In this document: positions 1-64,000 of the stretch, in pieces
Position numbering within the stretch: position 1 is the stretch's first letter
How the letters are laid out: every line of letters begins with the position of its first letter
Virus record (IMG/VR): IMGVR_UViG_3300044825_001572
Span: 12,730-76,729 of that record
Source: a virus
DNA: 64,000 bases
Reading direction: 5' to 3' (one strand)
Translations under genes and position numbers: made by a program
Notes under the pieces: generated by a model
What the model was told of the DNA's origin: nothing
Seen by the model: the letters and a program-made list of their open reading frames with translations, nothing else
Databases searched by the model: none

Positions 1-3000
1 TTGAAGTTGTAGTTGATTGTGTTGTTCCGTTAATACTTACTTTTGATGTATTGGTGCTTGCCGCTAGGTTAATCGTAGAAGCATTACCAAATGCATTCAC
101 AGTTTGAACTTGACTATTGAGAAGATTAAATGTAGATTGATTTGTAATTATATTTGAACCATTAATAGTTGTAATTCCACTGCTAGAAGTTAAAGCTAAG
201 TTTCCATTAACATCTACTCTTATTTTCACGTCGGTATCAAAATTTTCATTGTTATATGAAACAGTAGTGAGTGGAGTAGCTAGTTTCCAAGAATATCCAT
301 CACTAGTATCAATACCAGCGTACCATCTTCTGTTTATATTATTAAATGTAGTATCCCAGGATAGAGCAACATCTCCAGAGCCGGATTGAGTTAATCTTAA
401 ATGAGCACCTCTTAAGTTTTCTCCGGAATTATTTTGGAATACTGTAATTGTTCCAGAAGTTCCAATTCTCAATCTTTCAGTATTATTTGATAATATTCTT
501 ACGTCTCCACCATTATCAATAGCATTAATGAATAGTGGTGTTGTTCCTCTATGAATTATAGAAGAACTTTGACTTCCAACACCAGAATTTCTAATTAATC
601 TTAATCCATAATCAAAGGTAGAAGTATCATTATTTAAATCAATATATGAGGATTGGTTGGTATTACCTACTCCAAGTCTTAAAATTCTACTATCTGTAAT
701 ATATGCAGTAGAAATTCCAGGAACTCTATTTGTGGTAATTGCAACATTACCATTAACAACAGATAAACTATTATTGATGATAGTATTACCTGTTACTGAA
801 CTAATAGTTAAATCATTGAATTTATTATCAATAATATTACTACCAGCAATACCAACTCTAATATTTGCTAAATCAATTTTATCTGCATATAATGTTGGTG
901 CTACTCCAAATTCATTTTTTTTATTGATATAAACATCTTTATAGAAAGATGATACACCAACCGTCTCAATTTGATTAAATTTAGATGTTCCTCTTTCGTG
1001 AATTTGAGTATAATTAGTTGCGATTCCTGTTGATGGATTGATCCCCAAGAAAGTCATTGTTCCATAAACATCAACATCTTCAAATTTTACATCACCCAGG
1101 TTAAATGCTTGTGTAAATACAACTCCGCCAGTAACTCTTAGGTTTTGAATTTGAGCAGTACCAGCAACATTTAGTGGGTATACATCACTTGGAGCAATTC
1201 CAATACCAACTTTATCTAATGTAAATGTTAGCTTATTTGGTTCGTTACTAATTAATCCCCACTGCCTCCATTCATTACTCTTATAAATATGACCTACGTA
1301 ATTATTTGTTGGGTTTGAAATAAATGATATATCACCATTTGTTGGTCTTGGAATTGTTACTGCAGTTGGAGTTGATATTCCTACTGTGAATAATTTTTCT
1401 TGGGATACTGAACCTCTTATAAAGAGATTTCTCAATAACATACCTTCAGGAGAGAGGTTGGTTACTCTCTTATCAAAGTTTACTGGACCATAGAACTGTG
1501 AACTTTGATTATTATTTTCACCACCTTCTACAGTAATTCTACTTTTTACTAGAACTTCATCAAATAATCCACTTTGTGAATTTTGTAATTCTCCATTTGC
1601 ATCATCTCCGGTAAATGTCAATATTGGAGCACCGACAATTGTTTGCTCTCCAGTGGTTGCAGAAACTTTAGTACTTCCAGTATAGAATTCACCAAGGTCA
1701 TTCATTCCAGTATATACAATTGAGCCACCTTGCTCTCTTCTTGCTTGTGAATTAAGAACTTCAATATCTCCTAGAACTCTATCCTGTCTTTGTGGAAGAG
1801 CTGTGGAGTAGTTACCCGGACCATAACCTAAGTATTCAAAAGTATGTCCAGAAGCTCTCATAAATGAAGGTCTTCTTGTTTCTACTGGAAGTACTCTTAT
1901 TTTTCTAACAACAGAGCCAGAAACTGCAGAAATTCTTAGTGTACCTAGTTGATTTCTTAAAACATTAAATGATGTGCTAGTTGGAGTACCAGCAATCCTC
2001 ATAATCTCATTTCCAATAGTGATGAAATCTCCTCTCTTTAATCCAGCAGTAGTATCTACATTTAAAGAAGTTGTATTAATATTAATAGATGATGTTAATG
2101 TAAATGATAATCCAGAATATACATAACAAGCTCTAGAAGATAAGTTTTCTTCACCTCTACCTAAGTTTAATGCGTTTGAATTAATTCCATACTTAAGAAT
2201 TTTTCCTGTAGATGGAGTTGTAGTTGTAGTAGCAATCCCAGCACCAACACTAAATGAGAATGTTGTGATTCCAATAACTTCATTAACAATATAATCTTTA
2301 TTATTGTAAAATTCTATATTAGACTTGGTAAACTTAAATTTATTACCAATGGATAGTCCGTGAGGATAAGATGTAGTAACTGTTGTAATTCCTGTAGTTA
2401 AATCGCTCAAAATCATTGAGCTTATTCCAACACCTTTTGATGCAATATAACCAATTGGAACTATTCCATTTGTATTAGAAGTATATGTAGGTACTCCTTC
2501 TGGAACATAAATCGTTACTGATTTTTTATTTGGTACTGCTATAATTTCATAAATTCCATTTAAATCTGTTGAATGGAATCCAGAAAGTTCTAATCCGTCA
2601 CCAATATTATTGTTTATCTCAGTTACTTGGACTAGAGCATTGGTAACTGATCCTCCCTGAACTCCAAGTTGCTCTCCAACAGTATGTGCTGCACCTACGT
2701 CTACTAATCTTAAGCTATTAGTATTAATAGTGCCGGTTCCAGTTGTAGAATATCTACAAGTAGCATCTTCTTCATTAAATTTTACGTCTATTAGGTTTGC
2801 TGAGTAAATCGTGGTATTTAGAGGATATCCAGCTCCAGAAGAAATTACGTTTACAGATTTAATAGAGTTTAATTTATGTTCTACATCAGTAGATAAAGTT
2901 AAAGTTGTATTACCAACACCACTGATAGTAATATTAGTAATTCCAAATCCTACTCTATTGTTTTTATTAAATTCGTTAATTACCTCAAGAGTTAATGATT

Positions 3001-6000
3001 TTTTCTTATCATCAGTTATTACATTACCAACTACTTTTAAATCTGCGTAACTAATAGTGGCATTTGGATTTGATGTAGGATTATCTCTATCAACTTGCGG
3101 ATATAAATTTCTAATATCTTGATTAAAATACTTCGATGATAATCCATATCCAACATTATTACTAATTCCTATAGAAGATGATAGTACAATAAGATGATAA
3201 ATTCCATCCTGACCTTCAGTTCCAGGAACGTGTTCTCTTATGGTGTCTACTCTATAAATGTAAAAATTATTTTTATAAGACTGTCTTGATACTAAAGGTA
3301 ACGCATTTCTTTGTTGTGTTGTTGTTCTTTGATTAATATTATTTGTAAAAGTTCCTGGATTTGTTTTAACGCCTTCAAGTTGATATGTGAATGTTCTTGA
3401 TGATGGTATTGAAAGTACCGGGTAATCTCCATTATAACTACTAACAATTCCAACCCCAGATGGATTGTTTGTACTTCTTACTGATTGAACCTTTACTACA
3501 TCTCCAACAATTAAATTATGTGGTAACTCAGTAGTAATTGTAACTGTTTGTTTATTGTTGAGAATTGAACCAGCAGAAGCATTTACAATAACTTTTTCAT
3601 TTCTCAATTCAGTTGAATTTAAAAGTTGAGTACCATCACTAATACTTATTGTACTGATAGCTACATTTTTACTTTCTTGTAAAATATATCCAGATTGTGG
3701 TGCTTTTGCATTAATATATTCTTTTGGTATAACATAACGAAGTTTATATAATCTTTCATCAATAGGTCTATTCTCTTGTATCCTTTTTATAAATGTAAAT
3801 GGAGTTGCATCTCCAAATGTAGCTATGTTGATAGTTGATACTATATCATATATTTTATTTACTGATCCAGATTGGGCAGTAAAGATATACCAAGATTTAT
3901 TTCCTTCATCCCACTGAATTGGATGGCCAAATTCTCCTGCAATTTTATCACTTACAGTACTAATTACAGAAATAGTTCCTCCATTGTTTCCTATACTTGT
4001 GATCTCTACACCTGATAATGCATCATTTAAAGTTGAAGCAAGCTTTATTTGATTAATTCCAAGAGTTATATCAACAGTATTTGTAATTGTATAATATACT
4101 TTATCAATCTCTAATCCTTCTGGAGCTTGAGCGTTATCGCTAAAAATTCTTACCTTTTCTCCGGAAAATAATTTATGATTTCCAGTAAGTGTTAATACAT
4201 TATTTGAAATATTATTAACAATTCCAGTTCTAGCAACATTATATGTTTTTTTAGATATTAACCCCTCACTTTCATCTGGAGTAGTCATATAAATTGGGGT
4301 GGAATATGAAGATTGACTTTCATTTCCAGTAATAGTTAAATATAATTTATCTCCTTCTCTTGCACCTATTCTATATCCATTAACTTGAGATATGGGTACT
4401 ACATCCTTACTATTATATCCAAAAATATAAAGTTTATTTGGGTCTGCAATAGATTGAATTTTACCAATATCTAAAGGTAGCCAAGATACCTCATCCTCTT
4501 CTTCTACCAATTCTCTTGGGGGAATTATATGAGTAATATATCCAGTATCATCTCTATCAAATGAAGTTTTCTTAAATCCTATACTATTAAGTGAGGTAGC
4601 ACCAAAGTTTGAGTTTGAGTTGGTGATACTCATATCAGCACCACTTTCAGTTAAGAAATGTTTTGCATAACCAATAGCAAAAACTGATACTGCCTGAATA
4701 AAAGCATCATTAGAACACCTAATATGATAATTCTCAAATTCGGGTTTAAATATTGCTCTTGAGTTTTGATATAATGGTCTTAGTTGACTTACTGTGGGAA
4801 GTGTAATATTATCGTAATATACTCCATTATCATAAATCAAATATGCATCATTATCTTTCTGTAGAGAAACTCCGGTAAACTGAGCCACGACCATAGATTT
4901 AAATCCATCTGCTCTCGCACCATCAGCCCACATACCACACATACCATATACTGAACGTATAGAGCAGTTGAAGATATATGGTGATGATGAACTTACAGTA
5001 TCACTTTCTACAGATACTGTAGCAACATCAAAAGTATTTGAATCTGGTAATACTTCACTTGGAATTGTAGTGGTTACAAACGTAAATGTATTGATACCAA
5101 CAACTTCTCTTACTGTAAATGATCCATTATATGCAGTTGGAGATTCGGTAATACCTCTAATTACAATAGGAGTATCTACTGCGAAATTATGAGGCTTTTC
5201 AATTTTACTTTGTAAGTCAGCAGTAGTTACAGTAATGACGCTATTATCACCAGTACCATCACCATTACCAGCGCGAATACTTGAAATTCCTAGAGGATTT
5301 TCTTGAAGTGGACCTACAATTCTAAATTCATTAACATTAGGCTCAAAATCTAGATTTGCTGGGAAATCTTCAATTCCTCTACCAGAAAGACTATCATATG
5401 CCCTAGCAATTTTATAATAATACATTTCTAGGTCGGTTAGGTCAGTTTGGTCTTGACCCAATCTAACCTTATTTACACCATCGGCATAAACAAATGATGT
5501 TAATTTGTGGTGAGAGAATTTTGGAACGTGTTTAGTATCAGTATAATTTTTATATGCAAATTTTGTTATATCTGCATCAAAGAAGGTAAATTGTGAAAAG
5601 TAGCAACTACCTGTTACATTAAAAATACTTGAAACTTCTACATCTTGACTTAATGGGTCTGGAACATATAGAGGTCTAATTTTAGTCTTTCTTAAGTCTT
5701 GACCTACTATAGAAGTACCTCTTGGTAAAATTATACCACCATTAACTGAGTTATACTTATATAAGTCATTATTTGGATCGAATATATCAAAATTAGTATT
5801 CTCCCCAAAAGGTTGTAGACTAGATGTAGTCCAAGTATCTTTTCCAGTTCTTTTCTTATATACGGCAGATCCACTAATATTTTGTATACTATATCCAGGT
5901 CTATTATCAATATAATGTGTTCCAGAAGAAACTATAATCGTAGTTCTATCATTTCTATCGTTATTTCTTCCAGGAACATATGAGTAGAGAGCAGCCTCTA

Positions 6001-6148
6001 ATAAACAACGCTGGAGGCTAGAAAATGGGCGGAGGGGACTAGTTCCTCTATTTTCTATACTATCTGTAGAATCAAAGTTTGACGGGTCTACATAAAGTTG
6101 AACTCCAGTAGGATTTGAACCCAGATTTTCTAGTCTAGAGAGTGACAT
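1..6148 (-). CDS. Very large virion structural/tail-fibre protein (>2049 aa, 3' end outside window)
   Basis: ATG at 6148 gives MSLSRLENLGSNPTGVQLYVDPSNFDSTDSIENRGTSPLRPF...GTHYIDNRPG, resembling the conserved cyanomyovirus giant fibre N-terminus. The frame is still open at position 1, which explains its absence from the ORF track. Confidence 0.85.
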   Translation of the reverse strand, partial: MSLSRLENLGSNPTGVQLYVDPSNFDSTDSIENRGTSPLRPFSSLQRCLLEAALYSYVPGRNNDRNDRTTIIVSSGTHYIDNRPGYSIQNISGSAVYKKRTGKDTWTTSSLQPFGENTNFDIFDPNNDLYKYNSVNGGIILPRGTSIVGQDLRKTKIRPLYVPDPLSQDVEVSSIFNVTGSCYFSQFTFFDADITKFAYKNYTDTKHVPKFSHHKLTSFVYADGVNKVRLGQDQTDLTDLEMYYYKIARAYDSLSGRGIEDFPANLDFEPNVNEFRIVGPLQENPLGISSIRAGNGDGTGDNSVITVTTADLQSKIEKPHNFAVDTPIVIRGITESPTAYNGSFTVREVVGINTFTFVTTTIPSEVLPDSNTFDVATVSVESDTVSSSSPYIFNCSIRSVYGMCGMWADGARADGFKSMVVAQFTGVSLQKDNDAYLIYDNGVYYDNITLPTVSQLRPLYQNSRAIFKPEFENYHIRCSNDAFIQAVSVFAIGYAKHFLTESGADMSITNSNSNFGATSLNSIGFKKTSFDRDDTGYITHIIPPRELVEEEDEVSWLPLDIGKIQSIADPNKLYIFGYNSKDVVPISQVNGYRIGAREGDKLYLTITGNESQSSYSTPIYMTTPDESEGLISKKTYNVARTGIVNNISNNVLTLTGNHKLFSGEKVRIFSDNAQAPEGLEIDKVYYTITNTVDITLGINQIKLASTLNDALSGVEITSIGNNGGTISVISTVSDKIAGEFGHPIQWDEGNKSWYIFTAQSGSVNKIYDIVSTINIATFGDATPFTFIKRIQENRPIDERLYKLRYVIPKEYINAKAPQSGYILQESKNVAISTISISDGTQLLNSTELRNEKVIVNASAGSILNNKQTVTITTELPHNLIVGDVVKVQSVRSTNNPSGVGIVSSYNGDYPVLSIPSSRTFTYQLEGVKTNPGTFTNNINQRTTTQQRNALPLVSRQSYKNNFYIYRVDTIREHVPGTEGQDGIYHLIVLSSSIGISNNVGYGLSSKYFNQDIRNLYPQVDRDNPTSNPNATISYADLKVVGNVITDDKKKSLTLEVINEFNKNNRVGFGITNITISGVGNTTLTLSTDVEHKLNSIKSVNVISSGAGYPLNTTIYSANLIDVKFNEEDATCRYSTTGTGTINTNSLRLVDVGAAHTVGEQLGVQGGSVTNALVQVTEINNNIGDGLELSGFHSTDLNGIYEIIAVPNKKSVTIYVPEGVPTYTSNTNGIVPIGYIASKGVGISSMILSDLTTGITTVTTSYPHGLSIGNKFKFTKSNIEFYNNKDYIVNEVIGITTFSFSVGAGIATTTTTPSTGKILKYGINSNALNLGRGEENLSSRACYVYSGLSFTLTSSININTTSLNVDTTAGLKRGDFITIGNEIMRIAGTPTSTSFNVLRNQLGTLRISAVSGSVVRKIRVLPVETRRPSFMRASGHTFEYLGYGPGNYSTALPQRQDRVLGDIEVLNSQARREQGGSIVYTGMNDLGEFYTGSTKVSATTGEQTIVGAPILTFTGDDANGELQNSQSGLFDEVLVKSRITVEGGENNNQSSQFYGPVNFDKRVTNLSPEGMLLRNLFIRGSVSQEKLFTVGISTPTAVTIPRPTNGDISFISNPTNNYVGHIYKSNEWRQWGLISNEPNKLTFTLDKVGIGIAPSDVYPLNVAGTAQIQNLRVTGGVVFTQAFNLGDVKFEDVDVYGTMTFLGINPSTGIATNYTQIHERGTSKFNQIETVGVSSFYKDVYINKKNEFGVAPTLYADKIDLANIRVGIAGSNIIDNKFNDLTISSVTGNTIINNSLSVVNGNVAITTNRVPGISTAYITDSRILRLGVGNTNQSSYIDLNNDTSTFDYGLRLIRNSGVGSQSSSIIHRGTTPLFINAIDNGGDVRILSNNTERLRIGTSGTITVFQNNSGENLRGAHLRLTQSGSGDVALSWDTTFNNINRRWYAGIDTSDGYSWKLATPLTTVSYNNENFDTDVKIRVDVNGNLALTSSSGITTINGSNIITNQSTFNLLNSQVQTVNAFGNASTINLAASTNTSKVSINGTTQSTTTS

Positions 6149-6178
6149 TTATATTAAGATACTAGTCTACATATGTTC

Positions 6179-6185
6179 TATTTAG
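6179..6185 (-). promoter_or_regulatory. T4-like late promoter (CTAAATA)
   Basis: About 30 nt upstream of ATG 6148. The same (A/C)TAAATA box precedes minus-strand structural genes at 8378, 8763, 12947, 14598, 23478, 28039, 33654 and 45412. Confidence 0.65.
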
Positions 6186-6201
6186 TAAGTAAAATAGTAT
6201 T

Positions 6202-6225
6202 AAAAAAGAGACCCATAAGGTCTCT
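6202..6225 (-). terminator. Intrinsic terminator
   Basis: AGAGACC-ttatg-GGTCTCT stem followed by a T-run on the minus strand, directly after the 6230 stop. Confidence 0.75.
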
Positions 6226-6229
6226 AAAA

Positions 6230-6403
6230 TCAAACAAAATCTGGAACAATTTCTCCTCGAAGTTCAGCTAGCTTTGCTGTTGCTAGACTTTCAACTACAG
6301 TCCAATATAGCTCACCACTCATCATATTTTCATCCGTAAATGAAGCTGCTACATCCTCTTGTAGTCCAGTTAGCTCATTTAGAAGTTCTTTAGAAATTTG
6401 CAT
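6230..6403 (-). CDS. Small conserved cyanophage hypothetical protein (57 aa, MQISKELL...)
   Basis: ORF track 6230..6424. ATG 6403 is preferred because the promoter -10 box lies at 6427-6432. Confidence 0.7.
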   Translation of the reverse strand: MQISKELLNELTGLQEDVAASFTDENMMSGELYWTVVESLATAKLAELRGEIVPDFV

Positions 6404-6426
6404 AAAGTAATTTCGATGACCCAATT

Positions 6427-6455
6427 AGTCTACCATAGGTACGACAGGCTGTCAA
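6427..6455 (-). promoter_or_regulatory. Sigma70-type early promoter
   Basis: TTGACA-17 nt-TAGACT. Confidence 0.75.
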
Positions 6456-6655
6456 GTGTCCTGAATTAGAGAAATTTAACTTCTCAAGAATTAACATCTA
6501 CAGAGTATGTCAATTATGAATGTGGAGTGGAATTAAGTCTAAATGGTGGTGTTTACAATTTAGAATCTGCTATGAAGTTTCTAGAAAATCAATAGAATTT
6601 TATTGACTTTTATTACTATCAATATGGTGTTGACCTTTTGGATATCTTATTTCTT

Positions 6656-7948
6656 TCATCTCGTTAGTGCCTGGAGTTGAGCATTTGGAAGTCGTTTTGG
6701 GAAATATGTCACTCTAGAAACTGTACCGTTTAAAGGAGAATCGAACGACCAAGGTGAGGAACCAATTGTCAATCTATTAATAGTTTTAGGAAATCCAAAT
6801 ATAGTGTTTCCTTCAAAACTAAGCGATCTATTGAATATGTTTCTTACAGGTTCGTCATTAACACACGCAGAGGCTGTAGGTTCTGCTGTAGTATAACCTA
6901 AAATTCCTTTAACTTCCTTATTTGAAGTGTAATTACCTAAAGAACTTATTCCTGTTAGAGGAGACCAAGCTACTACTACTGGATTTGATCCCACATTAAA
7001 ATAAAGTGATGAAAGAAATCCAATCCTACTATCAGCTAAACCTCCAAATAATTTCGCTACATTTGGAGTTGCTAAAGTTCTACCTGAAAAAAATATTGTA
7101 GATTCAAGTTGACTGTAAAAACTAGAAAAATTATTATCAACTATTGAGGCTCTATCTGCGGATCTAGTTCTTGTGGAACCTACAGTTGGTATGTAGGATG
7201 TTGGGAAGGTTCCCAATTCTACTTGAGCACCAAAAACTTGAAATATTTGTCTAACGGCATTTGGTACAACCACGACACTTTCAGCAAGTTCTCCATTTTG
7301 ATCTGCACTTGCAGTCATAGAAAGGCGATACCATCCATCAGAAAATTTCTGAATAGTTTTATTTATTATTGTCCCTGTAGAATCGACCGCAGTTAATCTC
7401 GATAAATTATATCTCACTTGTCTTTGAGTGGTCCATGCTCTATCTGTACCAGTCCAAAAACGTAGATAAATATCATCTTCTGGAATAGTAATACTCTTAA
7501 AAAATATGCTAAAAGTTACTGTTTGTCCTGCAGTTACAGATATTGGATTAGTATTATGGAAAATATAATCTGATCCTAGGCTGGTTGTTATTTTTTCATT
7601 ATAACCAGTTCCAGTAGGTCCTCCAGTAGTTATAGTAGTACTCGATAATCTTATATTATTATATTCATTCAAACTCTCACTTCTTCTAGATAAATTACTT
7701 CTACTCTCTTCAATAAGTAACCCTAAACTTTCACCTGTATCTGGGTTATGATCGAATCTTGCTTCATTCACTCCAGCGTATTTAATAAGACCATCAGCAC
7801 CTACATAAGATCCACCAGAAGCTCTAGTGAAAGTAATTCTAGGATCTAAGGTTTTTGTTCTTGCAAAATTTAAATCCAGAGTTGGTCTAACTTCTGGATA
7901 ATTTAAATCTGTAGTAGTTGCAGAAAGAAGAAATTGATCGATACTCAT
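6656..7948 (-). CDS. Spike/fibre lectin-like protein, paralog 1 (head-spike-fibre-like; ConA/LamG-like domains)
   Basis: Blocks LDPRITFTRAS..RFDH..GLLIEESR, GAQVELGTFPTSYIPT and TYFPKRLPNAQLQALT are shared with five paralogs. Confidence 0.75.
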   Translation of the reverse strand: MSIDQFLLSATTTDLNYPEVRPTLDLNFARTKTLDPRITFTRASGGSYVGADGLIKYAGVNEARFDHNPDTGESLGLLIEESRSNLSRRSESLNEYNNIRLSSTTITTGGPTGTGYNEKITTSLGSDYIFHNTNPISVTAGQTVTFSIFFKSITIPEDDIYLRFWTGTDRAWTTQRQVRYNLSRLTAVDSTGTIINKTIQKFSDGWYRLSMTASADQNGELAESVVVVPNAVRQIFQVFGAQVELGTFPTSYIPTVGSTRTRSADRASIVDNNFSSFYSQLESTIFFSGRTLATPNVAKLFGGLADSRIGFLSSLYFNVGSNPVVVAWSPLTGISSLGNYTSNKEVKGILGYTTAEPTASACVNDEPVRNIFNRSLSFEGNTIFGFPKTINRLTIGSSPWSFDSPLNGTVSRVTYFPKRLPNAQLQALTR

Positions 7949-7952
7949 AATA

Positions 7953-8357
7953 TCAAGTTGTAGTTATGCTATATCTCCATCCAGATGGAGTTCTAATGTA
8001 TAGACGATTATTTAAGGTATCAAAAATTAATGGTGCTTCTCCAGGAGGAATTGCAGAAGTGACTCCTGTGGGTGGTCCAGAACAAGTTGGAATACATAAG
8101 AATCCTTCAGTAGCAGTAGTTGCTAATGATGTACCTGATCCTACAAATATATTTCCACCATTAGGTTGAAGAGTTAAGTTGGTGAAAGGATTTGTGGTTC
8201 CTGATACTGGAAAGTTATCAATCGTTGTTGTACTTGCAACACCAACAGGAGATTGTATAGATCTTACAGTAATTCCAGAACTATTTTGAAATGCTAGTTC
8301 CCCAAGCATTCCATTGGTGCTCAACTGGTTTATTCCCGATCCAATGAGGCTCGCCAT
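7953..8357 (-). CDS. Small fibre-associated protein
   Basis: N-terminus LIGSGINQLSTNGMLGELAF resembles the VGYGASQVPLNQYLGQLAF motif of the long fibres; late box at 8378. Confidence 0.6.
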   Translation of the reverse strand: MASLIGSGINQLSTNGMLGELAFQNSSGITVRSIQSPVGVASTTTIDNFPVSGTTNPFTNLTLQPNGGNIFVGSGTSLATTATEGFLCIPTCSGPPTGVTSAIPPGEAPLIFDTLNNRLYIRTPSGWRYSITTT

Positions 8358-8383
8358 ATTACTTAAACTTTATTAGTTATTTA

Positions 8384-8749
8384 TTAGAAGAAAGTCCTTT
8401 GTGGATTTTGTGGAGTTACAAGATAAGGCTCCAATTCAGTTGGAAGTGGAATTTCTGGTTTATTACCATAAATCGTTCTATAATTGTAATGATATCCATC
8501 AATTTGAGTTGGTGGAGTAACTACAGTCATCTCACCAGTTTCTGGATTAGTTTCATAAACTCCATCATCATTATAAAGAACTCCAACTTCATCGATTGCG
8601 AAAATTTCAGTTTGAGTAGTGACTTCTAATGTGTCCAGAGGTTCATTAGTTTCTGGATCATATGGAGTATATGTGTGCTCTGGGATTGTGGAGAACACTT
8701 GGAGTGCTTCTTCTTTGGAAGCAAACTTAAGGAAATAATCTGTTATCAT
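8384..8749 (-). CDS. Small acidic fibre adaptor/chaperone-like protein, copy 1
   Basis: Paralog of 14261..14584 (Y.LKF.S.EEA, DGVY, PPT..DG.H.N, VTP.NP.R.F). Confidence 0.65.
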   Translation of the reverse strand: MITDYFLKFASKEEALQVFSTIPEHTYTPYDPETNEPLDTLEVTTQTEIFAIDEVGVLYNDDGVYETNPETGEMTVVTPPTQIDGYHYNYRTIYGNKPEIPLPTELEPYLVTPQNPQRTFF

Positions 8750-8765
8750 GATGTTTTTGTTTTAT

Positions 8766-10079
8766 TTATGATGTGAGTGAGATTAATTGAGAATTGGGAA
8801 GACGTTTGGGGTAGTATGTGAGGCGGCGGATGGTTCCGTTATAATAAAATTGAGTTCCACTAACCGGAATTCTTGTTCCTATATCCATTCTTGTCATAGG
8901 AATAAAAACAAAACTTTGAGGAGAACTTCTAACTAATCCATTAAACGCCGCTGCTATTTCATTCTTACCATAGGTTCCAGCAAGTTTAATATTATCTTGT
9001 ATTGTGTAAAATGTATCACTAATAACAGAACTTGTACCACTATCAGTTCTAGTTTGAAAGGTTGCGGCATAATTAGTAGATGCCCGAGTATCAAGATTTG
9101 GACCAATTCCTCTTAAATTATCTCCATACTGTATTCGAAATGGAGTTTGATTACTATATTCCCTAGAATTTACTTTACAATTAACATATATGGTTCCTTC
9201 ACTATCTTGCCTATAAAAATCACTAAAGTTCTTACCAGTTATTGATGCATTATCTGCGGCACGGGTTCTTGTGGATGCTTGTGTTGGTATATAGGATGTT
9301 GGGAATGAACCTTGTTCTAGTTGAGCGCCCCATAGGTAGATTCCACTTGTACCATCTCCAATATAAGTTGTACTTCTATTAATTAACTGTATTCTAACTC
9401 TTAAATCAGTAACACTAGATGTACTGGGAGTTCCAGAAATAGAAAGACAAAACCATCCATTAGGTAAAGGAACTATTGAGGAATTTGATATAGAACCTGT
9501 ACCTCCAGTTCCAGTAGATATTACACTTACACTATCAATATCAAATGTTGTACCAATTCTATCAACATTACTGTTTGAAAATAGCACTAAATTGATAAGT
9601 CTAACTCCAGAAAGTCTTTTTACATAAATTGACAAAGTTAATGGAACATTTGCTGCTTGAGATATTGTAGTTCTATCTAAATAATGATCTTGTAATCCAC
9701 TAGATGAGGGTCTTTCAATAAAAGAGTCTGCAGTTAAAGATCCATCGGGTGCAACAGAAGAATTTAAAATAATTGGAGAAGATGCTTTTATATTCCAAGC
9801 ATTTTGTGCATTTTCACTCCAAGTAAATAAATTAGTCCTACTCTCCTCAATAAGTAACCCTAAACTCTCACCAGTAACAGGATCGTGGTCAAATCTAGGT
9901 TCATTAACTCCAGCATACTTAATCAATCCATCAGCACCTACATAAGAACCACCAGATGCTCTAGTAAAAGTAATTCTAGGATCTAAAGTTTTACTATTAG
10001 CAAAGTCTAAGTCTAAGGTAGGTAAGACCTTTGGATAGTCTAATTCTGCACTGGTGTTAAATACTTGTTTAACTGTCAT
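8766..10079 (-). CDS. Spike/fibre lectin-like protein, paralog 2
   Basis: Same three conserved blocks as paralog 1. Confidence 0.75.
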   Translation of the reverse strand: MTVKQVFNTSAELDYPKVLPTLDLDFANSKTLDPRITFTRASGGSYVGADGLIKYAGVNEPRFDHDPVTGESLGLLIEESRTNLFTWSENAQNAWNIKASSPIILNSSVAPDGSLTADSFIERPSSSGLQDHYLDRTTISQAANVPLTLSIYVKRLSGVRLINLVLFSNSNVDRIGTTFDIDSVSVISTGTGGTGSISNSSIVPLPNGWFCLSISGTPSTSSVTDLRVRIQLINRSTTYIGDGTSGIYLWGAQLEQGSFPTSYIPTQASTRTRAADNASITGKNFSDFYRQDSEGTIYVNCKVNSREYSNQTPFRIQYGDNLRGIGPNLDTRASTNYAATFQTRTDSGTSSVISDTFYTIQDNIKLAGTYGKNEIAAAFNGLVRSSPQSFVFIPMTRMDIGTRIPVSGTQFYYNGTIRRLTYYPKRLPNSQLISLTS

Positions 10080-10089
10080 TTTTTCCTCC

Positions 10090-12906
10090 TTATACAGTAA
10101 TTCCAGTTCTTACCCACTTAATCGTATTATTACGATATGTAGGTGTGATCAATAATCGAGCATTAGTACCACTAATATCAGCACCAAAAGTACCTAAAAT
10201 TTCATTATTAGCAATCGTTGCGTATTCCATATAATCACAAGCAGTGGAAGCAGAACCTACAGATTGCATAATCATTACATCAGTACTTTGGTAATTTCTT
10301 ACCACATTAATTGCAATAAAACTAAATCCAGAACCAAGAGTTCCTAATGTAGCACTTAAACTATTTCCTGAGACATATCCACTTCCTGGTGATACAATTT
10401 CAACATAAGAAACTCCTCCCGCTTTAGTCATCGTATTACCAACCCCAGCAAATGTAGTAGTTCCAATTCCAGTAACTTGTGATGTACCATTAGAGTTATT
10501 ATAAAGTTGTAAAGTAGTTGTTCCAACACCAACAGCATAGTAAATATTTCCGGCAGTAACGGCAAAACCAGTAAAACCACTATTTGGAATACTAGAAGCA
10601 AATGATACTGCAATTGTTCCTATCCCTGATGGTAGACCGTGAGCATCAGTAGTTACTAATAAATCTGTTGCACTTGTAAATCCAACTAAATTAAATGATA
10701 ATCCAATACCAATATTTGCTCGTGCATCATTTCCAGAACCACCAGTAAGTGCTACGTTTGTATAAGTTGCTTCAGTATATCCAGCACCAGCAACAATTGT
10801 TCCAACTGATGTAAATGCTGTAGTCATTCCAGCAGTTACTAATTGACCAGTACAAGCAATTGATACTTGATACCTTGCAGTTTGGAATGTTGCTGTTGCT
10901 AAATTATCTACGACCTGATTTTCAGTTGTTGCTGTAGTAGTAAGAATTCCAGAAGTTTGAGAACCAACTACTCCAGTATCATAAGTTGTAGATGTAGTAA
11001 CACCAGTATTGTTTATTGTGGTACTTCTTACATTAGTAATTGTAGAAATACCTGTATAATTTAAATTAGTTCCTGAAATATTTGTTACTGTTCCTGTAGT
11101 AGAATTTAATGTTGTTATGGTTCCAACACCAGTATTATTAAGAGTTGTACTTCTTACATTAGTAATTGTAGAAATACCTGTATAATTTAAATTAGTTCCT
11201 GAAATATTTGTTATAGTTCCAGTAGTACTATTGAGTGTTGTAATAGTTCCAACACCAGTATAGTTCAAATTTGTTCCAGATATATTAGTAACTATTCCAG
11301 TAACAATATTTCCATTTGTAAAATTTCCTGTTGTATAAGTTGCCGTAGTTCCACTTATTGTAGTTGCAGTATTAACTCCAGAAGAGTTTAAGTTTCCATT
11401 AAGATTTCCATTAAAAGTAGTTGCTGTAACTACTCCAGATATTAAAGCATTTCCAACGATTTGTAATTTTTGAGTTGGATTGGTAGTTCCAATTCCCAAA
11501 TCACCTAAAGAATCAACAACTAAAACATTAGTATTAAATGCCGAATTAATTTGTATTGGTTGAATTGGATTAGTCGTTGCAATTCCAACAAAACCAGAGG
11601 AATTTACAGTTACATCATCTTCACCTCCACCTTCTCTTCGTAATCCATTAGCACTAAAATCATCAAGGAATGCTAATTGACCTAGGAATTGATTGAGTGG
11701 AACCTGTGATGCACCATAACCAACATCCGCTTGTGTTACTACATTCCAGTAAGTTCCATTAAAGAGTTCGGTAATTGTTCCACCAACTGCTAATGTTGAA
11801 CCTGGAATAGTAGAGTTAATTCCTACAAATCCACCAGTAGTTGTAGTAATTATGGTTCCACCAGTTCCAACATTTAATCTTGTAGTTGTTGTTACTCCAG
11901 AAGTATTAATGTTGGTGTTAGAAATATTTGTTATAGTTCCAGTAGTACTATTAAGTGTTGTTATAGTTCCAACACCAGTATAAGAAACATTAGTACCTGA
12001 AAGATTTGTTATAGTTCCTGTGGTGGAATTTAGTGTAGTTATAGTACCAACACCAGTATTATTAAGAGTTGTACTTCTTACATTAGTAATTGTAGAAATA
12101 CCTGTATAATTTAAATTAGTTCCTGAAATATTAGTAACTACTCCAGTAACAATATTTCCATTTGTGAAGTTTCCTGTCGTATAAGTTGCAGTTGTACCGC
12201 TAATCGTAGTTGCAGTATTAACTCCAGAAGAGTTTAAGTTTCCAGTTATATTACCAACAAAAGTTGCAGTTATAATACCAGCACTAAAACCACCAGAAGC
12301 ATTTCTTGCAACTATTGTGGAGTTGGTATTATCACTTGTAGCATTAGAGGTTACTGTAAATGTTGAGTTTCCAGATTGGTTTGCTGTAAATGTTGCAGAG
12401 CCAGAAAGACCAGTCCCAGAAACTCCTAAAGTTAAAGTTCCATTATTTGGTGCAACTGTTGATACTCCAGTAACAAGACCTTTAGCATTTACAGTTACTA
12501 CTGGAATAGCACCAGTTCCACCATAGGTTCCTATATTACTATTGACTGTTGCAAGAGTTGTTGTTGTGTTATTTGAAGTTACATCACCAGAAAGATTTGG
12601 AATATTAGTGGTTGATGTTGCGGTTCCACTAAATGTTGTTGATGTAATAACTCCAGTTACATTAATATTAGAAAATGTTGCAATACCAGTTACATTTAAA
12701 TCATTAAATGTATTTGGAGCATTTTGAATTGCTGATTCAATCGTAGAGGTTGTGATAGCATCTAGTGAAGTAATGTTCCTAAGCTGCCTAGAAGAACTTA
12801 TAACTTCTGTATTACCAATACTTACTGATGTTACTGTTGTGATACCAGCATTTATGATATTTCTACTATCATCAATAATAGTAGAATTTTGAATTTTAAT
12901 TGCCAT
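10090..12906 (-). CDS. Tail fibre protein (938 aa, Thr/Gly/Asn-rich beta-repeat)
   Basis: GIGTTNP repeats and internal DNA repeats; N- and C-terminal modules shared with 23481..28019. Confidence 0.8.
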   Translation of the reverse strand: MAIKIQNSTIIDDSRNIINAGITTVTSVSIGNTEVISSSRQLRNITSLDAITTSTIESAIQNAPNTFNDLNVTGIATFSNINVTGVITSTTFSGTATSTTNIPNLSGDVTSNNTTTTLATVNSNIGTYGGTGAIPVVTVNAKGLVTGVSTVAPNNGTLTLGVSGTGLSGSATFTANQSGNSTFTVTSNATSDNTNSTIVARNASGGFSAGIITATFVGNITGNLNSSGVNTATTISGTTATYTTGNFTNGNIVTGVVTNISGTNLNYTGISTITNVRSTTLNNTGVGTITTLNSTTGTITNLSGTNVSYTGVGTITTLNSTTGTITNISNTNINTSGVTTTTRLNVGTGGTIITTTTGGFVGINSTIPGSTLAVGGTITELFNGTYWNVVTQADVGYGASQVPLNQFLGQLAFLDDFSANGLRREGGGEDDVTVNSSGFVGIATTNPIQPIQINSAFNTNVLVVDSLGDLGIGTTNPTQKLQIVGNALISGVVTATTFNGNLNGNLNSSGVNTATTISGTTATYTTGNFTNGNIVTGIVTNISGTNLNYTGVGTITTLNSTTGTITNISGTNLNYTGISTITNVRSTTLNNTGVGTITTLNSTTGTVTNISGTNLNYTGISTITNVRSTTINNTGVTTSTTYDTGVVGSQTSGILTTTATTENQVVDNLATATFQTARYQVSIACTGQLVTAGMTTAFTSVGTIVAGAGYTEATYTNVALTGGSGNDARANIGIGLSFNLVGFTSATDLLVTTDAHGLPSGIGTIAVSFASSIPNSGFTGFAVTAGNIYYAVGVGTTTLQLYNNSNGTSQVTGIGTTTFAGVGNTMTKAGGVSYVEIVSPGSGYVSGNSLSATLGTLGSGFSFIAINVVRNYQSTDVMIMQSVGSASTACDYMEYATIANNEILGTFGADISGTNARLLITPTYRNNTIKWVRTGITV
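11021..12132. repeat. Intragenic direct repeats (~60 bp, 3 copies)
   Basis: gtacttcttacattagtaattgtagaaatacctgtataatttaaattagttcctgaaatatt at 11021, 11147 and 12071. Confidence 0.85.
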
Positions 12907-12957
12907 TTGGTTCTACCGTCCTCGTATTACACTAGGTAGTTCTTATTATTTAGTTGT

Positions 12958-14259
12958 TTAGCGAGTTAATGCTTGCAATTGTTGGTCTGGAAGACGTTTT
13001 GGAAAGTATGTGAGACGGGAGATTGTTCCATTATACCACCAACCTCCATCAATACCTCTACCAATCCACAATCTATCAAGTGTCGTCGGAGTAATAACTG
13101 TTATATCTACTAATGGGGGTATTCCATCATATGATACTGCGAAATTATTAAAAGAGTATCTAAATGCGGCTTTAAATTTTTGTAAGGATATGGTTGAGTT
13201 GCTAACTACAGTGGTCTGAATAAGGTCATTAGATTGAATATAAGAAGAATATGTAGAAGAATTTGAATTTTTTGCTAAACTAATATAGTTAACAGTACTT
13301 CCTGATGATGAATAAAATACTCCTGCTCTAGTACCTGGTGGGTGAGTTCCATAATTACTTCTAGAAATTGTAAAATAAGACCCTTCATCCTGCCTATACC
13401 AACTACTAAAGTTACTACCAGTTATTCGAGCATCATCTGCTGCTCTGGTTCTTGTGGAACCTACAGTTGGTATATAGGATGTTGGAAAAGAGCCTACTTC
13501 TAGTTGAGAGCCCCATAGGTAGATTCCTGAAGATCCATTTCCAGTATATCCAATATCAAAAGCACCTCCACTACCAATAAGATACATAGTAACCACACCA
13601 TCAGTATTATTGCCTATATTTCCAGAAACGGAAATTCGATACCAATCATTTGGATATCTTTCAATAGATGTATTGTTTAATGTTCCGCCAACAGTATTGG
13701 GGTCGGGAGTTACTACCTGTGTTCTCAGATTAAATGATGCACCAAATCTTGTACTATAATCGCTTTTCCTTACGTGTATCATTATAGAAGTTCTTTCTGC
13801 TGCCTTTACAAAAACTGAAAACGTATATGTGTTATTTGCAATAGCAGTAAAACTTCTTGCTAATATTTTATGATTAGTATTGGTATTTTCTATAAACTTG
13901 TCTGCAGTAGAATTTCCATCTGGTGCAGTTACTACATTTGCATCAACTCTAGCTGAATTTATCTTAATCCAATAAGCATCATTAAACTCTTCACTTCTCT
14001 GTAATAAATTCTGTCTACTTTCCTCAATAAGTAACCCTAAACTCTCACCAGTCATAGGATCGTGGTCAAATCTAGGTTCATTAACTCCAGCATACTTAAT
14101 AAGTCCATCAACACCAACATAAGATGCTCCACTTGCTCTAGTATAAGTAATCCTAGGATCTAAAGTTTTACTATTAGCAAAATCTAAATCCAAAGTAGGT
14201 CTTATACTTGGAAAATTATTGACTGATGACTTATTAGTTCCTGGTCTAAAAACTGCCAT
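12958..14259 (-). CDS. Spike/fibre lectin-like protein, paralog 3
   Basis: Conserved blocks present; ATG 14259 (MAVFRPG) follows the upstream stop at 14261. Confidence 0.75.
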   Translation of the reverse strand: MAVFRPGTNKSSVNNFPSIRPTLDLDFANSKTLDPRITYTRASGASYVGVDGLIKYAGVNEPRFDHDPMTGESLGLLIEESRQNLLQRSEEFNDAYWIKINSARVDANVVTAPDGNSTADKFIENTNTNHKILARSFTAIANNTYTFSVFVKAAERTSIMIHVRKSDYSTRFGASFNLRTQVVTPDPNTVGGTLNNTSIERYPNDWYRISVSGNIGNNTDGVVTMYLIGSGGAFDIGYTGNGSSGIYLWGSQLEVGSFPTSYIPTVGSTRTRAADDARITGSNFSSWYRQDEGSYFTISRSNYGTHPPGTRAGVFYSSSGSTVNYISLAKNSNSSTYSSYIQSNDLIQTTVVSNSTISLQKFKAAFRYSFNNFAVSYDGIPPLVDITVITPTTLDRLWIGRGIDGGWWYNGTISRLTYFPKRLPDQQLQALTR

Positions 14260-14260
14260 A

Positions 14261-14584
14261 TCAAGCAAATACTCTATAAGGATTGTTAGGAGTTACAATA
14301 AATTCTTTGAGTGCTTCTGGAAGACCACCTTGAAGAATTATATTAATATGCCAACCATCCAGTTTGGTCGGTGGTGTGATGGCTTCCCCAGTTTCTAAAT
14401 CATAAACACCATCATTTCTATAAATCTCACCAACAATATCAATATCGCCTACTTGGTCAGTAACTGTATAGAAAGTTTGTTCTACACCATCAAAGGTTTC
14501 GGTTCTCTTATAACCAACTTCTTCAAGTTTGGTTTCTGCTTCTTCTTGGGAATTAAAACGAAGATAATAAGTTTGATAGGTCAT
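14261..14584 (-). CDS. Small acidic fibre adaptor/chaperone-like protein, copy 2
   Basis: Paralog of 8384..8749; late box at 14598. Confidence 0.65.
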   Translation of the reverse strand: MTYQTYYLRFNSQEEAETKLEEVGYKRTETFDGVEQTFYTVTDQVGDIDIVGEIYRNDGVYDLETGEAITPPTKLDGWHINIILQGGLPEALKEFIVTPNNPYRVFA

Positions 14585-14596
14585 AGTGTTTTTTGA

Positions 14597-15862
14597 CTAT
14601 TTAGTGAGGTTGATTAATTGATTATCTGGAAGTCTTGATGGATAGTAGGTTAGTTGGGAGATTGTTCCTCCCCAATAATTACCTATTCCCATTCCAATAA
14701 GAAGTTGATTTACTCCGACAGGCATCTCAACTGAAGTATCAGTAGTTGTAAGAGTTCCATTTCCTCCAAAAGTGGAATCATTTTTTTTGAGTGCTTGTAT
14801 CATTTTAAATTGCGAAGTGGTTGGAACATTTATTGCTACATATGGTGTTTGATTTACACCACCAGAACCTATACTAAAATTTGTAAGTTGAGGACTATCT
14901 TTTGCACCATAAAAAGCAATATTATTATTAATAGTTCCATCCCATATTCGTGCAAGGTTTGGAAATGCCAAAAAGTTTCCACTATAATTTCTTCTTGCTG
15001 CAATCATTAAAGTCCATTCTGTTGGATTATACCAACTACTAAAATTACTTCCAGTTATACTTGCGTTATCTGGTGTGCGAGTTGCTGTGGAACCTGATGT
15101 TGGTATATAGGATGTTGGGAAGGACCCTTGTTCTAGTTGAGCGCCCCAGATGTAGATACCTGATGTTCCATCTCCTGTATAAATGACATTTCCTGAAGAA
15201 TCTAATGGTGAAATTGTTGGAATATTAGTGGTATTTACGGAACCTTTTGTTGTTGTTATCGAACATCTATACCAACCATTAGGATATTGAGTTATTGTTG
15301 CTGCAGTATTTGTGTAATCTGTGTTATCTGAACTTATTGCAATAATTACTCCAGTTGACAAGTTAAAAGTTGCATTTGCTGAAGTAGTGAAAAAATTACT
15401 TAATTGCAATAAAATTTTATCTCTTCCCGCAGATTTACAAAAAACGCTAAATGTTACTGTTTCATTACTTCCTGTTCTGGATTGATAAACTGCGTGTTGG
15501 CTATTAGTTGTATCTTCTACTATTTTTTCTGCATTATTACTTCCATCTGGTGCTGTAGTTGCTGTGGTATTTGTTGCAATTCCTACAGCACTTTTAACCC
15601 AAGAAGTGTTATTAAATTCTTCACTTCTTAGTAATAAATTCTGCCTCTGCTCCTCCACCAACAATCCCAAACACTCACCAGTAACAGGGTCGTGGTCAAA
15701 TCTTGGAGAATTTGCAGGTGCAATTTTAATTAATCCATTCTCATCAATATAAGTTGCACTAGAAGTTCTTGTGAAAGTAATTCTAGGATCTAGAGTTTTA
15801 GACCTTGCAAAGTTAAGATTGAGAGATGGTCTGGTGGATGGGAAGTTTTGTGATATACTCAT
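14597..15862 (-). CDS. Spike/fibre lectin-like protein, paralog 4
   Basis: Conserved blocks present. Confidence 0.75.
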   Translation of the reverse strand: MSISQNFPSTRPSLNLNFARSKTLDPRITFTRTSSATYIDENGLIKIAPANSPRFDHDPVTGECLGLLVEEQRQNLLLRSEEFNNTSWVKSAVGIATNTTATTAPDGSNNAEKIVEDTTNSQHAVYQSRTGSNETVTFSVFCKSAGRDKILLQLSNFFTTSANATFNLSTGVIIAISSDNTDYTNTAATITQYPNGWYRCSITTTKGSVNTTNIPTISPLDSSGNVIYTGDGTSGIYIWGAQLEQGSFPTSYIPTSGSTATRTPDNASITGSNFSSWYNPTEWTLMIAARRNYSGNFLAFPNLARIWDGTINNNIAFYGAKDSPQLTNFSIGSGGVNQTPYVAINVPTTSQFKMIQALKKNDSTFGGNGTLTTTDTSVEMPVGVNQLLIGMGIGNYWGGTISQLTYYPSRLPDNQLINLTK

Positions 15863-15866
15863 AGTC

Positions 15867-17027
15867 TTACTTTGTTAGGTTTTGAAGGATTTGGTTAGAT
15901 AGTCTTCGTGGGTAGTAGGTGAGTTGAGATATTGTTCCATTAAATAAAGATCCACTTGCAGAAGAACCAATTCTCAATCTATTAATATTTGAAATTGTTG
16001 AAGAATATGTATTAGTTAATGTATTACTTCCATTATAAGAAGAACCATAATCTCCTGCTTTATATGCACCTACCCATTTTGATACTCTACTGGAAGTTCT
16101 ATCTAATGTCGTTACTACTGCAGATCCTGAACTAAAAGTTAAAAATCTTGCAGTAGATCCCACAGAATGGAAGAATATCATTCTATTTGATGATGTATTA
16201 TCATTAAATTCTGCGACTGCTTGATCTCCAGATGCTATAGGAATATTATAATTTATTAAAGAAGTACCCTCACTTTGATTATACCAACTTGAGAAGTTCT
16301 CACCGACTATAGAGGCATTATCTGCGGTTCTGGTTGCTGTGGAGTTCGTTGTTGGTATATAGGATGTTGGGAAGGAACCTTCTTCTAATTGTGCTCCCCA
16401 AAATACAACAGATTTTGAAGTGCCATCCGAAGAATTCGCAAATCCAATATTTGATCCACCTGCCGTTGATGTTGCAGTAAAAGTATAGGTATATCTTTTC
16501 CACGTTTCATCCACAGCAATATTATCGCTATAAACACCAATAGAAGTATTCCAATATTTAAATCTAAACTGACTAGACCCAGAAACAGATCTAGCCCAGA
16601 CTGATAATGTATATGTAGTTCCGTTTGTGATAAACGCCGTATTATGATTTACATCTGAAAATTGGTTATTGGAAAATGTAACAATATCTGCAGTTAGAGT
16701 TCCACTTGGAGATATTATTGAATTTGTAGTTAATGAAGTTATAAGAAACTGTGACCAAAATGTAGATAAATCCTCACTATGAAATAATAAATTACTCCTA
16801 CTCTCCTCAATCAACAATCCCAAAGATCTCACAGTACCACTCACAGGATCATAAGAATGGTCAAATCTTGGAGTATTTGCAGGAACCACCTCAATCAATC
16901 CTTTACCATTTACTCTGGTTGCAGATGAAGTTCTTATGAATGTAATGCGTGGGTCTAAGGTTTTAGACCTTGTAAAATTCAAGCAAAGTGATGGTGAAAT
17001 TGCTGGGAAGTTTTGTTGGATACTCAT
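15867..17027 (-). CDS. Spike/fibre lectin-like protein, paralog 5
   Basis: Conserved blocks present; shorter first variable domain. Confidence 0.75.
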   Translation of the reverse strand: MSIQQNFPAISPSLCLNFTRSKTLDPRITFIRTSSATRVNGKGLIEVVPANTPRFDHSYDPVSGTVRSLGLLIEESRSNLLFHSEDLSTFWSQFLITSLTTNSIISPSGTLTADIVTFSNNQFSDVNHNTAFITNGTTYTLSVWARSVSGSSQFRFKYWNTSIGVYSDNIAVDETWKRYTYTFTATSTAGGSNIGFANSSDGTSKSVVFWGAQLEEGSFPTSYIPTTNSTATRTADNASIVGENFSSWYNQSEGTSLINYNIPIASGDQAVAEFNDNTSSNRMIFFHSVGSTARFLTFSSGSAVVTTLDRTSSRVSKWVGAYKAGDYGSSYNGSNTLTNTYSSTISNINRLRIGSSASGSLFNGTISQLTYYPRRLSNQILQNLTK

Positions 17028-18334
17028 TTTGTTAAGGATACAAGTTGAGAATTTGGAAGTCTTGTTGGATAGTAAATAAACTGTCTTATATGACCGTTTA
17101 AATAAGATGCAAACACTCCTTCCAATCCAAAAACTATTCTGTTGAATGTTGTTGGTAATACATCTGGGACGCCTGATGCAAAATCTGCAGTATATAAATC
17201 TCCATCAACGGAAATAATCATATTATTTGTTTTTATTGCTAGTGCCTTTTTAACTAATCTATTAATATATGTCTCATTTTTTCCAACCAAAAAGTTAGTA
17301 GTATTATTTTGAATAACTGAAAATAATGGAATTTGGTTTATATTTTGCCAACCTACTATTCTATCTAAAGGAGGTACTTCTGGACTCATAATTGCAAAAT
17401 CTGTAGAATTTCCAGCATTAGTCGGTTTATATGTACTATAATTTGATATTATAGTACCTTCTGTCTGATTATACCAACTACTAAAATTACTTCCAGCCAT
17501 ACTTGCATTATCTGCAGTTCTTGTTGCTGTGGAGTTCGTTGTTGATACATAGGATGTTGGGAAGGAACCTTGTTCTAGTTGAGCACCCCAGATATAATAT
17601 CCATTTGAAGTGTTCCCAACAAATCCAGGAAATACTCCAGAAGTACCAGAAGTTATAGAATTGACTGAAAGTCTAGCAAGAGTTGATGTAGTTCCAGCAG
17701 TACCTGTAACTGATAATCTATACCATCCATTTGGGAATGATGATATACCTGCATTTATTCCAGAACCACTTCCATAATTTAAACTAGTAGTTACGCCAAC
17801 TGTAGATAAATTAAAATTAGCATAACTACCATTTGTAGTAGCATTATCATCAAAAACTAATTGAACGAATTGTTTATTTATTGGTTTTACAAAAATTGAA
17901 AAAGTATAAACTGTATTTGAACTTATTCCTATTGCATTAAATGTATTATTAATGTGGATATTATTATCAGTAGTTTCTAATATTTTGTCCGAGTTATAAC
18001 TTCCATCAGGAGCGATTGTTTCTGTAGTATTGAATGAAGTAGTAAATCCAGCTCTAGTCCACCTAGAATTTGAAAAATCCTCACTCCAACTGACCAAATT
18101 ACTTCTACTTTCCTCAATCAACAATCCCAAACTCTCAACTTCTCCAGTTGTAAGATTATAAAGATGATCAAACCTTGGAGTATTCGCAGGAACTACCTCA
18201 ATTAATCCTTCCCTACCCATTACAGTAGCACTAGAAGTCCTAGTGAAAGTAATTCTGGGATCTAATGTGCGACTTCCCGCAAAGTTAAGATTTAAAGTAG
18301 GTCCTTCATCTGGGAAGTTTTGCTGTATCGCCAT
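17024..18334 (-). CDS. Spike/fibre lectin-like protein, paralog 6
   Basis: Conserved blocks present; ATGA overlap with paralog 5. Confidence 0.75.
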   Translation of the reverse strand: MAIQQNFPDEGPTLNLNFAGSRTLDPRITFTRTSSATVMGREGLIEVVPANTPRFDHLYNLTTGEVESLGLLIEESRSNLVSWSEDFSNSRWTRAGFTTSFNTTETIAPDGSYNSDKILETTDNNIHINNTFNAIGISSNTVYTFSIFVKPINKQFVQLVFDDNATTNGSYANFNLSTVGVTTSLNYGSGSGINAGISSFPNGWYRLSVTGTAGTTSTLARLSVNSITSGTSGVFPGFVGNTSNGYYIWGAQLEQGSFPTSYVSTTNSTATRTADNASMAGSNFSSWYNQTEGTIISNYSTYKPTNAGNSTDFAIMSPEVPPLDRIVGWQNINQIPLFSVIQNNTTNFLVGKNETYINRLVKKALAIKTNNMIISVDGDLYTADFASGVPDVLPTTFNRIVFGLEGVFASYLNGHIRQFIYYPTRLPNSQLVSLTK

Positions 18335-21300
18335 CTAACCTAATTTCTCCTTTAGAATATTTATCTGGTTCTGCTGTTCCTTTACAACTTCTATAAGTAA
18401 TCCAATCAAACCATTATAGTTTACAGTTTTAGTTTCTTCCCCATTTACGAGTTCTGGTAAAACTTTTTCAATATCTTGAGCTATAACTCCCATAGAAGAT
18501 TTACCAGTTTCTTTCCAGTCAAAAGAAACTCCAGTAATATTTAGAATTTTATCTATTGGATTTTCTATTGGTTTAATATTCTCTTTGAGTCTTATGTCTG
18601 ATGCTGAGTTGAAATCTGTAGATGTAGTAACTCCAGTAATTAGAGCATCACCTTGTATATGAAGTCTTGATGTTGGATTTGCGGTTCCTATCCCAAGATT
18701 ACCAGAAACATAAGCACCACCAGTTACTTGAAGTGGTTGTGATGCGGTTCCTGTTGAACTTACAGAACCAACTAAAATATTTGATCCATCAATTGCAAGA
18801 GAAGCATTAGTTGCTTGACGATTAAATAAAAATCTTCCAGAAAATTCTGATCTAAAAATAATATCTCCCTGTGCAGCATTATTTGCATACTGTCCTGGAG
18901 CGCCCGCTACTGCAATCGTCAAATCTCCATTATTTCTACCAACAGAAATTCCAGTATTGGAGGTTGAAAATCCACTTCTTAATAGAAGTCCGAGATCACC
19001 ACTTCTTGTTATTGCAACAAAATTCCCATCATAAGAAAGATTAGAAGATGTTGTTGTAGTATTAGTTGCGCTATTGTAAAGAATTCTGTTTGCTGCACCT
19101 ACAACATTTGTGGAAGTTGTTGCAGTTCCTGTAAGATTACCTACAAAAGTAGTTGCAGTTGCTACACCAGAAACATTCAGTTGTCCTAATGTTCCAACAG
19201 AAGTGAGTGATGAATTAATAACTCCACTTCCAAGAGTTGTGGAACTTAAGACTGAAGTTCCATTAATTTCATACTGCTTACCAGAAACTAGGTTCCAATC
19301 TTCACTTGAAGTTAATGCTCCCGCAGTATTATTCCAAGTGATTGTCTTACGAATTCCAGTAGAACCGATACCAATTCCAGCACCATCAAGAAGTGCATTA
19401 GTTCCTACTGTTGTTGCAATACCAACATTAAAGTCTGCAAGTTCAATAGTTGAAGAATTAACAATAAACTGAGTACCATCTACATATAAGTCACCTTTAA
19501 TTCTTACTGCACCTGTATCATCACCAACAACTGCAGGGTCAATAATTAATGTTGAAGGACCATAAATTGAACCAGTAAGTTTAATATTTCCTACAACATC
19601 CAATTTTTCTGTTGGATTTGTTGTTCCTATTCCAATATTTCCAGAACTATTTCCATAAATCCAATTTACACCATTACTTCCAATTGCAAGTTGTGTAGAT
19701 CCACCAGGTATTGCAGGTTCAGCACTAAAACCTACTGCAACATTATAAGAACCTGTAACATTATATCCTGCATAAGAACCTAGAAAAACATTTCCATTTC
19801 CAGTATTATTAACAAATCCTGCAAGAGAACCTATGAAAATATTTTCACTTCCATCACTATTATTATATCCAGACTGTTCTCCTATGAAATTATTATAAGA
19901 TCCATCAAAATTTGTATATCCTGCAGAATTTCCTAAAAAGTTATTTCCTGTTCCACTATTATTTGTATATCCAACCTGATAACCTAAAAAGTTATTGTAA
20001 TTTCCACCAATATTACTATACCCCACCTGATAACCTATGAAGTTATTATTATATCCAGTAATAGCAAGTTCTCCAGCACCAACTCCTGCAAAAAAATTAT
20101 AATCTCCATCAATAGAAGTATTGGTAGTACTATCACCAAGTCTTATATTAGTACCATTAAACCCAATAGTTCCATCAACTTCAAGTTTTACTGTTGGATT
20201 TGTGCTTCCTATACCAACAGAACCACTAGAAGTAATTACAAAAGCACTTGAATCTGGATTTGCACTATCTTCAACAACTAATGCATTACCAGTTCCTGTT
20301 TGTGTGATTCTTAAGGCATCATTAGAACTATTAACTGATATTGTTGCAATTCCAGAAGATTGAAGTCCTTGTGTCTGAAGAATACCAAAGACCGTTGCAC
20401 CATATCCAGTAGTTTCAAATTCTTTTACATTATCAAAATAGAGTCCTACTGGTCCATTTGAAATAAAACTTGCTTTTGTTTCCGAACCAGCAGCATTTGT
20501 AATAAGAACATTATTATCGCCAGTAAGATATAAATTTCCTGTTCCAAAATCTCCAATAATACTATTTCCACCATCATGATAAATTCTTAAATCATTACCA
20601 TCGCCAAAATATAAAATATCATTATCACCAAAGTAAGCAGAAGTTCCAAAACTTACGGCACCTGTGAATGTGGTGATTCCAAGTGTTGAAACACCAGAAG
20701 AATTAATGTTTGTTAAAGTAACATTGGTGCTATTCAGACTTGTAATCGTACCAACGCCAGTATAATTTAGATTAGTTCCAGAAATGTTAGTAACAATACC
20801 AGTTACAATATTACCTGTTGTAAAGTTACCAGTCGTATAAGTTGCTGTTGTTCCAGATAGAGTTGGAATTGTACCAACACCAGAAGAATTAATGTTTCTT
20901 ATAACTGCTAAATCATTTTGGGTAAATTGAACATTACCAACAGCAAGGTGAGTTCTTGTTGGGAATTGAGTAGATCCAATACCTACCGCATAGTTAATCA
21001 ACCAAGCATCTGTATTGAGACCAGCAAAGGAACCGGACTTGAACCACATAATTTTCTTATATGTGGGAAGTGTTGATTCTCCAATACCAGGATTGTAAAT
21101 TGAAACTAATGGACTACCTTCTGTTGATGCGACAGAAATACCGCCATGATTTGCTGTTGTATCATTAGAAACATCATTATTATTTGAATCTGTTCTAAAT
21201 CCAAGAACAATATCAGGGTCAGAGACTTTCAGTTCAGTCGTGAATAAAGTAGCAGAAGTTCCACCAATCGTAATATTACCAGTAACGTTTAAGTTACGAT

Positions 21301-23431
21301 TAACTTGTAGGTCTCTAGTAACTGTTACATCTTGAGGGGCAGTAAATTGTGATGGGATACTTAATGTTGGTGTTGAACCCTCACCAGTTCCACTTGTTAC
21401 TGTAATTTGATTTGATGTTCCAGAAATTGACTGAACATAATCACCAGTAGTATCTGTACCAAGTCCAACTGAGTTTGGTTGAATTGTTGCTGCTAATGAT
21501 ACATTACCAGTACCATCAAAACTAATTGCTGATGCAACAACGTCACCCGTAATTTCAAAAGTTCTTGGAGTTACTAATCGTGTTGCGGAACCAGCAATAC
21601 CAGTTAATGAACCTACAAATGTTGTTGCTGTGACGACACCAGTAACTAATGTATCTCCGGATACGTGAAGTCTAGATGTTGGATTTGTGGTTCCAATACC
21701 AACCCTTTGAGTAGAGTTATTAACAACAAACCAAGTATTTGCCGAACTTCTACCTTCAAATGATACAATTTCGCTGGAACTTCTTGTGAATCTAAATGTG
21801 TCTCCACCACCACTACCAGAATCATTTATTGCTTGAAAATAAAATGTTTCATTATTTGCACCAACATTCCAGTTTCTATTGTTAGTTGTCGCATCTTCAT
21901 CAACAAATCTAATAACAGGATCAACTGATTGTAAATGTAGTTCTTCTCTTGGATTTGTGGTTCCAATTCCAACCCAACCATACCCACCACCTTTAATTAC
22001 AAAAGCACTTGAATCTGGATTTGCACTATCTTCAACTACAAAAGCATTACCAGAACCAGATTGAGTAATTCTTAATGCATCGTTAGAACTATTGACCGAT
22101 ATTGTTGCAATTCCAGAAACATTTAATTGCGTTGATGTTAAATTAGTTAATGTGGTAATTCCAGAAGAATTTATATTTGTTAATGTTGCATTACTGCTAG
22201 TTAAAGAAGTGATTACTCCAGATAAAATATTTGCAGTATTATAGTTTAATGTAGTACCCGAAATCGTTGTTGCTGTATTAACTCCAGAAGAATTTAAATT
22301 TCCAGTAATATTACCAAAAAATGTTGTTGCTGTGACGACACCAGTAACTAATGTATCTCCGGATACGTGAAGTCTAGATGTTGGATTTAAAACATTTATT
22401 CCAACATTTCCAGTTGAACTTACTCGTAATCTCCTAGTGTTTGCAGTAAATATATCAAAATTTCCAAGTTCTCCTGAAGTTTGTCCCGCACTTATAGATA
22501 CAGTTCCAGAGCCTCTGTTTAAAATTTGTAATCCGCCATCATCAGTTCCATTTCGTATTAATCTAGCTTGATAGTCTGTATATAAAAGTTGTGGAAAATT
22601 CCCCCCACCAAAATCAATATATTTGGGAAGATCTGTATTTCCCATACCTATTTCAAATGATCTTCCATTATCTGCCCCCATTCTAGTAACAGAATTATTA
22701 AATGAATTTGCTACTATCCATTCAGTATCATAAAATGTAAAAGTATTAAATATTTGACTATCACTATCAGAATAAAATGGAATAAATGGATTTGTGGTAC
22801 CTATTCCTATTCCATATCTTGTTTGAGTTACAGCAATTCCAGAAACATTATAACCAGAAGCTTCTCCTTTCAATGTAGTGATTAAATTGTATGTTCCTCC
22901 AATAGATACATTTAAATTTCCATTTATAACGGAATTACCATTAACCTGAAATGTTGATTGTGGATTTGTGGTTCCTATTCCAACAAAACCACTTGAGTTT
23001 ACAGTTACATCATCTTCTCCACCACCATCTCTTCTTAAACCATTAGGACTAAAATCATCTAAGAATGCTAATTGTCCTAAGTATTGATTGAGTGGTACTT
23101 GAGATGCTCCATAACCAACATCTGCTTGAGTTACTACATTCCAATATTGACCTCCGTATAATTCAGTAATAGTTCCACCAACTGCTAGAGTTGATTGTGG
23201 ATTTGTGGTTCCTATACCAACATTTCCATCATTATAATATACACTACCACCAGGATTTTCGGTCCAAACGTTCAATAGTGTAACGGTAGTTCCTATTCCA
23301 ACAGCTTCTTTCTTTGTGAATAGTCTACCATCATTTGTATTGAGTGCTAGTTCCCCCAGTTCTACTTGATTAGTAGAAGGTCTCTTCCCTGGAACAGCAG
23401 AACGCTTAAACTTTATGTAATTTGTTGCCAT
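18335..23431 (-). CDS. Long tail fibre with gp37-like N-terminus and C-terminal peptidase S74 intramolecular chaperone
   Basis: N-terminus IKFKRSAVPGKRP...GELALNTNDGRLF; NNFLGYQAG-type repeats; C-terminus SDIRLKENI...GVIAQDIEKVLPELV...VNYNGLIGLLIE. Confidence 0.85.
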   Translation of the reverse strand: MATNYIKFKRSAVPGKRPSTNQVELGELALNTNDGRLFTKKEAVGIGTTVTLLNVWTENPGGSVYYNDGNVGIGTTNPQSTLAVGGTITELYGGQYWNVVTQADVGYGASQVPLNQYLGQLAFLDDFSPNGLRRDGGGEDDVTVNSSGFVGIGTTNPQSTFQVNGNSVINGNLNVSIGGTYNLITTLKGEASGYNVSGIAVTQTRYGIGIGTTNPFIPFYSDSDSQIFNTFTFYDTEWIVANSFNNSVTRMGADNGRSFEIGMGNTDLPKYIDFGGGNFPQLLYTDYQARLIRNGTDDGGLQILNRGSGTVSISAGQTSGELGNFDIFTANTRRLRVSSTGNVGINVLNPTSRLHVSGDTLVTGVVTATTFFGNITGNLNSSGVNTATTISGTTLNYNTANILSGVITSLTSSNATLTNINSSGITTLTNLTSTQLNVSGIATISVNSSNDALRITQSGSGNAFVVEDSANPDSSAFVIKGGGYGWVGIGTTNPREELHLQSVDPVIRFVDEDATTNNRNWNVGANNETFYFQAINDSGSGGGDTFRFTRSSSEIVSFEGRSSANTWFVVNNSTQRVGIGTTNPTSRLHVSGDTLVTGVVTATTFVGSLTGIAGSATRLVTPRTFEITGDVVASAISFDGTGNVSLAATIQPNSVGLGTDTTGDYVQSISGTSNQITVTSGTGEGSTPTLSIPSQFTAPQDVTVTRDLQVNRNLNVTGNITIGGTSATLFTTELKVSDPDIVLGFRTDSNNNDVSNDTTANHGGISVASTEGSPLVSIYNPGIGESTLPTYKKIMWFKSGSFAGLNTDAWLINYAVGIGSTQFPTRTHLAVGNVQFTQNDLAVIRNINSSGVGTIPTLSGTTATYTTGNFTTGNIVTGIVTNISGTNLNYTGVGTITSLNSTNVTLTNINSSGVSTLGITTFTGAVSFGTSAYFGDNDILYFGDGNDLRIYHDGGNSIIGDFGTGNLYLTGDNNVLITNAAGSETKASFISNGPVGLYFDNVKEFETTGYGATVFGILQTQGLQSSGIATISVNSSNDALRITQTGTGNALVVEDSANPDSSAFVITSSGSVGIGSTNPTVKLEVDGTIGFNGTNIRLGDSTTNTSIDGDYNFFAGVGAGELAITGYNNNFIGYQVGYSNIGGNYNNFLGYQVGYTNNSGTGNNFLGNSAGYTNFDGSYNNFIGEQSGYNNSDGSENIFIGSLAGFVNNTGNGNVFLGSYAGYNVTGSYNVAVGFSAEPAIPGGSTQLAIGSNGVNWIYGNSSGNIGIGTTNPTEKLDVVGNIKLTGSIYGPSTLIIDPAVVGDDTGAVRIKGDLYVDGTQFIVNSSTIELADFNVGIATTVGTNALLDGAGIGIGSTGIRKTITWNNTAGALTSSEDWNLVSGKQYEINGTSVLSSTTLGSGVINSSLTSVGTLGQLNVSGVATATTFVGNLTGTATTSTNVVGAANRILYNSATNTTTTSSNLSYDGNFVAITRSGDLGLLLRSGFSTSNTGISVGRNNGDLTIAVAGAPGQYANNAAQGDIIFRSEFSGRFLFNRQATNASLAIDGSNILVGSVSSTGTASQPLQVTGGAYVSGNLGIGTANPTSRLHIQGDALITGVTTSTDFNSASDIRLKENIKPIENPIDKILNITGVSFDWKETGKSSMGVIAQDIEKVLPELVNGEETKTVNYNGLIGLLIEVVKEQQNQINILKEKLG
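21618..22388. repeat. Perfect ~70 bp intragenic direct repeat
   Basis: aatgttgttgctgtgacgacaccagtaactaatgtatctccggatacgtgaagtctagatgttggattt at ~21618 and ~22320. Confidence 0.85.
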
Positions 23432-23480
23432 AATCCTGGTATATACCTAAATTAAAAGCTTATATAAGCCTTTTCACTAT

Positions 23481-26400
23481 TTAGACTGTAAACCTATCCC
23501 TAGAAATCTTAATAGTATTGTTTCTATAGGTTGGAGTAAATTGAAGATTTGCAGAATATTGTGGATTGGAACCCTCTACTATATTAGCAGAAAATGTTCC
23601 CAAAATTTCTTCATTAGCTACAGTTGAATATTCCATATAATCTGCAGCGGTATTTCCAGAACCTACAGATTGTAATAACATTACATCACTTACCTGGAAA
23701 TTATTAACTGTGATTGGATTGAAACTAAATCCAGAACCAACATTTCCATTATCGAAAGTATTATTTACAGAAATTATACTACCAGAAGTATATCCAGAAC
23801 CAGGAGAAACTACAGATACATTTGTTATTTTTCCTCCAGCAAGAACTATAGGATTGCTACTTGCAAAAGATACGTTAGCAACATTACTAGAAGTTAAAGT
23901 ACCAATTCCAGGTCTTGTAGATAGTTTTAATGTTGATGCTGTAGGAATTTCTGCGATATAATAGATTTGTGTAGTAACTCCATATCCAGGTCCAGGAAGA
24001 ATACCGGGGAATCCAAGAGAAGCGGAAGCTCTAGCAGTAGATCCAATTCCAGATACTGGAGCAGTTATAGTTACAACTGCAGATTGAGCCGTAGTGTAAC
24101 CAATACCAGTACTTGTTACTGTAATTGTTGATACCCCAAAACCAACTATACCCGTAGTTCCGCTTGGGCTGAATGTAGCAATTCCAGATTGAGCTAAATC
24201 AAATTGTGTATAACCAGCACCAGAATTTGTAATTACTACATTAGTTACAATAATAGTTGATACTGCAGCACCAACACCTGATCCAGTATCTCCAGGAACT
24301 CCACCAGAGAATGATACTGAAGGAATTGATACAGAATATCCTGCCCCTGGATTAGTAACTAAAATCTCACTAATTCCTACCCCTACAGATCCTCTAGTAC
24401 TTGTACCAATACCAGTTGGTGAACTAAATGTTACTGATGGAATAAAGGTATAACCTGCTCCTGGATTAGTGATAGTAATGTTGGAAGATGTAACTCCAAG
24501 ACCTAATGAATTGACCATTCCACCAGCTCCAGTTATACCATCAACAGCTGTAACTGATATAGATGGGTTAGATGTATAACCACTTCCAAATTCATTAACA
24601 AATACAGTACCAATTCCCATTACAGCAGAAGCGGAAGCGCCATTACCAAGACCACCACTTGGAGATAAGAAAACAGAAGATACTGTAGTCACACCAAAAC
24701 CGACATTAAGCACTTGGATATCAGTCAAGAACATTTGCGTAATTGTCGCTACAGCAACTGTCTCTGGAGTTCCTCCAGTAAATACAATTATTGGTGGAAC
24801 AGTATAACCAAATCCAGGATTGGTAATAGAAATACTTTCAACTTGACCTGAGACATTGATTTGTGCTGTACCTTGTGCTCCAGTACCAATTCCACCTACA
24901 GGACTAAATGAAACAGATGGATTACTATCATAACCACCTCCACCACTAATTAAAATTCCAGTTCCACTAACCCCCATCCCAACTCTACCAACAAAATTTG
25001 TTGGAGATGGTGATACTGTTAATGTAGGAGCTATAGTATATCCAGAACCTGGTAAAATATTTGTAAAGGTTACAATACCTAAATTACAACCAATAGTTGC
25101 TGTAGTACCTATTCCTGCTGGACTACCAACAGTTAGAATTGGAGGTCTAGTATATCCTGCACCTGGATTTGGAATACTAAAATGGGTTGAAATACTAAGA
25201 GTATTTACTACAGCAGTTGCAGTTGTTCCTACTCCCGTTGGAGATTGTATTGTAATGGTTGGATAATTTGGTCCGCTAGTTCCAGCGTATCCAAATCCTG
25301 TACCATCAATCCTAATGTTAGTAGCAAATAATCTATTGACCCTAGCAGTAGCAGCAGTTCCAACATTATTTCCTGGTACAGAGACTGTTGGAATAAATGA
25401 ATAGTTAAAACCACTATTAGTAACAACAATTGTAGAAATGCCAAATCCAATCCGCCCAGTTGCAGTAGTACCAACTCCAATTGGCGCATTAAATGTTACT
25501 GTAGGAATTTCTGTATGAATTCCTGCTTGAGTTATCCTAAAGTCAGTAATGCACATAGTAGCTACTTGAGCTGTAGCTGTAGAGCCTATTCCAGATACTC
25601 CAGAAATAGGAGGATTATTCGTAGGAGCTGAAATATTTACTGTTGGGAAATTTGTATAACCAAATCCAGTATTTGTAATATTAATAGAAGTTAATCTAGA
25701 ATTTTCTGCCGCAGTTGGTGGAATAGCCTGATTGAAAAGAATAGGCTTGTTTACGTTTAATGATGAAACATCATTCTGGAAAGCAAAATTTCCATCTTGA
25801 ATTGCAGTAAGTGTTAATGATGTTTCAGGCTCTACGGTTAGATTAGCTCTAGCATCATTTCCACTACCACTTGTTGTTAATAGTTCTATGTTAGTATAAC
25901 TTCCACTAACATAATCTTGACCTTGACTTAAATTACTTATTGATCTAGATGATGAAGAAGTTCCAGAACCAATTAACTGTCCGTTACAAGTAATTTGAAT
26001 ATTATATCTTGCACTTCTTTCAAATCCACAATCTAAACTATCTAACGTAACTGCTGAAGTGGATGTAGTAACAACTTCAGTATTTCTAAATTGTGGAGGT
26101 AAATATTCATCAAGGAATGCAAGTTGTCCTAGGTATTGATTGAGTGGTACTTGAGATGCTCCATATCCAACATCAGCTTGAGTTACTACATTCCAATATT
26201 GACCGGCAAATTCCTCGGTAATAGTTCCACCAATTGCTAGTGTAGATCCTGGATTTGTAGTTCCAATTCCCAATCTACCAGTAGTAGGTACATAGCGAAT
26301 TCCAGATGCATTAATATCTAAAGTATCTCTAATGGTAGTAATTCCAGAGAATATACTTCTCCCATTTAATAATGTACTTCCACTTACATTTAGATTTGCA

Positions 26401-28019
26401 GTTGGGGAAGTAGTTCCAATACCTAGACTATTTGTTGATGGATTATAAGCTAAGTTATCACTGTCTAATAATATACTTTGATTTAATGAACCAGTGGTTC
26501 TTTCAACAAATGATAGATAATAAGTTTGATTAGTATTAACCCTATCAATTGTAGTTACAGAAGTAGCGGAACCTACATTCACGCCAGAAGCAGAACCCCA
26601 TACTGGAGAACTAGAGCTACCTTTAGATAGTAAGACTTGACCATCAGTTCCAGCATTCCCATTTAAATTTAAAGTTCCAGTTAAATTTATATTTCCATTG
26701 ACATCTAAATTATATCTTGCTACAGTAGTTCCAATACCAACTGAAGATGCAATACTTACTGTAGAACCACTACTAATAAAGAAATTATTTACTGTAGTAA
26801 TTCCAGTTACTGTTAAGTTTCTTGATGTGGTTAATCCAGTAACACCTAAAGAACTTAAAGTAGAAATTCCAGATACTTGTAAATCTCTAGCTGTTGTTAA
26901 TCCAGTAACTCCTAAAGTTCCTAATGTAGTAATTCCAGTTACTGTTAAGTTTCTTGATGTGGTTAATCCAGTAACACCTAAAGTTTCTAATGTAGTAATT
27001 CCAGTTACTCTTAAATCTCTTGAAGTTGTTAATCCGGAAACTCCAATATTTTGTTGAAATGTTGCAATTCCTGTAACATTTAAATCATTAAATGTATTTG
27101 GAGCATTTGCAATCGCAGTTTCAATTGTTGCAGTGGTAACTGCATCTAAAGAAGCAATATTTTGAAGTTGTCTTGAACTGCTGATAACTTGAGTAGTACC
27201 AATATTTAAAGTCTGAGATGAAATTGAAGTTCTAGATACTAAACTATTTACAGTAGCAACTCCACTAATGTTTGTAGTCCCTCTTACATCTAAAGTTGCT
27301 ATTGGTAATGTAGTTCCAATTCCTACTGCATCTTCAGTAATTTTAAATACAATTGTAGTATCGTTTATAGTAAATCTATCAACTTCAAAAGCATTAGTTT
27401 TTATTGAATTAGCTGTTATTGCAGATCCTACAACTAAGTTATTTGAAATATTAGCATTCCCTAGTACATCTAATCTCTGCTTAGGTTGTGTGCTACCTAC
27501 ACCAACATTATTATTGGATGAATTAAATATAAAAGTATTTGAACCTTGTATCAGACCATTAGAATCCTTATAGGCTACAGAACCAGTTTGTCCGGAAACT
27601 AAAGATACGTCAGTAACTGTAATATCTACATCTGCTCTATCACTACCTACACCAATAACTGTAACACCAGCACCAGTAAAATTAAGTTTGAAGATACTTA
27701 ATTCATTAGTATTGGGGGCGAGATTACCATTTTGATAAACTGAAATTGCCCCAGGTTGTACTACACCACCTGCAATAATATTTGCTTTTTGAGTCCAATA
27801 TCTCTTTCCTGAACCTGAGGCATCACTGACTAAAATATATGGGTCTCCAGCTCCTATGGGAAAAGGGTTTGCACCAACAGAAGATACCCCTACAAGAGGA
27901 TCTCCTAAGTCGGGTTCAGCTTGGTCTAACCCTAAAAATTCATATCTATCAGAAGTAATTCCAGATTGTGGTCTTTTTTTTACTCTTTTACTTTGATAGC
28001 TTGGATTTGGATTCGCCAT
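23481..28019 (-). CDS. Tail fibre/baseplate-associated fibre protein (1512 aa) with ITNPGxGY repeats
   Basis: N-terminus RYEFLGLDQAEPDLGDP typical of cyanophage fibres; shares modules with 10090..12906. Confidence 0.8.
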   Translation of the reverse strand: MANPNPSYQSKRVKKRPQSGITSDRYEFLGLDQAEPDLGDPLVGVSSVGANPFPIGAGDPYILVSDASGSGKRYWTQKANIIAGGVVQPGAISVYQNGNLAPNTNELSIFKLNFTGAGVTVIGVGSDRADVDITVTDVSLVSGQTGSVAYKDSNGLIQGSNTFIFNSSNNNVGVGSTQPKQRLDVLGNANISNNLVVGSAITANSIKTNAFEVDRFTINDTTIVFKITEDAVGIGTTLPIATLDVRGTTNISGVATVNSLVSRTSISSQTLNIGTTQVISSSRQLQNIASLDAVTTATIETAIANAPNTFNDLNVTGIATFQQNIGVSGLTTSRDLRVTGITTLETLGVTGLTTSRNLTVTGITTLGTLGVTGLTTARDLQVSGISTLSSLGVTGLTTSRNLTVTGITTVNNFFISSGSTVSIASSVGIGTTVARYNLDVNGNINLTGTLNLNGNAGTDGQVLLSKGSSSSPVWGSASGVNVGSATSVTTIDRVNTNQTYYLSFVERTTGSLNQSILLDSDNLAYNPSTNSLGIGTTSPTANLNVSGSTLLNGRSIFSGITTIRDTLDINASGIRYVPTTGRLGIGTTNPGSTLAIGGTITEEFAGQYWNVVTQADVGYGASQVPLNQYLGQLAFLDEYLPPQFRNTEVVTTSTSAVTLDSLDCGFERSARYNIQITCNGQLIGSGTSSSSRSISNLSQGQDYVSGSYTNIELLTTSGSGNDARANLTVEPETSLTLTAIQDGNFAFQNDVSSLNVNKPILFNQAIPPTAAENSRLTSINITNTGFGYTNFPTVNISAPTNNPPISGVSGIGSTATAQVATMCITDFRITQAGIHTEIPTVTFNAPIGVGTTATGRIGFGISTIVVTNSGFNYSFIPTVSVPGNNVGTAATARVNRLFATNIRIDGTGFGYAGTSGPNYPTITIQSPTGVGTTATAVVNTLSISTHFSIPNPGAGYTRPPILTVGSPAGIGTTATIGCNLGIVTFTNILPGSGYTIAPTLTVSPSPTNFVGRVGMGVSGTGILISGGGGYDSNPSVSFSPVGGIGTGAQGTAQINVSGQVESISITNPGFGYTVPPIIVFTGGTPETVAVATITQMFLTDIQVLNVGFGVTTVSSVFLSPSGGLGNGASASAVMGIGTVFVNEFGSGYTSNPSISVTAVDGITGAGGMVNSLGLGVTSSNITITNPGAGYTFIPSVTFSSPTGIGTSTRGSVGVGISEILVTNPGAGYSVSIPSVSFSGGVPGDTGSGVGAAVSTIIVTNVVITNSGAGYTQFDLAQSGIATFSPSGTTGIVGFGVSTITVTSTGIGYTTAQSAVVTITAPVSGIGSTARASASLGFPGILPGPGYGVTTQIYYIAEIPTASTLKLSTRPGIGTLTSSNVANVSFASSNPIVLAGGKITNVSVVSPGSGYTSGSIISVNNTFDNGNVGSGFSFNPITVNNFQVSDVMLLQSVGSGNTAADYMEYSTVANEEILGTFSANIVEGSNPQYSANLQFTPTYRNNTIKISRDRFTV

Positions 28020-28044
28020 TTCTTATATCTTATAATCTTATTTA

Positions 28045-28401
28045 TTATTGGTTTGAAGTTTCAAGAATGGAAGTTAGGAACTTTAGATCCGTTGATGAAC
28101 TACCATTAATTGTAATGAAATCATCAGTTTCTAAAACCAATTTTCCTGGTAATAAATTGGCGGTGTCATTTCCTGGGATAGCAAAGTCTTTTAAAATTTC
28201 AGTGGTGACTGTTCCAACTCCAGAAACATTTCTATTATGATAAAAACTAATCGTCTGAGTATTTGAACCAATATTAGAACATTGTGCTAATAGAAATACA
28301 CCAACGTATCCAACAGGCGCCCTATAGATTTCTTCAGTTGTGACCCCTACAACTTTTGTTACCGTTCTAAAATTATTGACTGCGGCTGCTGCTACTGCCA
28401 T
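28045..28401 (-). CDS. Conserved cyanophage virion protein
   Basis: 118 aa; IYRAPVGYVGVFLLAQ..GKLVLETDD pattern. Confidence 0.65.
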   Translation of the reverse strand: MAVAAAAVNNFRTVTKVVGVTTEEIYRAPVGYVGVFLLAQCSNIGSNTQTISFYHNRNVSGVGTVTTEILKDFAIPGNDTANLLPGKLVLETDDFITINGSSSTDLKFLTSILETSNQ

Positions 28402-28416
28402 TTATAAAAATCCTCC

Positions 28417-31400
28417 TTATTCTGATAGAGCGAGAATGAATGGGGTCATAGTTGTAAAGAGTGCTTTTGTGAAGTCTCTTCCTGAAATTTGACCTGTTGC
28501 CTGATTAATAATTACACCATCACCAATTTTGAAGTTTCCTGCCTGATCTGTTGATGTATATACCACTATACCACCATTTTCTTGAACTACTTCATTTTCA
28601 GGAACTACAACACCACCTAACGCTGGCTTTGCTTTATTTATATCATTACCAGAACCAACCCATTCAAATGAATGTGAAGATGTAATTTGTAAGCTTACTC
28701 TAGAGAAATATACGGTAGTTCCTGCGCTGACTTCATTATTAAGATTTTGTAATAGAGAAATTGTAGAAATTCCAGAAGATGGGAGAGTTGCACTATCAAC
28801 TTTATAATAAATTGGTTGCATTCTAGAAACTCTTGCAGTTGCTTGAGTTCCAGATGATGGAGGAGCAATCTCAATAGTTGGTGGCTTTCTATATTGTGTT
28901 CCAGAATTTACTATAGTTATTGCAACTACTCTACCATTTTCTATAGTAGTAGTAGCCTGGGCAGTAATTCCATTTTGTCCTTCTGGAGTAGTAATAGTTA
29001 CTCTTGGAGCTGCAGTATAGCCAGATCCACCATCAATTACCTCAATTGTATCTACAAAATATAGTAGTTCTCCAAAATAACATACTTGACCATCATATGG
29101 TCTATAATCACCAACACCAGATACTACAACTTCGTTAGTTTTTTCTGGTGCTGTTGTAAATGCAACTCCAGTTGATCTATAGATTGATTTAGTACCAGCA
29201 TCACCAACACCATCTGCAACCAGACCTAATCTACCAAAAGAGCTATTAGAGTTTGTAATATCACACTGTCCACCAGATCCAGTAAAGACTGCTATATCAT
29301 CACAAATTGTAAAGATAGAAACTAATTGAGCATATGCACCATTAGTAATAGAAACTCCAATACCACCTTGATTGTATTGAGTGTAAGAATCTACACTCAT
29401 TGTTCCAGTTACACCGATATCATCTTGGTCTCCAAGTTCTGCAGCAAATCCATCAATTTTCATTCCTATTGATTTTGGAATAAAGTTTGTGCAGTTTCTT
29501 ACATATGGACCTTGAGTTATAGGACCAACACCTCTAGAAAATGGTGGAATTACTATACCACCAGAAACATAAGTATGTGGAATTGTTGATGGTCCTACAT
29601 TAATAGTAAATGTATCGTTTGCGGTATTTGTTCTATTAATAGCAATACCACCAGAAACATAAGTATGTGGAATTGTTGATGGTCCTACATTCACAGTGAA
29701 TGTTGAGCCGATTGCACTTAGAACTCTAAATTCAAATCCATTATTTCCTGTTGGATATAAATCGGTTGTAATTCCACTTCCTGGAGGACAAGAGAATTTT
29801 AAGTTTCTAATTTCTACTAATCCATTATACGTCACTCCAATTCCAGGAGCAGTAATTGTAGTAATTCCAGTGATGTTATCGTAAACTGCTGTAGTGATTG
29901 CTACTGGCTTATCGGTTACTATATCAAGTACTCTGAAATCAAATCCATTATTTCCTGTTGGATAAATTGTAGTTGTTCCAGAACCACTTGGACATGAGAA
30001 TTCTAATCCACGAATTCTTACTAGATCTCCAGTTTCTATTGATAAACCTTTTGCTCTAATTGTTGTAATTCCGGTTAAATTATTATAAGTTGCAGTAGTT
30101 ACGGCAACTGTTCTATCTACTACTACACCTCCACCAACATAAGTATGTGGAAGTGTTGATGGTCCAACATAAACATCAAATGAGCCATCGTTATTAATAT
30201 TATTAACAAAGAAGTCATAACCATATCTTCCAGATGGGAACGATTGTGTAGATATTCCTCCTCCAGAATTACAACTAAATCTCAAATCTCTCAACTCAAT
30301 TTGTTCACCTTCTTGTACTTTAAGACCAGGTGCTGTAATTCTAGTTCTTCCGGTTACTTCATCATAAACTGCAGTAGTAATTCCTAGAGTAGAAGTAAAT
30401 CCTATTCCAGAATTTCCTGGATATGAAGTTTTTATTCCAACAGAAGTAAATGCGGTTGATCCAAGTCCAACAATATTAGTTACAATACCAACACATGAAC
30501 GAAGTGCTGATACTACGTTGGCGCAACCATTAATTGCATTATTGAATCCAGTTAATGGATCTTTCTGCATTCCAAGATCTTTAACTTGATACTTATTGTG
30601 TGAGTAGCTGGAATATTTTTGGATAAATCCACCAGAAACATATGTGTGTGGTAGTGAAGATTGTCCAACTACAACTTCAAAAGTATTATTATTGATAACT
30701 TTAAGGACGTTAAAGATATAACCAAAAGCTCCGCTAGGATAAGTTACAATTCCAGGACCAGATGGACAAGTAAATCCTATTCCAGTAATTTTAACTGCAT
30801 CATCTTTAATTAGTCCATGATTTGTAGCAGTAATTGTAGTTATTCCAGTAAATTGATTATATTGAGCATTACTTACTGTAGTACCTAGTCCTACTGGATA
30901 CCCACCCCAAGTAACATTATTAATAATTGCTCTTGCAACATTAAATGAATAGTCAACAGAAGCTACAGTTTGAGTTACTTCACCAGGATTCTTGAGTATT
31001 TGAGGAATTAGATTCCAATTATCATCGTAATAAGACTTACCGGCATCTACTGAACGTGAATTACCACCTCTTGTGATATCATGGATGATACACTTCCAAA
31101 TACTCTTGATATCATCTGCACAATCTTGACTTTCTAATGTTACACCATATCTAATGCTTGGAAGACTAGAAGTATTTCCAGCTGCTATTGCAGATGTAAT
31201 AATTCCTACTAATTGAGATATTGTAGTTCCAACTGCAACACATCCACCAGGGACTGTAATTACTGAAGGATTAAAAGTTTGTGAAATGCTACCAACTCCA
31301 GACTGATATGAAGTAGTTGGTCCAACATTATTAATTACTGAATAAGCTATTCCTACAGCATAATTTAAAGTTTGAATTGTAGCCTGACTTACCCCAACTC

Positions 31401-33621
31401 CAGTAATGTGTAAAAGATTGCCCGAAGGACCAAAGTATGATAGTGCTGCACCTATTGATTTTCTATTACTGTTTGCCTTTAGATCATATGAAATAGCTCT
31501 GAAAATATCCTTAATATCATCAGCACAATCACTAGTTGTTCCTGGAGCAGGTACAGTAAAGTTTAGTCCTGATGGTGAGGTTAAAAATCCAACTGCTTCT
31601 GCAGCAATAAAGTTTATATTACTATCAATCAGTCTAGCAGCATCTTGCTCTCTATGATTACCGGCAAATCCACTAAATCCACTAGTTAAGAACCCGACAG
31701 TCTCATTTGCAATATAATCAAGGTTCAATCTAATCATTCTTGCAGCATCAAAATATCTATCAACTGCAACACCTTCTAAAGTTTGAAGTGCTACTACTGC
31801 AGCACCATCGGTCATATCTGGACCAATAAAGCTCATATCAGTAATATGACAGCCATTATTAACGTGGAATAAGTCTAGATATGGATACCTAGGAGTTACT
31901 ACACAGTTTCTTAGTTCTGTACCTTCTATTGAAACTGTTTTCTTAAGTACAATTGGATTTTCTTCTACGTAAACTCCAGGATATACTTTAATAGTATCTC
32001 CAAATACTGCTATCTTTGCAGCAGCTTTAATAGTTTTCTTAGCGTTATTTTCACTTAAACCACTATTATTATCATTACCATTTTGGGTTACAAAAATGGT
32101 TTTTCCAGTTGGTCTGTAAGCCTCTATTTCTACTACACCCTTTCCATTTATTGGCTTAACATTTACACCAATTCCAGCAGTTATTTGAGTTACAATTCCG
32201 GTTAGTGCTACACCATCACCAATAAATGCGGAAGCGATAATAGTATCTGCAGTAACATCAGCAAGGTTAGATACTCCAGAAACATCTAATTGAGTAACGG
32301 AAGCTATTCCACCCCTAACATCAATAGCTGTAGAAGCTATACCAGTTACATTACCTATTAGTCTATTAGCATTTATATTACCACCTACACTTAATGCATT
32401 CGTGTTTGGATTATAAGTTAATCCTGGAGTATCAACTCTTAAATCTGCTACTCCATCAGTTTGGGTAGTTATGACTAGATTATAGGTAGCATTTTCATTA
32501 GTAGTTTGGACCCCAACGCTTACAACTTCGTCAGGATTCTTCCAAGATGCTGGACTTGTTGAACCACCAGAAACTAGAACTTGGCCGGGAATTCCTGATG
32601 ATTGTAAAGCTTCTCTAGTGAATACTAATGAACGAACTTCACTACCGCTAACGAGATGATTTGGACTAACTCTAATACTATTAATTCCAACACTTATAAT
32701 TCTAGTATTATTAAATATCCTTAATTGAGGAGAATCTACTACAAAATCTCCTATTTGTAATAATGAGGTATTGACTCCAATAAAAGAACTTGAATTTAAC
32801 GTTCCAGTATCAGTTTTTACTCCAGTTGGTGCTGTATATGTAAATAACCTATTACTTAATGCTATATCACCTATAACATCTAAAGCATAATTTGGTGAAG
32901 TTGTATTAATACCAAATCTTCCAGTTGATGGAATATAAGTTAGGCTACTACCAATAGAAACATTAGTGTAACCTGTTCCTGTAGTAAATGTAGGATAAAC
33001 TACTCTAGATGTACTAGATAGACTTACATTTATATTATTAGAATTTGTAGAAACTCCGGAAATAACCGCATATGAAGATATACCAGCATTTGTGGAATAC
33101 CCTGCTATATTTGCATACGAGGATGAACCAGTAATACTTATATCGTAAGTTCCTGGAATAATAGTAGCAACTGATGTAGCTGTACCAGTAATGCTAATGT
33201 TATAAACACCAGTTAATCTATCTGCACTAATAATTCCTTCATTAATATTTGCAGCATTCTGTAAGTAATTAGCTGTCTGTGCAGTTCCAGTTACATCAAT
33301 ATTATAAGATCCATTTAGGACATTTTGTGGAATTGTTCCATTAATTATACCATCAGCATCAGCAGTTCTAGCATAATCTACTTCAATTGGATAATATCCA
33401 GAGAGTCTTTGAGAACTAATAGTTCCAGCTAATATATTAGCACCATTTAATAGAGTATTAGAATAATCTGCAATTCCTTCAAGATTACCCACAAATTTTT
33501 GTGATGTAATAGTAGTAGCACCTACAATACTACTATTTTGTAAATTAAGATTATCACCAGCAGCTAATTCTTCAATTCTATTTGTCTGTGAATTAGCTAT
33601 AAGCGGGTATCTATCAGCCAT
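28417..33621 (-). CDS. Large tailspike/fibre protein with pectin-lyase-like beta-helix and repeated inserted modules
   Basis: IFVTQNGNDNNSG..KTIKAAA..GDTIKVYPGVYVE; PYVRNCTNF; DSYTQYNQGGIG; repeated FSCP..YP.G..GF.F.V...VGPSTIPHTYVSGG modules. Confidence 0.8.
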   Translation of the reverse strand: MADRYPLIANSQTNRIEELAAGDNLNLQNSSIVGATTITSQKFVGNLEGIADYSNTLLNGANILAGTISSQRLSGYYPIEVDYARTADADGIINGTIPQNVLNGSYNIDVTGTAQTANYLQNAANINEGIISADRLTGVYNISITGTATSVATIIPGTYDISITGSSSYANIAGYSTNAGISSYAVISGVSTNSNNINVSLSSTSRVVYPTFTTGTGYTNVSIGSSLTYIPSTGRFGINTTSPNYALDVIGDIALSNRLFTYTAPTGVKTDTGTLNSSSFIGVNTSLLQIGDFVVDSPQLRIFNNTRIISVGINSIRVSPNHLVSGSEVRSLVFTREALQSSGIPGQVLVSGGSTSPASWKNPDEVVSVGVQTTNENATYNLVITTQTDGVADLRVDTPGLTYNPNTNALSVGGNINANRLIGNVTGIASTAIDVRGGIASVTQLDVSGVSNLADVTADTIIASAFIGDGVALTGIVTQITAGIGVNVKPINGKGVVEIEAYRPTGKTIFVTQNGNDNNSGLSENNAKKTIKAAAKIAVFGDTIKVYPGVYVEENPIVLKKTVSIEGTELRNCVVTPRYPYLDLFHVNNGCHITDMSFIGPDMTDGAAVVALQTLEGVAVDRYFDAARMIRLNLDYIANETVGFLTSGFSGFAGNHREQDAARLIDSNINFIAAEAVGFLTSPSGLNFTVPAPGTTSDCADDIKDIFRAISYDLKANSNRKSIGAALSYFGPSGNLLHITGVGVSQATIQTLNYAVGIAYSVINNVGPTTSYQSGVGSISQTFNPSVITVPGGCVAVGTTISQLVGIITSAIAAGNTSSLPSIRYGVTLESQDCADDIKSIWKCIIHDITRGGNSRSVDAGKSYYDDNWNLIPQILKNPGEVTQTVASVDYSFNVARAIINNVTWGGYPVGLGTTVSNAQYNQFTGITTITATNHGLIKDDAVKITGIGFTCPSGPGIVTYPSGAFGYIFNVLKVINNNTFEVVVGQSSLPHTYVSGGFIQKYSSYSHNKYQVKDLGMQKDPLTGFNNAINGCANVVSALRSCVGIVTNIVGLGSTAFTSVGIKTSYPGNSGIGFTSTLGITTAVYDEVTGRTRITAPGLKVQEGEQIELRDLRFSCNSGGGISTQSFPSGRYGYDFFVNNINNDGSFDVYVGPSTLPHTYVGGGVVVDRTVAVTTATYNNLTGITTIRAKGLSIETGDLVRIRGLEFSCPSGSGTTTIYPTGNNGFDFRVLDIVTDKPVAITTAVYDNITGITTITAPGIGVTYNGLVEIRNLKFSCPPGSGITTDLYPTGNNGFEFRVLSAIGSTFTVNVGPSTIPHTYVSGGIAINRTNTANDTFTINVGPSTIPHTYVSGGIVIPPFSRGVGPITQGPYVRNCTNFIPKSIGMKIDGFAAELGDQDDIGVTGTMSVDSYTQYNQGGIGVSITNGAYAQLVSIFTICDDIAVFTGSGGQCDITNSNSSFGRLGLVADGVGDAGTKSIYRSTGVAFTTAPEKTNEVVVSGVGDYRPYDGQVCYFGELLYFVDTIEVIDGGSGYTAAPRVTITTPEGQNGITAQATTTIENGRVVAITIVNSGTQYRKPPTIEIAPPSSGTQATARVSRMQPIYYKVDSATLPSSGISTISLLQNLNNEVSAGTTVYFSRVSLQITSSHSFEWVGSGNDINKAKPALGGVVVPENEVVQENGGIVVYTSTDQAGNFKIGDGVIINQATGQISGRDFTKALFTTMTPFILALSE
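29555..29691. repeat. Perfect 47 bp direct repeat
   Basis: ataccaccagaaacataagtatgtggaattgttgatggtcctacatt at 29555 and 29645. Confidence 0.8.
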
Positions 33622-33656
33622 TACTTATGATTGATTACTTTTTGTTCTTAAGATAT

Positions 33657-35261
33657 TTAGTTACTTTCATATGGACTAAAATCAATATTATCTAATGTAG
33701 AAATATCAGATTCTAATCTTTTTATTTCTTCAGTTATACTACCAAGAGCTTGTAGTATCGACCAAGCTTGTAATTCTTTTCTATCTCTATCTCTTCTTAA
33801 GGTTTTTGTTGCATTAATAATAGGTTCAATTTGAGATTGATATTGTGCTATTACATTATTTAAATCTTCTATTGCATTATCAATATTCTGTTGTAATTGA
33901 TTACATAAAGTTCCAGTTGGATCTATTCCAGGAAATCTTGATGTAGTTCCTAGAGATATTGGATTACTAGATGATGTAATGGCTACAGTTCCTTCTGGAG
34001 CTATTGTACTGGTACAAGATATAGATGGAAATGCTCCAGAACACTTAATTATGCTAGGCCATAGTAAAGTTCCAATATAATATTCAACTTTTCCACCTCC
34101 TACTAAAGGTTCTGGATTAATTTGAGTATTTGTTGAACTATCGAAATAAGAACTACTTGGGCTCCAAGTTTGAGTTTGACTTGAATTTCCAGAAATATCT
34201 AAAAATATACTGTGACCTATACCGACTGTAGATGAATTAATAACACCAATGTTTAATGGCTCTAATGGATTTTGTAAATAGTCAAAATTTGTATCAATAT
34301 CTCCAATTCGTAGTACCGTGAAAGTATTATTTGTAGTAGAAGCCAGAGATACAGTAGAAATAAATGCTGCTGAATATGTTGTAATAATTCCAACAGTAAA
34401 TATATTTTCAATAGTACCTATTGGCGCAGCATCATTCAATATTAAACTATTACACGGGACTTCCGTAGTTTCATATTCACCAGTTCCATTTAAAAATGTT
34501 ACTGGGAATGTAGTAGTACCAAAACCAACAATTGTAGTAGTTATAATACCTACACATTCAAAACTCATTCCTGTATTAACTCCTATAGTGGAAATTCCCG
34601 GACCATAATGAGCGAAAATTGTAGAGCCAGTAGATATTCCTCCACCTAAAGTCGTAACAATACCAACAGCGTTTATTGTACCAAACCCCACAAATTTAGG
34701 AAGATTTGTTGGGGAGAATATTGTAGGATTGGAAATACTATCAACAATTATATCATCAGGTTGAATATTTTGAGTTAATTGAGAATTATTATCCAATATT
34801 GCAATAGCTGTACTACCAACAGATGTTGAACCTGAAAATGTAGTAATAATATTTGAACCATAATCACGATTTAATGGCTTTTGATAATATTTTAATCCAC
34901 GATATGGGGTAAAAGAATATGTATTAGAATTTTTCTTAACTTCATATTTGTAATATCTATTAATACTACCTCCAAACAAAGTATATGATGGAGGTTCCCA
35001 AGCATCAACTAATACCCAAGCTAAATCGCTTCTACATCCAGAAGAAATTCTAGCATCATATGCCTGTTTTATTGGGGGAATTTTTTCGTTGATAATATTG
35101 ATAATCCTTAAAGCATCACTATCAATTTTTGATATTAAATTATCTTCTTTATCAATATTAACATCTATTAATGTTAATTGATTTAAAAGTGCATCTCTTT
35201 GAGTTTTTTTACTTATTAATTCTAATTGAAGTTCTGATATTATTTCTCTAGATATAGTCAT
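33657..35261 (-). CDS. Hypothetical virion protein with coiled-coil termini
   Basis: 534 aa ORF in the late operon downstream of gp5. Confidence 0.65.
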   Translation of the reverse strand: MTISREIISELQLELISKKTQRDALLNQLTLIDVNIDKEDNLISKIDSDALRIINIINEKIPPIKQAYDARISSGCRSDLAWVLVDAWEPPSYTLFGGSINRYYKYEVKKNSNTYSFTPYRGLKYYQKPLNRDYGSNIITTFSGSTSVGSTAIAILDNNSQLTQNIQPDDIIVDSISNPTIFSPTNLPKFVGFGTINAVGIVTTLGGGISTGSTIFAHYGPGISTIGVNTGMSFECVGIITTTIVGFGTTTFPVTFLNGTGEYETTEVPCNSLILNDAAPIGTIENIFTVGIITTYSAAFISTVSLASTTNNTFTVLRIGDIDTNFDYLQNPLEPLNIGVINSSTVGIGHSIFLDISGNSSQTQTWSPSSSYFDSSTNTQINPEPLVGGGKVEYYIGTLLWPSIIKCSGAFPSISCTSTIAPEGTVAITSSSNPISLGTTSRFPGIDPTGTLCNQLQQNIDNAIEDLNNVIAQYQSQIEPIINATKTLRRDRDRKELQAWSILQALGSITEEIKRLESDISTLDNIDFSPYESN

Positions 35262-35263
35262 TG

Positions 35264-36109
35264 TTATATGTTATCTCCTTCATATTCTACGATTAATTTA
35301 TCTACATCTTTTCTTTCGGCAAATACTGTATAAAAGCAATCTATAGGACCACTTAAATTATTCGCAATATTTATAACTTTACCCCATTCTATATTTTTTA
35401 CATAAAGTTCTTGATATGCATTATTTGGTGTTAAATTGACTGTGATAGTTTCTATATCGACTAAATTATCCCAATATTCAGGTAAAATAATTTTATTTTT
35501 GTTTTTTAATTTTCCTCTATAATATACACCAACTTCTGGACCTTCAATACAAGCATGTCGTAGTCTCATTCCACTTTTATTTGGATGAGGAATATCAAAT
35601 TGTTTAAATGGTGCCGCTACTGATGAAAACGCGCCAAAAGTTGCCTTTATTGATGCTGCATCTATATCACCACAAAATATTTTTCCAGTAACATTTAAAG
35701 CAGAATTCATAGTTACTGGACCATTAAAAATTCCAGTATCATTACCTATGTTTATTGCATTTTTTAAGTCTGCACCATTTTTAGTTTCAACTGCTGTTAC
35801 ATTTACAGACCCTGTAAAATTACTAATAGCAGAAACATTTAAAGTTCCAGCGATATTTGTTATAGGACCTAAAAAATTAGATACTCCTACAACTTCTAAT
35901 GATGCTGGGGCTGATAGTCCAGCAAGTGGTGGACCAATCATACAAGATGCCCGAGCTACACCAATTTGTGGAGTAGCTCCAATGTATACGGGACCATTTA
36001 AAACTGCAGTTCCAGGAATTACCCTTGAAGTTGCTGTAAGAAATGAGGTATCTACTTGACCTACAACTAATTTATCTCCAACATGAGAAATTGAAGTAAT
36101 ATGAGCCAT
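35264..36109 (-). CDS. Short fibre/spike protein with cyanophage-type C-terminal chaperone domain
   Basis: KQFDIPHP..MRLRHACIEGPEVGVYYRG...AERKDVDKLIVEY. Confidence 0.65.
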   Translation of the reverse strand: MAHITSISHVGDKLVVGQVDTSFLTATSRVIPGTAVLNGPVYIGATPQIGVARASCMIGPPLAGLSAPASLEVVGVSNFLGPITNIAGTLNVSAISNFTGSVNVTAVETKNGADLKNAINIGNDTGIFNGPVTMNSALNVTGKIFCGDIDAASIKATFGAFSSVAAPFKQFDIPHPNKSGMRLRHACIEGPEVGVYYRGKLKNKNKIILPEYWDNLVDIETITVNLTPNNAYQELYVKNIEWGKVINIANNLSGPIDCFYTVFAERKDVDKLIVEYEGDNI

Positions 36110-36113
36110 AGTA

Positions 36114-36677
36114 TCAACCTATACCCAAACAATCCTTGAAGAATTTTTTTAATGATTGCAATCCACTAAATGCTTGTCCTAAAAAGCTTCCTTGAACTAA
36201 ATCTACACTACTACCATCGCTGTTTTGAATCTGTGCCGAACCAGATTTAGTTCCAGCCATAGTTTCTAGATTTCCAGACCCAGCAACAGTAATATTAGTA
36301 CCATTTTCTCGTATGGAGGGTGCTCTAATTTCTATAATTTTTCCAGAATTTAGAGTTATTTCTCCACTACCATCTTCTGCTACTATTCTAATATTTTTTG
36401 CTTTAAGAATAATATCACCATTCTGTGCTTCTAGATGAATGTTACCATTTTTAGCTAATATTATTTTTCCTGGTTGATCTTCTTTACAAGTATTTCCAAC
36501 GTATTCATAAGAAGTATTAGGAGTAACTTCAACTTTAACTCCGTCACTTTGCATCATCATAGCATTACCATTATCTGTGGTAACACCATATTCTACTTGA
36601 TAGTTACCATAATTTACATTGCTATAGATTTTAGCAGCAGCTAAAGTTTCTAAATCATATCCTCGTTGATTTGTCAT
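36114..36677 (-). CDS. gp5 C-terminal-like beta-helix spike protein
   Basis: ILAKNGNIHLEAQNGDIILKAKNIRI repeats; ATGA overlap with the gp5 stop. Confidence 0.6.
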   Translation of the reverse strand: MTNQRGYDLETLAAAKIYSNVNYGNYQVEYGVTTDNGNAMMMQSDGVKVEVTPNTSYEYVGNTCKEDQPGKIILAKNGNIHLEAQNGDIILKAKNIRIVAEDGSGEITLNSGKIIEIRAPSIRENGTNITVAGSGNLETMAGTKSGSAQIQNSDGSSVDLVQGSFLGQAFSGLQSLKKFFKDCLGIG

Positions 36678-39193
36678 ACGCAATCTACTACTTTAATTAC
36701 TCCTAATTCATTAATAGCAATACCAGAAGAAATATTTCCTTTTGGTAAGTATTTTATAACTGGGTACAATACTGCTCCTTCTCCATTATTACTATCTATA
36801 AAGGTTGTTGGTAATGTAGTGAATTCTGTAGGACAGAACACAGAACTTACACCAACAATTGAACCATTATTTGATACTATTGGTGTTATTATACATTCCC
36901 CAACTTCTATTCTATCACCAGTGCTATATCCAATTCCGGGATTAGGAATAACAATTCCAGTTAGAATGCCAGAATTAATTGTACCAATTCCACTTGGTAA
37001 TGATGGGAAGAATGTAGAAATTCCAAGTGTTATTGGTAAAGTCCCTATTCCAATTGGTACTACAGTTCCTGGAGGAGATTGATTTGGATTTGTTGAGGGG
37101 ATTTGAAGTATTGGTGACAACCTGTCATTAACTAAAACTACAGTCCTAGCAACAATATCTTGATTGGAATTTAATAAATCAAAAGTTAATTGCTCTACCT
37201 GCTCTCCAATACTATCTTGTCTAATTTTTACTTGAACTGATGCAGTAGAGTTAAATATCGTTACTGTTCCTGAAACAGGACCATCAATATCTTCTGGGGT
37301 AATTTCTCCACCTAAAGTATATCCTAAAGTTGTTCCATCAGTAACATTCTCTGTTAGTATCGTGAAGTTACACACTTCCCCCTCATAGAAAGAATACTTA
37401 TCTGCTGTTACAAGATAATATGGATTTATTACTAACCCATCAAGATTAGTTTCACAATATCCACTACCAGTAGAAGTTACATAAATTTGAGTAACTTTTC
37501 CTCCAGAAATTACCGAACTTGCTTTAGCACCAGAGCCAGTATTAGTGTTATCAATAATTGAAACTGATGGTGGAACACTATATCCAAATCCCTGATTTAC
37601 AACTTCTATAGAAAGAATTGAACCATTCTCCCCAATAACAGCAACTGCTTGTGCTCCAATTCCATCACCATAGATAATGACTTCTGGTGGAATACAAGTA
37701 GCTCTTATATTGCCAGTATTTACAATATCACGTTGAGATTGTGGGTTGATGACTCTATCTGCACAATTTGGGAAAATTGCTGCACTTGAACCTCCACCAT
37801 AAATTGATAGAAAATTTACTGAGGTCTCTAAACTATCATTAAATCCTCTAATCACATTCATCTTACCAACAACTCTATTCCAGTTATCCTTTTCAGCTTG
37901 ACTTGGACCAACAGCTAAAGCCCATTCACTTGGAGTTTTACATTTTAAATTATCACAACCAATGAGATTAAAAATTTGTGTTGCTATAGAAGTTGCTTTT
38001 GATAAAATACTTTTTACTTGTGAAACCCCATTTAATAGCCAATCCAATCCTGAAAGTATTGGCGCTAAAAGATCATCAATAATATCTAAAAGTTTATTTA
38101 AGATAGTGGCAGTGAACTCTTCTACTGCACATACTGGAGCGTTAATAGCTCTACCAACTAATCCTTGAAGCATATCTAAGAGAAAGTCAAGTAATTGGTC
38201 TAGTATTCTTTCAAATAGACAGAAAATAATATTTAAAATATTTTTAGTCGCTTCACCAACTATTGGCTGTTGTGGAATAGGTACTACAAGACCCACAAAT
38301 TTTGAAAACAAACAACCAACCATTTTCATAATAATGTTTCTCATATTGTTTATGAGAAACTTTAATGTTCCTGTTATTATTCTAGCAGTCCTTTTTATTT
38401 CTTGGGCAATATCAACAACAGTATTGAGAATTGGGTCAATATAAGTTCCCAAGTAACTTTCAAGACCGCTAACAACTGCTATAAAATTTTGAATTGCTCT
38501 TGTAATTTTACCAATTACATTATCATCACAACCATTTTCACTTACAATTTTTTCCTTTTCAGCTTGTGCATATGCTTTAGCTAATGCTGAATCTACAGGA
38601 AAAAACTTATCAGAATTCTTTGAGAATGTAGTATCTATCCCAACTGAAGTGGGGTCTTGCATCAATCCCCCAATAATATTTCCACCAGAATTTGATGGTT
38701 CCCCTTGAGAAGTATTTGTTTTGGCTACTTGTTTCGTTGGACCTTTAACTACTCTTGAACCTTTTGTATGGCCTGTGAATGGTTTAAATGCTATTTCATC
38801 AACATCAAAACTTGGAACGTTAGCATTTCTATAAATTGAACCAATTACTACCGGCTGTTGAGCGTCATCACCATCTAGAAAAAATCCAAAAACTGTTTCG
38901 CCACCAATTAGTTTATGAGTTTTACCTAATCCTCCTTGTGCGTTCCCATCACTTGGAGATACTAATACATGAGCCCAAGGTAAATCTTTATCTGGAAGTT
39001 CTGTTCTATCATAAGTATGATATCCAATTATCCTCACTTTACATCTATAAGCCCAAGCTTGTGAGTGTTTGGTAAAATCTATACCAACCTTATCATCTTT
39101 ATCCCACACCTCAGGTGGAGCAACTTGACCCAACCACCAGATAAATCCATCTTTACCAAGATAATTAGATTTTAAAAGACTTTCCTCAATCAT
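36674..39193 (-). CDS. gp5: Baseplate hub/central spike protein gp5
   Basis: GKDGFIWWLGQV...RCKVRIIGYH...LPWAHVL...GETVFGFFLDGDDAQQPVVIG OB-fold. Confidence 0.9.
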   Translation of the reverse strand: MIEESLLKSNYLGKDGFIWWLGQVAPPEVWDKDDKVGIDFTKHSQAWAYRCKVRIIGYHTYDRTELPDKDLPWAHVLVSPSDGNAQGGLGKTHKLIGGETVFGFFLDGDDAQQPVVIGSIYRNANVPSFDVDEIAFKPFTGHTKGSRVVKGPTKQVAKTNTSQGEPSNSGGNIIGGLMQDPTSVGIDTTFSKNSDKFFPVDSALAKAYAQAEKEKIVSENGCDDNVIGKITRAIQNFIAVVSGLESYLGTYIDPILNTVVDIAQEIKRTARIITGTLKFLINNMRNIIMKMVGCLFSKFVGLVVPIPQQPIVGEATKNILNIIFCLFERILDQLLDFLLDMLQGLVGRAINAPVCAVEEFTATILNKLLDIIDDLLAPILSGLDWLLNGVSQVKSILSKATSIATQIFNLIGCDNLKCKTPSEWALAVGPSQAEKDNWNRVVGKMNVIRGFNDSLETSVNFLSIYGGGSSAAIFPNCADRVINPQSQRDIVNTGNIRATCIPPEVIIYGDGIGAQAVAVIGENGSILSIEVVNQGFGYSVPPSVSIIDNTNTGSGAKASSVISGGKVTQIYVTSTGSGYCETNLDGLVINPYYLVTADKYSFYEGEVCNFTILTENVTDGTTLGYTLGGEITPEDIDGPVSGTVTIFNSTASVQVKIRQDSIGEQVEQLTFDLLNSNQDIVARTVVLVNDRLSPILQIPSTNPNQSPPGTVVPIGIGTLPITLGISTFFPSLPSGIGTINSGILTGIVIPNPGIGYSTGDRIEVGECIITPIVSNNGSIVGVSSVFCPTEFTTLPTTFIDSNNGEGAVLYPVIKYLPKGNISSGIAINELGVIKVVDCV

Positions 39194-39198
39194 TTTAA

Positions 39199-39408
39199 TT
39201 AAATATCATATTTACGACATTCTGGAGCATCTGGATTTAAATCACAATATAGTTCTAATGATGATGGAATTTGAGTTATATCTGGATGATTTTTTATATA
39301 TCTATCCAATTCTTCCATATAACTTTCTAAATATCTCCTTCTTTGTTTTGTTATATTATCCCCATCTAATTCATTAATAATATTTTGAAATAAAGTTTTA
39401 ATTTCCAT
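39199..39408 (-). CDS. cp12: CP12 Calvin-cycle inhibitor
   Basis: C-terminus LELYCDLNPDAPECRKYD; ATG 39408 follows the upstream stop. Confidence 0.85.
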   Translation of the reverse strand: MEIKTLFQNIINELDGDNITKQRRRYLESYMEELDRYIKNHPDITQIPSSLELYCDLNPDAPECRKYDI

Positions 39409-39409
39409 A

Positions 39410-40747
39410 TTAAACAATATTGGAAGAGCTGTATAGTCCATAACTATCTCGTATTAATTTCAAACTTGTTACCATTGTTGCTGGTTCCATATGATGTCTT
39501 AACTCTTTTATGAGATAGTTTCCACTTTGTTGGTCGTCAGCTTCAAGATTATTTCCACTGCGTATTGCTGGAAATTCTGCATAAATTACATCACCAACTT
39601 TTAAATTTATGTTACAAGGGACTACCATATTTAGGGATTGAGTGAATAATAAATTGTATCTAGAAGTAGATTTAGCCATATCAGTTTCATCTCTCATAGG
39701 AGTTTTATCTGTAATACTAGCTGGACCATCTTTATTATCCATGACCCCAATGTCCGAAGTTCTAACCATAATTCTAGAAAAGCTTTCTCCAAGTTCTTCA
39801 GAAATAGCTACATTTGCATCAGCACCTAAGGTTGAAGCATCTTTTATTTCATCTTTCAGAACATATTTAATAATAGATAATCTATTTTCATATAAATTAT
39901 AAAAATATGTCGCATTGGCGTACATACCAACTCTTAAGTTTTTCAACAAATCTGTGTTTTTCTCAAAATTATAATTAAGTATTGTATACTCATTAATTGG
40001 TGAACTTCCTTGTATGACTTGAGAATAATAATATTTTGGAATATTTTTTAAATTAGATGTTCCAGATTGGGTATTTTTAACTAATTTTTCAACACTTTTA
40101 AAATTAAATCCTTCACTATTTTGATAAAATAAAAATCCAGCTACTCCTTTTGCTTGAGCAGTTAAATCTGCTCCACTTGTATTGGTAGCAGAATTACTTT
40201 CTGGAATTGATTTTGGTCCAAGCCAGGTTAAAATATGAAAAGGCTTTTTTTGGTTACTTATAAATGAATAGCTATTAGCAGTTTTTTCTATATTACTATC
40301 TTTGAAGTTATCCGTTTGTAATATATCCTTTAAAATTTTTTTAACAGATTGATCTATAGTTCCATCGTATCTTTTTTTACAACGTATAGTCTCATTTGTA
40401 ATTCCTTCTCTAGAAATTAAATTAAGAGTAAATGTTTCGGCAGTACTAGTTTGAGTTATTCCAGAAACTTTATATACATATAAAGTTTTATTTCCTTGGA
40501 ATTCAAAATCTCCAAATGCTGTAGTAATTGATAATGCTACTGCTTCTCCACCCCTTATTGGTAATACATTTAATATAGATGTACTACAGAGGACTTGAAC
40601 TGTAAGCATTATTGATGGAGATAATAAATCTTCATAATAATCAAGAAATAATAATGATGAAGATCCCATTAAGTCAATAGTTTTACTACCATCTAAAGAT
40701 GTAATAGTAAATAATCTAGGGTTTAGTGAACTTACTGCTGCAGACAT
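39410..40747 (-). CDS. Baseplate hub protein (gp27-like)
   Basis: YYEDLLSP..LPIRGGE; FLFYQNSEGFNFKS; SGNYLIKELRH..TSLKLIRDSYG. Confidence 0.7.
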   Translation of the reverse strand: MSAAVSSLNPRLFTITSLDGSKTIDLMGSSSLLFLDYYEDLLSPSIMLTVQVLCSTSILNVLPIRGGEAVALSITTAFGDFEFQGNKTLYVYKVSGITQTSTAETFTLNLISREGITNETIRCKKRYDGTIDQSVKKILKDILQTDNFKDSNIEKTANSYSFISNQKKPFHILTWLGPKSIPESNSATNTSGADLTAQAKGVAGFLFYQNSEGFNFKSVEKLVKNTQSGTSNLKNIPKYYYSQVIQGSSPINEYTILNYNFEKNTDLLKNLRVGMYANATYFYNLYENRLSIIKYVLKDEIKDASTLGADANVAISEELGESFSRIMVRTSDIGVMDNKDGPASITDKTPMRDETDMAKSTSRYNLLFTQSLNMVVPCNINLKVGDVIYAEFPAIRSGNNLEADDQQSGNYLIKELRHHMEPATMVTSLKLIRDSYGLYSSSNIV

Positions 40748-42535
40748 TTATGTTGAGGATAAGCTTGTTAATAAAATACTCTTCATCAAACTATTTAATA
40801 CCAAAGAACCTGTTTCTGGAGATATAACAATAGATTGTCCTCCACCCCCACCCCCTACGGGTATCATCATAGGTCTTTGTGAACCTCCACCACCAGGAGA
40901 TAAATTAGAAATAATTGTTTGCTTTTCCATAATATACGATTGTCCTTGAGAATATGAAGGATATATTTCAATTTGCCTTTCTTGTTTAGGTGGAGATAAC
41001 ATTACATTTTTAGGTAATGGTTGAGTAATTGGTTTTTGTTGTGATTGAGTTGATGCGATTTGAGGAGTTGTTGAAGTTTGTGGTTTAGTTTGAGATTGTT
41101 GTGGTAAATATAAATTTATTCCAGAAGATTGTTGTGTTATATCAGTATTTGATGAATTTTTTAAGCTATTCTCCTTGGCTTTATCTACAGATAACGGAGC
41201 AGGAAGTCTTTTAGCACTTCCCCCAGGACCCACACCAGCATTAAGTGGATTAATAGGAGTTCCACCTTTATGAACTTCAAAATGTAGATGTGTAGATTGA
41301 CCTGCTGGAAATAGTTTGGCAATTTGTTGCCCTCCATAAACAATATCACCTTGCTTTACTAGTGGAGTTATATGGAAATATTTTGTCTTCATTCCATTTC
41401 CGTGGTCTATCATTACTCCACTATTATAACTTCCATTAGGAGACGCCCAGATAACTCTTCCACTTTTATATGCAACAACCGGAGCATCCAAAGCACCTTT
41501 ATGATGAGTCATATCTAGCCCAGCGTGTTGTCTAGCTCCACCATCCCTTGGAGCACCAAATGCTTGACCTGGACTTATAGTTCCTCTAGTTCCAACATCA
41601 CCTCCTGGTAATGGAAAAAATGTATCTCCATCTACTGGCCCATCATAAGTCTCATTACTAGGAACATCTGGAAAATCTGGATATTCAGTAGGTTCATTAT
41701 ATGGATTATCAACATTATTTCCCATAAGACTACCAATATTCATAGAGAAGTCTTCAAATTTAATTACGGCTTCATTAAATTTCATCAATACTTCACTAAA
41801 AGATTGAGTAGATACATCAGGTTTCTTTGAAGCTGCTTTTTGTTTTTCTTCTTGAGTTTTTAATTGTTGTTCTTGCTTTTGTTTAGTATCTCCAGTTATT
41901 GCTTCATAAGCTCTATCTGCTCCATAACCACCAAGAAATCCCCCAGCGGCACCACCAACCATACCTATAACAAATCCAACTCCCGGAACTGGTATTAATG
42001 CTTGACCTAATGCACCAGCTAATAATGAACCAGCAAGTGCTCCACCAAAAGACCCTACTGCACCAGAAGCTGCTTTACCTACACTTTCCCCTTCAGCAAG
42101 TCCAGTAGCAAAATCTAATCCTGCAAAAACTGCATTGGCAATTCCTAATGCCCTTATTCCACCTAAACGTAATTTTCCACCACGAACTGTAGGATTTGGT
42201 TGAGGTCTAGACTTATTTGGACTTTTACCAACTTTCTCACCTTTTCCAGGAAACATTCCAGAAATAAATCCACCTAAATCTAATGCTCCACCTAATAAAT
42301 TTTGTAATAGATTCCCAGCAGAGCCAAAACTACTTACAATATTAATATTAGCTAAATTTTTTATTTTTCTTTTATCTGGAAGTTGCTGCCTCTCAAGTTT
42401 TAATATTTCTATTTCTAAAAATCTAGAAAAATCTTGAAATTCTCTTTGAGCTTTCGGTAAAGCTCTTTGATTTCGATTACCTATAGTAACAATATTATTT
42501 GCAGCAATAGAAAGAGGAGATTGAGTAATAGCCAT
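40748..42535 (-). CDS. Virion-associated M23 metallopeptidase (tail/hub lysin)
   Basis: HAGLD...IDHGNGMKTKYFH...HLHFEV; hydrophobic Gly/Ala-rich N-terminal half. Confidence 0.85.
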   Translation of the reverse strand: MAITQSPLSIAANNIVTIGNRNQRALPKAQREFQDFSRFLEIEILKLERQQLPDKRKIKNLANINIVSSFGSAGNLLQNLLGGALDLGGFISGMFPGKGEKVGKSPNKSRPQPNPTVRGGKLRLGGIRALGIANAVFAGLDFATGLAEGESVGKAASGAVGSFGGALAGSLLAGALGQALIPVPGVGFVIGMVGGAAGGFLGGYGADRAYEAITGDTKQKQEQQLKTQEEKQKAASKKPDVSTQSFSEVLMKFNEAVIKFEDFSMNIGSLMGNNVDNPYNEPTEYPDFPDVPSNETYDGPVDGDTFFPLPGGDVGTRGTISPGQAFGAPRDGGARQHAGLDMTHHKGALDAPVVAYKSGRVIWASPNGSYNSGVMIDHGNGMKTKYFHITPLVKQGDIVYGGQQIAKLFPAGQSTHLHFEVHKGGTPINPLNAGVGPGGSAKRLPAPLSVDKAKENSLKNSSNTDITQQSSGINLYLPQQSQTKPQTSTTPQIASTQSQQKPITQPLPKNVMLSPPKQERQIEIYPSYSQGQSYIMEKQTIISNLSPGGGGSQRPMMIPVGGGGGGQSIVISPETGSLVLNSLMKSILLTSLSST

Positions 42536-44490
42536 TATCCGTCAACAATATTATACACTATTCTAGAGTACATAGTTAAAAAGTTATCAGGATTTGTTGT
42601 TGGTAAGAATGGAACTTCTGGAGGATTTGCATTATTGGATGGAGGAGTAACTAAATTATTACCACCAGAAGATTGCTGTTGCCCTCCACCACCAGCATCA
42701 ATAATTGTTGGTGGTAGTGAAATTGTTTGTGGAACTTGTTGAGCTGGTTGTGATATAGTTTGTGCTCTAGCCTGAGCTGATTGAGATGCTATTGGTGCTG
42801 CAGTAACTTGAGTTGTCTGTGATTTTTGAGGTGTTATAGTTCCAAGAGTTTTTGATTTCCCTAACACCTGTTCTGCAGCTACCACTCTTTCCCTAAGTTC
42901 TCTTGGACCTTGATCTGCTGGACCTTCATATCTACCAAGAATTATCTTAGTAGCAGCTTCAATATTTCCAGAAGCTTTCAAATCTCTTAGTACGTCTGCA
43001 TAATTTGTACTTAATTCTTTAACTAAAAATCCATAGTTGATTTCATCCGTTAATGGCTGTTTAGTTGGATCTATACCCTTAGATTTTGCATATTCAAACA
43101 ATCTCTTTTGCCTACCTGGGCTCGTCCATTGCGCCCAACCATAACCACTTCCTGTTCTCATAGCCTCAGTCAATAATCCACTACCACCACCTTGAAGTTG
43201 AGCTGGATTTAATTGAGAACTTTCATTAAGTAAATTTCCAACAATAGCAGAAGCCTGATAATCTTTTAGCCCCAAATCTTTTTGCAATCTTTGGGTTATT
43301 TCAGCACCCTTTTCAGTTACTCCTTGAGAAAAGGATCCCATAGTTGCTGTGGCTTCCTTACCTGGAGGCGTAGTTGGTGAAACCCCACCTCCACCTCCTC
43401 CCCCACCAGCTCCAGCAGAGCTTTTTGCTCCACTAAGAAGTCCGTTTACTGCTGCAACAAATCTATCTACAATTGCAGAAAAACTTTCCACAATACCTTT
43501 TGGAATATACTGTTCCCCAGGAGCTGGACTTACTCCACTAGATAATAAACTTTCTTGATATTCTTTAGCTCTACCCATACCAGATGTTGCTGCGACGGCC
43601 CCACCAGCAGCTAATAAACCAGCTCCAACAATACCACCAGCTCTAGCTATATTTCTAACCTTTGGACCACCAGCTTGTCTTAACCTTCCACCAGGAACAT
43701 CAATATCTAAATTTAACCCTCCAGATGATGGTGATGCTGTAGGTAGATTAGATAATTGATTTACAATTTTTATTATAGTTTGTCTTAAAACTGCAGCAAC
43801 TTCAAAACTTTCCTCAAATATTTTGCGGAGTGCTTTTAAATTCTTGTCTACAGTGCTAATATTTTTTCTATCTCCAAAGAAATTAACAAATCCTATTGCA
43901 TTTCTATAAAGGTCTAAGAATTTACTTAATACTGTATTTGGTCTTGTATCATCAAAACTTTTTACTTTATCTTGATAATCTTTTGAAAAATTTCTCAAAG
44001 TATTATCTAAAACAGACTTAACTTGATTTTGTATATTTTCTATAACTCTACTAAGATCTGATACTGAAGTTTGATTTTGAACTTGAAATTCGAGTGGATT
44101 TGTTATCTTACTCTGAATTTCCGTAGTTACATTTTTAGTATCTTTTTGTAAATAATTTATGTTTGATTGTAATTCTCCAAGTCTTGAATATAAATCACTT
44201 CTTAATTTATTTAATTCTAAATCAGTTTCATTCTTCAAGAAATTTGTAGTATTTTTAATAGAATTATCAACTTGATTTAAAATATTTGTAGAAATATTTG
44301 AAATAAGATTATTAATATTTGGAGTTATTGGAGCAACTCCTGGGCGATTAAATCCAACAATTTTATTTGCCGCGTTAGTTACAACAGAAGAAGCACCTAA
44401 ATTACCACCAGTCATAAAACTACCAAAGCTATCAAAAGTAGCCTTAGAATTTCTAGTTATAGCTTGTGGATTAAGAGTACTACTAACCAT
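42535..44490 (-). CDS. Tail protein with phage tail-type lysozyme domain
   Basis: QASAIVGNLLNESS...GYGWAQWT..GR...FLVKEL...YEGPA. Confidence 0.8.
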   Translation of the reverse strand: MVSSTLNPQAITRNSKATFDSFGSFMTGGNLGASSVVTNAANKIVGFNRPGVAPITPNINNLISNISTNILNQVDNSIKNTTNFLKNETDLELNKLRSDLYSRLGELQSNINYLQKDTKNVTTEIQSKITNPLEFQVQNQTSVSDLSRVIENIQNQVKSVLDNTLRNFSKDYQDKVKSFDDTRPNTVLSKFLDLYRNAIGFVNFFGDRKNISTVDKNLKALRKIFEESFEVAAVLRQTIIKIVNQLSNLPTASPSSGGLNLDIDVPGGRLRQAGGPKVRNIARAGGIVGAGLLAAGGAVAATSGMGRAKEYQESLLSSGVSPAPGEQYIPKGIVESFSAIVDRFVAAVNGLLSGAKSSAGAGGGGGGGGVSPTTPPGKEATATMGSFSQGVTEKGAEITQRLQKDLGLKDYQASAIVGNLLNESSQLNPAQLQGGGSGLLTEAMRTGSGYGWAQWTSPGRQKRLFEYAKSKGIDPTKQPLTDEINYGFLVKELSTNYADVLRDLKASGNIEAATKIILGRYEGPADQGPRELRERVVAAEQVLGKSKTLGTITPQKSQTTQVTAAPIASQSAQARAQTISQPAQQVPQTISLPPTIIDAGGGGQQQSSGGNNLVTPPSNNANPPEVPFLPTTNPDNFLTMYSRIVYNIVDG

Positions 44491-44665
44491 TTAACTGTTG
44501 GTTTTTGAGATTTTCTTCTTCAATATGTTGTTCCAATAAACCAAGATAAATTTCTCGCTCCCAAGGAACAAAATTTTCAATCTCACTAATAGGCCATTTA
44601 TGGAATTGTTGAACGGCAAAATTAATCCTAAAATAACTTTCAAGATTAATATAACTCATACTCAA
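44483..44665 (-). CDS. gp51: Baseplate hub assembly catalyst
   Basis: LESYFRINFAVQQFHKW..SEIEN..PWEREIY. Confidence 0.85.
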   Translation of the reverse strand: MSMSYINLESYFRINFAVQQFHKWPISEIENFVPWEREIYLGLLEQHIEEENLKNQQLNG

Positions 44666-45387
44666 GTAAAAAAACTTGTTAGCCCTTCAAGTGTAACTTC
44701 ATTTTCTTTTTTTGTTTTTGGATTAACTACTTTAAAAGTGTAAGATAATACAGGCATAGTTTGGAAAAAGTTTTCAATCATTTTAAACTGCTTCGTATCC
44801 ATACTTTCAATAAAATCAAATAGTTCCTTTTTAGTGCAGTCTTTCGCAGCCCAACTATCTTCTTTTGTAAAGATTACATCCATACAAGAAGCAATAATTT
44901 CAAAAGACTTATCTAAATTAGAAAGTGAATTAGTATCACCAAAATCAAAGTTAGTCTTAATAAACTCATCAAGTGATGGGTATTTCATTCTCAATACTAA
45001 ATCATTTCCAAGACTTATATCTGGACTATGATTATCATCTTTTTTAACCTTTATATTATCAATAAAAATTGTTACTGGGACTTGTGTTTCACCATCATCA
45101 TTACAGGTAACAATTAATTCAATACTTTCTCCTACAGATTTACCCCTAACATTCAAGAAAATATATTCAATATCAAATGTTGGTAGTTCTTCTACTTTAA
45201 TTCCACGAGTTAAAATACAATTTTTTAGAATTTGTTTAATAGCATTTGTAATCTGAGTATTATCTTTACTTTCCAAAGCAAGTAATAGAACTTTCTCTTC
45301 TTTAACTAGAAATGGTCTGTATTTTATTTTTTTACCATTTGAAGGTAATTCCAACTCAAATTCAGGTTGTATGATTTTGGGAAGCAC
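44662..45387 (-). CDS. gp26: Baseplate hub subunit
   Basis: LPKI..P.FELELPS.GKKIKYRPFLVKEEK; FDIEYIFLNVRGKSVGE; TLEGLTSFF. Confidence 0.9.
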   Translation of the reverse strand: MLPKIIQPEFELELPSNGKKIKYRPFLVKEEKVLLLALESKDNTQITNAIKQILKNCILTRGIKVEELPTFDIEYIFLNVRGKSVGESIELIVTCNDDGETQVPVTIFIDNIKVKKDDNHSPDISLGNDLVLRMKYPSLDEFIKTNFDFGDTNSLSNLDKSFEIIASCMDVIFTKEDSWAAKDCTKKELFDFIESMDTKQFKMIENFFQTMPVLSYTFKVVNPKTKKENEVTLEGLTSFFT

Positions 45388-45425
45388 TTTAATAATCTAA
45401 TACACTAAAGCTATTTATAGGCTTA

Positions 45426-46220
45426 TTAACTCCTTAATATAGTACTCCTTGGCGTTGCGGTTTGATTTCTTTCCATCACATATCTAGAATATGAAAAACT
45501 AACCCTAGTTTTTGTTATAACACTACCTTCATAAGTTACCGGAATTGATGTGAGATTTGTGGGGAAAGCATCAATCATACGATAGGTTATCGTAGTTTGA
45601 TTTCTATAACTATCTGCTTTAGGTTGTGCTGGATTTTCGTGAAAGTCTCTTTCAAATTTTGTTATTGATATAATTCTTTTATAATCATCAGGATATCTCA
45701 TTCTAAAAAAGTCTGGTCTATTTTTAGCATCTCCATAACCATTGCCTGTTACTGTAGGCTCTTGTAAACCTAAACTAGTGTAAATTGGATTTATAAAATT
45801 CATCCATTCTTCAAAAAGTCTTATCATCGTATATTGAGCGTCAACATAAAAAGTCATATCAAATGCTGGATAAATTCTATTAGCAGCAAATGGTTCAGAT
45901 ATTCCTTGACGACTTCCTTGTTCTTCAAATGTATTAAAACTAGCTCCGGGAAGACTAGCTTCAGCACATAAAAAATCATATGTTGCAGCTTCTAGTGAAG
46001 TTTGTAATAGTCCATCTTTTCTTAACCAAGTTTCTAATTTACTATTTCCACCTGCAGACAAATGTAGAGAGACTTTAAATTGACTTGTTACTGATAATGA
46101 CCCAAGCATATCCAATGCATTGGGTAATAAATTACCATCTCTCCTTGTAGTTGCAGATATTGGAGTATAAAATAATCCAATATCTGGTTTCCCTGGCGAA
46201 TTCCCCTGCTCGGTAGCCAT
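45426..46220 (-). CDS. Tail tube-like/baseplate tail-tube initiator (gp54/gp19-like)
   Basis: LCAEASLPG; MTFYVD..Y..IRLFEEWM.FI; KFERD; AFPTNL; position next to gp26. Confidence 0.7.
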   Translation of the reverse strand: MATEQGNSPGKPDIGLFYTPISATTRRDGNLLPNALDMLGSLSVTSQFKVSLHLSAGGNSKLETWLRKDGLLQTSLEAATYDFLCAEASLPGASFNTFEEQGSRQGISEPFAANRIYPAFDMTFYVDAQYTMIRLFEEWMNFINPIYTSLGLQEPTVTGNGYGDAKNRPDFFRMRYPDDYKRIISITKFERDFHENPAQPKADSYRNQTTITYRMIDAFPTNLTSIPVTYEGSVITKTRVSFSYSRYVMERNQTATPRSTILRS

Positions 46221-46221
46221 C

Positions 46222-46248
46222 TATAAATACATATAAGCTTTTATTTAT
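46222..46248. promoter_or_regulatory. Divergent late promoters at the strand switch
   Basis: TATAAATA (+) at 46222-46229 and ATAAATA (-) at 46242-46248. Confidence 0.7.
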
Positions 46249-46258
46249 TTATTTGTAA

Positions 46259-46708
46259 ATGTCTGGTCCATATCAACAGGGAAAGTTTAGACCAAAAAAT
46301 CCAAATAAGTATAATGGAGACCCATCAAATATAGTGTTTAGGAGTTCATATGAACTTAAAATGTTTCAGTATTGTGATTTAAAAGAAAATGTAATTTCTT
46401 GGGAAAGTGAAGAGAAGTGCATTCCATATCTAGATCCAATTACTGGAAGATATAAAAGATATTTTCCTGATGTTCTTATTAAGTATAAAGATGGTGAAGG
46501 AAATATCAGGAAAGCATTGATAGAAATTAAACCAAAAAAAGATTTAATTGAACCAGAAAAAAATCCAAAAAGAAAAACAAAAGCTTGGGTTTATAGAGTT
46601 CAAACTTGGGCAAAAAATCAAGCCAAATGGAGTGCCGCTAGAGAATGGTGTAAAGATAGAAATATAGAATTCCGTATATTTTGTGAAACAGAATTGGGAA
46701 TAAAATGA
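46259..46708 (+). CDS. gp4: Head completion nuclease
   Basis: GKFRPKNPNKY.GD..NIVFRSSYE; WESEE..IPY; RYFPD; IEIKP; NQAKW.AA. Confidence 0.9.
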   Translation: MSGPYQQGKFRPKNPNKYNGDPSNIVFRSSYELKMFQYCDLKENVISWESEEKCIPYLDPITGRYKRYFPDVLIKYKDGEGNIRKALIEIKPKKDLIEPEKNPKRKTKAWVYRVQTWAKNQAKWSAAREWCKDRNIEFRIFCETELGIK

Positions 46709-47226
46709 CTATTTCACAAGACATTAGAAAAAGAGCTGGTAGAACTGGGTACAAATCCAGTGATTGGTATACAAATGCGTTAATGAATGAATTAGCATCA
46801 TATCAAAAGAAAGATATTAATGAATTAGATACTCGTTTTATTATCCCTGGAGATTTTGTATTTTTTCTATACTCTGCAAAATATCCACAAAAATATAAGT
46901 TTTGGGACCAACATCCTTTGGTATATGTGATAGAGGTTAGACCAAGAGATGGATTATTTTTAGGTTCCAACGTTCATTATTTAAATCCAGCTTATCGTGG
47001 AGCAGTTGCTAAATCTTATCTAAATAAACTAGGGGTTGTAAATGCTCCTAGAAAAACATTGAAAAATTATCTTTTTGGAAATGTAGTAACTGACTTTTAT
47101 AAAGTTCCAAAAGATGATTGGGAAGGAGTATCCTTATTACCAACTGAAAAATTTGTAGATAAAAGAGGACAATCTTTTCCAAAGTATAGAGTATGGGATT
47201 ATCCAGATTCACTTTCATCTCCATAG
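46705..47226 (+). CDS. gp2: DNA end protector protein
   Basis: FFLYSAKY...WDQHPLV...GSNVHYL; LPTEKF. Confidence 0.75.
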   Translation: MTISQDIRKRAGRTGYKSSDWYTNALMNELASYQKKDINELDTRFIIPGDFVFFLYSAKYPQKYKFWDQHPLVYVIEVRPRDGLFLGSNVHYLNPAYRGAVAKSYLNKLGVVNAPRKTLKNYLFGNVVTDFYKVPKDDWEGVSLLPTEKFVDKRGQSFPKYRVWDYPDSLSSP

Positions 47227-48714
47227 ATGGCTTACATATCAATTAATGATAATTTCTATAGATGCAATACCTGCGGACCACTAGGTCTACAGTTGGCACT
47301 ACAATACAATCCATCTACTGGAGATTATAGATTAATTGAAAAAAATATTACTGGATATGGACCTGCAATATTTTATCAAAATGGTATATACTATAGTGAT
47401 TCTATAAGAGATTCAAATTTATTTACAAGTCAAGACCCAAATAGACTAACATCGGCAGGAAAAACTTTAAGTAATAATATAAGAAATTCAGTATTTAATA
47501 CTTATTCTAGATTAGGTGGATTAAATAAAGGAAATAGAATTAACGATACTGTAAAACCTGAAAATCAAACAGCTTCTCCAGCAGTAACTAATGCAACTCC
47601 AGGAACAAATCCAGGTCTTGCTGGAGCTATTCCAGGACTATCTAATCCGCCAGGTCAAGGAAATATACTTGACCCAGGATTACCACAGTTAAAAAATCCA
47701 ATAGTATCTACCCCAAATCCAGCATTTGCTAAAACATTAAAATATCCAGAAAATTTAAATATAGATTTACAAGATACTTTACATATCACACAATTTAAAT
47801 ATGAGCCTCCAAATAAAGATGTGTTTTCTGGGGATGTTACAAAAATTTTGAGAGAAGGAATCTCTAGAGGAGCTGTAGCAACTAAAAAGAACCTATTGGG
47901 TCAAGTAATACTTCCAATACCAAATAATATCCAAGATAGTAATAATGTATCCTGGGGTGAAGACAATATGAATGCTTTTACTACTGCAGCTACTGCTCAA
48001 ATAATACAAAAACCTGTAGAAGCTTTAGGTGGTTTAGCTGCTGGAAAGGGAGCATCTGCATTATTAGACGCATTAGGTAAATCTGGTCTAGCATCTTTAG
48101 CTGGAAGTGCTCCTCCTGCAGTATTGAGAATGCTTTTATTATCTCAAGGAATGGATAATCCTGCAACAAAAGCTGCATTGTTTTCATATATTTTAAGTAA
48201 ATATCAGTTTGAAGTATCTCCAGAAACAATATTATCCAGGGGATTAGGAGTAGTTCCAAATTCAAATTTACAATTACTATTCAATAATGTAAAATTGAGA
48301 AACTTTACATTTTCTTACATGATGAGTCCAAGGAGTGAAGCTGAAGCAAAAGATGTAAATATGATATTAAGATTTTTTAAGCAAGGGATGGCTGCTAAAA
48401 AACAAACAAAAACTGCAGGAGGTCCATCATTAGTATTAGGAACTCCAAATGTATTTAAGTTAGAATATAAAACAGGTAATACTCCAATCAAAGGATTAAA
48501 TAAATTTAAAATCTGCGCTCTTGCTGGATTTGGAGTTAATTATGCCCCATCAGGTCAATGGGCGGCATATGAAGGAGGTCAGCCAACATCTGTAGTAATG
48601 ACTATGAGCTTTAATGAACTTGAACCTGTTTATGAAACTGATTATACTGATGATATCAGTTCAGGATTTGAATATGATTTACCAAAAGTTGGCTCAGAAG
48701 ACATAGGATACTAA
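47227..48714 (+). CDS. gp48: Baseplate tail-tube cap
   Basis: LKYP; ILPIPNNIQDSN.V.W; NLQLLFN...RNFTFSY.M.PRS..EA; MSFNELEP. Confidence 0.85.
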   Translation: MAYISINDNFYRCNTCGPLGLQLALQYNPSTGDYRLIEKNITGYGPAIFYQNGIYYSDSIRDSNLFTSQDPNRLTSAGKTLSNNIRNSVFNTYSRLGGLNKGNRINDTVKPENQTASPAVTNATPGTNPGLAGAIPGLSNPPGQGNILDPGLPQLKNPIVSTPNPAFAKTLKYPENLNIDLQDTLHITQFKYEPPNKDVFSGDVTKILREGISRGAVATKKNLLGQVILPIPNNIQDSNNVSWGEDNMNAFTTAATAQIIQKPVEALGGLAAGKGASALLDALGKSGLASLAGSAPPAVLRMLLLSQGMDNPATKAALFSYILSKYQFEVSPETILSRGLGVVPNSNLQLLFNNVKLRNFTFSYMMSPRSEAEAKDVNMILRFFKQGMAAKKQTKTAGGPSLVLGTPNVFKLEYKTGNTPIKGLNKFKICALAGFGVNYAPSGQWAAYEGGQPTSVVMTMSFNELEPVYETDYTDDISSGFEYDLPKVGSEDIGY

Positions 48715-48715
48715 T

Positions 48716-49570
48716 ATGGCTTATTTCAACGAGTTACCAAATTTACAGGTAGTTTCTAGATTTCCAAATCAATCTAGTAATCAAGATTATACTACAATTA
48801 AAAATCTGTGGAAAAGAGCTAAATTAAGAGAAGATATTGCAAATGCAATCACTGCTTTTAATTATTATCAAATTGAAGGTGATGAAAGACCAGATCAAAT
48901 AGCTCAAAAAATTTATGGAGATCCGGAGTTAGATTGGGTAATTTTAATTACAAATAATATTACAAATGTAAATGAAGAATGGCCGTTAGAGGATGAAACT
49001 TTTTATAAGTACCTCATTGATAAGTATGGTAGTGAAGAAGCTTTACAAGAAGTTCATCACACAGAAACTATTAATGTTAGAGATGAATTTAATAGATTAG
49101 TTATTCCCGAAGGACTACAAGTAGACTCAAGTTCTAATATCCCAAGTAGTTTTAATACAACTACCACGGAAGACAATTATAAGTTAGATGCATTTCCTTC
49201 CGCAGATGGACTTACTTCGGTAAAAGTAAATCTAATACAAGCACTTAAAGTAAATCAAATAGTAGAAGGAGATGTTTTCTATCTTATTCCAGATATAAAA
49301 ATAGAGACATCCACACTAAAAGTATATAAGCGAGATAGTGATATAATGAATGTTACAATAAACAATAATTTAATTGATAATTGGCCTTCTAGTTGGGGAG
49401 GTAATCTTCAAGTGTATGCTAGAGATGGTATAAAAAATATAATAATAGATGATATTCTTTCAAGCACAGTCTCAATAAATATACCAGATAGACTTTATGA
49501 AGTTATTGGTGAGTTAGTTGGTAATAATATTGTTCCAGTATTTAAATTTAGATACATCGCACAAGGATAA
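48716..49570 (+). CDS. gp53: Baseplate wedge gp53, N-terminal part plus novel extension
   Basis: MAYFNELPN; DERPDQIAQKIYGDPELDWVILITNNI..EWPL; KYG; HHTET. Confidence 0.85.
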   Translation: MAYFNELPNLQVVSRFPNQSSNQDYTTIKNLWKRAKLREDIANAITAFNYYQIEGDERPDQIAQKIYGDPELDWVILITNNITNVNEEWPLEDETFYKYLIDKYGSEEALQEVHHTETINVRDEFNRLVIPEGLQVDSSSNIPSSFNTTTTEDNYKLDAFPSADGLTSVKVNLIQALKVNQIVEGDVFYLIPDIKIETSTLKVYKRDSDIMNVTINNNLIDNWPSSWGGNLQVYARDGIKNIIIDDILSSTVSINIPDRLYEVIGELVGNNIVPVFKFRYIAQG

Positions 49571-49572
49571 AA

Positions 49573-49866
49573 ATGGCCAATCCATTCCCAGAAATGACTG
49601 TTGATTTTGAAACTAGAGCTTATGAAGTAAAAACAACAGATATACAAAATCAAAATATAAAAGTTTTTAGTGGTTCAAAAGATGTAACTAATTATGAATA
49701 TGAATTGCAAAAAAATAATGATAAAAGGCAAATTTTAGTATTAAAACCTGAATATCTTGGCGCTTTTATCGTTGATATGAGAAATATTATGAAATATGAT
49801 AAATCTTCACAAACAATTGATGATAAAACTAAGCGGGTATATAATCCAAAACTTAAAGGAGTATAA
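49573..49866 (+). CDS. gp53 C-terminal part encoded as a separate ORF
   Basis: VTNYEYELQKNNDKRQILVLKPEYL..F..DMRNIMKY is the usual gp53 C-terminus; AAGGA RBS upstream. Confidence 0.7.
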   Translation: MANPFPEMTVDFETRAYEVKTTDIQNQNIKVFSGSKDVTNYEYELQKNNDKRQILVLKPEYLGAFIVDMRNIMKYDKSSQTIDDKTKRVYNPKLKGV

Positions 49867-49897
49867 AAGAAAGGGAGGTATTTAGCCTCCCTTTTTT
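49865..49897. terminator. Bidirectional terminator between convergent genes
   Basis: AAAGGGAGG-loop-CCTCCCTTT flanked by A- and T-runs. Confidence 0.85.
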
Positions 49898-49898
49898 A

Positions 49899-50529
49899 TC
49901 ACATTTGAGATAGCTTTGCGAAATAATCTAAAGCATCATCTTCGTCCGTTGTATCGTCATCATCTTCAATAATAGAAGATTTTTTAGATGATTTTGATGA
50001 TACCATTTCTTGATAATCATCATCAATTTCTTCTTGTAGTTCTGGATCTACTTTTTTCCTTTCTGTATGAACATTACCAAGAACTTTATCTAGACGAGCT
50101 TGAAGTTCATCATAAGATTTGAACTTTTCGGGATCAACAAATTCATTTAGATTATGAAGTTTATCATAAACTTCTTTCAGGTCATCATCATCTCCACCCA
50201 ATAGAGCAGATGGATTTGCAAACTCTGAGCTATCATAGTTCCAATAACCATCTTTCTTGAGAACCTTTAGTTTGAAATCAGCACCTTCCCAAAAGTCAAA
50301 TGGATTGATAGGAGTATCATCTTGGAATTTTGGTTTTAGAGCAGCTTCAATCTTTTCAAAAATCTTCTTACCAAATTTAAAGATGCGAACAGTTCCCTCG
50401 TTTTCAGGACTATCTGGATCTTTGATTACATAGACATTAGCGTAATATGAAAGCTTACGTTTACGATCCCTTACAACATTTTGCTTTTGTTTATCTCCAG
50501 TTGCCCAATCTTTGCTATTGTTGTCGCAA
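49899..50529 (-). CDS. gp32: Single-stranded DNA-binding protein gp32, exon 2
   Basis: CDNNSKDW...KRKLSYYANVYVIKDP..PENEG..FKFGKKIF..NPFDFWEGADFKLK..YWNYDSSEF; acidic C-terminal tail. Confidence 0.92.
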
Positions 50530-50666
50530 CATTTATATTCATATAAGTTCGCTAAGCTTATATCGGGTCTTACCCTGCTTATAATTTCTTATAAGATTAG
50601 ACTATATCACACACCTAATAAATTTTAGGTGTCTCCGCATTTCGGGATGCTTATCCCTACTCCCGG

Positions 50667-51611
50667 TCAAGGGATAGTCGTTGAACCTTCCTCAAGTATA
50701 CTTGAGGCTTGGCTGCTGATTGCCTTGTGTAATATGTTTAAATACTTTTGTTTATCTTTGAGAGTTCTATCTTTATTAATATCTTTGGAATGAATAACAA
50801 GAAAAATATGATTATATCCAGAAAGTATAGTATATTTATTTTTGATAATATTTTCTTGATATCTAATGTTAAAAGTATATTCACTTTTAACCTCAATAAT
50901 CAAATTATCAATCATTATATCTGGATAATATTTTCTATTATTTGGTAAAGTTATTCTTGGAACATCTTTACCAATTTTAATTGAAGATATATCTACAATT
51001 TCAGCTAAAAGATTTAAAGCTATGTCTTCATAACCTTGAACTTTAAATTCTCTCCCAGATATAATAATGCTTTTGTTAGCATTTTTATATGGAGCATCAA
51101 TATAAGAACCATTTTTTATTCTTGTTGCAACTGATTTAGAAACTAAATCTTTTACATCTTGTTGGGTTCTACGTTCCCATTGTCTTTTAGCTTTTTGAGA
51201 AAAATAATCATCTCCATAATTTCTTTTAAGAGATGATACTCTTTTTCTAGCTATATCCAAAATTTCTTTATCACTTTTAGAAGCCATAGTAGCATTACGC
51301 TTTTCCAAAGATTTTAGTAATTTATCTCTATCATTTACAAATCGTTCTTTAACTGCTTTTTTATGATTCTCATTTTTAACAGAACAATTACTACAACAAT
51401 ATTGTTTATAGCCAAGTCTTAAACTGTTAAATCTAGTTGGAGATTTACAAGTTTTACATTTTCCTGCTTCTCCAAGATATTTCAAATAATAATCTTCGGC
51501 AGTTATTGGAACTATTCGTAGATAATTTAATAAACCTCTTAAAGTTGGATAATATGTGTTGTTTATAGCACAATAATATCCATTTTCATCTTGTAAATGT
51601 ATCTTTTCCAT
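50667..51611 (-). CDS. Intron-encoded putative homing endonuclease (Cys-rich Zn-finger + PD-(D/E)XK)
   Basis: CKTC..YCCSNC N-terminus; VQGYE...YYPDIMIDNLIIEVKS catalytic motif; 3' end reads through the intron Q and R elements. Confidence 0.8.
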   Translation of the reverse strand: MEKIHLQDENGYYCAINNTYYPTLRGLLNYLRIVPITAEDYYLKYLGEAGKCKTCKSPTRFNSLRLGYKQYCCSNCSVKNENHKKAVKERFVNDRDKLLKSLEKRNATMASKSDKEILDIARKRVSSLKRNYGDDYFSQKAKRQWERRTQQDVKDLVSKSVATRIKNGSYIDAPYKNANKSIIISGREFKVQGYEDIALNLLAEIVDISSIKIGKDVPRITLPNNRKYYPDIMIDNLIIEVKSEYTFNIRYQENIIKNKYTILSGYNHIFLVIHSKDINKDRTLKDKQKYLNILHKAISSQASSILEEGSTTIP

Positions 51612-51641
51612 ACTCGTGTATTCACTTCACAAGTATTTATA
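51610..51641 (-). promoter_or_regulatory. Late promoter TATAAATA plus RBS/AUG-sequestering hairpin of the intron ORF
   Basis: TATAAATA at 51634-41; AUACUUGUG (51628-36) pairs with CACGAGUAU (51610-18), covering GAG and the AU of AUG. Confidence 0.75.
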
Positions 51642-51727
51642 AAGTTTTAATTTATATTACCTTTAGGGTTTCCAGCAATTAACGGAGTTTTCACTATAAA
51701 TTACTTTATAGTGCCGCTTACAATCAA

Positions 51728-52017
51728 ACGGGACACTTACGTCCAACAGTAGTGGGACAATTTTCAATGAACCACTGACCTCCTGGACCTTGGAATGCGT
51801 GACTAAATGCTTGGACATATTCATCTTCCCAATCAGCACCGGCAGGTAGAAAGCGAATAACTGCATATCCAGTTTCGGTTTTCTTATTTAGTGTGGGTTT
51901 CCAGAAGCGTTCATCATCTCCTTCCCTAATCCCACCATTAAGTTTTTCAACTTGTTTAATGAGTTTTTCAGTAAGAGAACCCATTTTTGATTTCTTTTTA
52001 AGATTTTCAAAGCTCAT
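51728..52017 (-). CDS. gp32: Single-stranded DNA-binding protein gp32, exon 1
   Basis: MSFENLKKKS..DDERFWKP..GYAVIRFLPA..HAFQGPGGQWFIENCPTT.GRKCP(V). Confidence 0.92.
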
Positions 52018-52094
52018 TTGTGTATCCTCGTATAAATCGTGTGTTGGCCTTTATGGATTAGCTTAATTTTGGTGGATTTCCTAGCCACTTGGAT

Positions 52095-52123
52095 ATTCTA
52101 TCACATATCCAACATTTTAGCAA
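52095..52123 (-). promoter_or_regulatory. Sigma70-type promoter for gp32
   Basis: TTGCTA-17 nt-TAGAAT. Confidence 0.6.
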
Positions 52124-52433
52124 GTCCTTCAATGGTCTTCTCTAAAGTGTTAAAGAAGTCTTCAGTATTTGCATCTTTTACAACACCAAACATCCTGGCA
52201 TTGTTCATTATCTGTTCCCTTACATCTTTAGCTTCAGGATCATCACTTAAAGTCATTCTAAAAAATAATATTTTTTGCTTCTCAAGAAAGTCTTTCATTA
52301 ATTGGAGATGTTCTTTCTTTTGTTCTTTAGTCATATATGGAAGATACATAACTTGCTGAATAAGTTCTTGCTGCATATCAGCAAGCTCTTCCATATTTTC
52401 TCTTACAATTCTTGAGCTAAAAAACTCACCCAC
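52101..52433 (-). CDS. Conserved cyanophage protein (DUF1825-like)
   Basis: FFSS.IVR.E..E...LEKQK....R..LSDDPEA. Confidence 0.7.
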   Translation of the reverse strand: MGEFFSSRIVRENMEELADMQQELIQQVMYLPYMTKEQKKEHLQLMKDFLEKQKILFFRMTLSDDPEAKDVREQIMNNARMFGVVKDANTEDFFNTLEKTIEGLAKMLDM

Positions 52434-53019
52434 AAACTGTCTCCTTCATTATTTGAATATATTTTTCAATATTTATTTGTAAAAATGGAGAATATTTTTT
52501 TATTCTCAAACTTAAATTTTCCCATACTGGGTCAATTAGAACTTTATCATATTGTTTAGTAAAATTAAAAATTTTATTTAAGATTACTAAAGTTTCTAAT
52601 GAAATATGTTTTTGTAAATACTTTTTAATTAATTGAGAATGCTGACTATTTTTACACTCCATAAACTCATTTAAGTCTTGGTGAGAAATGAATACTTCTA
52701 GTTCAGTTTTAAAATTATAGAATAAACTTTGATTGTATTTTCTCCATTTAGTATAAACTTCCTCCCCATCTTTCATTAAATCTGGAATATAAACTCCTTT
52801 TGGGTTTTCTGTGTAAACAAAGTTTGAAATAAAAAATTCTTTTATTTCTTGTTCTGTTTTCTTTCTAGAAAGCCTCTCGAAAAAGTATCGGTCTTTGCGT
52901 CTATTGTAAGTTTCTATTGAAGCTCTAGTTTTCCAATTATATTTAAAAACATCATAACTGGGTTTAGTAAAATGTGATTTAATAACTAAAAACAAATGAT
53001 AAGTTTCATAAGGACTCAT
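52426..53019 (-). CDS. gp59: Helicase loader
   Basis: YET Y..FL.IK.HF....YD..KY; RKDRYFFERL; ISLETLVIL. Confidence 0.85.
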   Translation of the reverse strand: MSPYETYHLFLVIKSHFTKPSYDVFKYNWKTRASIETYNRRKDRYFFERLSRKKTEQEIKEFFISNFVYTENPKGVYIPDLMKDGEEVYTKWRKYNQSLFYNFKTELEVFISHQDLNEFMECKNSQHSQLIKKYLQKHISLETLVILNKIFNFTKQYDKVLIDPVWENLSLRIKKYSPFLQINIEKYIQIMKETVCG

Positions 53020-53282
53020 ATTAAAGACTTAGTTTTTGATTTTGATGTTCGCTTTAAAAAATTTAAATTCTCTGCATTAATTTTTAACCTTTCCTTTAAA
53101 GGTTTTGATAGAAGTTTAGGAACTGTTTCAAGTTCAATTTCATTTTCTTCACAATAAGAAACTATAGCTTCAATATAATTACAAGAATTATTTTTTACAT
53201 AATTTTCAATTTCTAAAGAAAACTTTTCTGCTGATAGAAATTTTTTCTCAATAATATTTTCAACAATTGTTTGATTAACCAT
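53016..53282 (-). CDS. gp33: Late-promoter transcription co-activator
   Basis: FSLEIE; YIEAIVSYCEEN.IE.E.V.KL.SKPLKE.L...A..LNFLK. Confidence 0.85.
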   Translation of the reverse strand: MVNQTIVENIIEKKFLSAEKFSLEIENYVKNNSCNYIEAIVSYCEENEIELETVPKLLSKPLKERLKINAENLNFLKRTSKSKTKSLI

Positions 53283-53937
53283 TTTCTCTAACGTAATGTT
53301 TAATGTATTTTATTAGTAATTTAATATAAGTTTCGATGTCTGTTTTTTCATAAACAGCAAGTTCTCCATTTTCGCAACTCATTATGATAACAAACTTTTT
53401 AACTTCCATACCAGTAAGTTCTTTAAGCATAAAAGCATAAGCACAACACTGGACAAAATAATGCTCCAACCATCCTTCCGGTTTTGGTTTTTTAGAAGTT
53501 TTATAATCAATAATAGCTAATTGACCTTCATATTCAGCAACCAAATCACAAGTTCCAGCAATACCTAGATAATCACTATACATTCCAAGTTCAATACCAT
53601 AAATCTTTCCAATTTTATCTAAAGCTGGTTTATTTACTTCAAATAATTTTTGAGAGATTTCTGGAACTGTTGGTAGTGAAAGATTTTGAAGATAACATTC
53701 ATTTAATGTGTGTAAGTCTGTACCTCTAGTAGTAGCAGCTTTTGTAATTTTATCTGCTTCTTTATTACCAATACGCCTACGCCATTCAACAAATTTATCT
53801 TTATTAAAGTAACTTGTGATTGTTGTAATTGAGATGTACTTTTTTTCTCTATCTTTTGGATTAAAGTAGAGACGTTTTTCCCCAATATGTTCCCTTTCAA
53901 GTCTAGGAAGTTCTAGTGGTTCATAAGTAAATTTCAC
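53275..53937 (-). CDS. PD-(D/E)XK exonuclease
   Basis: SITT; WRRRIG..EA..I...A..RGT..H; IAGTCD; IIDYKTS; YFVQ..AYA. Confidence 0.8.
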   Translation of the reverse strand: MKFTYEPLELPRLEREHIGEKRLYFNPKDREKKYISITTITSYFNKDKFVEWRRRIGNKEADKITKAATTRGTDLHTLNECYLQNLSLPTVPEISQKLFEVNKPALDKIGKIYGIELGMYSDYLGIAGTCDLVAEYEGQLAIIDYKTSKKPKPEGWLEHYFVQCCAYAFMLKELTGMEVKKFVIIMSCENGELAVYEKTDIETYIKLLIKYIKHYVRENG

Positions 53938-54689
53938 AGATTAAGTTCTCTCTTAGCTAGAATAAATTCCTTAACTAACCCCGATCTACATATATCATCA
54001 ATTCCAAAATCCAATATTTCAAATGAAGGCATAATCTGTAGAATTCTCATAAAATCATGAATTCCATTTTTCTCATTTGTATTGATTAAATCCGTTTGTT
54101 CTGCATCTCCAGAAAAAATAATTCTACAGTTTTCACCCACACGAGTAATAATTGAATCTAATTCATGGAAATTCAAATTAGCAAATTCATCGACAATAAT
54201 TACACAGTTATCAAAAGTTAAACCACGAAGAAAGGAAGTATTATAAAACTTAATTGTTTTTTGTGATTTTAGATTATCATACAGCATATCAAAATCAGCT
54301 TCACTTGGGAGCTGAAACATATACTTTACCATATTACGATATACAGTTTCATAATATCCCTGCTTTTCAGTCTCGTTTCCAGGCATAAAGCCAATAGATC
54401 TAGTTTGAACTAATGATCTTACAACATAAACTGTGTCTTTATCACTATATTCATTAAAAACTTCTTGAAGTGCCTTGTAAATACTAATAAATGTTTTTCC
54501 ACTTCCAGGTACACCATGAGCTACTAAATGTTTATCATTATCATAAGCATCAAAAAATTTTTTCTGGGTTTCTGTAATTGGCTGAATATCTAACAGAAAT
54601 TCTTTTCCAATAGGCTTTTTCTTTTTATTATTTTTTGTAGTTAGATTATCAAAATCAATTGCAGTTTCGTTATTTTTCCTACGAGGCAT
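53934..54689 (-). CDS. phoH: PhoH family ATPase
   Basis: GVPGSGKT; RSLV..R.IGF.PG; TSFLRG.TFD...IIVDE; TRVG...IIFSGD..Q.DL. Confidence 0.92.
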   Translation of the reverse strand: MPRRKNNETAIDFDNLTTKNNKKKKPIGKEFLLDIQPITETQKKFFDAYDNDKHLVAHGVPGSGKTFISIYKALQEVFNEYSDKDTVYVVRSLVQTRSIGFMPGNETEKQGYYETVYRNMVKYMFQLPSEADFDMLYDNLKSQKTIKFYNTSFLRGLTFDNCVIIVDEFANLNFHELDSIITRVGENCRIIFSGDAEQTDLINTNEKNGIHDFMRILQIMPSFEILDFGIDDICRSGLVKEFILAKRELNL

Positions 54690-54696
54690 AATTTTT

Positions 54697-54936
54697 TTAT
54701 AGTGGTTTTACATTACTTCCAGGGACTGACCCAGTTTTTTTGAGGATTTCATTCCATCCGGGATGTTTTGAAGTTAGCTTATCTCTCCAATCTCCCACAT
54801 CAAAAGCATTAACTTGTGTTGGAATGAGTGGTTTGAGATGTGGATTTTCTTTTAAGTATGGCTCTTTTTCCGCCATATACATCCACTTTTCAAATATTTC
54901 TCCAGTCTCTGTATTTTCAAATCTGTAAGTAGGCAA
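54697..54936 (-). CDS. FmdB-like small regulatory protein
   Basis: MPTY.F.N.ETGE..E...YLKENP; GWNEILKK...PGS. Confidence 0.65.
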   Translation of the reverse strand: MPTYRFENTETGEIFEKWMYMAEKEPYLKENPHLKPLIPTQVNAFDVGDWRDKLTSKHPGWNEILKKTGSVPGSNVKPL

Positions 54937-54961
54937 AATATCCCTCCATCACTTGTTGTAT

Positions 54962-55162
54962 TTATTCTAATGTTATTGACGATGCATCATCACATTCAAC
55001 GCAATCGATGCACCTATCAATACTAGGATTGCATTTAAGATATTCTTGAAGCTCCTCTTCTGTAAGAAGAATTTTGAATACATGACCAGTATTATGATCC
55101 TTTAAACACCAACTTTTCATATTTTTACGGGGATAGCTTTGCTCTATGTAGACGCTTATCAC
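54962..55162 (-). CDS. Hypothetical protein (true start probably MKSWCLKD)
   Basis: ORF track; Cys-rich C-terminus. Confidence 0.5.
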   Translation of the reverse strand: MISVYIEQSYPRKNMKSWCLKDHNTGHVFKILLTEEELQEYLKCNPSIDRCIDCVECDDASSITLE

Positions 55163-55877
55163 AATAATACTTCCAGACGTGTGGTGCCCATCGTTCTAGA
55201 TGTGGTCCAATCTGTTCACATAGTGCTTGAATTTCCAATTGAGCATCCATCTTACCCCGCAAATCAATAAAATGTAAAACTGAACGAAGATTAAACGAAA
55301 CTACAAAGTTCTGTCGAATTGCTTGGGCTAGATAATCACGAATGTGTTCTTCACACATTCCCTTTTCATATTTTACTGCATATCTTTTACAACCTTCATA
55401 AATGAAATCTAGCTCATCGTTATAATCTTCTAAAGTCCATTCATATTTTTTACCGTAACGATTGGTATAAAATCCTGGAGGGCGGACATAAAAAACATCA
55501 TCTGGAGTTAATTCCCCATTAGCAACTTTAATTACCCTTTTTCCAGTATATCGTTGAGATTGAACATCAAATGTAATTCCAACCCTATGGGTCCTTGCTT
55601 GCATCGCAACATTGTGAACATATCCAGAAACTGAAAGTGTAATTGCTGGGTGTTCTAGGGGACCCCAATGACCTTTATCATTAGATAGCAATCTATCTAC
55701 AATCCATTCTCCACATTTAGATGGTGTTGGAATTTCTTGTTCATGAATAGGAATTTCACTATAATCACATTTTGCTGCTTGATAAACAACTTGCTCTGGA
55801 ATAGAATAACACTGGAGAACTTCTACTTGAAGATTATTATCAAATTCTAGTAGATTTTTTGCATTTACTGGTCTCAT
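55125..55877 (-). CDS. thyX: Flavin-dependent thymidylate synthase
   Basis: GHWGPLEH; QARTHR...FDVQSQRY; EEHIRD..Q; NLRS.LHF.DLR....AQLEIQ. Confidence 0.9.
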   Translation of the reverse strand: MRPVNAKNLLEFDNNLQVEVLQCYSIPEQVVYQAAKCDYSEIPIHEQEIPTPSKCGEWIVDRLLSNDKGHWGPLEHPAITLSVSGYVHNVAMQARTHRVGITFDVQSQRYTGKRVIKVANGELTPDDVFYVRPPGFYTNRYGKKYEWTLEDYNDELDFIYEGCKRYAVKYEKGMCEEHIRDYLAQAIRQNFVVSFNLRSVLHFIDLRGKMDAQLEIQALCEQIGPHLERWAPHVWKYYCDKRLHRAKLSP

Positions 55878-55878
55878 A

Positions 55879-56037
55879 TCAATTACCAAATCCTTTACTA
55901 GTTAGTTTACGATATTCTTTAAATTGTTCTTCTAGATTAGAAAGCTCTTTTTTCATATAAACAAGTTCTTCTGTAGAATACAGATGTTCTTGATTTAATG
56001 CTTTACGAAGGAGTTTTAACATCTTCTTTTCTCTCAT
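55879..56037 (-). CDS. Small conserved cyanophage protein (52 aa)
   Basis: Manual translation: MREKKMLKLLRKALNQEHLYSTEELVYMKKEL...KGFGN. Confidence 0.65.
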   Translation of the reverse strand: MREKKMLKLLRKALNQEHLYSTEELVYMKKELSNLEEQFKEYRKLTSKGFGN

Positions 56038-56039
56038 CA

Positions 56040-56183
56040 TCATTCCTCAAATACTTCATCATAATCATCATAAACAAGATTGAGATGATTATTTTTAATC
56101 TTAACTTCGGATACTTCTTCTTTTAATGCTTGGAGAAGTAACTCCATATTTTGTATAATAAGTTTTACTTTTTCTTGGTTCAT
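56040..56183 (-). CDS. Small conserved cyanophage protein (47 aa)
   Basis: Manual translation: MNQEKVKLIIQNMELLLQALKEEV...DDYDEVFEE. Confidence 0.65.
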   Translation of the reverse strand: MNQEKVKLIIQNMELLLQALKEEVSEVKIKNNHLNLVYDDYDEVFEE

Positions 56184-56204
56184 TAATTAATAAACTCTTT
56201 TATA

Positions 56205-56245
56205 ATTATAACATAAAAAAAGAGAGAGGTCAATCCTCTCTCTTT
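56205..56245 (-). terminator. Terminator overlapping a sigma70 promoter
   Basis: AGAGAGAGG/CCTCTCTCT stem plus T-run; TTGACC (56228-33)-17 nt-TATAAT (56205-10). Confidence 0.75.
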
Positions 56246-56378
56246 AAAGTTAAAAGTTTTTCGAAGAAATCTATCAAATTAATTTTATAGCAAGACCAAT
56301 ATTTTACTCCACGATAAGTAAGTAAATAGCAGGCTGGCTTGCGGTCATCAAAATCTTCAGTATGATAGATTACTTTAA

Positions 56379-56480
56379 TCACGCTACTTGAGGCTTTTTA
56401 GCCATATTTAGTTCTGCATTATGCAGTTTTAATGTCTTTTTATTTTTATTCTTAAGGTATTGAACGAATTTAATTTTCAT
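56379..56480 (-). CDS. Small basic peptide (33 aa)
   Basis: MKIKFVQYLKNKNKKTLKLHNAELNMAKKPQVA; GGAGG RBS; TAATG overlap with the upstream gene. Confidence 0.55.
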   Translation of the reverse strand: MKIKFVQYLKNKNKKTLKLHNAELNMAKKPQVA

Positions 56481-56608
56481 TACTTAACCTCCTTTACAAA
56501 TTTTACTCCACGATAAGTTTCATTATATTGTTGAGGTTGTTGTTGCATTTGTTGTTGAACACGAGTTTCTTTATCGTATTCAACACCTCTATAGACAATT
56601 TTAGTCAT
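56480..56608 (-). CDS. DUF4278-family small protein (42 aa)
   Basis: MTKIVYRGVEY...TYRGVKF with two YRG motifs; AAGGAG RBS. Confidence 0.8.
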   Translation of the reverse strand: MTKIVYRGVEYDKETRVQQQMQQQPQQYNETYRGVKFVKEVK

Positions 56609-56637
56609 TAGGTTGCTCCTTTACTATAAGTAAATTT

Positions 56638-56686
56638 GCGTTGCTTCTCCTAATGGATACTTCCGCTGGTTTTACCAGTCAACGAT
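56638..56686 (-). ncRNA. glnA-type glutamine riboswitch
   Basis: AUCGUUGA-CUGG/CCAG-CGGAAGUA-UCC/GGA-GAAGCAACGC: P1 CGUUG/CAACG, three-way junction and E-loop AGUA/GAA. Confidence 0.85.
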
Positions 56687-56692
56687 GTAGGT

Positions 56693-56741
56693 ACTATAGC
56701 ACCTACACCTATCTAGGTCAAGAAGTGTATTAATTGATACA
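56693..56741 (-). promoter_or_regulatory. Sigma70 promoter with upstream NtcA-like box
   Basis: TTGACC-17 nt-TATAGT (56693-56721); TGTA-N8-TACA at 56726-56741. Confidence 0.6.
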
Positions 56742-56777
56742 GTTTTTAGTATACTATTGATACAATATTATAAATCT

Positions 56778-57071
56778 TTATCTTTTCTTTTTATTTTCTT
56801 TAGGAACATAATCATAACTTTTTGGATTTACTGTTCCATCAGTCCATTGTATTCCTTTAACAATCCCAAAGTTATCGTAATAATAATCAAATAATTCCAC
56901 TTTGGTACCTCTTGATATATCATAAACCAAAGTATCATTTTTTATATAAGATACAAGATAACTATCTCTAGGAAGTTTTTTATCTTTTGCCAATTCTGGA
57001 TCACATTCTTGATGTAGTATAATCATTTTATCAGCGATTTTGTTCCCAAACAATATCAGTATATGCTTCAC
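56778..57071 (-). CDS. Conserved cyanophage protein (true start probably MIILHQECD)
   Basis: ECDPELA.DK.LP..SYLV.Y; FDYYYD; WT.GTVNPK. Confidence 0.65.
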   Translation of the reverse strand: MKHILILFGNKIADKMIILHQECDPELAKDKKLPRDSYLVSYIKNDTLVYDISRGTKVELFDYYYDNFGIVKGIQWTDGTVNPKSYDYVPKENKKKR

Positions 57072-57690
57072 TAACTAACTCTTTAGTTATTTGATATTTT
57101 GTTTGTAGGTTTTTATCTTTTACTAGACACATAATTTCAGCATCTAGTGGATGTAGACCTTGAAGCATTTCAATGAACATACTCTCCCTACGAAGAGAAG
57201 TAAGGTTAGCGTTTCCAGGAATACCAGAACGTGATTTAACAAAGTTAATTAGTTTTTCATATTCTGTACGAAGTGAAGTATGTCCTGTCCTAATTTTTTC
57301 TGTGTAACCTACAGATGGATTATCATAGAATTCCATCTTTTCAACTTCTTTTTGAATATGGTCACTTACAGTTCCACTCTTTACTAAATCTTCTCCAACA
57401 GTAGAGTATGGAACCTCACCTTCAGGAAGCATTGAAATTACATTATCGTCAAAATTCCAAATAAAAATAGTTTTAAGAGATTGATGTTCGTATTTTTTTA
57501 GAATTTCAAGTTTTTTATCTTTGGTGGAAACTTTATTCACAAGTTGTAAAATTTCAAAAACAAAAGGATTGGGAGGAAGTTCAAGAGAAACTTCCTCTTT
57601 TACTACTTTAGGTTTTGCTGCTGATTTTCTTGCTACTGGTTTTCTTTTTGTAGTGGTTTTCTTTTCATCAGAAACATTAGATACAGTCAT
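57031..57690 (-). CDS. Conserved T4-like protein (DUF6433-like)
   Basis: LPPNPF.FEIL; WNFD..V.S.LPEG.VPY; RRESMFI.ML.GLHP.DA. Confidence 0.7.
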   Translation of the reverse strand: MTVSNVSDEKKTTTKRKPVARKSAAKPKVVKEEVSLELPPNPFVFEILQLVNKVSTKDKKLEILKKYEHQSLKTIFIWNFDDNVISMLPEGEVPYSTVGEDLVKSGTVSDHIQKEVEKMEFYDNPSVGYTEKIRTGHTSLRTEYEKLINFVKSRSGIPGNANLTSLRRESMFIEMLQGLHPLDAEIMCLVKDKNLQTKYQITKELVSEAYTDIVWEQNR

Positions 57691-57722
57691 AATTATAAAA
57701 AATAAATTTTAGTTATTTAGAG

Positions 57723-57995
57723 TTAATCTTCATCATCATCCTCATCTTCATCATCTTCAAATAATGAGCTATATTCTTCTACAAAATCTTCATACATTCC
57801 AGGATGAATTGAGACTGCTACAACCTCATCAGGAATTAAGTCGCCATCTTCATTAAAAAATTCTGGGTGTAGTGGATTAATTTTAATTGGTCTAGTTGTA
57901 TCAAGATAATTTTTTAAAACCCACCCACCCATTACACCAACAATCAAAAATAATACCGACAATAAACAAAATATAGTAAGTTCTGTGGCTAACAT
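57723..57995 (-). CDS. Small membrane protein
   Basis: N-terminal TM segment; HPEFF.EDG..IPDE. Confidence 0.65.
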   Translation of the reverse strand: MLATELTIFCLLSVLFLIVGVMGGWVLKNYLDTTRPIKINPLHPEFFNEDGDLIPDEVVAVSIHPGMYEDFVEEYSSLFEDDEDEDDDED

Positions 57996-58198
57996 TTTTC
58001 CGCCTCCCGAGAGTTGTTTTTAGGTCTAATTACAAACTCTACCTTAAAACAAAATTCTCTACTTAAAAGGGAGAATATCTTATTCAGGTAGAACTTGTAG
58101 AATACAGGTTCATCTTGTTCCTTCTTATCCTCCCCTTTATAAAGTAAAACCTCAAGACCACGATTTCTTTCTTGGTCACTATTATTTATTTGACTCAA
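57989..58198 (-). CDS. Hypothetical protein
   Basis: ORF overlaps both neighbours in operon fashion. Confidence 0.55.
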   Translation of the reverse strand: MSQINNSDQERNRGLEVLLYKGEDKKEQDEPVFYKFYLNKIFSLLSREFCFKVEFVIRPKNNSREAEKC

Positions 58199-58443
58199 AT
58201 CAACTTCTGCTCCTGTAAATACTTAATTGTATCTACACATCCTCCAATTTTTTTATCATTTATGATAACCTGTGGAAAAGTTGAACCTTCGCCAAATTCT
58301 GCAATAAATTCATCTCTAGTAAAATTTGTATCTAATTCATAGATAACAACTGGAAATCCTTTTGATGATGATAAATGCTCTAGAACTTTTTTAATTCTAT
58401 CGCAATACGGACATAGTTTTTTGCTATAAACAATAAAATTCAT
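58195..58443 (-). CDS. nrdC: Glutaredoxin
   Basis: CPYC; TFPQV; IGGC. Confidence 0.88.
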   Translation of the reverse strand: MNFIVYSKKLCPYCDRIKKVLEHLSSSKGFPVVIYELDTNFTRDEFIAEFGEGSTFPQVIINDKKIGGCVDTIKYLQEQKLI

Positions 58444-58452
58444 AGGTTTAAA

Positions 58453-58827
58453 TTAAATCATAGATGGAACTTTTCTTGGGCGATAAACTACCAATTCATT
58501 TTCGGCAATTTGATTTTGCCAATTGATAATAGCAGATAATCTTTCTGTTGTAAAGAAATCTTGAGTTAGATACCAATCAGACCATTTTTGATGTCCTTTG
58601 GAATTATTACAATCTTTACAAGCACAAACTAAATTTGTAATCCTGTCGGTTCCTCCTTTAGAGCGAGGAGTTATGTGATCTAAGGTTAAATTTTCTTCAC
58701 TTCCACAATAAGCACATTGATAATTCCAATGTTCTTTAATTGATTGTCTCCATTTTCTTTTAGCTTCTGCACTTGTTGTTGCCTCTAAGTTGTAAAGTAA
58801 TTCTTTTGAACTTTGATAGAGTAGCAT
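58453..58827 (-). CDS. HNH endonuclease
   Basis: CAYCG..LTLDHITPRSKGG....NLVCAC..CN..KG; late box at 58849. Confidence 0.88.
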   Translation of the reverse strand: MLLYQSSKELLYNLEATTSAEAKRKWRQSIKEHWNYQCAYCGSEENLTLDHITPRSKGGTDRITNLVCACKDCNNSKGHQKWSDWYLTQDFFTTERLSAIINWQNQIAENELVVYRPRKVPSMI

Positions 58828-58919
58828 TCGTTATATGCAAACCTAAAATATTTAGAGTTGCTTTTAGAGTAATTGCTATATATTGAAATTCTTCTTTGTA
58901 GCTAATATCTCGGTCCCTC

Positions 58920-59150
58920 TTAAGACATTCCATAGTATAATTGTATTAATTTAGATACTTCAGTAAAAGAAAAAAAAGCACATAATGCTAAAACATCCCA
59001 AAGTTTTAATTTAATAGCAAAGGGAATTGTTAATAAGCCACCAAAAAATTTAATTATAAGACCATTCTTAAAGTCTCCCCATAACATAATTTGATAACCA
59101 ACAACTAAAAATGCATTACCAATATATCTTAAAACTCCCTCTTTATTCAT
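58920..59150 (-). CDS. Small membrane protein
   Basis: LRYIGN...GY..LWGD...GL; hydrophobic. Confidence 0.6.
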   Translation of the reverse strand: MNKEGVLRYIGNAFLVVGYQIMLWGDFKNGLIIKFFGGLLTIPFAIKLKLWDVLALCAFFSFTEVSKLIQLYYGMS

Positions 59151-59238
59151 CTAATTTTTCTTTACGATTTCCGTAATTAAATCCGACCCATATTATATAC
59201 AAATCACATAAAACATTAAACCAATTGATGTTTTCCAT
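59143..59238 (-). CDS. Small hydrophobic peptide (31 aa)
   Basis: MENINWFNVLCDLYIIWVGFNYGNRKEKLDE; overlaps both neighbours. Confidence 0.45.
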   Translation of the reverse strand: MENINWFNVLCDLYIIWVGFNYGNRKEKLDE

Positions 59239-59531
59239 TAAACTACAACAGGAATTGCTTGACGGTCTGGTAAAATGTTTTGAGCTTTAAGTTGCTTATC
59301 ATCCTCAAGTCTTGTTGATGGAATATTTACAATTTGATCCATCAAAATTTTAACTTGTCGATATGTTCTAGTATTATCAAAAGAACACATCATTAATGCA
59401 TCATCTATTGTCGCAACATCGCAAATTTTTTTACCTTCTTTATCAAAGATGGAATAATGTCCAGTATATTCAATTTTTTCTACTTTTTGTAATTGATTCA
59501 TATTCAGTCCCAAGAAATTTGACGAACCCAA
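59238..59531 (-). CDS. Hypothetical protein
   Basis: ORF track; likely start MNQLQ. Confidence 0.55.
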   Translation of the reverse strand: MGSSNFLGLNMNQLQKVEKIEYTGHYSIFDKEGKKICDVATIDDALMMCSFDNTRTYRQVKILMDQIVNIPSTRLEDDKQLKAQNILPDRQAIPVVV

Positions 59532-59908
59532 AGATCATTATTTACTGCTGTAATTCCATGACCAGGTGGTAAATTTGCCTGATTAATAACACCAATAGTG
59601 GGAGATGCTACTTTATATTGAACCTTATAAGTCTTCTTAGTGTCACTATCCCAAGTCATAAATCCCCTAGAATCAAACCAAGACTTAACAGTATAAGTGA
59701 TATTTGAATCTAAAACTTTCGCTTGAATAATTCGCTTGTCAAGAAATCCTTGACTATTACGAACATCAGTAATTTTACAATTTGCTTTTTCAATCCAAGG
59801 GTGATTTTGTTTTCCTAGATACCAACACATTTCAGTATATGTAAAAGTTTCAGCAAATACTGAAAGTGGCGATAGTGTTAACGAAAGTGCAAGAATAATT
59901 TTTTTCAT
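59504..59908 (-). CDS. Secreted/periplasmic hypothetical protein
   Basis: Signal peptide MKKIILALSLTLSPLSVFA. Confidence 0.6.
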   Translation of the reverse strand: MKKIILALSLTLSPLSVFAETFTYTEMCWYLGKQNHPWIEKANCKITDVRNSQGFLDKRIIQAKVLDSNITYTVKSWFDSRGFMTWDSDTKKTYKVQYKVASPTIGVINQANLPPGHGITAVNNDLWVRQISWD

Positions 59909-60039
59909 TTATTGGAAGTATCTTTTGTTATCTTATTATAGGATTGTTTAAAAATCAAGTATTTTGGAGTTCTATAAAGCCCAGGCCAAGTATCACGAAT
60001 AATATCCCCAAGTTTATATGGTGTTTCTGTACTAATCAC
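59905..60039 (-). CDS. Small conserved cyanophage protein (44 aa)
   Basis: GTG start; ISTETPYKLGDIIRDTWPGLYR; ATGA overlap downstream. Confidence 0.55.
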   Translation of the reverse strand: MISTETPYKLGDIIRDTWPGLYRTPKYLIFKQSYNKITKDTSNK

Positions 60040-60601
60040 TTAAAAGTCCCTTGAGTAAATACCGTGCTTCAGAAAATCTATCCACATAATGGATGAGTTT
60101 CATTTCTTCGTTATTTAGAAACCCATTATCAACCATTTCACCTTCTATCCACGATTTTAATGAGCGCCACATTTTCCCGACACAAATTACAGGCTTACGA
60201 TCCATATGTTTTGCTTGTACCAACTGGTAAATCATAGACATCTCTAGGAGTGTCCCTATACCGCCGGGACAAATGATAAATGCATCACAGTCCGCAAAAG
60301 TCTTAAGTCTTGAATAAAAGGTTTCGTGTTGTTCATATTCTTCCACATAAGGATTTACTCCATCTTCAAAAGGAAGGTAAATTGCCTGACCTATAGAACA
60401 TACAGTATCATCATCTGGTTTTGCAGATAATGCACCTTTATTTGCAGCTTCCATTGCACCAGGTCCCGCACCAGTTACAACAATCCATCCATTTTCAACA
60501 ATAAATCTACCAAGATGTTCTATTGCCTTATAGAGATTTGTATCTTCTTTAAGTCTTGCCGAACCAAATACTGCTACTTTTTTTCTCATAAAATTACTCA
60601 A
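60032..60601 (-). CDS. LOG/SLOG-family nucleotide phosphoribohydrolase
   Basis: VAVFGSAR; VTGAGPGAMEAANKGA; LPFE..N; PGGIGTLLE. Confidence 0.88.
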   Translation of the reverse strand: MSNFMRKKVAVFGSARLKEDTNLYKAIEHLGRFIVENGWIVVTGAGPGAMEAANKGALSAKPDDDTVCSIGQAIYLPFEDGVNPYVEEYEQHETFYSRLKTFADCDAFIICPGGIGTLLEMSMIYQLVQAKHMDRKPVICVGKMWRSLKSWIEGEMVDNGFLNNEEMKLIHYVDRFSEARYLLKGLLSD

Positions 60602-61157
60602 CTCCTGAATTACTTGAAAGTAGAGGATAGTGTCCTGTTAAGGATTTATATTTTTCACACAAAACACTTTCATACTTATAATAAGTTTTTGAATTGTATT
60701 CAAATTCTTCTCCCCAAACATTTATAATAGTTTTTGCTAGCGGAACATTATATACATACCATTCAACTTTTTTACCATTACGAATTGAAGCATATTGAAC
60801 TTCAGTAACATTATAATTAGTTACAGAACAAGTTCCTTTGTTTCTTGCTTTTCTGGTTCCACAATTATAAGAAGAATGACGACCTTTCATTCCCACATAA
60901 GTTCCGCCAATCTTTGCGACTTTTCCATCAATCGCAATAATATAAATCAGTTCACAATATTCAACATATTTTTCTTCAAATCCAGGAACAACAATGTAAT
61001 CAATTGGATTAACTTCTGGATTTTTATCAAACCTCTCTTTTGATTTTAATGTAGCATCAGCAATCTTGTAAAATCCATAAGGAATAAAAGTTTCTACTGA
61101 AAGTTCTTTACTAAAATCAATACGATATTCTTCTAGAACTTCTGGAAGATAATTCAT
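60594..61157 (-). CDS. GIY-YIG nuclease, Hpy188I/T4 EndoII-like
   Basis: LIYIIAIDGKVAKIG..R.SSYNCG....KGTCSVTNY; catalytic Glu candidate in KYES. Confidence 0.7.
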   Translation of the reverse strand: MNYLPEVLEEYRIDFSKELSVETFIPYGFYKIADATLKSKERFDKNPEVNPIDYIVVPGFEEKYVEYCELIYIIAIDGKVAKIGGTYVGMKGRHSSYNCGTRKARNKGTCSVTNYNVTEVQYASIRNGKKVEWYVYNVPLAKTIINVWGEEFEYNSKTYYKYESVLCEKYKSLTGHYPLLSSNSGVE

Positions 61158-61193
61158 TAATAACCAATAACATCAATACTACTATAACACAAA

Positions 61194-61220
61194 TCCCCTA
61201 TCAAATGACTTGATAGGGGA
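61194..61220. terminator. 11-bp inverted repeat between the MTase and nuclease genes
   Basis: TCCCCTATCAA-atgac-TTGATAGGGGA. Confidence 0.6.
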
Positions 61221-61235
61221 CAGTTTAGTATCTGG

Positions 61236-62126
61236 TTAATCAGCAATACCAAGTTCTTGTTTTTTATCCATATATGCTTTTACAAGTAATGATTTCCCTC
61301 CAACATTTGGAGCACCCATATTAGAAACATAATCACTCCAATTAATTGCTTCTAATACTTCACGAACATATGGCTTATTTGATTTAAACAAATAATGAGT
61401 TGTGGTCTCAACTGGAACTTCATCCATATTACAAATATGAATATTTCCCCAATATTTCAAAGCAAATTCCCAATACTCATTATTTTTTAATTGCTCTCTA
61501 ACTTTTGGAAGTCTTGGAACATTATCACAAGTCAAAAACATCTCAAAGTCATCATGTTTTGTTGGTGGTCTAGAAGTAATTCTTTGATTTTCTAAATTTA
61601 TTGGTTTACTCTTAGACCATATTTGAATACAGCAAGGAACATCATACGGTTCTCCATCAAGAAGAAAACTATTTTTAGGAAGAAATTCACTATAATAAAG
61701 TCCAAAAGATTTATCTAACTGAAATTGAACTTTCCAAGATGTTTTCCATTTTGCTGGAATAATAAAAGCAATCATCTCACTAAATGTTGCTGCGTGATTA
61801 AAGAATGCTTTTGCTAATGGATTCATATACCCAGTTCCAAAAGGTGGATTTCCTATACAAGCAATTTTAATGGGATTATAAAGTGGATGAAATCCTGGAT
61901 TATAAGTAAAGAAATCTTGTTGAATAATATCAGGACCTTCTGGGGCAATATCAAGTGCTACTGTAGTTTCTGGTAGATATTTGAGAAAACTTCCATCACC
62001 TGCTGAAGGTTCTACAATTAAATCAAAATTTTCTAATGGATAATAAGTATTAATAATTTCTACAAAGTCTTTTGCTATTTGTGGATTGGTGTAAAACTTA
62101 TCCAGGTCTTTTGATTTTTTAGACAT
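61236..62126 (-). CDS. N6-adenine DNA methyltransferase (gamma-type order)
   Basis: DKFYT; motif I VEPSAGDGSF; motif IV IGNPPFG. Confidence 0.88.
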   Translation of the reverse strand: MSKKSKDLDKFYTNPQIAKDFVEIINTYYPLENFDLIVEPSAGDGSFLKYLPETTVALDIAPEGPDIIQQDFFTYNPGFHPLYNPIKIACIGNPPFGTGYMNPLAKAFFNHAATFSEMIAFIIPAKWKTSWKVQFQLDKSFGLYYSEFLPKNSFLLDGEPYDVPCCIQIWSKSKPINLENQRITSRPPTKHDDFEMFLTCDNVPRLPKVREQLKNNEYWEFALKYWGNIHICNMDEVPVETTTHYLFKSNKPYVREVLEAINWSDYVSNMGAPNVGGKSLLVKAYMDKKQELGIAD

Positions 62127-62146
62127 TATTTAAATCGTGTTTGATT

Positions 62147-62175
62147 ATTATAAACCATATTATGAGTTTAGTCAA
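62147..62175 (-). promoter_or_regulatory. Near-consensus sigma70 promoter for the MTase
   Basis: TTGACT-17 nt-TATAAT. Confidence 0.75.
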
Positions 62176-62199
62176 ATAATAAAAATTAATTTTTTTATC

Positions 62200-62507
62200 G
62201 TCATTTAAATCCTTTAGACTTTGACTTTTTTTTCCTTATGATTTAAAACCTCAACATAATTTAAAAACTTGGTTGGAAACATCCAAGTAACTGCGTGACC
62301 AAGGACTATCCCCACCAATCTAAACTGCATATTATGCCATAATAGTAGATCATCATGTAATCGTCTTTCTTTGGAATTGAAACAGAAGTCTTTCGATAAT
62401 ATGAATACGGTTTCACATTTACTTAAGGTAAAGGACACTAAGACTTGGGGTCTGCAGTCTCCCCTTTGTCTTGAGCATAGTATAACACTCCACCAGATAT
62501 AGTACAA
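62200..62507 (-). pseudogene. Decayed or fused remnants of small early genes behind a promoter
   Basis: TTGTAC-17-TATACT (62479-62507); short frame (M)KPYSYYRKTSVSIPKKDDYMMIYYY ends early; FLNYVEVLNHKE joins KKSKSKGFK* only across a frameshift in an A8 run. Confidence 0.4.
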
Positions 62508-62657
62508 GCATTCTAGATGCATTCAATTGTAGCATACGTGATGCATATTTACAACTTTTGCACAATTATCTAAAGTTTTTTTCAGGACTGATGACTGAGA
62601 TGAGGAAAAGAAATACTCCAAAACTTATAAAAAATGTAAGAATGATTAACATTTGAA

Positions 62658-62891
62658 CTAACCCAAACAATAATCTAATGCTCTTTTTGCAGTATTAAAC
62701 AATTTAATAACTTCATCAGATTTTATAATTGAAAATCCAATTAAATCACCCTCAGGATCATCAGGAATCCCATATGGCTGAACAAAAAATAATCCTGCAT
62801 GTGCTACACATTTCCAACCAATATCAACAAATCCTAATTCTCTCAAAGCGCATTCTAATTTAAGTGAATAGCATCCGTCTTGCAAAGTCAT
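62658..62891 (-). CDS. Conserved cyanophage hypothetical protein
   Basis: CYSLKLECALRELGFVDIGWKCVAHAG. Confidence 0.6.
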   Translation of the reverse strand: MTLQDGCYSLKLECALRELGFVDIGWKCVAHAGLFFVQPYGIPDDPEGDLIGFSIIKSDEVIKLFNTAKRALDYCLG

Positions 62892-62933
62892 TTGTACGGT
62901 AAACCGAACTCAAATTTATTTATTTTTAGACAT

Positions 62934-62956
62934 AAAAAAGACCCCGAAGGGTCTTT
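62934..62956 (-). terminator. Intrinsic terminator with UUCG tetraloop
   Basis: AAAGACCC-TTCG-GGGTCTTTTTT. Confidence 0.85.
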
Positions 62957-62982
62957 ACATTTCCACAAGGTATTATATTTTA

Positions 62983-63075
62983 TCACAAGGCGTTCCCACG
63001 AGGCATAACTTCTTTGGATAGAACCAGGTTCATTTGATGCTGGTCAATACTAAACATCCAAGAATGTCCACCATC
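62983..63075 (-). pseudogene. psbD: Degenerate 3' remnant of photosystem II D2
   Basis: DGGHSWMFSIDQHQMNLVLSKEVMPRGNAL* aligns without gaps to the D2 C-terminus [30 protein letters not shown]; in-frame stop immediately upstream. Confidence 0.8.
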
Positions 63076-63249
63076 TTATTTGCTGATATAGTAGAGTTTT
63101 TAACTCGTACTAAAATAATCATAAGTATAAAAACTATTTATGGTAGCTCTGCTCATATCAATACTACTATTACCGTTCTTGTTAAAATGAAGAGAATTTT
63201 TCTCCATCACCTAAAGTCAAAATGCTACGAAAGACTGAAAATATATTTA

Positions 63250-64000
63250 TTATCTTGTTAAATGACCTCCAAACATAAACCTCATTCCGTTTAGAATTCT
63301 TGCTCCGAATGATCCGAGATTTCGTGAGTTAAATCTTTCAAATAAAGCAGTAGTAATAACAGGAGCGGGAACCCCCAGATCCACAGCGGCAGAAACAGTC
63401 CAACGACCCTCACCGCTATCGGATACGCCTCCAGAGAACTGTTTAAGGCTACCATCCCTGCGTAGCACATCAGCAGTAAGATCAAGTAACCAAGACCCAA
63501 CAACGCTACCACGACGCCATAGCTCAGCAACCTCAGCAACGTCAATATCATAGCAGTAACTTTCTGGATCTGCCATAGGGGCAACCTCTGCGTCTCCTTC
63601 TCTAACATACTGTGTTCCGTTGTTTGCATTCTTGATAATATTAAATCCTTCAGCATATGCCTGCATCATACCATACTCAATTCCATTGTGAACCATCTTC
63701 ACAAAATGTCCTGCTCCAGGACCACCACAATGTAACCAACCATACTCTGCTGAGGTTACAGGTGAATCAAACTCAGTCCTTGGGGCAGCGTTGATTCCTG
63801 GGGCGAGGGCATTAAAAATACGCGAACAAGTGGAGACTGCAGTATCTCCACCGCCAACCATAAGACAGTATCCACGATCCAAACCATAAACACCACCGCT
63901 AGTACCACAATCAATATATTGGATACCCAACTTTGCCAGACGCTCTGCTCTTTTCCGACTGTCTTTAAAATTGCTATTGCCATGATCAATAATAATATCT
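63250..64000 (-). CDS. gnd: 6-phosphogluconate dehydrogenase (5' end outside window)
   Basis: IIDHGNS; DCGTSGG; GAGHFVKMVHNGIEYGMMQAYAEG; DSGEGRW; RFMFGGH. Confidence 0.95.
   Translation of the reverse strand, partial: DIIIDHGNSNFKDSRKRAERLAKLGIQYIDCGTSGGVYGLDRGYCLMVGGGDTAVSTCSRIFNALAPGINAAPRTEFDSPVTSAEYGWLHCGGPGAGHFVKMVHNGIEYGMMQAYAEGFNIIKNANNGTQYVREGDAEVAPMADPESYCYDIDVAEVAELWRRGSVVGSWLLDLTADVLRRDGSLKQFSGGVSDSGEGRWTVSAAVDLGVPAPVITTALFERFNSRNLGSFGARILNGMRFMFGGHLTR

Follow-up and report, generated by a model that had tools for sequence, protein, structure and literature searches.

The gp32 gene of an uncultured freshwater T4-like myovirus is interrupted within a Val codon by what we read, with a probability of about 0.88, as a mobile intron of group I, phage IA2 type, in which a ribozyme is combined with an open reading frame (ORF) for a homing endonuclease. 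The gene lies in a 64,000-nucleotide stretch (the window; IMG/VR record IMGVR_UViG_3300044825_001572, positions 12,730 to 76,729) of a metagenome-assembled viral contig with an estimated completeness of 36%. Homing endonucleases borne on group I introns in DNA-metabolism genes of phages make up a classic system. Among T4-like phages gp32 belongs to the core genes and serves as a marker, and its product is needed early and in large quantity. The features of the interrupted gene are collected in Table 1.

Table 1. Features of the interrupted gp32 gene, in window coordinates.
Feature	Position	Strand	Basis or remark
gp32 exon 1	51728..52017	(-)	codons 1-96 and first two bases of Val97; ORF 51724..52017
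gp32 exon 2	49899..50529	(-)	third base of Val97, Cys98 to stop
Group I intron, phage IA2-like	50530..51727	(-)	1198 nt, ORF in P5a loop; Rfam RF00028, covariation
Ribozyme 5' part	51654..51731	(-)	read from sequence
P1	51731..51728 (CCGU) with 51717..51714 (guide GCGG)	(-)	
P10 guide	51723..51718	(-)	
P2	51713..51692	(-)	
P3 5' strand	51687..51682	(-)	
P4 5' strand	51677..51672	(-)	
P5 5' strand	51667..51665	(-)	
P5a 5' strand	51660..51654	(-)	
Late-promoter box, T4 type	51634..51641	(-)	TATAAATA; inside intron, 22 nt upstream of endonuclease ATG
Masking hairpin	51610..51636	(-)	AUACUUGUG / CACGAGUAU; over Shine-Dalgarno region and AU of endonuclease AUG
Intron ORF, putative homing endonuclease	50667..51611	(-)	314 aa; Pfam DUF7487, homologues, model
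Ribozyme 3' part	50530..50735	(-)	sequence, Rfam, covariation
P5a'	50735..50729	(-)	
P5'	50725..50723	(-)	
P4'	50719..50714	(-)	
P6/P6a	50713..50686	(-)	
P7 5' strand	50679..50675	(-)	
P7.1	50674..50661	(-)	
P7.2	50657..50644	(-)	
P3'	50638..50633	(-)	
P8	50632..50611	(-)	
P7 3' strand	50604..50600	(-)	
P9	50594..50579	(-)	
P9.1	50575..50565	(-)	
P9.2	50563..50541	(-)	
Terminal G	50530	(-)	

The two exons together span nearly the whole Pfam profile of the T4 gp32 single-stranded DNA-binding protein (PF08804), exon 1 matching profile positions 2-56 (E 1.3e-7) and exon 2 positions 60-207 of 208 (E 1.1e-32), and the gene order gp59 - DUF1825 - gp32 is consistent with a T4-like genome. Exon 1 ends in ...AAG UGU CCC GU, exon 2 begins with U UGC GAC, and the intron splits the Val codon after its second base. 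As originally predicted, joining 51728 to 50529 (CCCGU to UUGC, with 51727..50530 taken out) yields a protein of 306 aa, ...GRKCPVCDNN..., in which the C-P-V-C motif is back. The unspliced frame reads CCC GUU UGA and, again as foreseen, stops before the last zinc-ligand Cys, two codons past the Pro codon. The exon-2 frame has no start codon over its first 109 codons, the earliest being at 50201, so that full gp32 is obtainable only through splicing.

The ribozyme can be followed helix by helix. Its P1 5' strand is the CCGU within the terminal CCCGU of exon 1; P3 pairs as CUCCGU/GCGGAG, P7 as GACUA/UAGUC, P7.1 as UCCC/GGGA and P7.2 as GGGAU/AUCCC. The extra hairpins of subgroup IA2, P7.1 and P7.2, follow the 5' strand of P7 and precede P3', and from these we read the group I intron as one of the phage IA2 type. 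A covariance-model search, the check proposed with the original prediction, did return Rfam RF00028 (Intron_gpI; 50578..50814(-), E 2.6e-8), but, even with permissive filters on a sub-region, at 39.8 bits against a gathering score of 50. Only the 3' part was properly aligned, because the 945-nt ORF parts P3-P5 from their partner strands. This same ORF probably breaks the model in larger scans: the intron was not picked up by Rfam at gathering threshold in the whole window, and RF00028 gave no match at E <= 0.001 on the 76.7-kb record. The sole Rfam match of the whole window at gathering threshold is a glutamine riboswitch. Homologous introns at the same site on three other contigs (L010, L016 and L013) score above the cut-off of 50, with 62.5, 59.4 and 54.8 bits, and the 3' core resembles many annotated phage introns.

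Comparison of 12 distinct introns in the same codon argues strongly for this fold. Over 67 pairs, 96.3% of pairings are canonical, with compensatory (double) changes in 43, and the covariation score is 0.60 vs 0.185 +/- 0.015 (maximum 0.227) in shuffles and 0.06-0.12 in slid controls. P3, P7, P7.2 and P9, including the P3/P7 pseudoknot, are 100% canonical in 12/12 sequences; double changes are many in P3, P7.2 (five co-varying positions) and P9, and there is one in P7. P1 and P4 are invariant, while P2, P3 and P5 carry compensatory changes. The U.G pair at the P1 cleavage site is found in all 12 introns, as is the terminal G, and in each case joining the exons restores GU+N (Val) and an open gp32 frame. 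Thus every helix of the original prediction from P1 to P4 and from P6 to P9, with P7.1, P7.2 and omega-G, was found again, paired far above chance. P10 fared less well: its pairing holds for the window and its nearer relatives, becomes weak in more distant introns and, like that of P5a and P9.1, has poor support beyond the window's near clade.

The gp32 intron is a family and not a single oddity, being carried by at least 15 IMG/VR contigs. In fact, we found 15 further contigs, from different samples and with divergent sequences, on which gp32 exons flank (or, where the contig is cut, adjoin) a DUF7487 ORF. Every contig covering the 5' junction reads CCC GU immediately before it, and 12 distinct complete introns end in G directly before the first exon-2 base, whatever that base is. 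The identical junction is thereby fixed by comparison in 12 distinct introns. A second, paralogous pair of intron and ORF occupies another site in gp32. The original prediction had placed the intron in a zinc-binding CPVC motif. It does lie inside the Val codon of C-P-V-C, but several intron-bearing gp32 variants read D-P-V-S and have no cysteines there, so the presence of a zinc finger does not define the site, and we have set aside the thought that the zinc finger as such is the intron's target.

Alleles without the intron exist as well, and the survey suggested with the prediction turned up both kinds. All 79 scorable gp32 loci found with an exon-2 query, closest relatives included, are uninterrupted, as are all isolate gp32 genes among the matches listed; these loci were sampled by exact peptide patterns, so the counts give no frequency of intron-plus alleles. 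An independent metagenome supplies a 310-nt contig in which 50528 and 51733 are adjacent, with no more than 6 base substitutions; judged from its sequence, this allele lacks the intron and has the boundaries predicted. The Pro codon is always CCC in intron-plus alleles, as pairing in P1 demands, and mostly CCU or CCA in intron-less ones. In the nearest intron-less alleles the insertion site itself is altered, to CACC and CPTC. One could speculate that such alleles, of which we have two and one contig only, might be resistant to cleavage.

What, then, does the intron encode? Most likely, from its sequence, the 314-aa ORF is the intron's homing endonuclease. It matches Pfam DUF7487 (PF24308) over residues 81-257 with 48.5 bits (E 1.4e-12; gathering 27 bits), and the same domain is precomputed in 63/63 homologues. 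A zinc ribbon (C52, C55, C72, C76) is followed by a PD-ExK domain (E195, P230-D231, E240-V-K242), and the last ~23 codons double as P5a', P5', P4', P6, P7 and P7.1 of the ribozyme. Its nearest homologues, P0002 and P0003, are 72-73% identical. In a structure model with pLDDT 86, the catalytic residues are carried by helix 1 (195-205) and by strands 2 and 3 (232-234, 237-243). Sequences and model together place an E...PD...(D/E)xK motif on an alpha-beta-beta-beta core, which is what defines the PD-(D/E)xK superfamily. The best fold match is the catalytic domain of I-Bth0305I (3r3p_B, Z 9.9, rmsd 2.6, 93 of 98 residues), and the other top matches include Vsr, TnsA, Hjc and restriction enzymes. 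Foldseek against the PDB gave nothing at E <= 0.001, with weak PD-(D/E)xK matches only; a profile search of PDB sequences with the intron ORF gave nothing meaningful, PHROGs one weak match in the zinc-ribbon region, and tblastn against 50,697 phage records distant relatives only (<= 38% identity). Circumstantially, the location in an intron, the patchy distribution, the conserved regulation and the second paralogous pair in gp32 all speak for a homing role.

The regulation just mentioned consists of two overlapping elements, the 5' arm of the masking hairpin beginning within the promoter box. Judged by the T4 consensus, which may not be this phage's own, the box is exact in 8/12 introns, 16-31 nt upstream of the ATG, and partial in three more (two one base off, one weaker). 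The hairpin has a minimum free energy of -9.0 kcal/mol and 9 pairs vs 2.4 in shuffles. An equivalent hairpin of different sequence is found in 10/11 introns, and its arms co-vary from one intron to another.

Could the intron be real and yet no longer mobile? It might be domesticated or decaying, with a ribozyme that still splices, because gp32 must be made, an ORF that has ceased to be an active homing endonuclease, and vertical inheritance only. Pairwise identities of endonuclease and gp32 are roughly congruent between clades, as this would predict, and a direct sign of recent transfer was not found. Nevertheless, the ORF is intact, and across 28 sequences (27 close homologues; 41-73% identity) E195, D231, E240, K242 and all four cysteines of the zinc ribbon never vary. 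Promoter box and hairpin are likewise kept across introns, and the closest relatives, with gp32 80-90% identical, are intron-less, which implies recent gain or loss. We therefore consider loss of mobility improbable; it is the patchy presence among close relatives alone that suggests recent horizontal movement.

Less probable still is that a free-standing endonuclease gene has fractured gp32 into pieces whose separate translation products assemble, with no RNA splicing involved. Phages are documented to have split genes of this sort, the model being nrdA of phage Aeh1 split by mobE (PMC2677866), and ORF calling does fragment gp32, as the original prediction had warned, into a 97-aa N-terminal ORF, the 314-aa nuclease ORF and a C-terminal fragment. 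Against this, the split falls inside a codon, the C-terminal piece has the late start codon at 50201, and a complete, strongly co-varying ribozyme flanks the ORF. That the interruption is a chimera of assembly or another artefact of the metagenome, as an incomplete metagenome-assembled contig might invite, has next to no probability: the stretch is also found in contigs of runs X1-X3 from two studies (these may be the source sample), two X2 contigs cover it end to end with 0 mismatches and a 6-base overlap within the ORF, and the same architecture recurs on the 15 other contigs.

For a mobile, self-splicing intron in gp32, we envision the following scenario. As an analogy to group I introns of known behaviour suggests, the gp32 pre-mRNA would fold into the ribozyme, with the guide GCGG pairing to exon CCGU to form a U.G at the cleavage site, and an external guanosine would attack after the U of this pair. 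The P7 pocket would receive the terminal G and the exons would be ligated, giving the 306-aa gp32 with the predicted junction ...UGUCCCGU followed by UUGCGAC, while ribosomes on unspliced RNA would halt at the UGA. It is from this analogy that we infer splicing, the addition of guanosine and the ligated junction, and phage replication would then depend on splicing of the gp32 intron. RNA runs are absent among those listed as containing the stretch; the metatranscriptome X21 yielded only two short contigs, <90% alike to the stretch, and the one that matches the conserved core of the intron probably belongs, for that reason, to another element.

The endonuclease, in turn, would combine a DNA-binding part, made of the zinc ribbon and helices, with the canonical PD-ExK nuclease. 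In mixed infections it would cleave gp32 alleles that lack the intron, and their repair would copy the intron into them. It is probably expressed late in infection only: the hairpin would hide the ribosome-binding site and AUG in long early transcripts, whereas transcripts begun at the late promoter would be without the hairpin 5' arm. Given that the ORF's 3' end overlaps the ribozyme core, late-only expression would keep ribosomes off this core while gp32 is needed.

Much of this is reminiscent of the introns of T4 itself. Both occur in a DNA-metabolism gene of a T4-like phage, have an IA2-type core with P7.1 and P7.2 and an in-frame stop just inside the intron, and loop out from a peripheral helix an endonuclease ORF whose 3' end enters the core. 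An intron-internal late promoter and a hairpin sequestering the ribosome-binding site are known from T4 I-TevI (PMC2988022). In contrast, the host gene here is gp32, outside the intron sites reported for T4 relatives in td, nrdB, nrdD, gene 43 and psbA (PMC2993671), and the ORF lies in P5a and encodes a PD-ExK/DUF7487 protein, not a GIY-YIG or HNH one. T4 SegG (gp32.1) is also a selfish endonuclease bearing on gene 32 of a T4-like phage (PMC2988022), but it is a GIY-YIG enzyme, free-standing and intron-less upstream of an uninterrupted gene 32.

The nearest structural parallel, I-Bth0305I, belongs to the EDxHD family, discovered in aquatic metagenomes, and is encoded in a group I intron in recA of Bacillus phage 0305phi8-36 (PMC3239194). 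In both cases the intron that encodes the protein lies in a phage gene for recombination or replication, and the protein has its DNA-binding part at the N-terminus and its nuclease at the C-terminus. However, the profile search detected no sequence similarity between them, there is no Vsr Pfam match, and the invariant residues of the gp32-intron ORF appear to fit a classical E...PD...ExK rather than the Vsr-like EDxHD. Its N-terminal part is a zinc ribbon with long helices instead of NUMOD repeats, and it sits in P5a whereas the I-Bth0305I ORF is in the P1 loop (PMC2677866). I-Ssp6803I, from a cyanobacterial tRNA-fMet intron, is group I intron-encoded and shares the canonical PD-(D/E)xK motif, but it is a weak fold match (2ost_A, Z 5.5) and a small single-domain enzyme (solved chain 148 residues) without a zinc ribbon. 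Group I introns also occur in cyanophage genes (PMC6083498, PMC3428280), namely psbA of S-PM2 (with the free-standing F-CphI) and the DNA polymerase gene of Pf-WMP3 (I-PfoP3I). These differ in host gene and in their Endo VII-like and HNH endonucleases, and the S-PM2 intron is without an ORF of its own.

In agreement with the original prediction, our search of the published literature outside subscription journals found no description of a gp32 intron. Among the host genes of group I introns that carry homing endonucleases, gp32 appears to be a new one. A literature search for DUF7487 returned nothing. We would give even odds to a broader proposal, that DUF7487 proteins are uncharacterised homing endonucleases, with a zinc ribbon and a canonical PD-ExK domain, which have radiated with group I introns in aquatic T4-like and jumbo phages. 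If so, they would have spread over several sites in replication and recombination genes, including one next to a Rad50-like gene and two different ones in gp32, at times both in a single gene, and ribozyme folding would gate the supply of gp32 in these phages. A characterised member of this domain of unknown function would add a new specificity scaffold to homing endonucleases.

For the phage, gp32 is needed early and in stoichiometric amounts, so its supply would depend on ribozyme folding and guanosine availability, and the intron is well suited to asking how efficient splicing must be and whether it couples replication to the state of the cell. For annotation, gene callers will output gp32 as two fragments and a hypothetical protein, which affects core-gene counts and virome gp32 phylogenies. 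Finally, the T4 device of a late promoter and a hairpin over the ribosome-binding site would have been re-used independently by an unrelated endonuclease family, which supports a ribosome-free ribozyme core as a general constraint.

The gp32 (SSB) gene is read in two pieces. The minus-strand reading frame runs for 97 aa and stops just past ...K-C-P-V; this piece corresponds to positions 2-56 of the Pfam gp32 profile PF08804, and the translation of 50528..49899 to positions 60-207 (E 1.1e-32). Only three profile positions are absent between them, at the site of a 1198-nt insert. Fusing 51728 to 50529 yields a 921-nt reading frame for a 306-aa gp32 with ...ENCPTTVGRKCPVCDNNSKDW..., and translation of the joined exons bears out the frame of the original prediction. 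Four cut registers would yield an identical mRNA; only in this one does exon 1 end in U and the insert in G. An assembly artefact is excluded as the source of the interruption, since the same architecture recurs on divergent contigs from many samples.

The 76.7-kb IMG/VR viral record that contains the window is present in freshwater metagenomes. The closest cultured gp32 genes are those of Synechococcus myoviruses (~70% nucleotide identity), and no close isolate was found over a 9-kb stretch neighbouring gp32. A glutamine riboswitch aptamer, the sole above-threshold Rfam match in the window, is consistent with a cyanophage-like genome.

Features of the split gp32 gene, its intron and related loci (window coordinates unless a locus is named)
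Feature	Position	Detail
gp59 helicase loader gene		upstream of gp32
DUF1825 gene		upstream of gp32
gp53 baseplate gene		neighbour of gp32, opposite strand
gp32 exon 1	52017..51728(-)
Intron	51727..50530(-)
Stop closing exon-1 frame	51726..51724	UGA
Late-promoter box	51641..51634	22 nt 5' of endonuclease ATG
Intron ORF	50667..51611(-)	314 aa
P1		exon CCGU with guide GCGG; U.G pair at cleavage site
P2		present in insert
P3		CUCCGU/GCGGAG
P4		UGCUGG/UCAGCA
P5 and P5a		surround intron ORF
P6		present in insert
P7		GACUA/UAGUC
P7.1 and P7.2		between P7 and P3 3' strand
P8		present in insert
P9		GAAA loop
P9.1, P9.2		present in insert
P10		UUGUAA with exon-2 UUGCGA
Intron_gpI match	50578..50814	39.8 bits, E 2.6e-8
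Terminal G	50530
gp32 exon 2	50529..49899(-)
Glutamine riboswitch aptamer, RF01739	56635-56686(-)	50.5 bits, E 4e-8
Second gp32 intron	L006:3709-4870	Intron_gpI 43.8 bits, E 7e-8
ORF of second intron	L006:3863-4783	DUF7487, Pfam E 7e-17
tmRNA	L010:317-613; L016:223-556	RF01849, RF04321; 65-92 bits
Distant DUF7487 ORF and intron	L030:1979-3173	279 aa, Pfam E 7e-35; Intron_gpI 112 bits

All the helices originally listed, P1 through P9.2 plus P10, are legible in the insert, and the placement of P7.1 and P7.2 is a mark of phage-type IA2 introns. The Rfam Intron_gpI match has an E value of 2.6e-8 and a score below the 50-bit cut-off. Its alignment failed to span the 945-nt ORF and misplaced P3-P5, and whole-window and whole-contig Rfam scans missed the intron, probably because the model could not bridge this ORF. 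Homologous introns in three related loci exceed the cut-off (L010, 62.5 bits; L016, 59.4; L013, 54.8). By blastn, the 3' core resembles many phage introns (Staphylococcus, Bacillus, Escherichia and other phages).

The intron ORF has 27 full-length homologues (48-73% identity), all metagenomic. With their alignment we fetched 80 IMG/VR loci, of which 16 (on 15 contigs, the window's own not counted) have gp32 exons flanking the ORF, or one exon adjoining it on cut contigs. The 5' junction reads ...CCC GU|intron at every locus covering it, and all 12 distinct complete introns end in ...G|N, in phase 2 of a Val codon. An in-frame stop lies 1-7 codons beyond the 5' splice site in every intron, as in other phage introns. 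We aligned the ribozyme parts of the 12 introns, ORF loop excluded, over 67 pairs from P1 to P9.2. Pairing is canonical in 96.3% of cells, both sides change at 43 of the 67 pairs, and the covariation score is 0.60 versus 0.185 +/- 0.015 in 500 column shuffles (maximum 0.227); sliding the 3' partner by 1-3 columns drops it to 0.06-0.12. P3, P7, P7.2 and P9 contain no broken pair, with at most four pair types per position in P3 and five in P9; support for P5a, P9.1 and P10 is limited to the window's nearer relatives. A fractured gp32 gene that functions without splicing is, in practice, excluded by this co-varying ribozyme and by an exon 2 that lacks a start codon: in its frame no ATG, GTG or TTG follows the preceding stop until 50201, 109 codons into exon 2, so the C-terminal part of gp32 could not be produced alone.

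That the intron interrupts the zinc-binding CPVC motif is correct for the window's gene and does not extend to all hosts: five intron-bearing gp32 genes (L010, L013, L014, L016, L017) have D-P-V-S, without cysteines, at the insertion site. The insertion is thus not tied to the zinc finger; the intron tracks the CCCGU site. At two of these loci, L010 and L016, a tmRNA of alphaproteobacterial or permuted type lies ~1.5-2 kb 5' of gp32, and tRNA genes also occur in L016 and L017; the D-P-V-S-type phages may have Alphaproteobacteria, not cyanobacteria, as hosts.

A survey of gp32 for intron-plus and intron-minus alleles, proposed with the original prediction, found both kinds. A 310-nt contig from another freshwater metagenome, of a different study (run X4), matches 50412-50528 with 0 mismatches and, after six other bases, 51733..51919 with 11 mismatches; on the gene strand CCCGUU becomes GCUUGC, and K-C-P-V-C-D becomes K-C-A-C-C-D. 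This contig is an intron-less allele, and its gap coincides with the predicted intron. An exon-2 search returned 80 loci, one of which, without an exon-1 match, was left unscored; gp32 is uninterrupted in all 79 others, closest relatives included, and contiguous in all isolate records among the matches listed. One such relative, L083 (amino-acid identity 90% and 86% in the two exons), has CACC at the site, as in the X4 contig; two more, L084 and L085, have C-P-T-C. The Pro codon is CCC in every intron-plus allele, as P1 pairing requires, and mostly CCU or CCA in intron-less ones. Thus, among loci sampled by exact peptide words, the intron is a patchy element of a minority of alleles.

Compared with the window, the nearest intron-less alleles show mainly wobble-position differences, plus several changes clustered precisely at the insertion point (50528/51733), where L083 and L084 have GCUUGC (C-A-C-C) or CCCACU (C-P-T-C) for CCCGUU. 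In this very small sample, these may be cleavage-resistant alleles or alleles unable to form P1. Separately, short metagenome contigs from runs X2, X4 and X5 fuse the P5'-P7 core (50675-50724) to the P3-P5 region (51663-51666), with 2-22 other bases instead of the 940-nt ORF loop; they seem to come from ORF-less introns related to this family in the same lakes.

The sole Pfam match of the ORF product is DUF7487 (E 1.4e-12). Across 28 aligned sequences, the zinc-ribbon cysteines C52, C55, C72 and C76 are invariant, as are Q-G-Y-E195, Y-Y-P-D231 and E240-V-K242. In the AlphaFold model (mean pLDDT 86), a helix carries E195 and two consecutive strands carry D231 and E240-x-K242, a predicted layout that is classical PD-(D/E)xK. 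Foldseek gave only weak PD-(D/E)xK matches; a structure search against representatives ranked first the catalytic domain of I-Bth0305I (3r3p_B; Z 9.9, rmsd 2.6 A, 93/98 residues), then Vsr (Z 9.5), TnsA, Hjc resolvases and restriction enzymes, with I-Ssp6803I at Z 5.5. The EDxHD family has as its prototype I-Bth0305I, which is encoded by an intron of a phage recA gene and first came to notice in ocean metagenomes; its DNA-binding part is N-terminal and its nuclease C-terminal (PMC3239194). The domain order here is identical, but the conserved motif is a classical ExK, and neither Pfam nor a PDB-sequence profile search links the two at the sequence level. We accordingly regard DUF7487 as an uncharacterised lineage of its own that would work like these homing endonucleases. 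The final ~23 codons (...AISSQAS...EEGSTTIP), near-invariant in all homologues, are encoded by P5a', P5', P4', P6, P7 and P7.1 and double as protein and ribozyme; intron cores overlapped by ORF 3' ends are already known (PMC2677866; PMC2988022).

Upstream of the endonuclease ATG, TATAAATA matches the T4 late-promoter consensus exactly and is a candidate late promoter of this phage. An exact box occurs 16-31 nt 5' of the ATG in 8 of the 12 introns and a partial one in three more, two with a single-base deviation. In 10 of these 11, bases from the box end pair with the Shine-Dalgarno region and the AU of AUG; in the window, AUACUUGUG pairs with CACGAGUAU (9 bp, -9.0 kcal/mol). The arms vary in sequence yet remain complementary, with 6-10 masking pairs per intron versus 1.2-3.3 in shuffles. 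This resembles the I-TevI device of T4, in which the start site is masked in long early transcripts, late transcripts start within the hairpin and are hence translatable, and unmasking lets ribosomes into the core, which lowers splicing (PMC2988022). The intron ORF would thus be under similar late-promoter and hairpin control. Could the intron still splice while its endonuclease is dead? From clade to clade, the identities of endonuclease and gp32 roughly agree, as this would predict, and the intron-gp32 association is therefore old. We nevertheless consider a dead enzyme quite improbable: its catalytic residues are invariant, its regulation is conserved, and relatives 80-90% identical lack the intron.

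Reviews of T4 record td, nrdB, nrdD and gene 43 (phages 25 and JSE) as intron-bearing, mention psbA via F-CphI, and discuss gene 32 only in relation to the free-standing SegG, as its neighbour or target (PMC2988022, PMC2993671). Introns in gp32 go unmentioned in a fractured-gene paper (PMC2677866) and in a cyanomyovirus comparison. Our search, which covered mainly open-access literature, found neither a description of a gp32 intron nor a paper on DUF7487. We rate as apparently new the host gene and insertion site, together with an uncharacterised endonuclease family; the kind of intron is already known.

Another relative, L006 (also L005), bears two group I introns in gp32; the second lies about 47 codons 3' of the first, splits ...V-F-L|Y-K-F-G-K-K with P1 CCUU/GAGG and encodes its own paralogous DUF7487 endonuclease. 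One gp32 gene thus holds two related intron-endonuclease pairs. On a 221-kb viral contig (L030), a more distant DUF7487 ORF lies immediately 5' of an Intron_gpI match, just past a 601-aa Rad50/SbcC-like (AAA_23/SMC_N) ORF, so DUF7487 nucleases accompany introns at further loci as well.

Follow-up and report, generated by a model that had tools for sequence, protein, structure and literature searches.

The stretch of DNA analysed, a 64,000-nucleotide window from IMG/VR record IMGVR_UViG_3300044825_001572, comes from a marine T4-like cyanophage in which gp32, the single-stranded-DNA-binding protein gene, is split by a group I intron at the Val codon of CPV↓C (the arrow marking the junction; Table 1). 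gp32 is a core replication gene of T4-like phages and is used as a phylogenetic marker. The insertion point lies between the second and third bases of the Val codon in (C/D)PV. Exon 2 has neither a start codon nor a frame start of its own, and its in-frame fusion to exon 1 rebuilds CPVC, giving an intact spliced protein of 306 amino acids that is colinear with the intronless gp32 of cyanophages S-BM3 and S-SSM7. At the 5′ splice site there is a U.G pair in P1, with CCGU↓U paired with AAGCGG in all 12 loci that share the intron, and the terminal G of the intron, at 50530 in the window, is also found in 12/12.

Table 1. Features of the intron-split gp32 locus (positions in the window).
Feature	Position	Strand	Basis
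gp32 exon 1, ends ...C-P-V, final exon base 51728	51728..52017	-	Pfam gp32 profile positions 2-56; junction mapping
Group I intron, 1198 nt, IA2-like (P7.1/P7.2 present)	50530..51727	-	Rfam match, RNAalifold and pair counts in 12 loci
gp32 exon 2, C-D-N-N-S-K-D-W...	49899..50529	-	Pfam gp32 profile positions 60-207, E 1.1e-32
P1 (CCGU↓UU with AAGCGG), P2 hairpin with GNRA-type loop, P3 5′ strand	51683..51732	-	Compensatory pairs: P2 7/7, P3 4/6
P4 5′ strand ('P'), P5 5′ and P5a 5′ strands, immediately before the ORF start	51654..51678	-	Compensatory pairs: P5a 5/6
P4-5′ ('P' element); P4-3′ ('Q')	51673-51678; 50713-50718	-	Own mapping
P5/P5a strands beside the ORF	51665-51667, 51654-51660 vs 50729-50735, 50723-50725	-	Own mapping
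TATAAATA, T4-type late-promoter-like motif, 23-30 nt upstream of ATG	51634..51641	-	Sequence match; putative function from T4 (PMC2988022)
9-bp hairpin, 3′ arm over weak GAG Shine-Dalgarno and AU of AUG	51610..51636	-	MFE -9.1 kcal/mol
Intron ORF, DUF7487 nuclease, 314 aa, ATG start, TGA stop	50667..51611	-	Intact frame
Residues 11-33, beta-beta-alpha module, C2H2-finger homologue without Zn ligands here	51513..51581	-	AF2 E11-14, E19-21, H24-33
Residues 52-76, C-x2-C-x16-C-x3-C putative zinc finger, FCS-like	51384..51458	-	Four invariant Cys
Residues 81-170, basic four-helix linker with K..T....YG..Y.S repeats	51102..51371	-	pI 10.2
Residues 176-275, PD-(D/E)XK nuclease core	50787..51086	-	Invariant residues and fold matches
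Catalytic codons E195; D231; E240; K242	51027-51029; 50919-50921; 50892-50894; 50886-50888	-	
Dual-use segment: last 23 codons = P5a′, P5′, P4′ (Q), P6/P6′, P7-5′ (R)	50667..50735	-	Codon-position identity
P7.1 and P7.2 hairpins between P7 and P3′	50661-50674; 50644-50657	-	Compensatory pairs: 2/4; 5/5
Remaining core: P7.1′, P7.2, P3′, P8, P7′, P9, P9.1, P9.2, terminal G	50530..50666	-	Rfam and covariation

The Rfam Intron_gpI model (RF00028) matches the window at 50578-50814 with 39.8 bits (E 2.9e-8), under the gathering score of 50, the model being split by the ORF in P5; homologous introns in three other loci (L010, L013 and L016) score 54.8-62.5 bits. The score below threshold would allow that there is no intron, and that a free-standing nuclease gene divides gp32 into two genes, and fractured genes without introns do occur in the DUF7487 family to which the ORF belongs, the ligase of L018 being an example. 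This is scarcely credible, however, with a complete group I core supported by covariation around the ORF, the U.G pair at the 5′ splice site and the terminal G, and an exon 2 that lacks a start codon and restores CPVC on joining exon 1. Gene fission without an intron was rejected on these features. As judged from its sequence the group I intron is real and conserved, and it is predicted to be self-splicing.

Covariation was assessed over the 12 loci with RNAalifold and counts of canonical and compensatory pairs. In 11 of the 14 helices 96% or more of the pairs are canonical, the lowest being P9.2 with 77%, and compensatory changes occur at most helix positions; this conservation of pairing is far beyond chance expectation. 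The covariation supports P1, P2, P3, P5, P5a, P6, P7, P7.1, P7.2, P8, P9 and P9.2, while P4, being invariant in the 12 loci, speaks neither for nor against its own pairing. The core from P3 to P8 is present with its P, Q, R and S elements, the compensatory pairs numbering 4/6 in P3, 4/4 in P6, 5/6 in P8 and 1/6 in P7, and in P5 there is exchange between C-G, U-A and G-U among the loci.

Strands of P5 and P5a lie on both sides of the ORF, which is therefore located in the terminal loop of P5a. This agrees with the initial annotation, made from the sequence alone, which had put the ORF between the P and Q elements and had its last ~20 codons doubling as ribozyme Q/P6/R; the shared stretch proves to be 23 codons long and to take in P5a′ and P5′ as well. 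The stop codon falls in the P7.1 loop. Third-codon identity is 0.74 in the dual-use segment as against 0.52 in the ORF body, three loci (L008, L009 and L011) run other reading frames over the same RNA, and residues 302-314 have a pLDDT below 50 in the AlphaFold model. Within the ORF body identity is highest at the second codon position, lower at the first and lowest at the third, and the body appears to be under purifying selection. No second copy of the ORF was found on its own contig.

The TATAAATA motif or a one-off variant is seen at the same place in 11/12 loci, L009 having only TATAAT. The 5′ arm of the start-codon hairpin overlaps this motif, and a hairpin of different sequence that would sequester the start codon is present in 9/11 of the other loci, making 10/12 in all. 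T4 provides a precedent for a late promoter within an intron combined with a hairpin hiding the start (PMC2988022), and the nuclease is probably expressed late in the same style. In early and middle gp32 pre-mRNA the hairpin would hide the start codon, and the ribozyme, it is proposed, would therefore be free to fold and splice. The TATAAATA late promoter within the intron would start transcripts without the 5′ arm of the hairpin, and we propose that the nuclease would consequently be translated late. The overlap of ORF and ribozyme, together with the conserved pair of promoter and hairpin, offers a natural comparative data set on the sharing of sequence between a mobile ORF and a ribozyme.

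The protein has the three parts read from it initially, a Cys-rich zinc-finger N-terminus, a basic helical linker and a nuclease with the motif QGYE..YPD..IIEVKS, and an additional module at the N-terminus. The AlphaFold model has a mean pLDDT of 85.5, and the N-terminal half folded separately reaches 90.2. Relatives from L011 and L024, aligned to the C2H2-like module, retain C-x2-C...H-x3-H, and that of L024 matches Pfam zf-C2H2_6. There are five cysteines within residues 48-80, of which C52, C55, C72 and C76 are invariant over 25 homologues with identity down to 24%, the set over which invariance was judged throughout; together with a weak profile match to the FCS fingers 2l8e and 2w0t (E 0.33-1) they suggest that this finger binds zinc. 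The linker holds 25 Lys and Arg among its 90 residues and is modelled by AF2 as helices at residues 95-110, 114-132, 136-147 and 150-167, the number of its repeats differing among relatives. Compared with the PDB, the N-terminal half gave no significant structural match, the best (Z 4.3) matching long helices only, and its fold is assigned only as far as the finger resemblances in sequence. In the nuclease core Q192-G193-Y194-E195, P230-D231 and E240-V241-K242 are invariant, and these supply the superfamily motif of a Glu in helix 1 (E195), an acidic residue at the start of beta2 (D231) and (D/E)xK in beta3 (E240-K242). The core elements in the AF2 model (helix 195-205, strands 211-213, 232-234 and 237-243, helix 244-263 and strand 267-273) form the alpha-beta-beta-beta-alpha-beta fold.

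Homing endonucleases commonly degenerate once fixed, and the RNA constraint on the last 23 codons would preserve part of the ORF anyway, which might point to a decaying or domesticated enzyme that has lost catalysis and persists as a maturase or because the ribozyme requires the 3′ end of the ORF. It is nevertheless very improbable that the enzyme is of this kind: the full 314-codon frame is open, the four catalytic residues and the four putative Zn ligands are invariant in the 25 homologues, the ORF body has the codon-position pattern of purifying selection, and intron-minus alleles still circulate, so the homing cycle is unfinished. A dead endonuclease was rejected on these observations.

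Comparison of the nuclease domain with the PDB by VIA-align gave I-Bth0305I (3r3p, Z 9.8) and Vsr (1cw0, Z 9.7), with further matches to NGO0050 (3hrl, 8.7), TnsA (8.2), Bax1 (7.8) and I-Ssp6803I (5.3). Among the 12 matches at Z>=6.7, I-Bth0305I, Vsr, NGO0050, TnsA, Bax1, BpuSI and AbaSI have the PD-(D/E)XK fold, as does the Vsr-like RAP module of FASTKD4, and three are unclassified. Foldseek, which had been suggested as a check of the restriction-endonuclease-like fold, returned weak matches to the PDB for the full-length model, none at E<=0.001, those recognised being PD-(D/E)XK nucleases; with the canonical E...PD...ExK site, the AF2 model and the VIA-align matches the fold can nonetheless be accepted. 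Some DUF7487 members match Pfam Tn7_TnsA-like_N (E 9e-6). Sequence searches of the PDB with the single protein and the family profile found no nuclease match, only weak zinc-finger matches, and no sequence link to any characterised homing endonuclease was detected by HMMER, BLASTP or hhalign.

The ORF matches Pfam DUF7487 (PF24308) with E 1.4e-12 and 48.5 bits against a cut-off of 27, and 63/63 homologues carry the same domain. Clustered at 50% identity, the family comprises 19,384 clusters at E<=1e-3 and 9,767 at E<=1e-10, and the nearest Atlas clusters sampled are 94-100% viral. Some members are labelled 'HJR family nuclease', 'putative homing endonuclease' or 'Holliday junction resolvase' in their records. 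A PHROGs search gave one weak match, to a family of unknown function, and searches of the literature on DUF7487, cyanophage gp32 introns and 'HJR family nuclease' did not turn up an account of the DUF7487 family. The proposal that this is a new family of homing endonucleases thus holds in part, in that no describing paper was found and the genomic settings are of the homing type, but the family is already catalogued in Pfam and is uncharacterised rather than unseen. Pfam records its function as unknown, and its intron context and homing role were worked out in the present analysis. In reviews six families of homing endonuclease are recognised, with the EndoVII-like F-CphI in addition (PMC6083498); none has an architecture of zinc finger, helical repeats and PD-(D/E)XK nuclease.

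In the 15 fullest viral loci (L003-L017) the ORF is always at the same gp32 site, with ORF identities of only 30-57%. Two types of gp32 target, CPVC and DPVS, are found among the loci, and the ORFs have co-diverged with the target type. The isolates S-BM3 and S-SSM7 have an uninterrupted, annotated gp32 in which the junction sequence is kept and represent intron-minus alleles, with intact candidate target sites present in isolates; the ORF thus lies inside a predicted self-splicing element of which intron-plus and intron-minus alleles exist among related genomes. Megablast of the region against isolate phages gave no match and tblastn of the ORF seven records, none from a cyanophage, while gp32 exon 2 matched 568 records, mostly cyanophage. 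The intron-plus allele seems to be absent from sequenced isolates, with near-identical records possibly masked.

Other settings recur in the family. In L005/L006 a 26%-identical paralogue sits inside a second gp32 intron, and in L030 a member adjoins a group I intron of 112 bits. In Dickeya phages JA33 and JA11 the halves of a helicase gene stand on either side of a member, the upstream half ending in a Hint match just under the Pfam cut-off with junctions C.../...HNC, and in L018 an NAD-ligase gene is interrupted by a member. Genes for gp32, helicase and ligase that are split in this way are at present either wrongly annotated as two genes or not annotated at all. Many members are free-standing without a detectable intron, and a search around six relatives that are free-standing or split a gene, and around three from isolate phages, found no introns.

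These free-standing members, and the resolvase labels of some relatives, would be accommodated if the nuclease were a lodger in the intron loop with another job, such as recombination or junction resolution, degradation of host DNA or anti-defence, and did not target gp32. The labels are automatic, however, and the matches to Hjc are weak (Z 5.4-5.9) beside those to Vsr (9.7) and I-Bth0305I (9.8). Members have repeatedly come to occupy self-splicing or gene-splitting positions, namely introns at two places in gp32, a Hint/intein-like junction dividing a helicase gene, and an interrupted ligase gene. Such a pattern is the signature of homing and not of a housekeeping nuclease, and at the level of genomic behaviour the homing role first proposed for the ORF extends to its family. 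The co-divergence of the ORFs with the CPVC and DPVS targets is also against a lodger, which we regard as decidedly unlikely, and identity with a Holliday-junction resolvase was rejected.

It would seem likely, then, that the ORF encodes an intron-borne homing endonuclease, predicted to be active, from a PD-(D/E)XK lineage not yet characterised, DUF7487. The zinc finger and helical part would bind a long asymmetric site across the point in intronless gp32 where exons 1 and 2 meet, and the nuclease core, with its classical D-ExK site, would make a Mg2+-dependent cut or nick near that point. The cut allele would then be repaired from a co-infecting intron-bearing genome and so acquire the intron with its ORF. 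Cleavage of gp32 near the CPVC codons by the predicted nuclease, as foreseen in the initial annotation, is plausible.

There is one PD-(D/E)XK domain per chain, and a double-strand break needs dimerisation, failing which there would be nicks only. The enzyme may accordingly be a site-specific nicking endonuclease whose monomer nicks one strand of intronless gp32, with homing completed by replication or recombination as for I-HmuI and I-PfoP3I. Of the top structural matches, Vsr is a nickase and I-Bth0305I made mostly nicks at non-cognate sites (PMC3239194); a nicking intron endonuclease of a cyanophage is also known (PMC3428280). Dimerisation could be mediated by the long helical linker, however, and at its cognate recA site I-Bth0305I cuts both strands, leaving a 2-base overhang (PMC3239194); a nickase is on balance the less probable form, though the least improbable of the alternatives considered.

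Whether DUF7487 as a whole is a major overlooked family of homing endonucleases in phages and giant viruses, similar in size to the GIY-YIG and HNH families of phages, is evenly balanced. Such a family would recognise its targets through exchangeable zinc fingers and short helical K..T....YG repeats of varying number, joined to a classical PD-ExK nuclease on a Vsr-like scaffold, with gp32 as a recurrent target in marine myoviruses. If so, site-specific nucleases would gain a modular scaffold of a new kind, and the EDxHD/Vsr active site its 'missing' relative with the classical lysine. Should a member prove active, thousands of 'hypothetical' phage genes would gain a function, the split gp32, helicase and ligase genes of metagenomic and isolate genomes would be accounted for, and a new zinc-finger-plus-nuclease scaffold would be at hand. 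For marine virus ecology, an unrecognised 1.2-kb intron in gp32 disrupts gene calling and marker-based surveys.

Among known enzymes the EDxHD prototype I-Bth0305I (PMC3239194, PMC2677866) is the best structural match (95/98 residues, rmsd 3.0), and both proteins, here by prediction, bind DNA through the N-terminal region and carry the nuclease at the C-terminus. The ORFs likewise both lie in P5 of a phage group I intron within a recombination or replication gene (PMC3239194), and either family also occurs beside split inteins, within fractured genes and as free-standing genes. The hhalign register brings the catalytic strands together, pairing D231 with D196, E240 with E206 and G265-Y266 with G233-Y234, at a probability of 1% (1.05%). 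In I-Bth0305I, however, Asn208 is followed by the catalytic His213, whereas here there is the classical ExK lysine, K242; D196, E206, H213 and D222 are invariant in that family, and the aligned strand here, I-E-V-K-S-E-Y-T, has no invariant His. The fold is Vsr-like, but the composite E-D-x-H-D motif with a His after beta3 is absent. There is no significant sequence similarity to I-Bth0305I (BLASTP E 0.27; HMMER gave no 3r3p match at E<=10), and neither DUF559 nor Vsr is matched in Pfam at E<=1. Instead of NUMOD/HTH repeats the DUF7487 protein has helical repeats preceded by a C2H2-like module and a 4-Cys finger, with no NUMOD match in Pfam. Membership of the EDxHD family was rejected, as hhalign against a newly built alignment of the I-Bth0305I family gave the 1% probability despite the expected register. 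The initial annotation separated the nuclease from the EDxHD enzymes, but the closest structure solved is that of their prototype, and a sister lineage in which the classical lysine has been retained is the better description.

I-Ssp6803I (2ost, PF11645) shares the canonical PD-(D/E)XK motif, a group I intron and a cyanobacterial or cyanophage setting, but is a weak structural match (rank 33), and the ORF has no match to Pfam PF11645. I-Ssp6803I is a small single-domain tetramer, not known to have separate DNA-binding modules, and is located in a tRNA-fMet intron.

The intron endonucleases of T4 share with this one a T4-like phage host, an IA2-type intron with P7.1/P7.2 and a modular build in which the catalytic domain is tethered to DNA-binding modules including a zinc finger, but their catalytic folds are GIY-YIG or HNH and not PD-(D/E)XK. 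The T4 intron ORFs occupy other loops, in the P6 and P9 regions, of genes of nucleotide metabolism rather than gp32. The likeness to the T4 introns extends to control, the intron containing a late promoter, here a putative one, and the translation start being masked by a hairpin (PMC2988022).

The sequence is part of an IMG/VR viral contig of 76.7 kb, estimated to be ~36% complete, and its gene content is that of a T4-like cyanomyovirus. The downstream exon of its gp32 matches 568 isolate records, 463 of them named Synechococcus, Cyanophage or Prochlorococcus, with identity below 60% throughout. When the two gp32 pieces (see table) are joined they give a 921-nt frame encoding a 306-residue protein, which can be aligned with the uninterrupted gp32 of the Synechococcus phages S-BM3 and S-SSM7, with no gap where the exons meet. 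The window gp32 keeps the cysteine ligands of the T4-type zinc site (ENCPTT...CPVC; 51728-51780 and 50517-50529), and the insertion point falls within this motif; S-BM3, S-SSM7 and the related viral loci L010-L017 have serine or aspartate at these positions (ENSLTT...DPVS). In two viral contigs of this DPVS-type lineage, L010 and L016, gp32 is preceded at ~2 kb by a permuted tmRNA gene of alphaproteobacterial type (817-1113 and 723-1056; Rfam 92 and 69 bits, respectively), a hint that the host is not a cyanobacterium and may be an alphaproteobacterium. A glutamine riboswitch aptamer is also present in the window.

The interruption of gp32 is a real group I intron. The Rfam group I model matches positions 50578-50814 (39.8 bits, E 2.9e-8); having to skip the ORF, it falls short of the gathering score. 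The splice sites were placed after 51728 (5'; CCCGU/U) and after G50530 (3'). Scanning IMG/VR with a degenerate pattern returned 80 loci encoding relatives of the ORF; the 15 that match most fully (L003-L017) all have gp32 interrupted by the ORF at the identical codon, and in the 11 where both splice sites could be located these are the same nucleotides. Rfam group I matches overlap the 3' end of the ORF in seven of these loci, three of them exceeding the gathering score. RNAalifold, run unconstrained on the 5' and 3' intron segments of 12 aligned loci, recovered P1, P2, P3, P4, P5, P5a, P6, P7.1, P7.2, P8, P9 and P9.2, while P7, being a pseudoknot, was entered by hand. Across these loci compensatory double changes are seen in P2 (7/7 pairs), P3 (4/6), P5a (5/6), P6 (4/4), P7.2 (5/5), P8 (5/6) and P9 (5/7), with P4 and most P7 positions showing no variation. 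Of the 14 helices counted, 11 have canonical pairs in 96% or more of their cells, the lowest values being those of P9.2 (77%) and P5a (90%). That there is no intron here at all is scarcely credible. With its P7.1 and P7.2 the intron is IA2-like and so resembles the T4 introns of td, nrdB and nrdD, which belong to this subgroup.

Positions of the gp32 exons, intron elements, putative expression signals and segments of the encoded protein
Feature	Position	Strand	Remarks
gp32 upstream piece (exon 1)	51728-52017	-	Ends ...ENCPTTVGRKCPV; Pfam gp32 profile positions 2-56
gp32 downstream piece (exon 2)	49899-50529	-	Starts CDNNSKDW...; Pfam gp32 profile positions 60-207, E 1.1e-32
Nuclease ORF	50667-51611	-	314 codons, ATG start, TGA stop; between the two gp32 pieces
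P4-5' ('P' element)	51673-51678	-	Intron mapping
P4-3' ('Q')	50713-50718	-	Intron mapping
P5/P5a strands upstream of the ORF	51665-51667 and 51654-51660	-	Intron mapping
P5/P5a strands on the other side	50729-50735 and 50723-50725	-	Intron mapping
TATAAATA motif	51634-51641		T4 late-promoter consensus; 23-30 nt 5' of the ATG
Hairpin	51610-51636		9 bp; 3' end of the motif pairs with the GAG-AU(G) start region
Glutamine riboswitch aptamer	56635-56686	-	Rfam RF01739, 50.5 bits, above gathering score
Beta-beta-alpha unit	residues 11-33		AlphaFold2; aligns with intact C2H2 fingers of relatives, ligands lost in the window protein
4-Cys knuckle, predicted	residues 52-76		Profile search matches FCS-type fingers weakly, E 0.33
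Four long basic helices	residues 95-167		pI 10.2; K..T....YG..Y.S repeat
Nuclease core	residues 176-275		Alpha-beta-beta-beta-alpha-beta; AlphaFold2

The initial annotation had placed the ORF between P and Q in the P5 region; in agreement with this, strands of P5 and P5a flank the ORF, which therefore lies in the terminal loop of P5a. Its suggestion that the last ~20 codons double as ribozyme Q/P6/R is borne out by the mapping, in which the last 23 codons span P5a', P5', Q, P6 and R/P7-5', with the stop codon falling in the loop of P7.1. Third-codon-position identity is higher in this tail than in the body of the ORF, both among close relatives (0.74 vs 0.52) and in comparison with the distant group (0.65 vs 0.44), the same conserved nucleotides are read in other frames in three loci (L008, L009 and L011) and the final 13 residues are modelled as disordered (pLDDT <50), so that the tail is conserved as RNA and not as protein. 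Free-standing relatives have no such tail and end directly after the nuclease domain. The overlap itself is evolutionarily plastic: in L008:3888-3987, L009:2543-2687 and L011:3809-3834 the nuclease ORF crosses the conserved ribozyme core in another frame, or continues through P7.2, P3' and P8. Upstream of the ORF, TATAAATA or a one-base variant is found at the same position in 11 of the 12 loci, and the start codon is sequestered by a hairpin in 10 of the 12, the differing hairpin sequences amounting to compensatory changes. Expression of the nuclease would seem to be controlled by a late promoter together with the hairpin.

DUF7487 is the sole Pfam assignment of the protein (E 1.4e-12; score 48.5 bits, cut-off 27). 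Among 5.8 billion proteins 63 homologues were found, 27 of them close (48-73% identity); where the source names them the name is 'hypothetical protein', the one exception being an HNH-fused member labelled McrA. The Cys-rich N-terminus and the QGYE..YPD..IIEVKS nuclease motif picked out in the initial annotation are both conserved, the residues invariant in a 25-sequence alignment reaching down to 24% identity including Cys52, Cys55, Cys72, Cys76, Gln192-Gly193-Tyr194-Glu195, Tyr228, Pro230-Asp231 and Ile239-Glu240-Val241-Lys242. A dead or domesticated enzyme is very unlikely. In the AlphaFold2 model (mean pLDDT 85.5) the proposed basic helical linker resolves into four long helices, whose repeat varies in copy number among relatives, and Glu195 lies within helix 1, Asp231 at the head of beta2 and Glu240-x-Lys242 in beta3. 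Foldseek gave weak matches in the PDB, none at E<=0.001, those recognised being PD-(D/E)XK nucleases (R2 endonuclease, cap-snatching endonucleases, Bax1 and Cas4). An exhaustive VIA-align search with the model returned the I-Bth0305I catalytic domain (3r3p; Z 9.8, 95/98 residues, rmsd 3.0), Vsr (1cw0; Z 9.7), the FASTKD4 RAP module (9gek; 9.2), NGO0050 (3hrl; 8.7), TnsA (1t0f; 8.2), Bax1 (6p4w; 7.8), several chains of Hjc (5.4-5.9) and I-Ssp6803I (2ost; 5.3); both searches agree with the PD-(D/E)XK fold originally proposed. Vsr, DUF559 and I-Bth0305I fall in one clade of the published PD-(D/E)XK classification (PMC3424549), and certain DUF7487 members match Pfam Tn7_TnsA-like_N (E 9e-6 to 8e-5).

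It would seem probable that the protein is an active homing endonuclease, in which the fingers and helical repeats would bind the intronless gp32 junction and the E/D/ExK site would cut or nick nearby. With a single active site per chain, and Vsr being a nickase, a nick in place of a double-strand break is conceivable, if rather unlikely. Members of the family also behave like homing endonucleases. In the loci mapped, the gp32 intron occupies the identical nucleotide in two host lineages, with CPV/C-type and DPV/S-type gp32, whose ORFs are only ~30% identical, and intronless isolates retain a near-identical junction (GACCCCGT/TTCTGAGTACAAT in S-BM3 vs GACCCCGT/CTCAGAGTATAAT in the fused exons of L010). 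A second group I intron of gp32, farther down after ...ENEGRVFL (L005:1957-3100 and L006:4215-5360), encodes a full-length paralogue of 307-315 residues (26% identity to the window protein, E 5e-21) and in L005 has its own Rfam match at 2853-3067, giving two DUF7487 introns in the gp32 of one phage. At L030:2467-3673 a 283-residue DUF7487 ORF follows a Rad50/gp46-like ATPase gene and immediately precedes, without overlapping it, a strong group I intron core that scores 112 bits. In the Dickeya phages JA33 (vB_DsoM_JA33, MH460462.1, 942-4048) and JA11 a helicase gene is annotated as two CDSs, each named 'DNA repair helicase', which are separated by an unannotated DUF7487 ORF of 375 residues with treble-clef fingers on the opposite strand (JA33 1853-2980; same in JA11). 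At the end of the upstream half there is a Hint module match that narrowly misses the Pfam cut-off (27.5 bits, cut-off 29.7; E 2.8e-6), and at the start of the downstream half an intein C-terminus ending HNC (...VHNC), identified by eye. The locus looks like a split-intein 'fractured gene', an arrangement described previously (PMC2677866). A 327-residue DUF7487 gene likewise separates an NAD-dependent DNA ligase adenylation/OB ORF from a downstream ORF (L018:1608-4654), with no group I intron detectable at this locus, and in Vibrio phage Va1 a free-standing member adjoins the major capsid gene. A role for the nuclease other than homing is improbable. DUF7487 is a large family: clustering at 50% identity gives 19,384 clusters for E<=1e-3, 9,767 for E<=1e-10 and 2,220 for E<=1e-30. 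The Atlas clusters sampled were 94-100% viral, and among the BFVD matches are proteins of phages and giant viruses that carry the labels 'HJR family nuclease', 'restriction endonuclease' and, in a single case, 'putative homing endonuclease'.

For comparison with the EDxHD family, the sequence of its prototype I-Bth0305I was taken from its own phage record (gp29, 'mobile intron protein') and a family alignment built on it. Pairwise BLASTP between I-Bth0305I and the window protein was not significant (E 0.27) and hhalign of the two family alignments gave 1% probability, the sole block being in catalytic register (Y-P-D-I/V-D-F-Y, I-I-E-V-K-S/A-I-E-V-N-G and G-Y/G-Y, window family first). The window family keeps the classical lysine, Lys242, and has no conserved histidine, whereas the EDxHD family has Asn, Asp or Gln at the lysine position and the catalytic His213 five residues on (PMC3239194). 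Both proteins have an N-terminal DNA-binding region, predicted in the window protein, and a C-terminal nuclease, and both ORFs lie in P5 of a phage intron. Since architecture and placement are parallel but the chemistry differs, the window protein is treated as having an I-Bth0305I-like working mode while lying outside the EDxHD family. The I-Bth0305I relatives form two groups, each with a conserved tail in the last 10 residues (...FWV(T/S)HISN.. and ...LG(L/F)P(I/V)Q); these tails may likewise reflect overlap with intron RNA, as in the window ORF. The literature search found no paper on DUF7487, on a cyanophage gp32 intron or on this protein architecture; the family that the initial annotation inferred to be a new homing endonuclease family is already catalogued in Pfam. 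Before I-PfoP3I, an HNH enzyme, intron-encoded homing endonucleases in cyanophage protein genes were unreported, according to a 2012 paper (PMC3428280). Homing endonucleases built on a restriction-enzyme fold are already known from phage group I introns, but this lineage, its domain make-up and its putative gp32 target are not.
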